Assembly (NCBI RefSeq): GCF_009914755.1
Contig: NC_060929.1
DNA from: the human T2T-CHM13v2.0 reference genome, Homo sapiens
Direction: 5' to 3' (one strand)
DNA: 64,000 bases
Numbering within the stretch: the stretch's first letter is position 1; each line of letters begins with the position of its first letter. Positions 1 to 64,000 of this stretch are shown here, piece after piece. The notes beneath the pieces were generated by a model. That model saw nothing but the letters and a program-made list of their open reading frames with translations, did no database searches and was not told the DNA's origin. A program made the translations under genes and the position numbers.

Positions 1-433
1 TGTAGAGGTTCATGCTGAATGGAAGGCAGTCACTGACTGCATTTGCTATCAGACGTGGTGGCTGCTTGCACTCCTCTTTGCATGGAAATGTCACTGGAGT
101 CCCAGTGAGGTCTGACTGATGGGGCCCAGCCACAGAAGCCACTATGAGGGGAGGCACAGTTTCTAGAATGTACACTCTGCCCTTACTGTAGGTATGGGTG
201 ACAGAAAGGACTGCCCAGCCTGTCTGCTTCACTGACTCCCAACCCAGGCAGTCTAAAGCAAAGCCAGTAGATTACAGGCTCCAGGACAGCACCAGACCTT
301 CCCTCCTTCCCTTCCTGCTGGCACATGTACTCCAAACATATCAAAACTGAGAATCAATAAGACTGTGGCAAAGAGCGAAAACACTCAGATCAGGCAGCTT
401 TTGCTCTGGAAGTCCTCACTGCACAGTCCCTTC

Positions 434-638
434 CAGGCTCAAGCAAGCCTTCTGCCTCAGCTTCCTGAGTAGCTGGGATTACAGGCATGCACAACCATGC
501 CCAGCTATCTTTTTTCTTTTTGTAGAGATGAAGTCTTGTTACGTTGCCCAGGCTGGTCTCAAGTTCCTGACCTTAAGTGGTCTTCCCACTTTGGCTTCCC
601 AAAGTGTTGGGATTGCAGTGATGAGCTACTGTGCCCCA
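434..638 (-). mobile_element. Old Alu (AluJ-like), partial
   Basis: Reverse-oriented Alu motifs: gcctcagcttcctgagtagctgggattacaggc ... ttgcccaggctggtctcaagttcctgacc ... cccaaagtgttgggattgcag. Highly diverged, tail portion missing. Confidence 0.85.
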
Positions 639-896
639 CCAGCTTTTAGTCATGAATAATTTTCTTTGGAGAGAAATAAGCAAGTGTGGGCCCCAGGGTG
701 TGCCATGTCAGTCAGCCTATCACAATGCTGAGTGGAGCGTGAAGAGGCTGTTCATCCTACTTCAGGGCATGGAGGAGCTGAATGGCCCTCAGTGGAAATG
801 ATAAGGAAGCAACTGTGAGCAGATGACCTTATTACACATTGGGGTGAAGGGTCAAAGTACTACTTCGCCATGGAACGGAGGCTGAGTCAGGAGATT

Positions 897-3195
897 TGTA
901 TTAGTTTATTCTCATGCTGCTATGAAGAACTGCTTGAGACTGGGTAAGTTATATAGGAAAGAGGTTTAATTGACTCACAGTTCCGCAGGACGGGGGTGGC
1001 CTCAGGAAACTTACAATCATGGCAGAAGGCACCACTTCACAGGGCGGCAGGAGAGAGAATGAGGGCCAAGCAAAGGAGAAAAGCCCCTTATGAAGCCATC
1101 AGATCTTGTGAGAACTCAGTCACTATCATGAGAACAGTGTGGGGGTAACTGCCCTCATAATTCAGTTACCTCCTACTGGGTCCCTCCCACAGCATGTGGG
1201 GATTATGGGAACTACAATTCAATATGAGATTTTAATGAGGACACATCCAAACAATATAATTCCACCCCTGGCCCTTCCCAAACCTCATGTCCTCACATTT
1301 CAAAACACAATTATCCCTTTCCAACAGTCTCCCAAATTCTTAGCTCATTCTAGCATTAACCCAAAAGTCCAAGTCCAAAGTCTCATCTGAGACAAGGAAA
1401 GTCCTTTCTGCTTATGAGCCTGTAAAATTGAAAGCAAGTTAGTTACTACCTAGATACAATGAGGAGTACAGGCACTGAGTAAAGACACCCATTCCACATG
1501 GGAGAAATTGGCCAAAACAAAGGGGCTACAGGCCCTGTGCAAGTCTGAAATCCAATAGGACAGTCATTAAACCTCCAAGTTCCAAAGTGATCTCCTTTGA
1601 CTCCATGTCTCACATCCAGGTCATGCTGATGCAAGAGGTGGGCTCCCAAGGCCTTGGGCAGCTCTGCTCCCATAACTTTACAGGGTATAGCCCCCATGCT
1701 GGATGCTTTCATGGACTGGCATTAAGTGTCTGTGGCTTTTCCAGGGGCATGGTGCAAGCTGTTGATGGATCTACTATTCTGGGGTCTGGAGGACAGTGGC
1801 CCTCTGCTCACAGCTCCACCAGGCAGTGCCCCAGTGGGGACTGTGCATGGGGCCTCCAGCCCCATATTTCCCTTCCACACTGCCCTAGCAGAGGTTCTCC
1901 ATGAGGACTCCACCCCTGCAGCAAACATCAGCCTGGACATCCAGGCACATCCATACATTCTCTGAAATCTAGGCGGAGGTTCCCAAACCTCAATTCTTGA
2001 CTTCTGTGCGTCCACAGGCTCAACACCACATGGAAGCCAGCAAGGCTTGGGTCTTGCACACTTGGAAGCAATGGCCCAGGCTGTACCTTGACCCCTTTTA
2101 GCCACGCCTGGAACTGAAGCAGCTGGGATACAGGGCATCATGTCCTGAGGCTGCACAGAGCAAGGGAGCCTTGGGCCCAGCCCAGGAAACCATTTTTCTC
2201 AACTATGCCTCTGGGATGGTAGGAGCTGCTCTGAAGGTCTCTGACATGTGCTGGAAACATTTCCCCATTGTCTTGGCTATTAAAATTTGGCTTCTCTTTA
2301 CTTATGCAAATTTATGCAAGGGCTTGAATTTCTCCCAAGGAAATGGGTTTTTCTTTTCTGTAGCAGCATCGGGCCACAAATTTTTCCAACTTGAATGCTC
2401 TGCTTCTCTTTTAAACTTAAGTTTCAGTTTCAGATCGTCTCTCTCAAGTTCAAAGTTCCACACATCTTTAGGGCATGGCAAAATGCTACGAGTCTCTTTG
2501 CTAAAGCACATCAAGAGCCACCTTTGCTCCAGCTCCCAATAAGTTCCTCATCTCTGAGACCATTTCAGCCTGGATTTCATTGTCCATATCATTAGCAGCA
2601 TTTTGGTCGAAACCATTCAACAAGTCTCTAGGAAGTTCCAAACATTCCCACATCTTCCTGTCTTCTGAACCCTCCAAGTCTCTAAGAAGTTCCAAGCTTT
2701 CCCACATTTTTCTGTCTTCTTCTGAGGCCTCCAAACATTTCCAATCTCTGCTTGCTACCGAGTTTCAAAGTTGCTTCCACATTGTGGGTATCCTTGTAGC
2801 AGCATCCTACTCCCTCAGTACCAATTTACTGTATTAGTTTGTTCTCACGCTACTATGAAGAAATACTCGAGACTGGGTAATTTATAAAGAAAAGAGGTTT
2901 AATTGACTCACAGTTCCGCAGAGATAAGGAAGCCTCAGGAAACTTACAATCATGGCAGGAGGCACTTCTTTACACGGCGGCAGAAGACACAATGAGTGCC
3001 GAATAAAGGGGGAAAAGCCCCTTATAAAACCAGTAGATCTCATGAGAACTCCCTCACTATCATGAGAACAGTATGGGGGTAACTTCTCTTATGATTCAAT
3101 TGCCTTGCACCAGGTACCTCTTACACAACACATAAGAATTATGGGAACTATAAGTCAAGATGAGATTTGGGTGGGGACACAACCAAACCATATCA
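897..3195 (-). mobile_element. Full-length THE1-type (THE1C/D-like) MaLR LTR retrotransposon: LTR-internal-LTR
   Basis: Two similar ~365-bp LTRs (897-1259, 2830-3195), each starting tgtattagttt and ending ..aaac(c/a)atat(c/a)a. They flank ~1.57 kb of MaLR internal sequence (decayed ORF pieces such as RKMWESLELPRDLLNGFDQNA). Flanking 5-mers agatt/aggtt are consistent with a TSD. Confidence 0.9.
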
Positions 3196-4240
3196 AGGTT
3201 CTCATGATCTTTCATGCAGGGTGAAGAAGGAAAGGGGCCTGTCCTGATTCTGTTCCCTTGGAGCCTGGGAGCTATGGTTCTAGGATCGGAGAAAGAAGTC
3301 AGGCATGGACCAGGAGAGAAAATGAGCCAGAAGAATGGGCTCAGCCACCTCAGAGGCTCCACTCCCATCGGCTGTGGTGAGGGAGACCTGGTCAGATTAT
3401 AGCTTCCTGACAGACTCCAGAGCATCTACCCTTGAGAAGAGAGCTGGGACCTGATTGCTTTGTGGTGACATTGTGTGCCAAATGTGAGAGAGATTTGGAG
3501 CTAAATATTTTATTTATATTTTTCCCTTGATTTAAAACATGTGGGGACAAAGAATGTGACCAGCTTGTGTACAACAGAAACACAGGACAAAAGATGACAG
3601 TTTTTATAACCCTGACACTTGTTCCTACCACAGCAATCAGTATTTGGTGGGGACCAGGCACTCTGTGCCTGTCACTTTCAATATCAGTTAGCTACTTAAC
3701 ATTATAAAGTCCCAAACTTAGCATGAGGTCACAATCCCCCGCTATCAGTTACAGATGCTGAAGATCCGAGAGACATGCCTCTGCAGGGAGTCAGAATGAT
3801 TGTTGGGCATTTTTCTCTCAATAGAAGATTGCATCTTCGTGATTTGTCGTGGAGAAGGAGCACTGGGCTTATTTGTTCTCCTGTCATCACCCTGACACAT
3901 CTCCTCTCCAGCCAGCAGCCAGCCCACCCTGGGTTGCCACAGGCTGCAACCTCCTCCATGCCTACGAGCCAGCAGTTGCCAGTGGCACACAATGGGGGCT
4001 TAGTCCCCTGGGCTCCATCCTGCATGGCAGTCTCCATGAACCTGGTCCACAGAATTGCAGGCTTTTGCTGGGCACTGGGCCTGGGCCTCAGGTGCAGCCG
4101 GAGTTGGTTCACGGCAGCTTTGAATTCAGATGCTGAGAGAAGCTGCAAGGAGAGTGCTGGTCAGCCAAGAGTTCTTCTTTGTTGGAGATTTGTGTTTTGG
4201 TCTGGAAGGGCATCCATATTCTATTCCCTTCTTCCCCTGT

Positions 4241-4395
4241 GAAAAAAGAAAGAAAGAAAGAGAGTGAGAGAGAGGAAGAGAGAAAGGAGAAGGAAGAAGG
4301 AAAGAAATGAAGGAAGGAAGGAAGGAAGGAAGGAAGGAAGGAAGGAAGGAAGTGAGGGAGGGAGGGAGGGAAGGAAAGGAAGGGAAGGAAAAGAA
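4241..4395 (+). repeat. Purine-rich simple repeat including a perfect (GGAA)10 at 4312-4351
   Basis: Direct reading: (GAAA)n, (GA)n, (GGAA)10, (GGGA)n. Confidence 0.95.
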
Positions 4396-6602
4396 ACACC
4401 AACATTTATTTTGGGTCCAGGCACTGGGTCAAGGGAGAAGGGAGGTTTGACATGGGGAAAGGAAGACTCTGGAGCAAGCTGGCTTCACACCTTTGAATTC
4501 TTATTATGTTTGATTGTGATGGCTCCTCCCTTACCATTCCTTCCCAAATTCTTCCTCAGATTTTCTTTTAAAATACAGACAAATGCCATTGAATTCTCCA
4601 ACTCTCCACAGTATATCTTTTCCACGTCTTTGCAATATACCAACGGAGGAGTAGTTCAACAATTAGAACTAATTAACATCTGTGGTTTATTAGAGTCATA
4701 TTAATTTCTTCAGCTAAGTAATCAACCAGAAAGTACCAAAGGACAGATAATGCTGAAACCACTGAATCTGTGCCTTCCAGCCTACAAAGCACGAGGGAAA
4801 TATGGAGTGAGTTAAGATCAGATGTCAGCATTTCCTTATACAACTATGCAGCAATGAAAGCAAAATATTTAAGAACTCTGAATGGGACATGGTTATAACG
4901 TGTTTTCAATTTTCAAACTCTTAAAACTGAATCCTTTAATATTTCCACATTTAAACTCAATTATCAAGTTGAGTAAACTGTTTTCATGATAATATAGACC
5001 AGTTTTTCATACTAAAAAAACATGACTTTACATGCAAGTAAGAATTGTGCTGTTGATTGACTCTCTTTAAAGCCTAACACAATATTAAGAAAAAAATTAT
5101 ACTATCATTAGTTGGACTTTTAATGTTGACAAGCATTTCTGTGTGAATCAATCAGAAAGCTGTAAGTAGATCTTGACAAAAGGGCAGAAACACAAGCTAA
5201 ATGTATTAATAAAAAGACAAACCTGATTCCATGAAATATTTAGTCTTGTGATTGGTCATTGTACCAGTGTTTCATCCCAAGCTTCTCTCTGGTTCTACAA
5301 CCCCATGAAATTTAAGAAGTGGTTTTTGTAAGTCTTGGGCCCTCCCTAGGATTTTTTAGGTTGACACCAATAGTCCCCAGCACATGCACACACTCCCAAC
5401 AGATGACTAAACAGAGCAAAAGGACCCTCAACAAGCCATGATATGTTTCAGCAGCATGGGTTGGGGAGGTGGGACACAGGCCGGATGAGAGGGACGATTC
5501 TCCTGATGTGTTGATGTAAATGGCACTTTACGGTTTCATGAACATAAATGTAAAATTGTCCCCCCTCTGAGTCATTCTCTAAGAAACTGAAAATTGGAGC
5601 GCTGGCATGAGATGATATGTCATTCAGTACACTCATGAGTTGTCCTGATGCCAAGGAAATTTGCTATTTTATTTGCTTACTGGTACGTACTATATTATTT
5701 TTTTATTAGAGTATATTTTATATTTTCTTAATAATTTTGCCCTGCATTTTAAAGAGCAAATATTTTGTTTTATTGCATTTTACCTAGTAAAAATTACATT
5801 CTACCCAGATGAACAACTCAGAAAGTATTATAGTAACATCATTCTCTGAATTCTAATATTTATAGAGTTGAATAAGTAGATCTCCCATAAAGCAACATTT
5901 TCTTATAAGTCATATATTTAAGTTAGCTGATAGTTTATTGCACCACAAGAAAGAGAACACATTTTTTAAGTCTTGTTTATAAGACTCATAGCATAGATAA
6001 ATGTATGAGAAAAATTTCTGCTTCCTATCAGGAAAGAGACAATTTTTACCCTCCTACCTAAAGCAAACAAACAAAGCAAAAAGATAAAACATATGAAACC
6101 CACATTGTCAAGAATGGACATTAAGAAACAAAAGCTATGAACCCTGAGAGATGAAAAACAAATGATGTGAGCTCTCCAACCATCCTAGCATGGTGCCTTG
6201 AGGGAGTTCCCAGATGGGTAAAGGCAGGGGACCTAGCTGGAGGCCCTCAGACTCTCTGAGTTGAGGACAAGGAAGAATAATCCAGTTAGGCAAAGCCACG
6301 TAGAATCCACAGTGCAGAATACCGGAGAGAGACTGAGCACAGAGAGAGCGCTTCAGAGGTGTCAAGAAGGTCCCTGTGGAGTATTCAGTTGGGTACTCAT
6401 GAATGCACCCATGTGTGGATGCTTCTTGAGGCTGGGGAAAGAACTACCCAATGGATGAGAGGAAAGGGTACCAGAAACTCACACAGGGCTGAGGATAGTG
6501 CTTCTTCCTGCCAGCCAGATAAGAAAAACAGAATGCATTGAGTATTGGGCAAAGTACATACACAGATCTTGTGTACGTCATGAAGACTAATTAGTCCTAC
6601 AT

Positions 6603-6786
6603 CAGAGGTTTTCAATCTCAGCACCAGTAATATTTTGCCCTGAATAGTATTTGCTGTGGGAACTGTGTCCACTGCACATAGAATGCTTAGCAACACCCAC
6701 AATATTAGCCCATTAGATGCCATAACCCCTGTAGATGTTGCTAAATGTCTCCTGGGTACAAAATTTACCCTGGTTGGAAACCACTG
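6603..6786. mobile_element. MER20-like hAT-Charlie DNA transposon
   Basis: cagaggttttcaatctcagcac... to ...ctggttggaaaccactg. Terminal inverted repeats and internal motif match MER20. Confidence 0.7.
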
Positions 6787-6879
6787 TCTTAGTCTGATCA
6801 CTGCTTTAGTTCTTGCACAAGAAATTCTTATAAAGCAAGGCAAGAGGGTTCAAACTATTTTCAATAAAATTAATGGCAT

Positions 6880-9540
6880 CCCAAGACAAAGCTCAAGGAT
6901 ATTCCTAAGAGAACAAAAATACCCAGGACTTAACAAAATCAAATGACAAAATCTTGCATTAGATAAAAATTACTACATTTTCAAATAAAAAGGAAAACAT
7001 GCCCAATAGAAAAAAAAACAATTGAAACTGACCCAGTACTAACACAGGTTTTAGAATTAGCAGATCATTTTAAAAGCTATTATAAATGTGCCGTGTTGAA
7101 AGTACTAAGTAGAAACACGAAAGGTATTTAAAAGACCCAAATCAATTTTTAGAGATGAAAAGTGTAATAGGTGAGATTGTAAAATGCACTGGATAAGAAT
7201 AATGGCAGATAGGAAGAAAAGACTAGTGAACTTAGAAACACATTATTGGAAACTGTAAATGAAACACTAGAATAAAACTATGACTTAAAGAATTATCTAA
7301 GCACCAGTGACCTCTGGAAAACATGTAAACAGAATAATATATAAGTAATTGAAGTTCTTGAAAGAATAAGAACAGTAAGGAGGAAGAAGAGGAGAAAAAG
7401 GAGAGGGACAGTAGGAAGAAAAAACGAAGAAGAAACTGAAATGAACACAAATTTTTCTAATTTCGAAAACTACAAACACATAGATTCAAAAAACTCAGAA
7501 ACATGAGGACGAGAAACATAAAGAAAACTACGTCAAGACATTTTATAATAAAACTGCTCAAAACCAATGATAAAGATAAAGGCTTAGAAACAACTGGAGA
7601 GAAAAATGATTACATAAAGAAGATCATGGTTATGATGACAGCAGGTTTCTTGTTAGAAACAACACAGCCAAAAAGACAGTGTAATAGCATCTTTAAAGTA
7701 CTGAAAGAAAAAACTGTCAGCCAACAGTTTTATACCCACAGGAAAGATCTTCTGAAAGTAAAAATTAAATAAAGACTTTCAGACATAAAAAGCTGTAGAG
7801 ATGTATTACCAGTAGAATATTGGTACCAGAAATATTTTTAAAAGTTCTTCTGGGAGACAGGAAATGACCGGATAGAAATGTGGATCTATGGCAAGAGAAT
7901 GAAGAGTACTAAAAACTGTACTACATGGGTAGATACACGAGACCATTCTGATTATTAAATCCTCTTTTAGAGAGCATTTAAAGAAAGCATTAATAAAATA
8001 TAACAATGAGTGTTAAGTTTTCAACAAATATACATTTAAAATATATGGCAAAAACAGCACCCAAATCAGATGGAATAAAGGAAAGTATACTATTGTAATT
8101 TTCTTATGCTATATATGAAATATATATATGAAACATCACTTGAATGTCGACTGCAATAAATTAGAAGTTTATATTATTAACCAAAATGAAACCACTAAAG
8201 TAATAAAACAAAAAGTTATAGAGAATAAAAAAGAATTGATATAAAATGAAATCATAAATATATTAAATTACTTCAATAGATGACAAAAACAAATAAGGAA
8301 ATGAAAAATAAATGGGACAAATAAAATACAAATGATAAGTTGGTCGATTTATACCTAATAATATCAATATTCACAGTAACTGTAAATGACCTGAATACAC
8401 CCATTAGAAAGCAGAGGTTATCATATAAGATAAAAAGTCTAAACTCAAATACATATTGACTACCAGAAACACACTTTAATTATCAATACACAGGTAGGTT
8501 AAACAATTTGTTAAAGTGCTGTATCATTCTAAAACGAATCCAAAAATACTAGAAGTATATGTTAATTTGAGCAAAGTATATTTCAGTGCGAAGAATATTG
8601 CCATGGGTAAAAAAGGTCATTTCATCATGATAAAGTTGTCAATTTATCAAGCGGATGTAGAATCTTAAGCATGTGTGTACACAGTGAGATCTTCAAACTA
8701 CACAGAGCAGAAACAAATAGAACTGCAAAAAGAAAAGGATAAATCAGTAGATATAGCTGGAGATTTCAATACCTTCACTCAACCATTGAGAGATTATGTG
8801 GACAGAAAATCAATAAAGATACAGATTTGAACAAAATTATCAATCAACTCGAAATAATTAACACTTACAGAACACTCCATCCAACAATAGCAGAATGCAC
8901 ATTCTTTTTAAGTGGCCACAAAAGAATTTACCAAGATAGACCAAATTCTGGGCCTCTAAACAAGTCTCAATATATTTGAAAGGATTCAAGTCAGGCTATT
9001 CTCAGACCACATTGTAATAAAATCAAAAACGAATAACGCAAAAAGCTCCAAAAAAAAATACTCTGAAACTAAATAATACACTTCTAAATAAACCATGGGT
9101 CAAAAAAGAAATAAGTATAAAATAAGAACATATTTTGAACTGAATGTAAATACAAATACAACTTACAGACTTTTTTAGAATGCCCCTGAAATGTGTGGGA
9201 AATTTATATCATTAAATGCCTACATTAGAAAAGATGAAAGAACTCAAATTAATAATATCAGTATCTATCTCAAGAAACAGAGAAAGAAGAGGGAATGTAA
9301 CCCAAATTAAGTAGAAGGAAATAAATATAAGGATGAGAACAGAAATCAAGGAAACAGAAAACAGAAAAACAATAGATAAAATGAAAATCAGAAAATAAAG
9401 CCAAAACTGCTTTTTGAGGTCAATGAAATTGATAAGCCCTTAACCAGGCTGGTTAGGAAAGGAGAATTACAAATTACCAATATCGGGAATGAGAGAGGTG
9501 TCATCACCACATACGATATAGACAATGAGAGACAATAAAG
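6880..9540 (+). mobile_element. Old L1M fragment (ORF1 remnant, inter-ORF region, ORF2 endonuclease region)
   Basis: A-rich sense strand. ORF1p-like peptide RHFIIKLLKTNDK...FLLETTQPKRQCNSIFKVLKEK at 7503-7772. ORF2 endonuclease-like nucleotide motifs (ggagatttcaatacc, ccaacaatagcagaatgcacattc). Many stop codons. Confidence 0.8.
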
Positions 9541-10350
9541 AATGGGCAAGGACTTGAATGGATATTTCCTCAAAGATTCCATACAAATGGCCAACAAGCA
9601 TGTGAAAAATACATATCACTGATTATTAGAGAGGTGCAAATCAAAACCATAATCAGATTTCACCTCACACCCATTAGAACAGCTACTATCAAAAAAATAA
9701 AAAAAAAAACAGGCATTGCTCAAGATGTGGAGAGGCTGAAACGTTTGTGCATTTTTGATGTAAAATGGTGCAGTTGCTATGAAAACCAGTATGGTAGTTT
9801 CTCAAAACATTAGAAACAGAATTACCATATGATCCAGCAATTCCACTGGATATATCCAATACAATGAAAGCACGGTCTCAAAAAGGTATTTGTGTGCCCA
9901 TGTTCACAGCACCGTCATTCACCATAGTCAAGAAGTGGAAGCAACGCGAGCGTCTATCAAAGAATCAATGGATAAACAAAATACAGTATATTCATCAAAT
10001 GGATATTAAAGGAAGAAAATTCTGACACTTGCTACAACATGGAAGAACCTTGAAGACAGCATGCTGAGTGAAATAAGTCAGTCAGGAAAGACAAACATTG
10101 TATAATTCCAGTTATAGGAAGTACCTGGAGTAGTCAGATTCATAAAGACAGAAAGTAGAATGTTAGTCTCCATGGGCTGAGAAGATGGATAGAGGGTTAT
10201 TTTTTAAGCAGTAGATAATTTCAGTTTTACAAGATTAAAAAAGTTCTTGGAAGTAGTTGTACAATGATGTGGATATATTTAAAAATGTTTAAAATATACT
10301 TTAAGATGGTAAATTTTATGTTATGTGAATTTTACAATTAATTTTTTTAA
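9541..10350 (+). mobile_element. L1MB-like 3' end inserted into the older L1
   Basis: L1 3' sequence (aatgggcaaggacttgaatggatatttc ... atggtaaattttatgttatgtgaattttac) flanked by agacaataaag / agataataagg. The host L1 ORF2 resumes after it. Confidence 0.75.
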
Positions 10351-10484
10351 AGATAATAAGGGAATATTATGAACAACTTTGTGCCAGTAAATTTGACAAC
10401 ACATGTGAGATGGATAACTCCCTTGGCAGACAGGAACTACTAAGGTCAGTCGAGAAGAAGGAGATGACCTGAATGAGCCCTGTG

Positions 10485-10999
10485 TGTTACTGGATGGAAG
10501 GTCTTGACTGTGAGTTGTCCAGGTTCTTGGCGTGTTGAACAAAGAATTGAACAAAACATACAAACAAAGCAACAAAAGAATGAAACAATGAAAGATAAAC
10601 AAAGCAACAAAAGAACAGAGTAACAAAAGCACAGATTTATTGAAGCAAAAGTGCATTTCACAGAGTGGGAACAGGCTCAAGCAAGTGCCTGAAGAACCCC
10701 CCGAATTACAATGTTCTTTAGGGTTTTATTAAGATAAAAGAATTTGGTAACATCCCTAAGTGCCCTTTAGAGGCGTCCAGTTGGTTACACCCTAGGAAGG
10801 ATTGGCCCATGACCCATCAGAGGGTGAAGTGAAGACTTGGCCCCCAGTCAATCAGGGGCTGAAGTGGAATCTTCTGTTTTGTTGTCACAGGAGTAAGGAT
10901 GTGGCCTGGGTGCTGCCCAATCTTGTCTGGAGCTGGCTGCACCTGCTGTTCTCCTTCTCCTTAACCCTTGGTTCCCTTATTCCCTATTCTCCTGCCTCT
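10485..10999 (-). mobile_element. ERV1-class solo LTR (MER51-group-like) nested in L1
   Basis: tgttactggatggaaggtcttgac...ggttcttggcgtgttgaacaaagaattg and terminal ccctattctcctgcctct. Interrupts otherwise contiguous L1 sequence. Subfamily uncertain. Confidence 0.7.
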
Positions 11000-11673
11000 T
11001 ACCTATTAAAGCAAGTGAATTTGTAGCTGATCACCTCCCTTCAATGATTATATTAGAGACAGATAGCTTCACTAGTAAATTCTACTAACAGTAATAAAAG
11101 AGAGTATACTATTTACATAGAAACTCAAGTAGAAAACTGAAGAGGTTTCTCATTCAGTGAACTGACATTACCCTGACTTAAAAAAAAAAAAAAATTAATG
11201 ACATTATAAGAAGAGAAAACTACAGACTTCGGGAGCATGGAAGAACAAAAATCCTAAGCTAAATCTTACCAGTTAAATTCAACATTTAAAAATACATCAT
11301 GAACAAGTGAGCAAGTGAGATTTACCCCAGGAATACAAGGTGAGTTTAACAATCCAAAATAAATGTGACAAACTAAAAGTGAAAAGTCCCATGAACATCT
11401 GAGTAAAAGTAGAAAAAGCCCTTCACAAAACCCAGCATCCATTTTCTCATAAAAGCTTTCAGCAAGCTAGGAGTAGAAGGCTTCCTCCTCACCCTGGTAA
11501 TATGTATTTGTGAAAAAAAACATGCAACAAGTAATATCACAGTTATGGTGAAAGATGAAATGCTTTCCCATTAAAATGAGTAGTAAGATATGGATGTGTG
11601 GCACAGCTGATTGGAATATAAAATTGTGTGACCATTTTGGAAGATAATTTTTCTCTTTTTTAAAAAGTTAAAC

Positions 11674-11981
<308 letters not shown>

Positions 11982-12950
11982 TTATTCTGCTTCTAGACAT
12001 TTACTCAAGATAAATGAAAGTATAGATGCAATACAAATCCTTGTAAACAAAAGTTCATGAGTACTTAATTTGTGATAGCCAAAAAGTGGAAATATCCCAA
12101 ATGTCTGTCAATAGGTAAATGGATAAACAAGCTGGGTGTAAACATATTGTGGAACACTACTCAGACATTAAAAGGAAGGAACAGTTGATACAGGCAACAA
12201 CTTTGATAGATCTCAAAATAATTATGCTGAGTGAATGAAGCAAGAAAAAAAAAGAGCACATAGCACATTATTCCATTTTTATAAATTCTAAAGAAAATAA
12301 ACTAATTTATAGAGATAGGCAGAAAGCAGATCAGTGGTTCCCCGGCCTTGGGATGGTGGCTGAAGGATGCTATGGGCAATTTGTGGAGGTCAGATCTTTT
12401 TCAGCTAAAAACCCACCTTCCAAAGAAGAAACAGAGTACTTCCTCTAGGTGGAGAAATGCAAAATAAAATTTATAAAGGGAGCTTTTTTTTTTTTATGTG
12501 CAAAGCCCAACTTATTCTTGAAAATGTCTTGGAAGCCATGGTGCCAATTTACATCCTCCTGTTTGGGAAATGAGACAGTTTCCGATAAGGAAGTACAGAG
12601 CAGTGGAGCTGAACAGCAGGTGCTTATTAGTTATAGCCGTGGCTAGAAAAGTGGCTTGAGCTTCAAACGTAAGACTCTAAAATGAACAAGCAATTTGAAG
12701 CGTGTAACAGAATGGTGGAGTGTGAATTAGTATTTACTTCCCAGATCTAAATTCAGGTTCTGGCGGCCCCCATAGAGTGCTCTGGGAAAGAGAACAATAA
12801 TATTTTCTTGTGCACTTTAAAAACAATACACAGTTCTAAAATTGTCAAAGTTAGTGGGGAGGTAAACCTAGCTAGGGCCAATAATTCTCTCTTCAACTGT
12901 GAAAAACTGATTTGAGAGATCACAGGGCATAAAAAAGAATGTGCACCCCC

Positions 12951-13040
12951 AGGGTGTAGAATATATCATTCTACACAGGGTGCAGAGTATATCATTCTAC
13001 ACAGGGTGCAGAATATACACAGGGTGTAGAATATATCATT
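12951..13040. repeat. 26-bp tandem repeat (about 3.5 copies) with an internal palindrome
   Basis: Unit agggtgtagaatatatcattctacac at 12951, 12977, 13003 (8-nt deletion) and 13021 (partial). Confidence 0.9.
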
Positions 13041-13771
13041 ATTGTAGCTATTTGCATCACAATAAAATATGAATGCAAATTCCTTAGGCACAGTAAATAA
13101 TGGATCACATATGCAACACTGGAATCAGACTAGCATCTGTAGTTGCTCTAAATATGATAAAATGTCAAAGCCCATTAATGATCACATTTAGGATCTCAGT
13201 TGCTGCCTAGCTGGGAAGATGAGAGCATTCCCCATGGAGGAGTATTGTCCTCAGCTCTGCAGCAAAGACGCTCTGCCTTTCTCAGAGTGTCCGGTCATGT
13301 ACTGAAACTTCTGGAGACAGGAGACTGAGATAAATTGACCATGTTATCCATGATTCGTTTCGATAAAACAGTGCCAGGATCTCGAAGAAACCTCCAAGTT
13401 ATTAGATAAACTGATGCATCCATCATTGGAAAGATTAGCTAAGCTTTGATAATAATGGCTGGACATGTGTTTGCATTTTTTTCTATACAACTAAAAATAA
13501 TTCTTGAAGCAAGAGTGGCTTTAATGCTTTCATGTGAGAAATATGATGATTTCTGTGTGGTTGGAAAGGGAGCAGCCTCTGCGTTCTCTGTTTCTGCATC
13601 CGTGTTTCACTCTGACCTGATCAGATATTTCTCTCCTGGTGATAGATTCCATGGGGATGAACAGATGGCCCGAAGCTCAATCCTGTGGACAAGACTACAT
13701 TTGCGGCTAGGCACATCTTGTTTCATGGACAAAAGAACTTGGTTAGCAAAAGGAAAAAATAGAATTTCCTT

Positions 13772-13850
13772 ACATACACACACACACACACACATACACA
13801 CAACACACACACACACACAAAACACATACACATGCGTGCATGCACATGTA
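13772..13850. repeat. (CA)n microsatellite, interrupted
   Basis: Direct reading. Confidence 0.9.
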
Positions 13851-14129
13851 CAGGTTAGAAATGTTAAGAAACATGAAAACACCCTTCTTATTCTCTTGTA
13901 TGCCGGGTGGCTTTGGATTGCTCTTCCGTAGGATGCAATATGATACACCATAATCAATAATCACAACACCTGAAATATTAACACTGCAGTTGCTTTTATT
14001 TACCTCTGAAAAATAGATCCCTCTCTTGCAGAAGCAAGAACAGTCCAGGGACCCACCTCTGACCTGCAAGTCCCATGACTGATTGTTTATCGGCTCTTGG
14101 CAAAGCAGGAACCGTCCCACATCAACAGG

Positions 14130-14490
14130 CCCAGGACCCTGACCTTCATTCATTTTCTCAGCCTGCTGGTGCTGATTTAGTAGGAACGTATTATGTAACA
14201 TGCACTAAGATGCAGTTCGAGCAAGACTGGTGAGGGTGGTCCCTCCTTGTGTAGAATCACATTCTTGCAGGGAGAGAGATAGCAAATAAATAAACATATA
14301 AACACCACAGTAATGCAAATATAGGCTGGCAGTGCACATTGTGCAGAGACTTTCTAAAGGGTGAGGTTATGTGGAGCAATTAGGCAACCGTCATCCACTG
14401 GGCAGTCAGGAAGTGCCAACGGAGCTTAGATTTGAATGGTGTGATGGTGTCAACGTACAAGCTGCAGGTGGATGGAGGAACATTTCTGGT
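14130..14490 (+). mobile_element. Degenerate L2 fragment
   Basis: ttcattcatt... start and L2-like motifs (gagcttagatttgaatgg, gaacatttctggtggggaacag). Confidence 0.45.
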
Positions 14491-14509
14491 GGGGAACAGG
14501 CACACAGTA

Positions 14510-14850
14510 ATACCCTCCCTTGAGTTTGGGTGGATCTGTGACTTGACTTCAGCCACGACAGAATGTGGCCAAGGTGACAGGATGCCAATGCATGATTATA
14601 TTTTATTATAGAAGAAGCCATCATCTTAGCAGGCTGAAGCAAGAGACTTTCATGCTGACCTTGCAGAAGCAAGTCACTATTTCTGAAGACCTAGAGAGGA
14701 CCACATCCAGGAAGCTGTGGGGCTTTTAGATGCTCAGTGCAGCTCCTGGAAAACCACCATCAGTGAAGCAGGGACCTCTGTACTGCAACCGCGAAGACTG
14801 AGTTCTGCCAATAACCATGCAAGCTTGGAAAAGGATCGATGTGAGACCTG
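14510..14850 (+). mobile_element. MLT1-family MaLR LTR fragment
   Basis: ttgagtttgggtggatctgtgacttg..cagaatgtggcc, and gagttctgccaataaccatgcaagcttggaa. Confidence 0.6.
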
Positions 14851-15371
14851 GATACAGGCCTTGCCAAGGGGTGGACAGAAAGCAGTGTGTGATGCTTGGT
14901 TCAACACTCACTGTGAGAGGAAAAACCACTGAATCTCAAGCTGGGGAGATAGAGGGAATTCCTTTGGGGGAAGGTGTTGGAGAAATACGGCTTTTTCCCT
15001 ACGCATGTCTTCAACCTCCAGATGCTGAGTTCTTACCCTCTCCCAGAGTCCTGTAGAAAACACAGAGATGAAGTCCTCAACGAGCTCCTGGCCTCGGAGG
15101 AGAGAGAAGGCTGCACATGGATCATGATAACATAAGGTTGAAATGCAAAAGTACCATAAAACAGTAAAATATTAGGGGGACCAAGAGGACAGGGGTTGCC
15201 CTGCAGGAAGGGAGACCCCACAGGCTTGGCAGAGGAGACGCCCACCTGAAATGCATCTGCATGGCAGGCAGAGAGGGCTCAGAGAACAAGAACAGAGCAC
15301 TTCTGAAACTGGGATTGAGGAAAGAAAAGTCACCAGGATGGAAGAATAAGCATAGTTCAGCAGCAAGGTTC

Positions 15372-15886
15372 TGTGGTGGTTAATTTCATGTGCCAACTTT
15401 ACTGGGTTGCGAGATGCCCAGACATTTGGCCAAACATTATACTAGGTGTGTCTGTGAGGGTGTTTCCAGAGAGGATTGGCATTTGAATCTCTGAACTGAG
15501 TAAAGCAAATGTAGATGGGCCTCACCCAATCCATTGAGGGCATGAATAGAGCAAAAAGGCAGAGGAAGGGAGAATTCAACATCTCTACTTGACTGCATGA
15601 GTTGGTTATCTGTCTTCTCCTGTCCTCGGACTCTCAGGCTGGGCCTCACACCATTAGCACTCCTAGACCTCTGTCCTTTGGATTAGGATTGGAGTCATGC
15701 TACCCGCATTCATGGGTCTTAGCTTGCAGACAACATATTGTGAGATTTCTGGCCCCTGTTGATTGTGTGCACCACTTCTTATGATCTCTCTCTCTCTCTC
15801 CATAAATCGATAGATAGGTAGACAGATAGACATACACATACACTAATGGTTCTGTTCTGCTTCTCTGGTGAAACCTGGCTAACACA
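15372..15886 (+). mobile_element. MLT2 (ERVL) solo LTR
   Basis: Starts tgtggtggttaatttcatgtgccaact, ends ttctctggtgaaacctggctaacaca. Carries the typical CT/ATAG microsatellite near the 3' end. Confidence 0.85.
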
Positions 15887-16473
15887 GGGCCCATGGATGG
15901 GATGGCAGGAGTGGAGGCTGAATGGCAGATGGAGACAAGAGCTCAAAGCCTTGAACTCCAGGCTGAGTTAACTTGTGATCAGGGCAGTGACCTCCAAATC
16001 ACAGCATGAAAGTGAGGCATAGCAAGGACGGCTCCCCAGATGACGGCTCCACTTCATTGAGAAGGATGGGTTTGGAATAGTGACAGGTAAGATGTGTAAA
16101 GGGAAGAGGGTGGGGGCTCACTCCTGTGTCCTGCGCCCTGAACCCTGGTGGCTACAGGCATCCAGGTGGTGATCCACAGCAGCAGGGAGAAACAAAGAGA
16201 ATCAGAACTCCAAAGAGAAGCCACAACTATAGACACAGATTCATGAGTCATCTCCACCAGACAGAAAACTGGAAACATCCATTCTTTAATGCATACCTCA
16301 ACAGGGATATGATGTAAGCATCATTACTGTGGGCAGTACTGATAACAGTTTCCAGGCCCTTTTTGAGAAACGAAGGAAAAGGAGAGTTCTGGAGCTCGAG
16401 AGCAGTGTGTGCACTGATGCGATGTGGCAACTTGGCTCAGCTCACTGTTTTGTTCTGGGGCAACTTAGAGTTG

Positions 16474-17442
16474 TGTGGGGAAAAGCAAGAGAGATCAGAT
16501 TGTTACTGTGTCTGTATAGAAAGAAGTAGACATAGGAGACTCCATTTTGTTCTGTACTAAGAAAAATTCTTCTGCCTTGAGATTCTGTTAATCTAGGACC
16601 TTACCCCCAACCCCGTGCTCTCTGAAACATGTGCTGTGTCAAACTCAGGGTTAAATGGATTAAGGGCTGTGCAGGGTGTGCTTTGTTAAACAGATGCTTG
16701 AAGGCAGCATGCTCCTTAAGAGTCATCACCACTCCCTAATCTCAAGTACCCAGGGACATAAACACTGCGGAAGGCCGCAGGGACCTCTGCCTAGGAAAGC
16801 CAGGTATTGTCCAAGGTTTCTCCCCATGTGATAGTCTGAAATATGGCCTCGTAGGAAGGGAAAGACCTGACCGTCCCCCAGCCCGACACCTGTAAAGGGT
16901 CTGTGCTGAGGAGGATTAGTATAAGAGGAAGGCATGCCTCTTGCAGTTGAGACAAGGAGAAGGCATCTGTCTCCTGCCCGTCCCTGGGCAATGGAATGTC
17001 TCGGTATAAAACCCAATTGTACATTCCATCTACTGAGATAGGGAAAAACTGCCTTAGGGCTGGAGGTGGGACATGCGGGCAGCAATACTGCTTTATAAAG
17101 CATTGAGATGTTTATGTGTATGCATATCTAAAAGCACAGCACTTAATCCTTTACCTTGTGTATGATGCAAAGACCTTTGTTCACGTGTTTGTCCGCTGAC
17201 CCTCTCCCCACTATTGTCTTGTGACCCTGACACATCCCCCTCTCGGAGAAACACCCACGAATGATCAATAAATACTAAGGGAACTCAGAGGCTGGCGGGA
17301 TCCTCCATATGCTGAACGCTGGTTCCCCGGGTCCCCTTATTTCTTTCTCTATACTTTGTCTCTGTGTCTTTTTCTTTTCCAAGTCTCTCGTTCCACCTTA
17401 CGAGAAACACCCACAGGTTTGGAGGGGCAACCCACCCCTTCA
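16474..17442 (+). mobile_element. HERV-K(HML-2) solo LTR, LTR5_Hs-like, intact 969 bp
   Basis: Starts TGTGGGGAAAAGCAAGAGAGATCAGATTGTTAC, ends GGCAACCCACCCCTTCA. Perfect 6-bp TSD GAGTTG at 16468-16473 and 17443-17448. TATA-like ggtataaaa near 17005 and AATAAA near 17267. Confidence 0.97.
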
Positions 17443-19658
17443 GAGTTGAGTTCAAGGGGTAGGATATCTTGATAATGATCGCCTGCTAATGGCAACATTT
17501 ATGCTAAGAGTTTCATCTTAAATTCTAATGTACATTTTTTTTTTTTAAATCCAGAGTTTCAGGGCTGCAACAATTCCATCTTCATGATGAGTGGTATGAG
17601 ATTGTGACATCCTAAGTCACAGCCCTGTTCCCTGGGATGAGTATTGTCATTGATTATCCTTTCCCAGTAAATATGAGTAGACAGTGTCAGGTGTTAATTA
17701 GGCTGCCTTTAGAGGTGAAGCTAGAACATATGTTCTACTTATCAAGATGGGGTTGTTGTTTGTGTTTGGCACTGCAGACCATGACCATCTGAGCAAAGAA
17801 ACCCATTGAGATTAACTTGTAACTGTTTAATAGCATATGTATTTTTAAAGCCAGCCTGCAAGAATGATTCCTTGCTCATTGAGGACAAGTATGTGGCCAC
17901 TACTGCTACATCTGTGCACTTACTGGCCTTGGTCAGTTGTTTCCTCACACTCATCAAGTGATGTGGAAAGTGGAGTAAACCCAGTGGTGAAAACCAATGA
18001 TATTATTAGGCAGAAAGTTTAAGAAAACGTCACACTGCAGGAAAGCACACTGCCCTCTATAACATGGGAAATCTTGATCAGCCAATCAGGTGTCAATTGC
18101 AGAGTCAAATGCTATAGATATGTACCTGGTGTACTGGTGTATGCAGTCATAAGATTACATTTTCTAATAAACATTTCTGTTGTTACCATTAAGTGTATTT
18201 AGCGTGAGAAACTTTCTTGAGATATATTACAATAGGAAAGAAGATATTGAGTGCTCCAATGACTTTTAGAAACCAATTTTTAATGCTTCTTCTACAAGAA
18301 CTGTTGCACTTTTGTTTTCCTGAAGTCTTGGCTCGAGTCAAAGGTTCAGAATTTTTAAGACCACCATGCATCCTGCTTTTAGATGTTCCCGCAGGCTTAT
18401 CTGATGGGGAAAAGCCCTCAGCACTGAAACAGCTTTGCCACTCTTATAAGAGGGCTCTGGTGATAAATTCCTGCCCTGGAAGCCTGGACAGGTTGCCAAG
18501 AGTAGAGAGGACCCACACCAGTATGTCCTGGAGAAGGATAGACCTTGCCTATGACACCTGTGTGGCAGCAGTCAATATCTTGGCAAGGAGAAAAGTGTGA
18601 AAATGAAGAGAAAGCAGGGCTGTGATGCAAGCTGGAAACATAGCTTTGTGCGGCCTCATGCCTTCAGCAGGCCTCCTGCTTTTCTCTCCTCCCTCTGTGA
18701 TGTCACAGCAGCTGGTGTCTTTGTGTCAATTTCACAGGTTGATGGGGTTGGGTTTTAAGATGATGTAACATCCCCCAAGAAAGCTGCCCAGGGACCAGGG
18801 TTGCTGTTGTGTTCCACATTCCCCACCTGCTCCTCTGCTCTGCAAGATTGCTTTATATGAGAACCACGTGGGTGCCAGTGTGCAGCCATGATGTATTGGT
18901 GTGAGCCTTCACTTCTGAGGCAACCTGCTATTAGCTATGGTATTACCAAGAGTAATTCTTTCCAGTCTAATTTTGTGGATCTTGCTGCATAAGACTAAGC
19001 CTCTGGGGACACAGACACACTTTAGCAATAGGCTCTGCCTATGGCAATAGCCCAGAAGACCAGTGGCCAATTCTGTCATTTCAAATAGCTTTCCAATCAT
19101 TAACCTTGAGTGGTGAAATCAACTATAATTATGGAAATGATACTGGTGATGTATCTATGAATTTGACAAGCTTTTATTTTAGTGGAAAATCTTAATGCTT
19201 TGCTCATGCTCCTGTGCATATGTGTTGTACAACGTAGAGAAGTGTCTGGGAAATGTAAGTTTCAAACATGCTCGGTACTGCTCACGACTCAGAGGCATAC
19301 ATTAGGAAGATTTCATGGTTTTGATCTTTAAGATGGGACCTGGGAAGAGGCATATTTTTAGCATGGTGTAGAGGTCTTGAGATCTCTATAGAAAGTGTTT
19401 TGCATCCCTTTCTGTTCCCTAATACTCATGATCTCTATTGGACAATGAGGGAAGGCAGACACGGTGCTAACAGCTGCGCTTTTCCAGATTCATTAATAGG
19501 TAAGTAGGAAACTCAGAATTCCAGAGTCTCAGAGACCATAAAGAGACTATATGTCCCCACTTACAGTAGGGATGAAAGAATGTTCCAAAGCCCACACCCT
19601 TCGAGACTGTTGGTTTCTCACACTGTTTTCCTCATTCCTCCCATTACTCTCTGTAGAG

Positions 19659-19871
19659 CAGGGTTTCTCAACCTTGGCACTACAGACATTCTGAGTGGAA
19701 TAATTCTTGGTTGTGGGGCTGTTCCGTGTGCTGTAGGTTGTTTAGCAGCACCCTTGACTTGTACCTACTAGATGTCAATAACACCCTCACCCACTGTGAC
19801 AAGCAAAAGTGTCTTTAGACAATGCCAGATATCCCTGGGAGAGCAAGACTGTCCCCGGTTGAGAACAAGTG
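19659..19871. mobile_element. MER20 hAT-Charlie DNA transposon
   Basis: cagggtttctcaaccttggcactacagacatt...gtccccggttgagaacaagtg. Near full length. Confidence 0.85.
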
Positions 19872-19914
19872 CTCCAGGATAATAATGAAATAACTGGATA
19901 ATAATGAAAAATAG

Positions 19915-20130
19915 GACCATGATGATAGCTATCATTCATGGGTACTTCAACCACTTTAAGTACATTATCTTCTTGTAATTATTCAAATAACCCATAATAG
20001 TTGCTGCCATTATTATTTTTATGTGATACATGAAGAAACGGAAGTGCAGGGATCCTAAGTAACTTTCTTGGGTGAAGCAATGGTGGAATCCAAACTTAGA
20101 ATCACTGCCCTGGGCATACCATGCTGTGCT
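19915..20130. mobile_element. MIR SINE
   Basis: MIR core-like gatacatgaagaaacggaagtgcagggatcctaagtaactt...gaatccaaactt. Confidence 0.6.
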
Positions 20131-21244
20131 GTGATGGATCACAGATGCGCATAGGGATAAACTGAAGAAAGGACACAGCATTCCCTGCTGCAGAGCACGC
20201 CATGCTGTGAATAGGGTTGGTGCTTCAAAGATCCTCATAAAATAAAACATTGAAACAATAAAACTATTAGAAGATACGGCTCGTATATTATATTTAAAAC
20301 TGCACAGAGAGCTTCATTTGCTTGGTAAGCAAGGAAGATAGTGCCTTTCCTAAGGCAGAAGCCTTGTTACTCTGAAGGCTGCTCTCCTGAGCCTGGCTTG
20401 GGGGGCTGTCATCAGCTGTGGGGGGCTCTAGTTCTTCCTACTTCAACTGTTCAGCAGCCAAAAGAGTGTTATTTGGAAAACCACTACCCCTCCAAGTCCC
20501 AAATGTCCTGTCTCCCGCCCACCCAGTACTCAGGAGCTCACAATATTCTCCTAATGGAATGTGTGTGTCTCTTCAGGGCCTAAAGAAATGTAGAACTCCA
20601 TCAAACATGTCTTGTGCAGATCTGAGGATAAAACCATTGATTTGCATTCATGCAAGGCAGGCTCTTCACAAGGAGGCATCCAGGACCTTGGCACACGCCA
20701 CTTTCCCTGTGGGGGAAAGAGCTTCGTACAAAAAGACATTTTTTCCTGTGAGCAGGGATGGGTGAAACACTGAGGAGGGAGAGGTATGAGTGCAAGCAAG
20801 AACATCTGGGAAACATCGAGTCCAATCAAGGGCCAGCCCAGCAGTAAAAGCAACCAGAGTGCAGAGGGTGAGTCGCTCTCTGACCAGGCTGTAATCCCTG
20901 TCTGAAGAGGGGAGTTTTGATTTTAGCACTAGCAATGGAAATATGCTCTGATCTCACTCAGCCTCCCAGCCAGGAACAAGCGATGCCCACCTCCAAGCCC
21001 AGCCCTCTCTGATGCACAGCTCCAGCTATCATTAGGAAGCAGCTTTCACAGAGATCTATGGAAAGCAGAGGAGGCCACTTGTGGGAGGGATGACTTCAGA
21101 ACAGCAGGGTCCAAGAGATGTGCGCTTCTGACTTTCCACCGACGCTCCAGTCCCACAGTTAGTTCGAGATTTACGACTTTAGCTCAAAGCTTTGTGTTTC
21201 TCTTTGAGAAACAGACATGCAACTAGTCAATTAGTTGCATTAGC

Positions 21245-21305
21245 TGTTAGGTAGAATTCTCCAGAGAGAACCAATAGGATATATACATAAATGACGGAGT
21301 ATGTA

Positions 21306-21368
<63 letters not shown>

Positions 21369-21500
21369 TATATGCCTGTGAGTGATATATATATCCCTGT
21401 GAGTGATATATATATACATATATATATATATCCCTGTGAGTGATATATATATACATATATATATATCCCGTGAGTGATATATATATGTATCCCTCACATA

Positions 21501-21536
<36 letters not shown>

Positions 21537-21987
21537 TGTGTGTGTGTGTGTATGTGTATGTAGAAACAGAGAAAGAAAGAGAGGAATTGTTTTAAAGAAT
21601 CATCTCATGCAATCGTGGGAGCTGGCAAGTCTGAAATCCCATGGGCAGGCCAACAGCCTGCGGATGCAGGTGCGATTCGATGTGAACTTCTTGAGTCCAA
21701 AATCCTCAGGGCAGCAGGCTGGAAACTCAGGCAGGGTTCCTCTGTTGCAATCTTGAGGCCAAATTCCTTCTTCTTTGGGAGACCTCAGTATTGTAAGGCC
21801 TTTGACGAATTAAATGAGGCTCATCCACATTATGACGTGCAATCTGCTTTAGTTAATGTCTTATAATTTTAACGTTATTCACTCCTGCAAAATATTAATA
21901 CCTCCCCAGCCACATTTAGACTGAGGTTTGACCAATCAGCTGAGCGCCACAGCTGAGCCAAGTTCACACATAAAATTAACCATCACA
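21245..21987 (-). mobile_element. MLT2 (ERVL) solo LTR with an expanded compound microsatellite
   Basis: tgttaggtagaattctccagagagaaccaatagg ... cacataaaattaaccatcaca. Internal simple repeats at 21306-21560. Confidence 0.8.
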
Positions 21988-22288
21988 CCAGTCACCACAC
22001 CTGGACAGATTCTCTTCTGAGAGCAAGTTTAAGGGGAGGAGGGTTTGGAGAAGTGAGTACCCTGGCAGCCCCAGCAAAGAAGGGAGAGAAGCTGAAAGAC
22101 ATTGGAGGCTGGGATACTATTTGCATAGGAGGCATAACACCTCCTGCAAAGTAGTCTAGCAAAAAGACAGAAAATATATATATAAAATATGTCAGAATAC
22201 ATGGATGCATATTTGTGTGTATGCATGTGTGTATAGGTATGATATGTATGTATGTGTACATGTGCATGTGTCCATATGCATGTGTATA

Positions 22289-22735
22289 TGTCAACTTAGA
22301 TAACAGACAAAGGCTGTCTAGAAGAAAAACATGTTTATTTGGGAATAAAGCATTACAATGAGAATATGCATACCATAGTAAATGATGTGCCTATTAGGGA
22401 GATGAAGTAAGATAGGGGTTTTTAAAGAAAAAAGATTACATAATTGTTTTGGAATAATTATCGTTGGCTACAAAGTTCAATAGCAAAGGTGATTCCAGTG
22501 CAAGGTTGGACAGGCAGCTGCTGGGCAAATGTCCTTGCAGAAGTATTTTTTTTGCAAGGTTGAGATGACCTTTGTGCAAGTCATCTTGTAGTCATCATGT
22601 GGTTTTCGTAGTCTTTTTTGTTTTCAGGCATGCAGTGTGAGAACTCTCTCTTTTCATGGTGTCACTGTCTCTATTGGTCAGGGTTTTCTTAACGTTAGCG
22701 ACTCAGACTAAATTTTGATCTTGAGAAATTTCACA
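22289..22735 (-). mobile_element. ERV1-class solo LTR (MER4-group-like)
   Basis: tg...ca termini. Reverse strand starts tgtgaaatttctcaagatcaaaat. Inserted in a TA/TG low-complexity tract. Subfamily uncertain. Confidence 0.6.
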
Positions 22736-22789
22736 TATCTGTATATTCATATATCTATGTACATATATGTATGTGTGTCACCTAACAAA

Positions 22790-23300
22790 TTTCAGGAAAT
22801 GCAGAGGGCAGAGGAACATTTCAATTGCACCATAGAAATGCAATTAACAAACTGGAAGCTATACAAATTCTGCAGGACAAATATAGCAAATTTCTCCGAT
22901 GACAAAATAGCTAGGAAAAAAGAGTTCAAAAAGAATTTGTATGGGGTATTAAAAGACATATGAATTAATCAAAATGTTGGGACTAATTTGGATTCTGATA
23001 CAAATAAACTATAAAAAACAAACAAGCACATTAATGAAAATATTGGAAATATGAACACTGGCTATTCACTGGTATTAAGGAATTATTTATTTTAATATAA
23101 TTATGAAATGATTTTTAAATCTATCTTCACAGACACACTCTGGAATATTTCTTTCAAATTAATAAAAGAATGGGCAAGTGGAATGAAGGTTGCATAGGAC
23201 AGGATTGGCCACAGTGTCCAAGTTGTTGGCACAGGTATATTGAAGTTTAGTATACTAGTCTGCTTATTGTCATACATGTTTGAAATCGTCCATAACAAAA
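22790..23300 (+). mobile_element. Old L1M (MC/ME-like) 3' UTR fragment
   Basis: ttggattctgatacaaataaac, tggaaatatgaacactgg, ggtattaaggaattatt motifs. Confidence 0.55.
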
Positions 23301-23984
23301 GTATGTTTATATATATATATGCAGTGTATATATATATATGTACTGTATATATATATCTGCACTATATATATATGTGTGTGTATATATATACACACACATA
23401 GTCACATATGTAAACCAATCTATATTATATACCTGCTGTGTATATGGTATATTATACTTAATACTACTATATGTGATCTATATGAACCATTATATAAGGT
23501 ATATGATGCACTAGGCAATACTGTGTGATGCTGTGGTTGTGTAACAACTGCACTGCTCATCTCTACTGATAAGGTAGAAATTTGTACAAAGACTGTGGTT
23601 AGCTGTTCTTATAACAACCAGAAGGAATTTCACTCATAAAAGTTTGAATAAGAGACGCTAGACACAAGGGGACATGTTGTATCATCTAATTTATAAGAAG
23701 TCCAAAAAGAGACCTAAATGGGTAATGCAGGTTGGAAACGTAAGTCAGTTTCCAGGATGCTGCTGCTGATTTTCCTGACCCGGGTAGAGGTTACCAGGGT
23801 ATGCTCATTCCGTGACACAGGAACACGTGCACGGTGATCCACATGTAATGCTTTAATAAAATATTTAAATATTATTTTCTTATTGATATACAAAGGACAA
23901 ATATTCAGATGATACTATTATGTCTAACTAGAATTGCTCAAGTCCTCCGATTTGTAATTATGTAATTCAAAATGCTGACTTGTA

Positions 23985-25942
23985 CCAATCTATGTTCCCA
24001 TCAATAGTGTACAAGCCTTGTACAGCTTTGCCAACACTTGCTATCCATTGCCTTTTTGACAACCACCATCCTAACAGGTGTGAAGTGGTATCTTGCTGTG
24101 GCTTTGATTTGTATTTCTTTATTAGTGATTTTGAGCATCTTTCCCCATACCTGTTGGCCATTTGCATGTCTTCTTTGGAGACTATTTTTAATCCAGTTAT
24201 TATTCTTTTTGCTATTGAGTTGCGTGAGTTCCTTATATATTTTGGGTAATAATACCTCTTCAGATAGATGTTTTTCAAATATTGTCTCTAGTTTGTAAGC
24301 TGTCTTTTGATTGTTGATTGTTTCTTTTGTAGTGCAGCAGTTTTTCAGCTTGATGTAGTACCACTTTATTTTTATGTTTGTTGCCTGAGCCTTTGGCGTA
24401 ATTTTTTAAAATCATTATTGATGACTGCCAATGTCAAGGAGTTTCTCCCCTATGCTTTCTTCTAGGAGATTTAGCATTTCAGGCCTTGAAGTTAAGGTCT
24501 TTAATCCATTTAGAGTTGATTTTGTGTGTAATGTAGAATAAAGACCCAATGTATTTATTTATTTATTTATTTTGTAAGTGGACATTGTTTTCCCAGCATC
24601 ATTTTTTGAAGAGACTATTATTTTCTCATTTGTCTTCTTGGTGGCATTGTCAAAAATTAGCTGACCATATAGTTTATTTCTGAGCTTTCTATTCTGTTTC
24701 ATTGGTCTATGTGTCTAAAACATTACCATACTCTTAGTACCACACTGTTTTGATTACTATAGCTTTGTGATATAATTTGAAATCAGCATGTGTAATGCAT
24801 CCAACATTTTTTTTTCCTCAAAATTGTCTTGGCTATTTGGGACCTTTTGGTTCCATATAAATTTTAGGTATTTTTCTATTTCTGTGAAAAACACCATTGG
24901 AATTTTCATAGGGATTGGTGCAAACATTATGGAAAACAGTATGGAGATTCTTCAAAAAATTGAAAACAGAACTACCATATACCACAATGATTTATCTGCT
25001 GGGTATATACACAAAGGAAATTAAACCAGCATCTTGGAGAACTGTCTGCATTCTCATATTCATTCCCCCATTATTCACAATAGCCAAGACATAGAAACAA
25101 CCTAAGCATCTGTCAACAGATGAAGGGATAGAGAAATGGTGGTATATGAATGAACACAATGGAATAATATGCAGCCTTACTAAAGAAGCAGATCCTGCCA
25201 TTTGTGACAACATGGATGAACCTGGATGACATTATGCTAAGTGAAATAACCCAGATATAGAAATAAAAGTGCCACATAATCTCACTTATATGTGAATCTA
25301 AAAAAAAAGGTTGAATATGTTAAACAGAGCATAGAACAGCGGTAACGAGGGGCAGGGAGAAGAAGGAAATGGAGAGATGTAGGTCAGCAGGTACAACGCT
25401 TTTAGGCCAGGTGCAGTGGCTCACGCCTGTAATCCCAGCACTTTGGGAGGCCAAGGGGAGTGGATCATCAGGTCAGGAGTTCAAGACCAGCCTGGCCAAG
25501 ATGGTGAAACCCCATCTCTACTAAAAATACAAAAATTAGCTGGACATGGTGGCAGGCACCTGTAATCCCAGCTACTCGGGAGGCTGAGGAAGAGAATTGC
25601 TTGAACCCGGGAGATGGAGGTTGCAGTAAGCCAAGATTGCACCACTGCACTCCAGCCTGGGTGACAGAGTGAGACTCTGTCTCAAAAAAAAAAAAAAGTT
25701 GCAATGCTTTCACTTATGGAGGATGAATAAATCTGGAGATCTAATGCACAGCCTGAGGACTATGGTAAACAAAGTGCTGTGTATTGGAAACTCGATAAGA
25801 GAATGATTTCAGGTGCTCGTACCACAAAAACAGGGATAATGATGAAGGGTGATGTATAGGTTAATTTGCTTAACTGTAGCAACCATTTCACTGTGGATCT
25901 GTAGACCTCAAAAGCATGTTCTACTTAAATATATACCATTTT
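23985..25942 (+). mobile_element. L1MA-like element with 5' inversion (twin priming): inverted segment 23985-~24913 (minus) plus sense 3' end ~24914-25942
   Basis: Strand switch near 24914 between segments that are adjacent in the L1 consensus. 16-bp TSD aaaatgct(g/t)acttgta at 23969-23984 and 25943-25958. Confidence 0.85.
25405..25697 (+). mobile_element. AluS inserted in L1MA 3' UTR
   Basis: Full dimeric Alu from ggccaggtgcagtggctcacgcc to the A tail. Confidence 0.95.
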
Positions 25943-26595
25943 AAAATGCTTACTTGTAAATGAGTCACAAAGACTTCATAATATCAACTGAGTTAATATT
26001 TGTGTGGTTGTTCCTAAAATTATAAATTGCTGTACAAATTTAGGCTATTACTGTCATATTTATTAATTCAAAGTTTCTATAAATAATGTATTTATAAATG
26101 ACTTCATTTCGGTTTCTTAAAAATGAACAAATTTCAATTTAGAGAAAGCAAATGGAATTAAAAGTTTCATGGAGAAGTTTTGCAGCATCTTGGTTTTGAT
26201 GGCTTCCTCTTCAATGAATTAGTCATTTCACCCCAGGGTGAAATCTTTTCACATCTAGATGCTTGCACTTTTAAATTGGTAATGTAAGAGCCATGGATTT
26301 ATTCTGAGAATTAAATAAGATGATGGATGAGAAATCATCTGAATTCTGCCTGGGACAGCAATGGAAAACTGTACGTATTTTAAGACAAAACGAAAGTTTA
26401 GCTCACTCCCCCAAGGATGGTTTATGGGGAAGTTGAAGCCGGGATGTATATAAGGAGTCTTTGGTCATCTTTATGACACTGGTCCAATTCTGTCATTCAG
26501 AAGAAGCAGGACAGTGTTGACAAAACTCTAATGCATACCCTGTTGGTTTCAACATTATATCATTCATGTCATTGTGCAATTTAGAAAGTCATTTT

Positions 26596-26707
26596 GTTTT
26601 TGAGACAGTCTTGTCCTGTTGTCCAGGCTGAAGTGCAGTGGCTGATTATAGCTCACTGTTACCTCGAACCCCTGGGCTCAAATGATCCTCCCGCCTCAGC
26701 CTCCCAA
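26596..26707 (-). mobile_element. Short old Alu monomer fragment (FLAM/AluJ-like)
   Basis: ttttgagacagtcttg..ccaggctgaagtgcagtggc..gggctcaaatgatcctcccgcctcagcctcccaa, flanked by agaaagt(c/a)atttt. Confidence 0.8.
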
Positions 26708-26719
26708 GAAAGTAATTTT

Positions 26720-27424
26720 TTATTAATACTATTTTTGGTTGACAAATAAATAATTGCATGCATTCATGGGGTACGATGTGATGTTCTGATATATGTAAAT
26801 AATGTAAATGATTAAATCAAGTGAATTAACACATTCCTCACCTTGCTTACTTATTATTTTTTTGTGGTGAGACCTTTGAAATTTACTCTCTCATTTACTT
26901 TGAAATAACAATATGTTACTGTTGACTGTAGTCAACTTTCTGTGCAACAGATCTTAAAACCTATTTCTCTTGTCTAGCTAAAACTTTGTACCCTGTGACC
27001 TACATCTCCCAGTCTTTCTCCTTTCCCCCATCCCCAGAGGACCTTCACTCTACTAGGAGTTCAACTGTTTTAGATTCCACATGTAAGTGTGATTATGTGG
27101 TACTATATTTGTCTTTCTGTGCTTGGCCTCAGAAAATAAAAAAGCAGACCTACCATATTATCTGGCAAGCCCACTTCTGGGTATATATTCAAAGGCATTG
27201 AAATCAATCTGTCAAAGGAATACCTAAACTCCCACACTCATTGCAGCACTAGCCAAGTGCTTGGTCAATAGGCAAGATATGGATCAACCTAAGTGTGCAT
27301 CATGAGAAAATGAGTAAAGAAAATATGGTACATATACACAATGTTATGCTATTCTGCCTTGAAAACAAAGAACATTCTGTCATTTGCAATAATGTGAATG
27401 AACCTGGAGGGGCTTATGCTAAGT
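26720..27424 (-). mobile_element. Second L1MA-like element with 5' inversion: 3' end on minus (26720-~27128), inverted piece on plus (~27129-27424)
   Basis: The plus piece ends ...cttatgctaagt, which in L1 directly precedes the start of the minus piece (reverse complement of atttgtctttctgtgcttgg). Flanked by agaaagtaattt / agaaagtcattt. Confidence 0.75.
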
Positions 27425-30400
27425 AGAAAGTCATTTCTGAGAAACAATAGTGTTTTGTTGTTGTTTTGATTTTGTCCTTGCAGGAAGGGACAAAATTTTG
27501 TCCTTCAGCTACTGGAAACAAGAGCGAGGAAAAAGAGGAGCGTGCACTGTGGACATTCTCTCCATGTGGCTCAGCTCTTCCTCCAGGTGGGACATTAGGG
27601 TTGATGACCAGGAGAGGCTTGCATGCTCATGGAACCCCGTGGCCTCCATCAGCAGCGCTGGGGCGGGGAAGTGCTCCAGGAAGCTTTTGTGTCCTCGGAT
27701 GAACACGGACTGCCCCAGGAACACCTTCAAGGGTTTTGTGGGACTCAAGGGAGAAGATGAAGCCCTCCCAGAAGGCCCTGTCACTACAAGCTGAGGACCT
27801 CCTTGGGCAAAGACCAACTCTGACTCCAGCTCTGAATTCCATTGCAGCCAAATGGATATTTCTCGTCCCTCGGCCCTTGGTTGTTTTTCCTAACATTTTT
27901 TATTTCCAACCTACCCCTAGGTTTTCAGTGGCTTCCTTAGAATCAGTAAGAAGCCCTGCCAGTGCAGAGCACGTGCCTTTGCTTCTGCCCCAGTGCCTTC
28001 CTAACAGTCCAGAGACAGCCACACCCCACCAAGCCAAAGCCAGGACACCCTCTGGGTTCCTCATGCTCTGCCCAAGAACACTGTGCCACAGTGAGTGCCA
28101 GCCTCACCAATTTCTCCAGGTAAACAAACACTCCTAAAATTATTGGAAAATTGTTCCTCACACCTTTTATATTTTCAGTAAAAATGTAATAGAAAAATGT
28201 GTGGCTTTCATGCTGTATCCAAGGAAAAGACATATGACTTCCTTATTTTCCTTAACAGATGCCTGAATTTTCTAACAACTCAAATTTCAGGCAGGGGGTT
28301 GTTGGCAGTCAAAATAGAACCCTGGCTAAAAGCAATTAACTACCTTGTAGACATTTTTCTTTAGTTAGGAAATTCAGAGAACAGATCTTCAAATTTTTAT
28401 GAAAATATGTAATAGTCTCACTTCATCTTATTTATTTTTATATGTTGATATTGTCTAAAAAAATCCTCTATTTTTGTGATCTGTATGTAAAGGCCATGCA
28501 TGGCAAGCCTGGTTCGGCAATGTCCTTGTGCAGTAGAGGGCATGTCCCCGAACCAGCCCATAGCTGTGGGCAGCTCCCTGCAGCTGAGCCCCAGTCAATG
28601 GGTGGTCAATGCTCTTCACCAATGATGGGATTAATGAAAATCTCCCACAAGGTCCTTTGGACACTGGCCCTTTCTGTAATGATATTGGAGGCTCTTTCCC
28701 TCTGACAATGGTGGACCCTCAAGATAGCTCCTGTCCATAAGTCATTGCAGAGAGGATGAGGCCTGTCCACCTACATCCTTGTGAATAAGAAAGAAACTCT
28801 GATTCTTTAGAAGCCAGGGAGGTCTTAGGGTTTCTTAATTTATGTTTATCAGTACCGTGGGACTAAAATGCATTCTATTTACAAATAAGCTCAGATTTTA
28901 TTTTGAAGAGCTTCAGACAGGAACATCCAAAGAGTGGGAACCTCTTGAGATGTTGTCATCAGGTATGTGTGTGTGTGTTTGAATTCAGACAGAATGCCAA
29001 CACAGAGCCAGGCACTGTCCCGGGGAAGTGATTTGGCTCTGCCCTTCAGAACAGCCGTGACCACAGTGATTGTCATTGAGATGTGTCATGAGAACTCAGT
29101 GAGATGATGCCCATCACGTTTTTCTATAACCCTCTAATTCAGTAGATACAAAATTAATCTTCTTTTTACTCTGCTATCTTTCACTTTCCCTGCCAGAAAA
29201 GAAGTCCATTTCCTGAAACAGAGATCAAGGATGTCATCAGCGCAGCTTCTCTCTTTTAATGATTTGTCAGTATTTTAGAAACACAGAGAAGACATAGAAC
29301 ATCTATATGAGACCTTCTCCCTGGTGGCTTGCTTTCTTGTCCTCTTTTCCAGCATAAGTACCACTTCCTTCAAATCTTAGTTTGGACGTCATTCTTCTCG
29401 GTCCGGGGCCTCGGTTAGCCATGCTCCACCTGCTCCTTCAGCAGCCTCCACCTCCTCTGGCTTTTACTCACTATCCTGCATCAAGGTCTCCCACAGCTCT
29501 GAGAATCCCTGCACTGAGCTTCAGCCCCAGAGGAGAGCCCTTTCTGTCAACCTCATCGCTTTGTCCAAATACCTGCCTCCTGGACAGGGTTTAAGACGAG
29601 ACGAATAAAGTAGGGAATGAAAAAAGCAGCATTTGGTGCAAATACACTATTGTTGAACACATGTGTCTGTGGTGTCACCTTCTAATATGCAAGTCACTGA
29701 CACACTGTCCTCCAGTGTTGTTTAAATCATGATTCTGGGCTATTTTCTACAACACTAAAGGGTGCATTTGTTAAACTGCTTAAGACGAGCAGAAGGCTTT
29801 ACTGGCTTTCTTTGTAAGCATAAAGCATCCTATTTCCATTTTAACCCATGTTACGAGTTGTCTGTGATGTTATTGTTCCTGAAACTCCAAACAGAACCCT
29901 CTAACTCGTTTCTTGCTCCTATTTTGTTCAAGCTGCGGCTGCTTATTCACATATGTGCTAGCGATAGTCAGTGAAGCAATTGCTTCCAGAAGAATATACA
30001 CAAATGCACAGATGAACGGCCAAATCCCTTATATCTGAGCACCTAACTTCCTGCAAAAAGAAGTTTCAGGATGGAATTTCAAAACACAATAAAGGAGAAT
30101 TTCTCAATATCCCTTTTTGAGAGTCATCTCCAAATTAAAAGATTTACAGATGTCTAAGTCACCTCCCAGGGAGGTGTTTCAAGCAATTGGTGCCACCCCA
30201 AGGCATAAAAGCATAAAGAAGAAGTTGCCTTTGTCATTGAGAACATTGTGCACTCTGCTGGCACGTGCCACATTATATACAAAGTGGTCCAATCATGTGA
30301 GGCCACACTGGATCTTGCAAAACAAAGTTTTTCTCTGTATTATGGCAAGTTGTTAATGTAACAGCAATGAAAATCCGACAGGTTTCGGGAGCTTCATTCG

Positions 30401-31326
30401 GGGACATCACCACTATTGTGAAGTGTAGCATAAACATCTTGGAGAGACACTTTGTCTACTTCAGCAAAGACAAAAGAAAGTGGTGACAGCACACACCTGA
30501 AGCTGACTCTTCTCTTTCCAGAGCACACACCCCAACTCTGCTCCTTCCTCCTGAGGGTCTAACGCAGTATTTCCTACTGTTGGGGAAAGTAAACTCGATC
30601 AAATGACTCAGGCCCTAGATGTTGGATGGCCAGGATGTGGCATAACCCCTCCACAGCTGGCGTTGCCCGGGGCAATAGCAAGGGGACTGTGAGGTGATGC
30701 CGCCAGTTGGGGCCAAAAATATTACGGGCATGTGTGCATGGGCACTCTCCAAGTACTGCACACCAAACTTGTAAATGCCCCATGCCTAGATGCAGCCAGA
30801 TGTCCAAACAGCTGACACACAGATGGATTTCTGTATTATATTCTCAGCCTGAACGTCAGAAGGGCGGGAGGCACAGAGCTGGTGTGCTTGCCTGTCAGGC
30901 CGCCATCACGTATCTCTGTCATCTCCAGCCTTGGATTCATTTACACACACATTCAAAAGTCCTAACCAAAGAGTTCTTCATGCCCATGACTCTGAGGCAT
31001 TACATGTAGATACAGGGAGACCAGACCATTCTCCACCTGCCTCTTATGTTTCTGCACATCTTGCCGGGAGAGGCACTGACTGCTTTTTGTTCCAGATCAT
31101 GTTTTCAAGGCTATCTGCATAGCAAAGCACCTTACAGCGCACAGAAATTGTCTCCCTGCAGAGCAGAGGGCGGGTCTACTTCCTGCCAGGATAATAAAGA
31201 TAATGTTTTCCTTCCATGTGACACGGCAGGCGAATCACATTTTTCGATACCAAAAATTTTATGCAAATGAAATCTATTAGCCACAAGCAGTAATTCCTGG
31301 TAAAAGTTTCTTAAGGGTAAAGATAA

Positions 31327-31629
<303 letters not shown>

Positions 31630-31863
31630 ACCAATTATTTTTTTACATCACTCCAGTCATGTTGGTGTGGTGAGACACCTAGGTAAGGCTTAGTGTTTAT
31701 CAAACACGTCTAAATCGGTGTGCTATGATTATGCAAGTTACAGACAGTGTTGTAGACACAGTCAGTATATCCACTGAATTCCTTGAACAGGTCGTCACAA
31801 GCACTATTTCGTGACTTTTTATGTTTCTAAGTTTTATGTCATTGCTTTTGCCCTGCTTTCTAA

Positions 31864-32250
<387 letters not shown>

Positions 32251-32278
32251 TAAAACAATCTTTCCATCAATAAAAAGC

Positions 32279-32981
32279 TCAATTATTTTTCAAATACCCA
32301 CTGCAACAATTAATCCAAAGCCTCACTGCTGAGCTCTGCTCAGTGATCCCAGCTCTGTGCGCAGCTGGGAAGCAGGGAAATCCTTCTAAGGCTATGGAAT
32401 TAAATGGGAGCTGGAGTGAGTTTGGGAAGGACAAGAATTTTCCACACGAGCATGGTCGTTAGCCAGTGTGGTGAAGCGGCAAGGCCACGAGGCACAGAAA
32501 ACGTGGTTTTTGTGTCGGAACTGTTTTGCACAGTTCGGGGGTGCTGCATATGGTTTCCTAGAACTAAGCAGTTACTTTCCTCATCTCTTTTGTGCATCTC
32601 TTCAGTTCGGGGATGGAGCGTGTAATTTGAGTAAAAAACAATATTGTTAGAAGTAAGTCGCAGACTAGAGACAGACCCCATTTGGGGTAGAAGCTTGCAC
32701 AGAATATAATGGGGAAACTGAGACAGGCCTCATTAACAGAAGAGCTGACGCAAAAACCACGTTTTCTGTGCCTCACGGCCTTGCCACTTCACCCTACCGG
32801 GTAACGATCATGCTGGCGTGGAAAATTCTTGTCCTTCCCGAACTCACTCCAGCTCCTGTTTAATTCCATAGCATCAGGATTTCCCTGCTTCCCAGCTGCG
32901 CACAGAGCTGGAACCAGTGAGCAGAGCTCAGCAGTGAGGCTTTGGATTAATTGTTGCAGTGGGTACTTGAAAAGTAATTGA
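32279..32981. repeat. Long inverted repeat of non-Alu/non-L1 sequence: arms 32279-32516 and 32747-32981, spacer 230 bp
   Basis: Manual alignment of the left arm to the reverse complement of the right arm shows about 19 substitutions plus one small indel block over ~237 bp (about 90% identity). Perfect runs of 48 bp and 36 bp. Confidence 0.97.
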
Positions 32982-33379
32982 TTTCCATACTCAGTTTGAA
33001 CTCAATTGAAAAATCATTTATAGACTTCACTTTATGGGTGAGACGCAGAGCCAAGTACAGTGGGTTCCAGGCCACAACAGCTGAACGGAGGAGGCAGCGC
33101 GGCCCCTGCCCAATTGCGACCTATGTCAAATAATAAAAATAATAATAATAATAAGTATTATTCTCTGAATTATATTACTAACAAATTAAATGCCTTATTG
33201 AGTTGGCACACGATAGCAATAATACGTTTTGTCTCACTTCCCTGTAAAAATCGGTCCGTGTTTTTGTAAGATCCTTAAAAGCAATGCTAACCGGCACTCA
33301 CATTTCAGTACTAGGCTGAGATTTCTACCAGTTTTCTTAAAACGGATCACTGAGTAGAACCCATGAGCTATTTGGGAAG

Positions 33380-34700
33380 ACATCGCTGCAACCTCACAGT
33401 CCCCCTGCAAAGGCAGAGGCCTCAGGTGAGGCGGGGCGCGGGGTGACTGGAACCCGAGTTTTCAGCGAGGACTCGCTCTTCCTCTGCACTAAGTTCTATG
33501 AGCAGTGGCGGCAGGTGCGTCTCCGGAGATTCCCCTGCCATAGACCAGCCGTCCAGTGACCACAGCGGACGCCCTGGCCTCTCCCTGCTTCTCCCAAGCC
33601 CGTGGCTTCTCCCTGACTTGGCTTCCCCATGGGAATGCTCTGACCTCCGGCCTGCGGCCGTTTCTTCTTCTCCATCTTCAGTTGCTGGTGCTCCTGGGTG
33701 GACTCTTCGGAGGGCTCTTTGAAGGCCACCCAGGAGCACCTTTCTCTCGCCCTGCAGGCATCCCCAAGTCCCATCGCAGCACCCGCTTCCTTGGCTGGGA
33801 ATCCTTCTCAGGAAAAGCTCGGTGTCTGTTTGTTTGTTTTTCCAGCTTCAGTCCACTCCCGAGGCGTTGGGTCCCCTCCCCTCTGGAGACGGCGCCCGCG
33901 CGGCTGCCCAGGCTGCAGGGCCTGGGGACACTCCGGGACCCTCCTGCCCTGAGGACCCTGCGCCAGGAGGGCGCCCCTTTTACCCCCAGGGCGACCGGTG
34001 CTGTGCTGCCACCTAGGGGCCGCTCTACGCACTGCAGGTCAGCCGGGCCCGCAGTCCCCAGGTGCTAACAATCTGGTTTCTGCTGTTCTTTTGTTGTTCA
34101 ATTTTTTATTTTAATTTTTGTGGATACATAGTAGAAGCATATATTTATGGGGTACATGAGATGCTTTTATCCAGGCATGCAATGTGTTCTAATCACATGA
34201 AAAATGGGGAACCCGTCCCCTCAAGTATCCATCCTTTGTGTTACAAACAATCCAGTTACACTCTTTTTAGTTATTTAAAAATGTACACTTGAATTATTCT
34301 TGACTATAGCCACCCTGCTGTGCCAGCAAACACTACATCTTATTCAACGCTAACAATCTGGGCTGTCAAAAGGAGAAGGGTTGCTGTAGCGGAGGGGCTT
34401 AGAGGTGAGCATTTGTTTGTCTCACCCTTCCCCCTGCAGAGCGGTGCCTGTTCTTACAGCCATTTGTAAATGCTGGCCTTGAGCCACACCAAGCATCCAG
34501 GTAGAGCTGGGAGCTTCACCCATAGGCTGGGAGCACCGTGAGGGGGACCTGCAGTCCAGGACGGCCACGGTGGTGCAGGGAGGCCCCGCACTGCGGGAGG
34601 AGCTGGTCATGACCCAGGGCCAGCACCAGAGTGGCTACCCAGGGCGCCAGGCACCCATAGGACTGGGAAAGCCAGGAGAGGCCAGAGAGGGGAAGGGAAT
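33380..34700. promoter_or_regulatory. CpG-island-like GC-rich region (core ~33400-34063), split by an L1 fragment
   Basis: High GC and dense CpG (gcggggcgcgggg, ggcgcccgcgcggc, gccgggcccgc) against a CpG-poor background. Upstream gcagcgcggcccctgcccaat (CCAAT) near 33094-33113. Confidence 0.7.
34077..34348 (-). mobile_element. 5'-truncated L1 (L1MA/L1PB-like) 3' end with perfect 13-bp TSD
   Basis: T-rich tail, then ttttgtggatacatagtag..atatttatggggtacatgag. TSD gctaacaatctgg at 34064-34076 and 34349-34361. Confidence 0.85.
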
Positions 34701-34809
34701 TGGCAACTTCTAAAAGAAATGCGAGAAAGAGCCTGGGAAGTACCAGAAGGAAGAAAGTCGTCCCTGGGGCTTGAGGCATAGAGAGAACTATGTCTCGAGT
34801 AAACCAAAG

Positions 34810-35294
34810 GTGTTTCCATGGTACCTGGAATTTTTTTTTAAGTCAGGGATGATGGGACTCACAGACACAGAAAGATTGTCATGAAGAAAGAAGTTTATCC
34901 TTGCAGATCCCTGGACAGAGGAGTCACGCCTGGCCACACAGAGACGCACAGCCAACCAGGTGGGCAAGGGAGCGAGGGGAGCGTGGGCCAGAGAAGGCTC
35001 AGATCAGCTAACCTGAATCATTGAATCATTTTAGCAGGCTCAGGGGCGAGGGGCTGTCCCTTCCTGTCTGGTCCCTGGCCTGGCGTGATTTGGGCAGGTG
35101 CATGGTGGCCCGGAGTGTGAGGGCCACAGAGAAGGTGGTTGGAGCATGGACTCCAGGTGGTTGGTTTGATTTGGAAAGCACAGCCCTGGGTTCTAAGAAC
35201 CAGCTCATTCTGGCAAGGGCAGTACCTCCAGGGTCAGCAAGACCCCAGATGTCCAAGCACCAGAATTCAGAAAATAAAAGAATTCATTAATACA
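34810..35294 (-). mobile_element. ERVL-class LTR (MER74/MER73-like)
   Basis: Reverse strand begins tgtattaatgaattcttttattttctgaattctggtgcttggacatctggggtcttgctgaccctggagg. Left boundary approximate. Confidence 0.6.
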
Positions 35295-36270
35295 AAAGAC
35301 AACATGCAGCCATTGCTCAGAAGCACTGCCTGGGGCCCAGGCTGCCGGCCTCTTGTTGCCCAGGTCTCTGTGCCCAGTGTTCAGCAGCAGACACTTGTGG
35401 AATTGGCTTTTGAGAAGCAAGGGGCTGGGCTTTGAAGAATGAATGCCAAAGGTTGAATCCCAAGGCAAGACATACTGCCGCTGGACAGGAGGAGATGCCT
35501 GCATCTGCTCAGAAGTTCACACCTAAGGAGGGTTTCAAGCGTTCCAAGATAACAAAAAGTGCTCCCCAAAATAAGACTTACCATAAATAACAGATGAACA
35601 AAATAATCAATCGAAAAGTCTGTCCCATGTCCAACAGTAGTCCAGATGCTGGGGTAGGGGATCCAAAAGAAGGGGGAGGATGTCACTGACTGCCACCTCC
35701 ATTCAGCTGCCCAGGTTAGAGGTAAGTTAACACAAACACAGAAACTTAAGAGTAACAGAGACTGAATCCGGAATATTTGTATCTCTTTCTCCACATGGCA
35801 ACTCAAGCCATTTTATACAATAATATTTATGTATAGATCCAAACCTTCATGGCAGCATGCACATGCTGGACTCTGGAAACAGTTTTATAAGGAGTCAGAA
35901 TTCCCAGCCGTTGTCCAAGGTCCAAGATTCCTGCATTTTCCTCATTCTAGTGTTTCAGAGAGTGGACAAAAAGAGCATCATTTACTTAACCTTCCCATTT
36001 TATTTGGCATTGGATTATTTCCTGTTTTCATGATTACAAAAACTTCTGCACTCATTATGTCCATATGTATATTTTGTACTCAAATATGTACACAAACATA
36101 TAAGTATTATATAGGTACTACAGGTATTATGTATTCTAACAGTATTTATAATCATGAATGTGTGTATATATTAGAGATATTAGCTTATGGGAATGAGCAA
36201 CTATAAGAACATTTTCCTGAAATGAAATTGTTCTCTCCAGCAGCAGTTATTCTGAATGCTTCTTCCTTGC

Positions 36271-36690
36271 AGAGTCCTCTCCTCCACTGGGTACTCACGG
36301 GTCCCTCCTCCCTCCAGAGTCCTCTCCTCCACTGGGTACTCACGGGTCCCTCCTCCCTCCAGAGTCCTCTCCTCCACTGGGTACTCACGGGTCCCTCCTC
36401 CCTCCAGAGTCCTCTCCTCCACTGGGTACTCACGGGTCCCTCCTCCCTCCAGAGTCCTCTCCTCCACTGGGTACTCACGGGTCCACCCTCCCTCCAGAGT
36501 CCTCTCCAGCACTGGGTACTCACAAGTCCACCCTCCCTCCAGAGTCCTCCCCAGCAGTAGATACTCATGAGTCTTCCCTCCATCCAGAGTCCTCTCCAGC
36601 ACTGAGTACTCATGAGTCCACTTTTCCTGCAGAGTCATAGGTACCTCCAGCTGTAGGTACTCAGGAGTCCATCCTCCCTCCAGAGGCTTT
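36271..36690. repeat. 45-bp minisatellite (VNTR), about 9 copies
   Basis: Unit agagtcctctcctccactgggtactcacgggtccctcctccctcc at 36271, 36316, 36361, 36406 (identical), then progressively diverged copies at 36451-36676. Confidence 0.95.
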
Positions 36691-36929
36691 GCCAGCACGG
36701 GTTATGCAGGAGTCTCTGCTTCCTACATTTTCCTAAATCACCACCTGGCTCTGTCCTAGCTGTCAGGACACATGCGGGCCTCTGAGAGGATCCTGTCACA
36801 TTGATTATTTCCTGTTTTATAAAAGTACTAGACTTATTAATTACTATTTCTAGAAGTATGTGCCTGTTATTTTTATAATGTTAAGTGTTCAATCTGCGGG
36901 TGTGCAGTGCTTGGCATATAATATCTGCT

Positions 36930-37135
36930 ATGCTCTCTGTGCTGCTGGGCACTGGTGCAAGTGGTTGCCATTTGTTAACTCTTTTCTTCCCCCCACAAAT
37001 CCACGTGATGGGTTCTTTCGTCTTGTTTTACAAATGAGAGAGAGACAGCGGAAGCACAGAGTAATCACGTAGCTTGCCCAATGCCTGCCATTGGCATTGG
37101 GCCACCTGCTCCCAAGCCCATATGCTTCACCACTG
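36930..37135. mobile_element. MIR SINE
   Basis: ctgggcactggtgcaag ... ttttacaaatgagaga..gaagcacagag..agcttgcccaa. Confidence 0.55.
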
Positions 37136-37428
37136 ACCTGCGCTTTATAAATTCCTGGTTAGACACATTGCAACCTTCAGTTAATGGGGAGGTTTTGATT
37201 CACGGAAATGTGTGGAGATGTTCTTAAGTTAATTGGCTTATAAAAGTTATTTAACAGAAAGATAAAGCTGTTTGCACCCCTACAGAAAATAGTTCTAGAA
37301 TTTGTTATCTTATTAAATGGATGTAACTCCATTTTTTGTTGATGAGCTGAGGATCTTAGCTTTTTTACGTATTGAGTTACTTCAGGAAAGTTACTTTACT
37401 TCTTTTTGCCTAATTTTCCTCTTCTCTA

Positions 37429-37641
<213 letters not shown>

Positions 37642-40600
37642 TTAAATGAGTAAGTACCTTTAAAATTTAGCAAAATGCCTGAAAGACAGCGTGGCATGTA
37701 GTAAGTGCTCATTAAGCATTAGTGTGTTTAATGGACTTTAGATTCCAATGTACAGTATCACAGTCATGATAATTAGCTGTACAGCTTACACAGGACCTGT
37801 GATATCCATGTGAAGCACCATCATTTTTTCCATTCAACTGAGAAGGAAATTGGCTAAGCGGAGTTAATAGTCTGGCTAATATCACAAACCTATTATTATC
37901 CAAAGGGAATAGAAACCAAGTATAGGCTTTCTCCCCCCCCTAGTTTCATGGCCTAAGAGATTAGACATGCAGAAAGTTTTACCTGTGACTTTTTCATGGA
38001 CATGTTTAGGTGTTCACTAGAGAGATGAAAATCAGTCTCTTTTTGTATGTTTATTTGGTTGGTTTCCTTTTTTTTTTTTTTTTTTTGGATTGGCATTCCC
38101 CTCTTACTGATTGTTTAGGGTCTAGCTGACCCCTATGGATTTCCATAACCAGCCCTCAGGCCTGAGAGACAGCGTTCCCACTGTCAGCAGCGAGCCCAGC
38201 GCAGGATCTGGACATGGAGTCTGGTGTTTCTCCAGCCGGGCAGCCCAAGCATAGCCTCTCCCTGGAGCAGGAAGGAGAAGCTCCTTCTGTACCTTTACCA
38301 GGAGCACAGCCACACTGTTCTGAAAGCAAACTCATGCTGGATGCCTGCAGGTTCCAGAAGGTACGGTCTCCCAGTCTTCCTGCCCTTCTGGGATCTAGCC
38401 TCATTGCTCAGACCTCTGCAAGTTTGTCCTGCGAGGCTCCCAGGCCTTTGTGGAGCAGTGCACATGGCCGAGCTCTGCATTCCCCTTTCTTGTTCCTCTT
38501 CTTCAATATCTTCCTTCCTAGGCCTTTTCCAGATTTCCTGTCTCTGCCCCCACCATTTCTCCTTTCCAAGCTACAGAGATGGATCCCCATCCTCTTCTGC
38601 ATTGTGAATGTCCCGACCCTGCCCCAGCTGCCACTGCCAGGGAGGCATTTTCTGCGGCAGGTGGAGGCTTGGTGTGCATGAGGGACTCAAAGGCACCTGG
38701 CCAAGGCCTGGGAGAAAGGAGAGTGTGGGCCAGAAAGGAAGCAGGGTTGGGTGGGCGGGGGACCTTCCTTTCCACAATGCTGCTCTTATCTCATACAATA
38801 TCTAAAATAAAGCCCATCTCTTCTCAAGAATTCCCTTTTGAGTGTGTAGAAGACATGAGTGGTTAATCTTCTCTTTAAAGGTGACCACATTGACCCAATG
38901 CTCTGCCTTTGTTATGCTGAGGACACTCCCACCCAGTGACCATGACAGAAGTCACAGCACAAGACATCCTCATGACTCAACCAAGGGACCAAGGTGCTTC
39001 CCTGTGTTTCCCAAGCAGCATAAAACCTCAGTGAGGCCCCTTCCTCAATAACAGCTTGAGTCCCCAGACTTCTAGAACACTACTGTACTAACAAGAATAT
39101 TTCTTATTATCAACAGGACTAACTTATTTTAGCTCTCCATAATCTGATTTAAAATATACTTTTTCCCGTTTTTTCTGAGGAATGAATCGATTCTATTTTA
39201 CTGTCTTTCCTCTGACTTCTGAAAGGCTAGGAGCCAAAATAGAATGTTCAATATCATATTTCCAGGTCTGCAACTGCACGCTCATTGCAGTGAACTCCCT
39301 GAAGAGGAATAACACTGTTCAATTCCAAAACACATTGTATTTTTATATTTCTCATCTACTAATGAAGAAATGACAAGTGCATTTAGCATCATGAGCTCCA
39401 ACATGATGAGATGAACTGGAATGCCCAGAGTGGTCAGCACCTTACCTCTGTCCATGGGGACACCAAGCTCTTCTGCTCTGGAAAACACACAACGTTTGGC
39501 AATGAGCATAATGTATTTGGCATAAAGAGGTGCTGCTTTGTAAAACATTTTAATTTGCCAGGAATGAGTCAAAGATTTCATTTAGTCACTTGTCACGAAT
39601 TCAACACAGACTCGTGATAAAATGCTGAGCCGCCTTTCTCTCATTATTCAGAGGCCTCTGCTGTGTGTCTTCTGGGGAAGTCACGACTGGTGTCTCATCC
39701 CCAGGCTGCTTATGTGGTTCACGCCCCCTCCAGCCTCTTCTTAGTGAATGTTTTGGGAATCCCAGGTGGATGGCTCAATTAGAGGGCTGGAGAGGAAAAT
39801 CCCCAAGGGAGAAATAAATAGCCTTAATGAATGAAATCAAGGTTCCCTTGATACAATCCATAGGCCTGGATAGTCCCTCGATGAGTTAAACAATTATGTA
39901 GTGACTGTGTTATCAAGATCCTGAACAATGCTTGGATTATTACCTCCACCGGCTCACACATGTCCAGAAATGATGGTGATGTCATCCTTAAATTGTGTTA
40001 GTATAAAGGAAGTAGCAATAGTATCACAGTGGTCTAGAACTCCGCAACAAATCTTTGCTTCTTATAAAAGAGTAAAAACTGTGCAGTTGGTAATTGGTCT
40101 GTCTGTTGGGCAGGGTGGGCTGTGGGATTTTATATTAATTATTTGTGTATTAGTTAGGTGTAGGTTGCAAGTGATGTGAGGCCAACTCACACAGCTTTTT
40201 GTCAAAGGTTCAGAGAATCCCTGGGCCATTGTACACCCAGACCCTGGGAGGGGCAGAGGCATGAGTGGGCACCCCAGGGAGTCTGGGGCTTGGCTTCGTA
40301 TTTTACAGAATGTGTCTGCCCAGAGTGCCTACCGACCAATAGAGTGACCTGGCTTTCTTTTTCCCCCATATCCAAACATCCCAGAGAAACTCATCCTTGG
40401 AAGTCAAGCCTGGATGGATGGAACAGGCCAGGGAGGGATTGAAGGGCAGGGGAGCAGGGAATGACAGCTGACTTAGGTGGGCCCACTCACTCATTCCTGG
40501 GCCAGGCCACAGCGGCCAGGTGGGGTTGGATCAGGCAAAAACTGGGCAGGTTCTGTAGCACTTCCTAGAACAGAAATTCTGGAGAAAAAATTACCAAGAT

Positions 40601-41109
40601 GCAAAACAGAAAAAAAGATTCGGGCAACATCTTATGGATCCTGCAGTTTACAAAGCTGTCTCTGATACTTTTCCATCGGATTGCCACGCTAGGAAATGCA
40701 GGATTTACACTGTCCTCCTCTTAGAAACGAAGAGATGAAGACTTCGTTAAAAATCTAGCTCTTTGGATTCACATTTCAGAAAATTTTACTTTGTTAAATA
40801 GGGCAAGAAGTGAAATCATGATTTGTAATGTAAAAAATGCAGAGGAGGAGGGAGTGTTTCTAATGTGGCTGAGCCCACTAGAGTAAGGGTTACGAGAGTT
40901 TGCAGGGCAAGGACCTCATGCTATGAACACATAATTGGTCTTTCAGAGAATAGCAGCTTCCCTGAGACTCAGCCTAATATTCTTGATGAGGCCAGGCGGG
41001 TGTAAACTAAGCCACATCATCTTGCATAGCATGGTACACGTTTTATGTAAGAAGTCAAGCACCTTTTTTACCATATAACAATGTGAAGCACACTGTCATG
41101 GCTAAATAA

Positions 41110-41453
<344 letters not shown>

Positions 41454-42236
41454 TGTGAAGCTAATTTTTTTACAAAGTGGAAGGTGGACTGAGGTGCCAG
41501 CTGGCATCAGCAGAAACTGAAATACAGTCCACTTTAGACGCATCACCTGAGAGTACGGGTGCAGGTCTCCTGTGTGCTGCCAGGAAGCAGCATCCACAGG
41601 GGCAGCACTTTTCCAGTGCATGTCCAACGCTGGAAGGAAAGGATCCATCTTCACCACTCCTTCCTGGCTGTAGGAACATGCGAAGGTGAATTCTAACCCT
41701 ATCATGCCAGAACTGCAGCAAGGACCACAGAGACTGCGAATGTCCAAGTCTACAACAGAAGCTCAAATTGCAAGCTGGGTGAAGGAAGCCCTCTCTCAAT
41801 GACCCCATGCTAAGGATTCACACATGTTTTTGTGGTTGTTCTAGAAACAGAGGACTAGAAAGGAATTCAAAGATTCTAAAACAATACATACACTAAATTA
41901 TCTCAAGTCAGGTCATTAATATCTATTGTTGGGTATGATTTTAAGCTCCTTGGAGGCAAACACTGTCATCTTTTTCTTTCTGTATCATGCTTAGCATGCA
42001 AACAGCTGGAAGAGGTTGATAGATGCCCTTGGGGTCTGAAACGTCTTTGCAAGCATCCTGTAGCTGACTAGCAGGCTCGGATGAGTGCTTAAGTGAGAGA
42101 CTAGGTTCTTCATCAGATGGATGATGAACCCTTCTGGGGCATTTTCTCTGAGGAAGCATGGTGCAGCTCCAAACCTAGGTAGGAGAGATCACAAGATCAG
42201 CACTCAGGCATCATCAGAAGTGTTTAGAAGAGAAGG

Positions 42237-42712
42237 AGTACATTAGTCCACTAGGGCTGCCATAACATTTCATGAGCCCAAAGGCTTAAACAACAGGTGT
42301 TTATTTCTCACAGCTCTGGAGTCTGGGAATCCAAGATGAATTTCTCGGCAGGTTTGCTTTCCCCAAGGCCTCTCTTCTCGGCTTGCAGGTGGCTGCCTTC
42401 TTCTGTGTCCTTTCTTCTATACCTGTACATCCCTGGTGTCTCTCTTTCTTTTTATGAGAACACCAGTCTTATTGGATTAGGACCCCACTGTTATGAGCTC
42501 ATTAACATCAGTTACTTTTTAAAAGCCATATTCAAAATCCAGTTGCATTGGAGGTTAGAGCTTCAACCATATGAAGATGAATTTCAAGGGGGACATCATT
42601 CAGTTCAACCTGAACCTGGCCATGCTGGCACCCTGGTCTCAGACTTCTAGCCTCCAAAATTAGAAGAAATAAATTTCTGTTGCTTCAGCCATAGTCTATG
42701 TTAGACTAAGAC
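42237..42712. mobile_element. MLT1 LTR fragments in opposite orientations (minus ~42237-42606, plus ~42610-42712)
   Basis: ctagggctgccataac..ggcttaaacaaca..tttatttctcacagctctgga, then ctggcaccctggtctcagacttctagcctcca..aataaatttctgttg..gactaagaca. Confidence 0.7.
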
Positions 42713-43990
42713 ACATAGTCCTAGTGTTTCCTCTTCTAGGGCTCATTTTTCCTGAGTGTGCAAAACAAGAAAACAAACTCTTTGTAGCTAGAATTACTTT
42801 GTTATTACCAATTTATGTATTAAGAAATGTCACCCACAACACCTCCAGAGATGTTAAATAAATCAATGGTGACTTTCTTGACAGGGATGAGATCACCACC
42901 AGCTTCCAGTTCAAGAATTTCTGAAAGATCTTTGGCACCCAGAGCTAATGAGATGAAATGATCCCGGAACTCTTGCTGATCTCAGAAACTTGCTGCTGTT
43001 TTGCTTCATCTGGGATAAAGTTGAAACAGCTTTTAGACATAAAGCTCTTCTTTCAAATAGCTAGGTGGTGTCATGCAAATCAAAAACATTAGCCGAGGGT
43101 GAAAGGCTTCTAAATAATGCAGAGGCTGAAATCGACGGTTGTATGTATTTATAATTTTTTAAATCTCTAATTAGAATGCATCTGACTTTGTATTCTGTGT
43201 TTAAGAACTATTAAAGATTCTTTTGAAATTTGAAAGCTTATTATTAAGATGACAAAGTTCCCCTTTGTTTTTGTAATCCTTTTCTTACAACCATTCCGGT
43301 GAGAATGTTAGACAATTTAACCACAGTAATTCATTCATAAAATTCTTAAACTCAGTGCAAAATGCATCACTTTCTAAAATGTTGTAAAACTAACACAGTT
43401 TTACTTGAAGTTGACAAGTATGAAAAAAAGATCAACATTTTTGCATGGATCCTTTAGTCAAAAAAGTTTGGAAAAAACTAACTCTAAAGTCTCTACCTCT
43501 CACCCCCCACCCCCCTTTATTTCAAGTTCAGTTTCTAGAGCCGGTTAATATAGGAATATCCCTTGCACACCTTCAGGGGAACAGAGAATCCGATATTTTC
43601 CAAACTTTCTCTGGGCCAAAGTTTAGGACATTAATTATAATCAAAGGCTGCAGGTGATTATTCCTGGCTCCGGACTTCAATATCAATGACATAAGTGTGG
43701 GACGCTGGTCTATATGTCAAAATTTACCTAGAAGGAAAGATTTAAAATGGTACCCCCAGAGGGAAATAGAAAGAGGTGGAGAAAAGAAAAACAAGATTCT
43801 TTAGGTTTCATTAAAAATAATAAACATATTGGGAATAAGCCAAGGTAAACACTTTGGTTTAGGGGGAAAAAAATCAACACTGTGTTCTATGTCTGAATCA
43901 TGGAGCGAGAACATCCCAACACCATGGCAGTAATGGCCACTGGGCGTAGTTAGGAAGGAAAATTAGACAACTTGAAAATTCAGTGATTCA

Positions 43991-44293
<303 letters not shown>

Positions 44294-44693
44294 AGGAAAC
44301 TGGACGATTCACAAAGAACCGAGCCAAGAAAGAATGCTAATTGGCACACTGGGGTAACTGACTGTAGTAACGTTGGTACCTATTAAAAGAACTTCCAGTT
44401 ATCCTATTTTATGTACCAATAGTATAATTCCAAGTGAATTTTTATACTTAAAAGTTCAGAAAACAAGGAAGGAAAACTCAATGCAGTATTCATGAGAATT
44501 TCTGGAAAACTATTCTATTTTCTTGCATTCCACTTGGTATTGTTATTGAATACGCACATGTATAAATATTTTTAGTATTTACTTAAGAGGCTTTATAATT
44601 TTATTTTATTAGAATAAAATAATAGCTTGATTCCACATTATTTTGTGCATACATCTCATTACAACTAATGGAATCATAAAACAAATACATTTC

Positions 44694-45001
44694 TTTTTTT
44701 TTTTTTTTTTCGGACAGGGTCTCACTTTGTTGCCCGGGCTAGAGTACAGTGCTGTGATCTCGGCTGCTCACTGCAGCCTCGACTCCCCGAGCAGGTGATC
44801 CTCCTACCTCAGCCTCCCAAGTAGCTAGAACTACAGGCATGTGCCTCTGTGCCTGGCTAATTTTATTTTTTTGTATTTTTTTGTAGAGACTGGGTTTCAC
44901 CATGTTGCCCAGTCTGGTCTTGAACTCCTGGGCTCAAGCAATCTACCTGGCTCAGCCTCCCAAAGTGCTGGGCTTACAGGTGAGAGCCACTCTGCCCGGC
45001 C
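44694..45001 (-). mobile_element. AluJ with TSD
   Basis: Reverse Alu with J-type ctcctgggctcaagcaatc. TSD aca(a/g)atacatttct. Confidence 0.9.
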
Positions 45002-46681
45002 ACAGATACATTTCTAACACTCTGCTTTGCCCTCTTGATTGCAACACAATAATTAAAAAGGCATTCTTGTGAGTGTTGTTTTCCTATTTCAGCTAAGTCA
45101 TAGGCACCATCTATATGCTGTGTACCAACAACCCGCACAGACCAACACCCTTCCCAATGTGCAGCTGCCAAAGACAGATGAAACACAGAAACAAGAAATT
45201 CTTCTAAACCTTTTGTTTAGTTGCTGTTGTTTTTGTGTGTTGGATTTAAATTTTTCTCAATAGATGTATATTTTGTTAAAGGCAGGCAATACAATAATTC
45301 TTGTTCGTGCCGCCTGGATGGAGTTAATGAAGTTAGCCATGCATCATTGCCTCTTAATAGGATACTCGATCATCTCTGTCCCATTCTTCAGTGATACATT
45401 TTGAACCCTCCACACTGTCTATGTGTGCAAATGGGAATGTGTCCAGGTATATAATTGTGAAAACAAAGATCCATTTTGTTCTGCATCAGAAATAAATTCA
45501 CACAACACACACACACCTACTACTCAATTTCAGATGTCAATTTTACTGACAATCACGTTGTTAAAATGCCTTTGTTGATCTAAACTTAAAGAACAGAATG
45601 TACAAAATGGGTCAAAAAAGTGTGGCCAGTCTAAAACTGAAAAGACAAGTCAGGTAAAAAAGCAAATGGAAGCAGTAATCAGAATTTAAAATGTTTTAGA
45701 TATGGATTTTTTTTCTTTTGAAGGCTAATGAACTTTTATTCTTTTCCAGGGAAAACAGAGAGAGAGAGAGAGAGAGAGAGATGGCCTGGCTTATATGCTA
45801 ACATGAAAATGTATATTACCAAGGGCGGGGAAGCTTTCCTAGAGCCATCTGCTGCCCCTTCAGATGGAGGCACTTGCTTTTAGTGTTTAAAACTGATCCC
45901 AAGAGTCATCTGCAATATTTCGCTACTTTAAGCATAAATCACTGATAACACTAATAGCCCTGATGGATCCATTTTATTCGATTAATCAAGTTGCTTGATG
46001 TAGTTCCAATTGCTCAGATTCACCAGGGACATTCGATTGCATGATGCACAATTTTTCACGCTGATTCTTCTAATTACCAAAGTTTAATGCAGTTGCTGGT
46101 CAAAAATCACAAATATATTTGATTTAACAAATGCTCCTTTCACCATGAACAAAGCCCTTGAGGTATGCTTTTAGAGGTGGGGATGATTTTCTTCCTAGGC
46201 ATGACCTAATCTGATAAAGTGCAGCCAGATGATTCCAAGGGAAAATTCAGATGCAGAAAAATACTTCAAAAATTTTGCAGTACTTTTAAAAATTCTTCCT
46301 GGCTACCCAATCATGCAGTGTCATGGCAAGTTGCCATATGCGATTTAACATAAATTAGTGGTGGAGATAATGGAATTAATATAGCTAGCTATAGTTTGCA
46401 AGGGTGCAAGTTATATTTACTGAAAATCTAGGACATCTGATGTCAGAATTTGCTCTAGGGGAGCCCTTGAAACACAGATTTAATCTAGCTATGTAGAACA
46501 CACATTATGGAGATGGGTCCTTTGGAAGTCAGTTGGAAGGAGGTACACAAGAAAAGCTTTAAAGTAGCTCCTTTAGGTGAAGAACATGAAAAGAGAACAC
46601 ACTGGTAGTTAAAGGAGGAGAGTCAGCTGTGTCCATCAGATATATGGGTGGCCATGAGTGGCAGAATAACCACGTGGAACC

Positions 46682-47230
46682 TGTATTAGTCAGGGCTCCC
46701 TAGAGGGACAGAACTAATAGGATAGATGTATATATAAAAGAGAGTTTATTAAGGAGTATTGACTCACACGATCACCAGGTGAAGTCCCACAATAGTCTGT
46801 CTGCAAGCTGAGGATCAAGGAAGCCAGTCCAAGTCCCAAAACCTCACAAGTAAGGAGGCTGACAGTGCAGCCTTCAGTCTGTGGCCAAAGGCCTGGGAGT
46901 CCCTGGCAAATCACTGGTGTAAGTCCAAGAAACCAAAAGCTGAAGAACATGGAGTCTGATGTTTGAGGGCAGGAAGCATCCAGCACAGGAGGAGGATGAA
47001 GGCTGGAAGACTCAGCCAGTCTAATCTTTCCACGTTCCTCTGCCTGCTTTTTCCTAGTCATGCTGGCAGCTGATCAGATGGTGCCCACCCAGATTGAGGG
47101 TGGGTCTGCCTCTCCCAGTCCACTAACTCAAATGTTAATCTTCTTTGGCAACACCCTCACAGACACACCCAGGAACAATCCTTTGCATCCTTCAATCCAA
47201 TCAAGTTGACACTCAGTATTAACCATCACA
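46682..47230 (-). mobile_element. MLT2A/B (HERV-L) solo LTR
   Basis: tgtattagtcagggctccctagagggacagaactaatagg ... caagttgacactcagtattaaccatcaca. Confidence 0.9.
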
Positions 47231-48619
47231 GAATGTGAGTTCCCAAGGGAAACAGAAAGATCTCTTCCTTGGGGGCAAACAAGAGATGGTTGTTATACTT
47301 TCCCAGAGTACAGAGGGGCATATTCTCTAAGGAGAAGAACTCTGCCATGGAAGTGACGGTTAAAGGAAGTCTGTATGAACTCCAGTGCCCTGAGAAACAT
47401 GGGCATCTGGACACAGAAGCGAGTAAACCCCGAGTCCTCTTATGTCAGCTGAGAAAAGAAGAAAACTTCACAGCTGACACGTGTTTTTGAGTGTTGCTAT
47501 GTATTATCATTGTTTCCATGAAGCTTGCATAGTTAATAGTGGGGTATACTTGGACTCCATCATTTTCTGTTAATCAGATTGTCTCCTGTAATTTTATGGG
47601 GACATTATTGACCTTATATAGCTGGAAAGAGAATGCCACTTAGTTCAAATAATCTATCAAAGCAGAAGTTGCACCAGACAAGATTAAACAGTCAAGGAAG
47701 AATTTATTCAACACTATTGCAATAAGGAGAGGGATCATAACTCAGTCAGAACTCATCAGGCATAGAAAAACAATTTTTAAAGAAAACGCTCAAAGGAAAG
47801 GGAGGTCAGCCGGGAACTTGAGTAAGGAAGAAGGCTGTCTGAAGTTAGCCAAGCTGAGGGCAATGTTAAGGCCATCTTGGGCAAGCACACAAAATTTGAT
47901 AAACTAGTTAAAATTTCATGAAGGAAAGTGCTATATTTAAAAAGGTTATACAGGAGAAAACAAAAGCACAATCACAAGATAAGAGAATAGGATTCAAGAC
48001 CCTACATAAGGGCACTTCTCGGAAGAGTCTGACACAGCTGCGTGTGTTCACCACAAACTACAGAAGAGTGCCTGGGCTTAGCAAGCTGCATCAAAGCTTA
48101 TTGCTGACCTTGCTTCATCCATTTCCCAGTCTATCAAAATTAGCAAGTGGAACTCTTCAGTGAATTTCAAGAGCTAGGCTTCAAATGCAGTGAGGGACTA
48201 TCAGCTGGATAGGGTAAGATTTCAGGTATGGCACATAGCAAAGAGATCCACCTGTCACAGTAGAAGCCCCTGACTTGTAGTGACACACATGCACAGGGTG
48301 TTGAGTCAGCATTGTGAGCTGTACAGTGAGGGTATCTTCAAAGATGGCAACCGTGGCTTACTAAGCAGCTGCAAGGACATTGGCCCACTACCTGAGGCAG
48401 AATGGGCTGCGTAAAGAAGGGCACAGTGAAGCAGAATGCAAGTGCTGCTCTGGGAGTGTGGTGACCCCCACACACAGCCTTTTCTCTCACAAAGGAAACG
48501 TAGTGGACAGCAGTGCCCTGTCCACAAAGGGTCCATAATGTCATGTAAAAGACTGTGTTCAATCAGTGTCCAGCCTGAAGATACATTGGCAGACATGCCT
48601 AGTAGCTAATTATGTACAT

Positions 48620-49300
48620 AAATTTAGAGATTGGAAGACTGAGTACAGGCAAAGAACAATAAGTAAAGCAGAATTGAGGGAGATGAAACTAGATGTGTCA
48701 GATTGAGCAACACATGTTAAATTGTCCCAGGAGAGGGTGAGATATGAGAAGAGCATTTAGGAAAGGGACTGAAACACCAACATTTGAGACATAAGGTGGG
48801 TAAGAGAAATTGGGAATAGAATTGAGAAGATAGTAGAGAAGTAGCTAAAACCTAGAGAGAAACACACACACGCACACACACACACACCAGAAATTAGAGC
48901 GGAAAGATGTTTTACAGTCAGCAGTGTTCAATATATAATGATGTCAGCAAACATAGAAGAGGTTGGCTGTTCCATCTTTGCTGGCTGGCTCACTGTACTC
49001 ACTGTGGACTTTGTTGGGTGGTGTCTCGGTAGAGGGTAGGGTATAAAACAAACTGTCAGCTACAGGTGAATTGAACCAAAGTTGGGGAATCACGGACAGC
49101 TAATATAGCCCTGTATTTCTGTAAAAGCAACCATGAAAAGAGGCAGAACTCTCAAATCATATCTGAAAAATAGCTATCACCCAAGAGACGGTTTGGGGTG
49201 TTTTCATAAGTTAGTTATTCTGAATAGAGATGTGTGTTTCCATTGGGAAGAAAGCAATGGAGAAGAGCCATTTGAAGAAATGAGAAAGAAGCAAATTCAT
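48620..49300. mobile_element. Degenerate L2
   Basis: ataaatttagagattgg, gggactgaaacaccaacatttgag, cagcagtgttcaat. Includes a (CA)n near 48862-48887. Confidence 0.5.
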
Positions 49301-51204
49301 GATCAGGAAGGGCAGGGCTCCGCGGGACAGCGAGAGTAAGTGGGGGGAAGGCAGTGGGGAAAGTTCGAAGGACAGTCAGGCACAGGAAGGTCCAGTACCC
49401 CAAAAGCTTCCTGCCTGGGCACCCCTGCATTCTCCATGGAATAAGATGGGTCACTTCTGAAGGTCAGCAGGGGCTAACGGACTTGCAACTCTTGGGAAGA
49501 GTTGCTGGACTGATGGGAGAGGGCAGTGATAAAGGATATACGATGAAGAAGCCAGTTTTGAGGATGTAACAGACTAAATCCAGAATCACACACTGGCCCA
49601 AGGGCGTGACTGTATGTGATTTCTCAGCAACGCTCATCCACCCTGGTGTTGGTGTGTGGAGAAGCAAAATACCCAAAACTGTTAAAATAGCCAAAACAGC
49701 AGGCATGTGGGAAGGACTGCAAGTCAGGCAGCTGAAGCTGCACCACCAGGGGCCTGTGGAACTGTTGAATCCTGAGGTCAAAGCTAGAGCATGAGAGACG
49801 GACAGGGCTGAATGAAAAAATGGGATATTTGCATCCACAGAAGAACAGTCAGCTCTTGTTCCCCACTCCTCTGGTGGAGAGCCTTCCTCTACATGCCCCA
49901 GTCCCACAAGAATGTTTCTCGTCTCCTCTCACCTCTTCTTCCTCACTGGCTCTTTCCCAAGGAGAAAGACAAAGCGATCTAACTTGAGTTTGGGGTGAAA
50001 GTCACCATGATGAAGCTGGATATGGACTCCTTTGCTTTTCTGGGATCTCTCTCAGATCGTCCCGTCCTCAAGGAAGCCTTTTTCCTCTCTGCCTCATTCT
50101 CCAAGTTGTCAGCTGGGTAGAGCGGGGCTTTTCCTGGCACCCACGAGCACTTCATAGGTCCAGTCACAGAGGCAGAGAGTGTGAACGTGGCCACAGGCAG
50201 CCTCCAGTCACTCCAAGCTCACCCTGCAGCCTCCAAGCCTGGAATAATATCATAAGTGAGGTGAAACAATATCGAAGCCAGTGACCTGTCAAATGGGGAG
50301 GGGAACCAAAGGGAAGCATCATCTCACATTTCCTACCATCTGACTGGTGACGAGCAAGTGATTCCAGGATCAAACTCTCATTGGCACCTTCCCCTCCAGG
50401 CCCGTAGGTCTGTGAAATGGAAGGAAGAAGGGAGAAACAGCTTCCTTTCTATTCTTGATTACAACAGGCTTCCCGTTTCCTCCTGCAGAGATGCTTCTAT
50501 TGAGTCCAGTATTCGTATTGAAGCTGAATTCTTCCCACACACTTGACAACTCACTCAGGCAAGCAAAGACACAGGCAGTGACTCTGGGTGTAAATACCAG
50601 CCTGCAGCGATCAAGGGAATGAGACCACAGGGAGCTTCTCCAGGGAGCTGGGATCACAGACTCTGGCTCAGGCACTGAGATGAGGCTTATTCCCTGGGAA
50701 TTGGAGCATTTCCATGCTCCTACAAAACCACTTCTAAAGGAGGGAGTATAAATGCCATCAATATGGGCAATGTTCCTCATTAAGCTCCTGTGCCATGTTG
50801 TTTTTTTAGTAACGGACAGGAGCAGACTCGGGAGAAAATTAGATCTAATGGAATCTTCTGGATTAACAATCTGCCCACATAACCGCTGGACTCCTTGACT
50901 TGCCTCTGTCCACCCTCCTTCCCTGCTCCAGCCACCCTTGGAGTCTCCTGCCTCCTTGAGCACACTAGACTCTGTCTTTCCTCAGGCTTTGCTCATCCTT
51001 ACTCCTGCTTATTGCACAGAGGCTCACTCTTGCCTTCCAGGGCTCAGAGAGGCCCCCTTGACCACTCCTATTCAGGTCCTGCCATTCTCATCTATTACAA
51101 ACTATCCTGGCTTTTCTTTGTAGTGTTTGCCACAATTGCAATGACTTAACTTCTGCTTTTTGGAAGAGCAGGGAGCTGATTTATCTGCCCTGGGTCTCAG
51201 AAGA

Positions 51205-52133
51205 CAGAACTCCTGGTGTTGAACAGACTGTGTTATTTTCTGGAGGCTCTGGAGAAGAATCAGTTTCTAAGCTGACTTAGGTTGTTGGTGGATTTCAGTT
51301 CTGGTAAAGGAAAACAATCATGACACCGTTAAAGAGGATAAAGCAGACAATATCCAAGGGAAGCCATGGAGATGGGTATAGGGACCACTGCAACAGGGTC
51401 TTGCAGTACAAGAGAGCGATTGGAGCCAACTTCAGCAAGGACAAGTAGGGGTTTATGACGAAGGAGCAGGGAGGGCTCAGTAAATGGAAAATTACTAAGA
51501 GAAGCTGGATGCTTCTGTTATGCTTCCAGCCTAAGGGGGTCTTGGCTAAGCTGACTTGGTAGGATTATTGCTGAAGGCAATGTGGTAAAATAGATAGGGA
51601 GCGTGGTCAGATACCAAGCGTTGGGGGTGTCCTTGAAGGATTCTTATTCAAACTGCATTCTACAAGGACAGAGAAAGAAGCCCAAGTTTGGACCTATTCA
51701 ACAAGGACTCATGAGGTTGAGTAAAGTTTTGGTCAAAGGAGAGAGTCTTTGTCAGTTCCATGTTGCAGGCACCCTTCCCTTGTTAGCTGCCAGAGGAGAT
51801 TGTTCTTGCCTTCCAGGGGCAGCCCACATTCATGCTCATGGCACCTGTTACATAAGAGCTAGCATGGGTCCATCACAAACATATGCTGGAATCTCTCCAA
51901 CGGCTACTTCTGCCACATTTCTCTTCTGCCTCCAAGCCAGAGAAAGTTCTCTGCATTTTAGGACTTGTGTGGTAAGCTTAGGCACGCTGGAAAATTTAGG
52001 ATAATCTTTCTATTTTAAAGGATGTAATCCTAATTACATCTGCAAAGACCTTTCTCAACGGTACCTAGACGAATGTTTGACTAAATAACCAGGAGTGAGA
52101 ATCTTGCAGGGAAATCTTTAGAATTCCTGCCAC
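51205..52133 (-). mobile_element. MLT1 LTR interrupted by a MER31-like LTR
   Basis: ttctggaggctctggagaagaatcagtttc..gttgttggtggatttcagttc | gttccatgttgcag.. ataatctttctattttaa..taattacatctgcaaag..aattcctgcc. Confidence 0.65.
51302..51754 (-). mobile_element. MER31-like ERV1 solo LTR nested in MLT1
   Basis: Reverse strand starts tgacaaagactctctcctttgaccaaaactt. gttc duplicated at both junctions. Confidence 0.7.
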
Positions 52134-52154
52134 ACCCAGAATGCTGTCCTCCCT

Positions 52155-57495
<5,341 letters not shown>

Positions 57496-57624
57496 AAATG
57501 AAGAGGAAGTCTCCGAAGAATGGATGCTTACCCTAAAGAAACAGAGGTGGCATGGAAGAGATAAGCAAGACAAAAACAATTCTACTTTAAATATTTAATC
57601 CCCTGAGTAGAAAAAGGCTCATGG

Positions 57625-58018
<394 letters not shown>

Positions 58019-58089
58019 CTACATAATCCGATTATCACCATCATGAGGGCCATCATGAGAGTCATCTTTGCTATGAGGGTGATTATGGC

Positions 58090-61000
58090 CCTCCTATAAT
58101 GCTTATGTGGGTCAGGCACTAGTCTCAGGATTTACCCAATTAATTCCAGGTATCCCTTCAAACACACTAAGAGGTATATTCCATGATGAAATTGAGACAC
58201 AGAAAGACTAAGTTACTTTCCATAGAGTACAATCAGGTAGTGATGGAACCAGGCTTCAACTGTCCAGTTCTAGAAGGCAAGCATATATCCACCATGCAAT
58301 TCTGCTTTTGATGGGCAGCCTGACCCAAAAATAACAATATTCTGACCTTTAGGGAAGCAAAGGATCTGCCACTTGTTGAGTATATTATGGACCTGTCTGG
58401 GAAAGGTGCATTTCATTTTTGTGCTATAGCAATGAACAAACAATAATTTTTTGAACTGCATCAATTACTAGAACACAAGAGGGCTTTTGTTATACATGGA
58501 CAACTTCTAAACGTCATCTCATCTACCTAGCACTAAAGCATCAGGCATGGAAATGGTAGAGAATCGTGCTGGGCCTGCTCCTTACAATGACTCCCATCAC
58601 CCGAAAAACATATGTTTGGCAGCTGAGGGAATGCATTAGTTCAAAGGAAATGGTAAAAGGCTAAGGAAAAGAAGGCAAAAGCGTGTTCTCCAATTATTTA
58701 CTTGTAACACATGTTAAATGATTGTAATATGTTTGTTTGCATGTTTCGTTACTAGGAACTTTTACCTTATCTCCAAAGAACAGAAGACAGCCAAGTCACA
58801 ACATGTCTTGACTTTTTCTAAGTAAGTCATTTACAAGCAGTGGGTGTAATGCTGACTCTGACTCTATTAGCAGCAAATCCTGGCTACTTAATACTGGGAA
58901 ATAGCTTCCAGACACTTAATAACTAGCAGACTGGTTCTACTTAAAATGACTTTGTGAGCAATACTTGTTAACTCTGCTTGTCAGGGCTCTTCAGAATGGG
59001 CAGGCCATCCTCCTAGACTGGCAATTAGTCACTCTAGAGAAGGTTTGTCTCATCACTCCAATCCCAAAAAGATGTTCACCAATTTTGAATGAACCGATGT
59101 TCTACACTGACCCAAGGAACTACTGAAAAATGATCTTATGCTCTTACGAGAGTTAGGACAGTACAAGAGACAGAATTTGAATTTTGAAGTGAGGATGTAA
59201 AGTGTGACTCTGGCACTTGCTAATTGAGTGACTAATTATTTCTTTTCCATGCATTTCAGTTGTCTTATCAAAAAATTTTATAAGATAACCCATACTCTAC
59301 AGGATGATGTGGGAGTTAAAGTAAACATGTGTTGGAATATTCAGCCATGATAATAACGTACTCAGTAGAGCAGAATCCAGTTGTATTTATTCATGTATTG
59401 TTCTCTGCACCGTATCTCCACAATAATGAGATGGAATTGGATCTAGATGAATCTCAATAGTAGGATTTCACAGTAGTCCTTAGAACCAGCATTTGAGGAA
59501 GTAAGACTTGTTGTCATGTGACGGAGAAACCTAACCATTCATTAGCCATCTGGAAACCGTTTTCTCTTATTCTAAGTAGATGCACAACTCCCTTCTTTTG
59601 GCTGAAATGTGAAAGAAAGTAAGCAGTTAGGTTGGAGTGGCTACCTAAAGTAGGAATGAGACTTGTTGGAAGAGTCACAAAAAGTTGGCAAGATAATCAA
59701 AAGCCAGAACAAACAATGTCCTAAGTGAAATGAAAGATCATCTGGATATATACAGAATCATGACCACTGCTGATATCTACTGAACTCTTGGTAGCTTGTT
59801 CCTAGTTTGACTTCTTGCATGTAATCCTCACAACTACTCTATGGTAGGCAATCACAATTTTTATCTGTCAGATGAGAAAAATGGAGCACCACAAGATGCA
59901 ACCATGTGTCCAAGTTTGTATATCCAGTGAGGACCACAGCTCAGTTCTGCCCAGAGAAGGATCCTGGGTCCCAAACCATGATACTCCCCTGCCCCTCACA
60001 TCTGGCTAGACTCTGAGCATCCTGAGGACAACGCATATGGCAGATTCAGATTTGCTTTGCTGTAGCTCAGCCACCCAGACTGCCAAATCATAAATATTTC
60101 TTAGATGAATCCTGTCTAGGTTGTAACTGTTTGACCCAGGAAATGTCATGATGAAATGGGTGCTTGGGGAGCATTAGTCTGATAGAATGCGGGTTGGTTG
60201 GACCAGAACTGTGGGAGTGGAGAGGAGAACTAGAAGGATGTCTTAGGAAACTATTACAGTGCACTGATGTGAGGATAGCTGAGGCAGCCTGCGAGCTCAA
60301 CTCTCCTTTTCCATTGCATATAACACAACTTGAGGAAGTCATAGAAACAACTATATATTGCACTAGTTTTCACAATCGTTGTCCACTTTCCATACCTTAC
60401 CTTTTTCTCTGTGGAGACAGAGACTTCTGCCTCACCAGCAAGGTTCCTCAGTGGTAGAAATTTATTCCAGGAGCCATCCAAAATGTCACAGGAAGGTGCC
60501 TTTAGTGACTAAAGAAGACCATATCCATATTAAATATCCTACAACTTCAGTGTACATCTGCGTAAGTTACCAAGTTTAGGTTCATTCTTACATAATTAAG
60601 GTTTCACTGTGGCTCTCCAAATACGATTACTAGCATTGTTTTCCAGAATCAACAAAAGGATGTGACTATAGTGGTTCTTTCCACTTGAGGCGTTAAAAAA
60701 TGCATGTCCATTCATTTGTTCAGCGTCTATTTCTCATATACCTACTACATACCCAGCATTCTCCTTGATTCTAGAAGCAAAACGAGGTCCTTGCTCTTTA
60801 GAAACCTACAAGTTAGAGGGATAAATAAACAAGCAAGGAATAATCTATCCATATCTCTCCTTGTTATAAGTCTCCCAAGTGTTTGTCATTTTACTTAGGA
60901 AGAAATCTAAGCTCATCAGCATGGCATAGAAGGTCCACCAAGATCGCACGCCTGCGTCCCTCTGCAGCCCCCTATTCTATCTCCTCCTCTGGAATTCAAT

Positions 61001-61400
61001 TCTCAAGTCATGCTGAAAGGCACATGTTTCCCCAAATGTTTCATATCTCTTCTGAAATGTTCTGTGTTTTTGTCACTCCCAGGACTTGGAGCAGATTCCT
61101 CCTCCTTCATTGTTCACCAGCTGCTCATCTTCTGACACTCAGCCTAAATGGCCAACCCTTCTCCAGGAAGACTCTGTAAAGGCCCCGGCACCCATTCCGT
61201 GTGACTGCTTCCCCTTTCTCTGCCATAACATTTGTGACAGTGTTTTATAATCACCTCATTTGAGAATGAGGATTTTATTGTTTATTTCTGTGAACTCCCA
61301 ATGACTTGAACATAATGGTATCTCCTCAATATATTTCTACTGAAGGAAAGAAGGAGGGGAAGGATGAAGAGAGGGAGGGAAGAATGGGGAGAGAGATAGA
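58090..61400. mobile_element. Cluster of degenerate MIR and L2 relics (MIR ~58095-58270, ~59160-59370, ~59770-59990; L2 ~60010-60300, ~60700-60830, ~60990-61350)
   Basis: MIR core motifs (gatgaaattgagacacagaaagactaagttactt; cagatgagaaaaatggagcaccaca) and L2 motifs (ccattcatttgttcagc, ccttctccaggaagactct). Boundaries approximate. Confidence 0.5.
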
Positions 61401-62164
61401 GAAAGGGAGTAGGTCAGGCCTTTGTCATTAGTTTATACTATGATTAAATCCTCCTCTTCCCTGTGGGGCAATTCTGTCCTTATTCCAGGGACAACCAAAC
61501 AGGAGGTAATGAGCACCTGACCTCAGTTTATTGTAGTAGCAGCAGAGAGAGACAATCTGGAAGAAATCAGAATGGGAGAATCAACAATAGTTGGTGACAG
61601 GTTCAACAATTACATAAAAGGAAACAGTATTTTCCTTGTCTTGTGAATAGAAAAGACAGACAAAAAAGTGGAAGCCATATCTTTTTGTGTCTATTAGTGA
61701 GAGTTGGGTGCCTGGATTTTCTCATTTAAATCAAAGTATTCAGAAAAACATAAAACATGCATTAATTTAGAGGTACACAGGGAAGCTTTAACATAAATAC
61801 GTAAGAATAATCACTGTGTTAAATTAAGTTACAAATGTATCGACCATCCAAAAGCTTTCCTGCCAAGATTCAACCAAGAGTATATTTAATAGAAATCACA
61901 TCTTGTCTGATGTGGTAAACTCCTTGCCTGTGATTCACTCCTCTTGATGAACAACTCTTGAAGCCAATCTTCAGATCAGGGATAAACTCCAGCTCAAAGT
62001 CTGAATTTTCTCTGGAAGTGTATTCAAGGTCTTGAGCAATCCATCTTGTTGTTATCAGATTAGCAATGAAACAAAAGGAAACAAATATGCAAGAAAAATA
62101 TTAAGGATCTGTTCTATGAGAGTCAAGTCAGGGTTCACGAAGCCACTACGATCACACTCTAGAG

Positions 62165-62388
62165 CAAGCTTGTCCAACGTGCAGCCCGTGGGCCATACGC
62201 GGTCCCGAACAACTTTGAATGCTGCTCAACACAAATTTGTTAACCTTCTTTCAACATTATGAGATTTGGAGGGGGATTTTTTTTCAACTCATCAGCTATC
62301 ATTAGTGTTAGTGTATTTTATATGTGGCTCAAGACAATTATTCTTCTTCCAATGTTGCCCAGGAAAGCCAAAAGATTGGACACCCCTA
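62165..62388. mobile_element. MER30 hAT-Charlie DNA transposon
   Basis: caagcttgtccaac...cacaaatttgttaac...aaagccaaaagattggacacccct, with ctagag-containing target sites on both sides. Confidence 0.85.
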
Positions 62389-63398
62389 CCTAGAGACATA
62401 AGATAAGAGACCTGGGAAATATGAAAGCATTGGTGGATGGGAGACTTCCTGGAGACTTACTTGAGGAAAAGCTATTGGCTGATCAAGAAGCTGCAATTCA
62501 CAAAGAAACTGCAACATGCATTTGTTTTCATGCAGCTGGACACGATGGGAATGACTGCTTAAGTAACTGAGACATTTCACAAAGGGGACAGTTTCACCCT
62601 AAGGGAAATCTTTTAGATTGTGTTATTGCCAATACTAAGACATTCCAAATAGAATAATTCTAGGATCCCAGAGGATTCCAATTTTGTTTGAGGATTCCTG
62701 TTAAAATTCCAGCCCCAGGACACTCCTGAGGCCTTCCTGGGTTAAGATAATGGATGTCTATTCCAAGAGTCTCCTCTTTATCGGGGGATGATTCTTACTA
62801 ACTTCTGCCACTCTGTAATATCCCCATCCCATTATTAAGTTGGCATATATTTCCTCAGCTTATACTGATTTGCAACTGGGCCTATAACCCTCAGAACGCT
62901 TGGGAGTCTCCGAGCCCCCAATTCTCTTACTGTTTTGTCTGGCTTTGTTCTGTTTGCTTCCACTATTTGTAATAACTTGTATTATTAGAGCGCTTTTGAG
63001 TTTACAATGCTTTCAAATACATTATCTCATCTGGCCTAAGGATTTGGCACTGTTGCTAGGCATAAGCAACCATCTGGGGATCTCTGATTTACAAGTCTAT
63101 CATTAACTCATCAACAAACAGTCACCGAGCAGCTACTGTAGGTCAACCACTACACTGGGTTTGGTGTGACCTGTGGAAAGTTGGAGAAGAAAAAACAAAA
63201 ACAAAAATGGTATTATGATAATATTAGCTTCAACAAATTTTAAATTAAAGAACCAAAACAAACAGCTATGAACATTCAAGTTTCAAAAAATACTAGTGTT
63301 GTCTGAAATTTCACCCCATCTTCTGTCATTTCTCTACACAGAAACTACATAGCTTTCTCATAATACCTACTCATTTGGCGGCAGTCAAATGTAAATCA

Positions 63399-63707
<309 letters not shown>

Positions 63708-63713
63708 TCAATC

Positions 63714-63769
63714 TTTTTTTTTTAATATATATACTTTTATTATACTTTTAGTTCTAGGGTACATGTGCA
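63714..63769 (-). mobile_element. Extremely truncated L1PA 3' end
   Basis: Poly-T, then ttattatacttttagttctagggtacatgtgca, the reverse of the L1PA terminal sequence. Confidence 0.7.
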
Positions 63770-64000
63770 GTTTAAATGAAATCTAGATCTCCTAAATTGT
63801 ACTCACTAAGAAAAGGAATCCATAGATCATTTGACCATAATACTCACTTTAATAACAGTTCTTCAGGAAAAATGATAAATATGAAATGTATGGATTGAGT
63901 ATAACTTGGGCTCACCAGCTTCAGAAATGTAAAAATGTCGACATGTGCCTTAGAATTAAATGCAGACCACATACACCTAATCTTCCAGTTCCTCAGGAAG

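What the first reader, a model, noticed from the sequence alone, without database searches (positions are those of the whole stretch)
32279..32981. Long inverted repeat of apparently unique sequence: candidate long-hairpin RNA (endo-siRNA/dsRNA) or cruciform locus
Seen: arms 32279-32516 and 32747-32981 are reverse complements at about 90% identity (about 19 substitutions plus one small indel block by my count, with perfect runs of 48 and 36 bp) around a 230-bp spacer. The arms do not resemble Alu, L1, LTR or MITE consensuses that I recognise, and I see no convincing TSD. Both arms keep several CpGs (acgt, tcgtt, gcgc) in an otherwise CpG-depleted window. Known: ~240-bp duplexes are substrates for ADAR, Dicer and PKR, and closely spaced inverted repeats are unstable in genomes and can be homogenised by gene conversion. 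Inference: a local inverted duplication that has been retained and could yield a hairpin RNA if transcribed from the adjacent CpG island. Caveat: mismatches rescued as G:U are about balanced between strands (7 plus, 8 minus), so the sequence alone shows no strand-specific RNA-structure selection.
Basis: partly seen in the sequence, partly recalled or inferred. Interest (0 to 1): 0.85.

Follow-up and report, generated by a model that had tools for sequence, protein, structure and literature searches.

The report
Single-copy inverted duplication, likely neutral
A 238-base stretch of unique human DNA was copied in reverse next to itself tens of millions of years ago and has since decayed like neutral sequence; whether it is ever transcribed into a hairpin RNA could not be tested.

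Summary
The inverted repeat is real. Arms 32279-32516 and 32747-32981 align over 238 columns with 214 matches, 21 substitutions and one 3-nt indel, around a 230-nt spacer.

It is not a transposon pair or a MITE. In the 3.1-Gb assembly each arm finds only the two arms, and the spacer and right flank find only themselves. A nearby L1 fragment gave 2495 candidates at 74-84% identity in the same tool, so diverged repeats are detectable. There is no convincing target-site duplication, Rfam match, Pfam match or protein-level paralogue.

The differences look neutral:
- 16 transitions and 5 transversions.
- 10 of 21 substitutions fall in 24 CpG-class columns, so CpGs decayed about 8 times faster than other sites rather than being kept.
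- G:U rescue is 7 on plus against 9 on minus.

Best reading: a one-off local inverted duplication, about 25-45 Myr old by inference, tolerated because the long spacer and divergence make it stable. It would form a 235-bp imperfect dsRNA if transcribed, but transcription, editing and small RNAs could not be tested. Low interest.

The parts
32279..32516 (.). Left arm of the inverted repeat (238 nt; GC 0.48, 6 CpG)
   Evidence: only two places in the genome, namely the two arms
32517..32746 (.). Spacer or loop, 230 nt of single-copy sequence (GC 0.44, 4 CpG). It holds a small 6-bp hairpin at 32518-32536 and a weak 26-nt direct repeat at 32531/32603 (73%).
32747..32981 (.). Right arm, the reverse complement of the left arm (235 nt; GC 0.50, 8 CpG)
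32383..32385 (.). The only indel between the arms: 3 nt present in the left arm and absent from the right
33150..34080 (.). Neighbouring single-copy GC- and CpG-rich zone, a marginal CpG island and a possible but unannotated promoter. Context only, not part of the repeat.

Best explanation
This is a one-off local inverted duplication of about 238 nt of unique, then CpG-rich, intergenic sequence, placed 230 nt from its source. The most likely origin is a replication template switch or a fold-back repair event. Since then the two arms have diverged like neutral, germline-methylated DNA. It persists because a 230-nt spacer and 9% divergence make it a poor substrate for cruciform extrusion and recombination, not because it is selected. 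It has no demonstrated function. If a transcript crossed it, either strand would fold into a roughly 235-bp imperfect duplex. Shown here: the structure, its single-copy status and the substitution spectrum. Inferred: the mechanism of origin, the age and neutrality.
For: 1. Single locus. The left arm, right arm, spacer, the whole 703 nt and the right flank each find only this locus in the 3.1-Gb assembly, at E up to 10 for the element itself. The same tool found 2495 candidates for the L1 3' fragment at window 34086-34346. Forty were scored, at 74-84% identity.
2. No transposon hallmarks. The best flanking direct repeat is TTTCCAT, with its left copy 11 nt outside the arm. 130 of 2000 random placements did as well. 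The arms contain no tandem sub-repeats.
3. Neutral spectrum. There are 16 transitions and 5 transversions. Ten of 21 substitutions lie in 24 CpG-class columns and 11 in 211 other columns. G:U rescue is 7 plus against 9 minus, binomial p = 0.80.
4. No RNA family or coding signal. The Rfam E-value scan of 31000-35000 gave 8 matches, all in the two Alus and none in the repeat. The arm ORFs have no Pfam match with E below 0.1 and no paralogue at protein level.
5. The mechanism class is documented. Template switching creates inverted repeats in a single event in primates (PMC10710096, abstract and passages).
6. Stability. Longer spacers and divergence sharply reduce inverted-repeat instability (PMC10164571, abstract and passages).
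Against: - No outgroup genome could be consulted, so the arm-less ancestral state, the age and the absence of arm-to-arm conversion are all untested.
- I read no microhomology at either possible pair of junctions. After this much divergence that is uninformative.
- Documented short-range template switches span tens of nucleotides, whereas this copy is 238 nt placed 230 nt away.
- The two long perfect runs together (48 and 34) occurred in only 2.4% of uniform-placement simulations, while the 48-nt run alone occurred in 12.5%. This post-hoc hint of uneven divergence could reflect CpG clustering in the inner half, a conversion tract or local constraint.
- The repeat sits beside a CpG-rich, possibly promoter-like zone, so transcription cannot be dismissed.
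Confidence: 0.62

Rival explanations
1. Same neutral relic, different birth. A micro-inversion of the roughly 230-nt spacer arose from one staggered break. Filling in the stagger duplicated 238 nt in inverted orientation at the two ends of the inverted segment.
For: The architecture arm / unique segment / inverted arm with sharp boundaries is what the staggered-break inversion model predicts. That model is recalled from Drosophila work and comes from no call. The single-copy status and neutral spectrum fit equally well.
Against: Nothing in one genome can show the orientation of the spacer in the ancestor. A 238-nt stagger around so small an inversion would be unusual, which is my own judgement rather than a tested result.
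Confidence: 0.15
2. A primate-specific hairpin-RNA gene. A transcript, for example from the CpG-rich zone at 33150-34080 running leftwards, spans both arms and folds into a 235-bp duplex that is edited by ADAR and/or diced into endo-siRNAs.
For: Both strands fold into an almost continuous helix with MFE -480 and -461 kcal/mol. With G:U allowed, uninterrupted runs reach 55 bp on plus and 56 bp on minus. A marginal CpG island lies 170-740 nt away. Template-switch hairpins have given rise to human miRNA genes (PMC10710096).
Against: No gene or transcript is annotated within about 29 kb in the hub's gene table. There is no strand bias in G:U rescue, 7 against 9. CpGs decayed as in methylated, unprotected DNA. 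No Rfam family matches. No second genomic copy exists that could serve as a trans target, whereas known gene-derived hairpin loci in flies and mouse oocytes have one; that comparison is recalled, and the absence of copies is. In the dsRNAscan preprint most predicted long intergenic dsRNAs are unedited, which its authors attribute to lack of transcription (PMC11838218, section 10).
Confidence: 0.08
3. A non-autonomous DNA transposon (a MITE or foldback-type element with long terminal inverted repeats) from a very low-copy or very old family.
For: The 703-nt size and roughly 240-nt terminal inverted repeats resemble such elements. A 7-nt direct repeat, TTTCCAT, lies near both ends. It becomes 8 nt with one mismatch if 11 extra nt on the left are counted as part of the element.
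Against: No other copy of the arm, spacer or whole element exists in 3.1 Gb, at a sensitivity that recovers 74-84% identical L1 copies. The direct repeat is not flush with the left arm and is matched by chance in 130 of 2000 random placements. A family old enough to be invisible to this search would not keep arms 91% identical without conversion.
Confidence: 0.05
4. An assembly artefact, such as a fold-back chimeric read incorporated into the assembly.
For: Palindromic artefacts do occur in long-read data; this is recalled and comes from no call.
Against: The arms differ at 21 positions plus an indel, with a mutation spectrum typical of germline evolution. The spacer is 230 nt of unique sequence.
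Confidence: 0.01

Closest known systems
Template-switch mutations (TSMs) and fold-back inverted duplications
   Same: They create a reverse-complement copy next to its source in unique sequence in one step, giving a hairpin-capable locus that then accumulates point changes (PMC10710096, passages).
   Different: The TSMs in that paper build miRNA-sized hairpins, whereas here the copy is 238 nt and lies 230 nt away. The ancestral state and any junction microhomology could not be shown.
Predicted non-repetitive intramolecular dsRNAs of the human genome (dsRNAscan catalogue, PMC11838218)
   Same: An intergenic inverted repeat outside annotated repeats that lies in the terminal 5 Mb of a chromosome arm. 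The preprint lists 497,429 non-repetitive predictions (4,597 edited plus 492,832 unedited) and reports enrichment at chromosome tips.
   Different: At 235 bp it is much longer than the medians for that class, 75 bp unedited and 144 bp edited. It still falls below the preprint's 'long, highly paired' class of >300 bp and >96% paired, which has 2,018 members. The supplements were closed, so I could not check whether this locus is listed.
hpRNA / endo-siRNA hairpin loci (Drosophila hpRNAs, mouse oocyte hairpin siRNA loci)
   Same: A long inverted repeat with a loop of a few hundred nucleotides that could fold into a Dicer substrate.
   Different: Those loci are transcribed, yield 21-22-nt RNAs and usually derive from a gene or repeat that they target in trans; this description is recalled. 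Here no transcript is annotated and no second genomic copy exists.
MITEs and long-TIR DNA transposons
   Same: Overall geometry: about 700 nt with long terminal inverted repeats.
   Different: Single copy, no TSD flush with the ends, and no family members.
Inverted Alu pairs (ADAR-edited dsRNA)
   Same: Similar duplex length of about 240-300 bp and similar pairing percentage.
   Different: The arms are unique sequence. The Alu-derived Rfam hits lie at 31345-31628 and 31970-32249, both on the minus strand and outside the repeat.

Membership tests
TIR DNA transposon / MITE | Terminal inverted repeats at the element ends | tested here: met
   Arms of 238 and 235 nt at the two ends of a 703-nt unit
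TIR DNA transposon / MITE | Target-site duplication flush with both ends | tested here: not met
   With both ends in place no flanking repeat reached the listed top ten, where the shortest entry is 4 nt. The best case, TTTCCAT, needs the left end moved by 11 nt, and 130 of 2000 random placements do as well.
TIR DNA transposon / MITE | Multiple dispersed copies in the genome | tested here: not met
   Only this locus in 3.1 Gb. The L1-fragment control gave 2495 candidates at 74-84% identity. Copies below about 70% identity could be missed, and profile searches were not accepted.
hpRNA / endo-siRNA locus | Long inverted repeat able to fold into an extended duplex | tested here: met
   MFE -480 and -461 kcal/mol, with no shuffle as stable. 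221 (plus) and 223 (minus) of 238 columns pair when G:U is allowed.
hpRNA / endo-siRNA locus | A transcript spanning both arms, and 21-23-nt small RNAs from the stem | not testable with these tools
   No expression data were available. No gene is annotated at the locus in the hub's gene table.
hpRNA / endo-siRNA locus | Homology to a trans target (parent gene or repeat) | tested here: not met
   No other DNA copy. No protein-level paralogue: one search gave the 2 arms plus one hit at E = 7.
Structured RNA under selection | Strand-specific preservation of pairing (G:U bias, compensatory changes) | tested here: not met
   G:U rescue 7 plus against 9 minus, p = 0.80. Compensatory changes need orthologues, which were not available.
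Template-switch / fold-back inverted duplication | Inverted copy adjacent to its source, both in otherwise unique sequence | tested here: met
Template-switch / fold-back inverted duplication | Ancestral allele lacking one arm; microhomology at the switch points | tested here: inconclusive
   No outgroup genomes are held. I read no microhomology at 32278/32279, 32516/32517, 32746/32747 or 32981/32982, but decay since the event could have erased it.
   500-nt windows starting at 33150-33220 pass. The GC-richest block, 33400-34080, has o/e of only 0.53. The window average is 0.22. Marginal.

The most novel reading that the evidence does not exclude
The locus is a young, primate-born hairpin-RNA gene. 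A template-switch copy was placed beside an unannotated CpG-rich promoter. It is transcribed in a restricted tissue such as germline, early embryo or brain into a 235-bp duplex. That duplex would feed ADAR or Dicer and would be one of the few non-repeat long hairpin RNAs in human.
Probability: 0.07. Interest if true: 0.55.

Novelty: new member of a known kind. Interest (0 to 1): 0.22.

Why it matters
As it stands it matters little. It is one clean example of how unique-sequence hairpin-capable loci arise and decay in primate genomes. Because its arms are not repeats, it is easy to assay unambiguously in RNA data. If transcription across both arms were found, it would be a tractable case of a de novo, non-transposon long dsRNA in human. 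That would bear on how ADAR, Dicer, PKR and MDA5 handle self dsRNA and on gene birth by template switching.

Tried and rejected
- The supplement list of the dsRNAscan preprint was closed, so I could not see whether this locus is in its tables.
- A profile search of the genome with the two-arm alignment was not accepted. A sequence-only model R1 built from that alignment was not accepted either. Family members below roughly 70% identity therefore remain unexcluded.
- Coding reading rejected. Both arms are open over 62 and 70 codons and the indel is in frame. However, in my reading of those translations, about 9 of the residues covered by both arms differ. No Pfam match has E below 0.1, and there is no paralogue.
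- Rfam: no match inside the repeat. All 8 matches are Alu-derived SRP, mir-1268 or mir-3135 hits in the two Alus. The 11-nt resemblance of the right end to a mariner MITE terminus that I recalled has the wrong orientation, and no mir-548-type match appeared.
- TSD reading rejected as chance.
- Uneven divergence: 5 substitutions in the outer block against 16 in the inner block, Fisher p = 0.064. The inner half holds most of the CpG sites, so this is not taken as a conversion tract.
- Cruciform in duplex DNA judged unlikely from the spacer-length data in PMC10164571.
- Three of the four paper searches gave papers I read. The hpRNA search returned only invertebrate or general small-RNA papers, and none was read.

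Full report
**Observation**

The sequence at 32279-32981 is an inverted repeat, as described. The repeat finder splits it at an indel into two collinear blocks: 32279-32384 / 32876-32981 (106 nt, 95% complementary) and 32386-32516 / 32747-32877 (131 nt, 88% complementary), with 230 nt between the inner ends.

A global alignment of the left arm with the reverse complement of the right arm has 238 columns. There are 214 matches, 21 substitutions and one 3-nt gap at 32383-32385. The perfect runs are 48, 34 and 24 nt. Adding 40 nt on every side shows that the similarity stops abruptly at all four boundaries.

As RNA, the 703 nt fold into one long helix on either strand. The MFE is -480.4 kcal/mol on plus and -461.3 on minus, and none of 20 shuffles per strand came close (means -215 and -202). 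With G:U allowed, 221 (plus) and 223 (minus) of 238 columns pair, and the longest uninterrupted runs are 55 and 56 bp. In the whole 64-kb window the only other inverted repeat of at least 80 nt with arms within 2 kb is 43991-44088 / 44904-45001 (74% complementary). It overlaps stretches that the hub lists as masked repeats.

**Copy number**

The window lies in a 3.1-Gb, 24-contig assembly that can be searched.
- The left arm finds 2 places, which are the two arms.
- The right arm finds the same 2 places.
- The spacer finds 1 place.
- The whole 703 nt finds only itself at E up to 10.
- The 1104 nt to the right find themselves plus two short matches of 35-43 nt to query positions 139-181, the AAT-rich stretch.

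As a positive control, a 4-kb query to the right of the repeat produced 2495 first-look candidates. Forty were scored, and apart from the self match all align to window 34086-34346 at 74-84% identity. I recognise that stretch as an L1 3' end; the name is recalled, not from a tool. The tool therefore sees dispersed repeats down to the mid-70s in percent identity, and the arms have none.

Profile searches that might reach further were not accepted. A very old family at 60-70% identity cannot be excluded formally. Such a family would not explain arms that are 91% identical.

**Other transposon or gene signatures**
- A scan of flanking direct repeats, shifting either end by up to 12 nt, found TTTCCAT as the best case. 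Its left copy lies 11 nt outside the arm, and 130 of 2000 random placements in the window did as well.
- Tandem Repeats Finder found nothing in the arms or spacer.
- An Rfam E-value scan of 31000-35000 gave 8 matches, all in the two minus-strand Alus to the left.
- Both arms are open in the same frame, 62 aa on plus in the left arm and 70 aa on minus in the right arm, and the indel is in frame.
- Reading those translations myself, about 9 of the residues covered by both arms differ.
- Pfam gives nothing with E below 0.1. A six-frame protein search of the genome finds only the two arms and one hit at E = 7. I take the open frames as chance.

**How the arms have diverged**
- The 21 substitutions comprise 16 transitions and 5 transversions.
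- I assigned CpG-class columns as those that are CpG in either arm, plus one TG/CA pair. Ten substitutions fall in these 24 columns and 11 in the other 211 (5.2%, 95% CI 2.6-9.1%; K2P 0.054). Over all sites K2P is 0.097.
- CpG sites thus changed about eight times faster per site than other sites. At least 12 CpGs were present at the time of duplication, and 6 and 8 remain. This is the usual fate of methylated CpGs, not retention.
- Every transition mismatch is a G:U on exactly one strand. The split is 7 plus to 9 minus, binomial p = 0.80, so there is no sign of selection on an RNA from either strand.
- The outer block is more similar than the inner block, 5 against 16 substitutions (Fisher p = 0.064). 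The inner half carries most of the CpG sites.
- A 48-nt perfect run arises in 12.5% of uniform simulations. The pair of runs, 48 and 34, arises in 2.4%, a post-hoc oddity that I leave open.

**Age (inference)**

I compared K of about 0.054 (non-CpG) to 0.097 (all sites) with recalled human-macaque divergence of about 6-7% and human-marmoset divergence of about 10-12%. On that basis the duplication dates to roughly 25-45 million years ago, in an anthropoid ancestor, provided the arms never converted each other. No primate genome was available to test this.

**Surroundings**
- An Alu in minus orientation (Rfam SRP-type hits at 31970-32249) ends 25 nt to the left of the repeat. It has its own flanking duplication, which I read.
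- To the right lies single-copy sequence with raised CpG. 500-nt windows starting at 33150-33220 pass GC >= 0.5 and o/e >= 0.6. The block 33400-34080 has GC 0.64 and o/e 0.53, against 0.22 for the whole window.
- The hub's gene table shows no gene within about 29 kb.

**Mechanism**

The best-supported account is that a single mutational event copied 238 nt of unique sequence in reverse orientation 230 nt away. Template switching during replication is documented to create inverted repeats in one step in primate genomes, though at shorter range (PMC10710096, abstract and passages). A staggered-break micro-inversion of the spacer would give the same picture and needs an outgroup to tell apart.

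Persistence needs no selection. In yeast, widening the spacer from 12 to 100 bp lowers IR-induced recombination 300-fold, and widening it from 12 to 200 bp lowers gross rearrangements about 20-fold. Divergence lowers instability further (PMC10164571, abstract and passages). For the same reason a cruciform in duplex DNA is unlikely here.

**Comparison with what is known**

A genome-wide prediction of human dsRNAs lists about half a million non-repetitive structures, mostly short (median 75 bp unedited, 144 bp edited) and enriched near chromosome tips. Its 2,018 'long, highly paired' structures (>300 bp, >96% paired) are 88% intergenic and mostly unedited (PMC11838218: passages and section 10).

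At 235 bp and 91% Watson-Crick pairing, this locus is longer than typical non-repeat predictions but outside that special class.

It fails two defining features of MITEs, namely copies and a TSD. It also lacks the trans target typical of gene-derived hairpin siRNA loci. It fits the kind 'local inverted duplication / template-switch product'.

**Verdict**

The unique, non-transposon nature of the repeat is confirmed. The arguments for function, CpG retention and survival of an unstable structure, do not hold. The hairpin-RNA idea remains possible but unsupported, at about 7-8%. Interest is low, and the main value is as a clean, uniquely mappable test locus.

Noticed in passing
window 36270-36685: A minisatellite of 9.1 copies of a 45-nt GC-rich unit (87% matches), about 3.3 kb right of the repeat.
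   Followed up: no
window 33150-34080: A single-copy GC- and CpG-rich block (GC up to 0.68, o/e 0.5-0.7) in a gene desert with no annotated gene. It could be an unannotated promoter or regulatory element.
   Followed up: partly
window 34086-34346: A fragment that I recognise as an L1 3' end, abutting the GC-rich block. It gave 2495 genome candidates at 74-84% identity and served as the sensitivity control.
   Followed up: yes
window 31954-32253: A minus-strand Alu with a poly-T at its left end and a flanking direct repeat (aaaacaat[a/c]tttc), 25 nt left of the inverted repeat. A second minus-strand Alu lies at about 31331-31645.
   Followed up: partly
window 32261-32267 and 32982-32988: A 7-nt direct repeat, TTTCCAT, near both ends of the element. 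It is not flush with the left arm, and 130 of 2000 random placements match as well.
   Followed up: yes
window 32274-32459 (+) and 32792-33001 (-): The same reading frame is open across both arms (62 and 70 aa) and the only indel is 3 nt, but there is no Pfam match or paralogue.
   Followed up: yes
window 32343-32348: Three of the five outer-block differences cluster within 6 nt, between the 48- and 34-nt perfect runs. They could stem from a single complex mutation.
   Followed up: no
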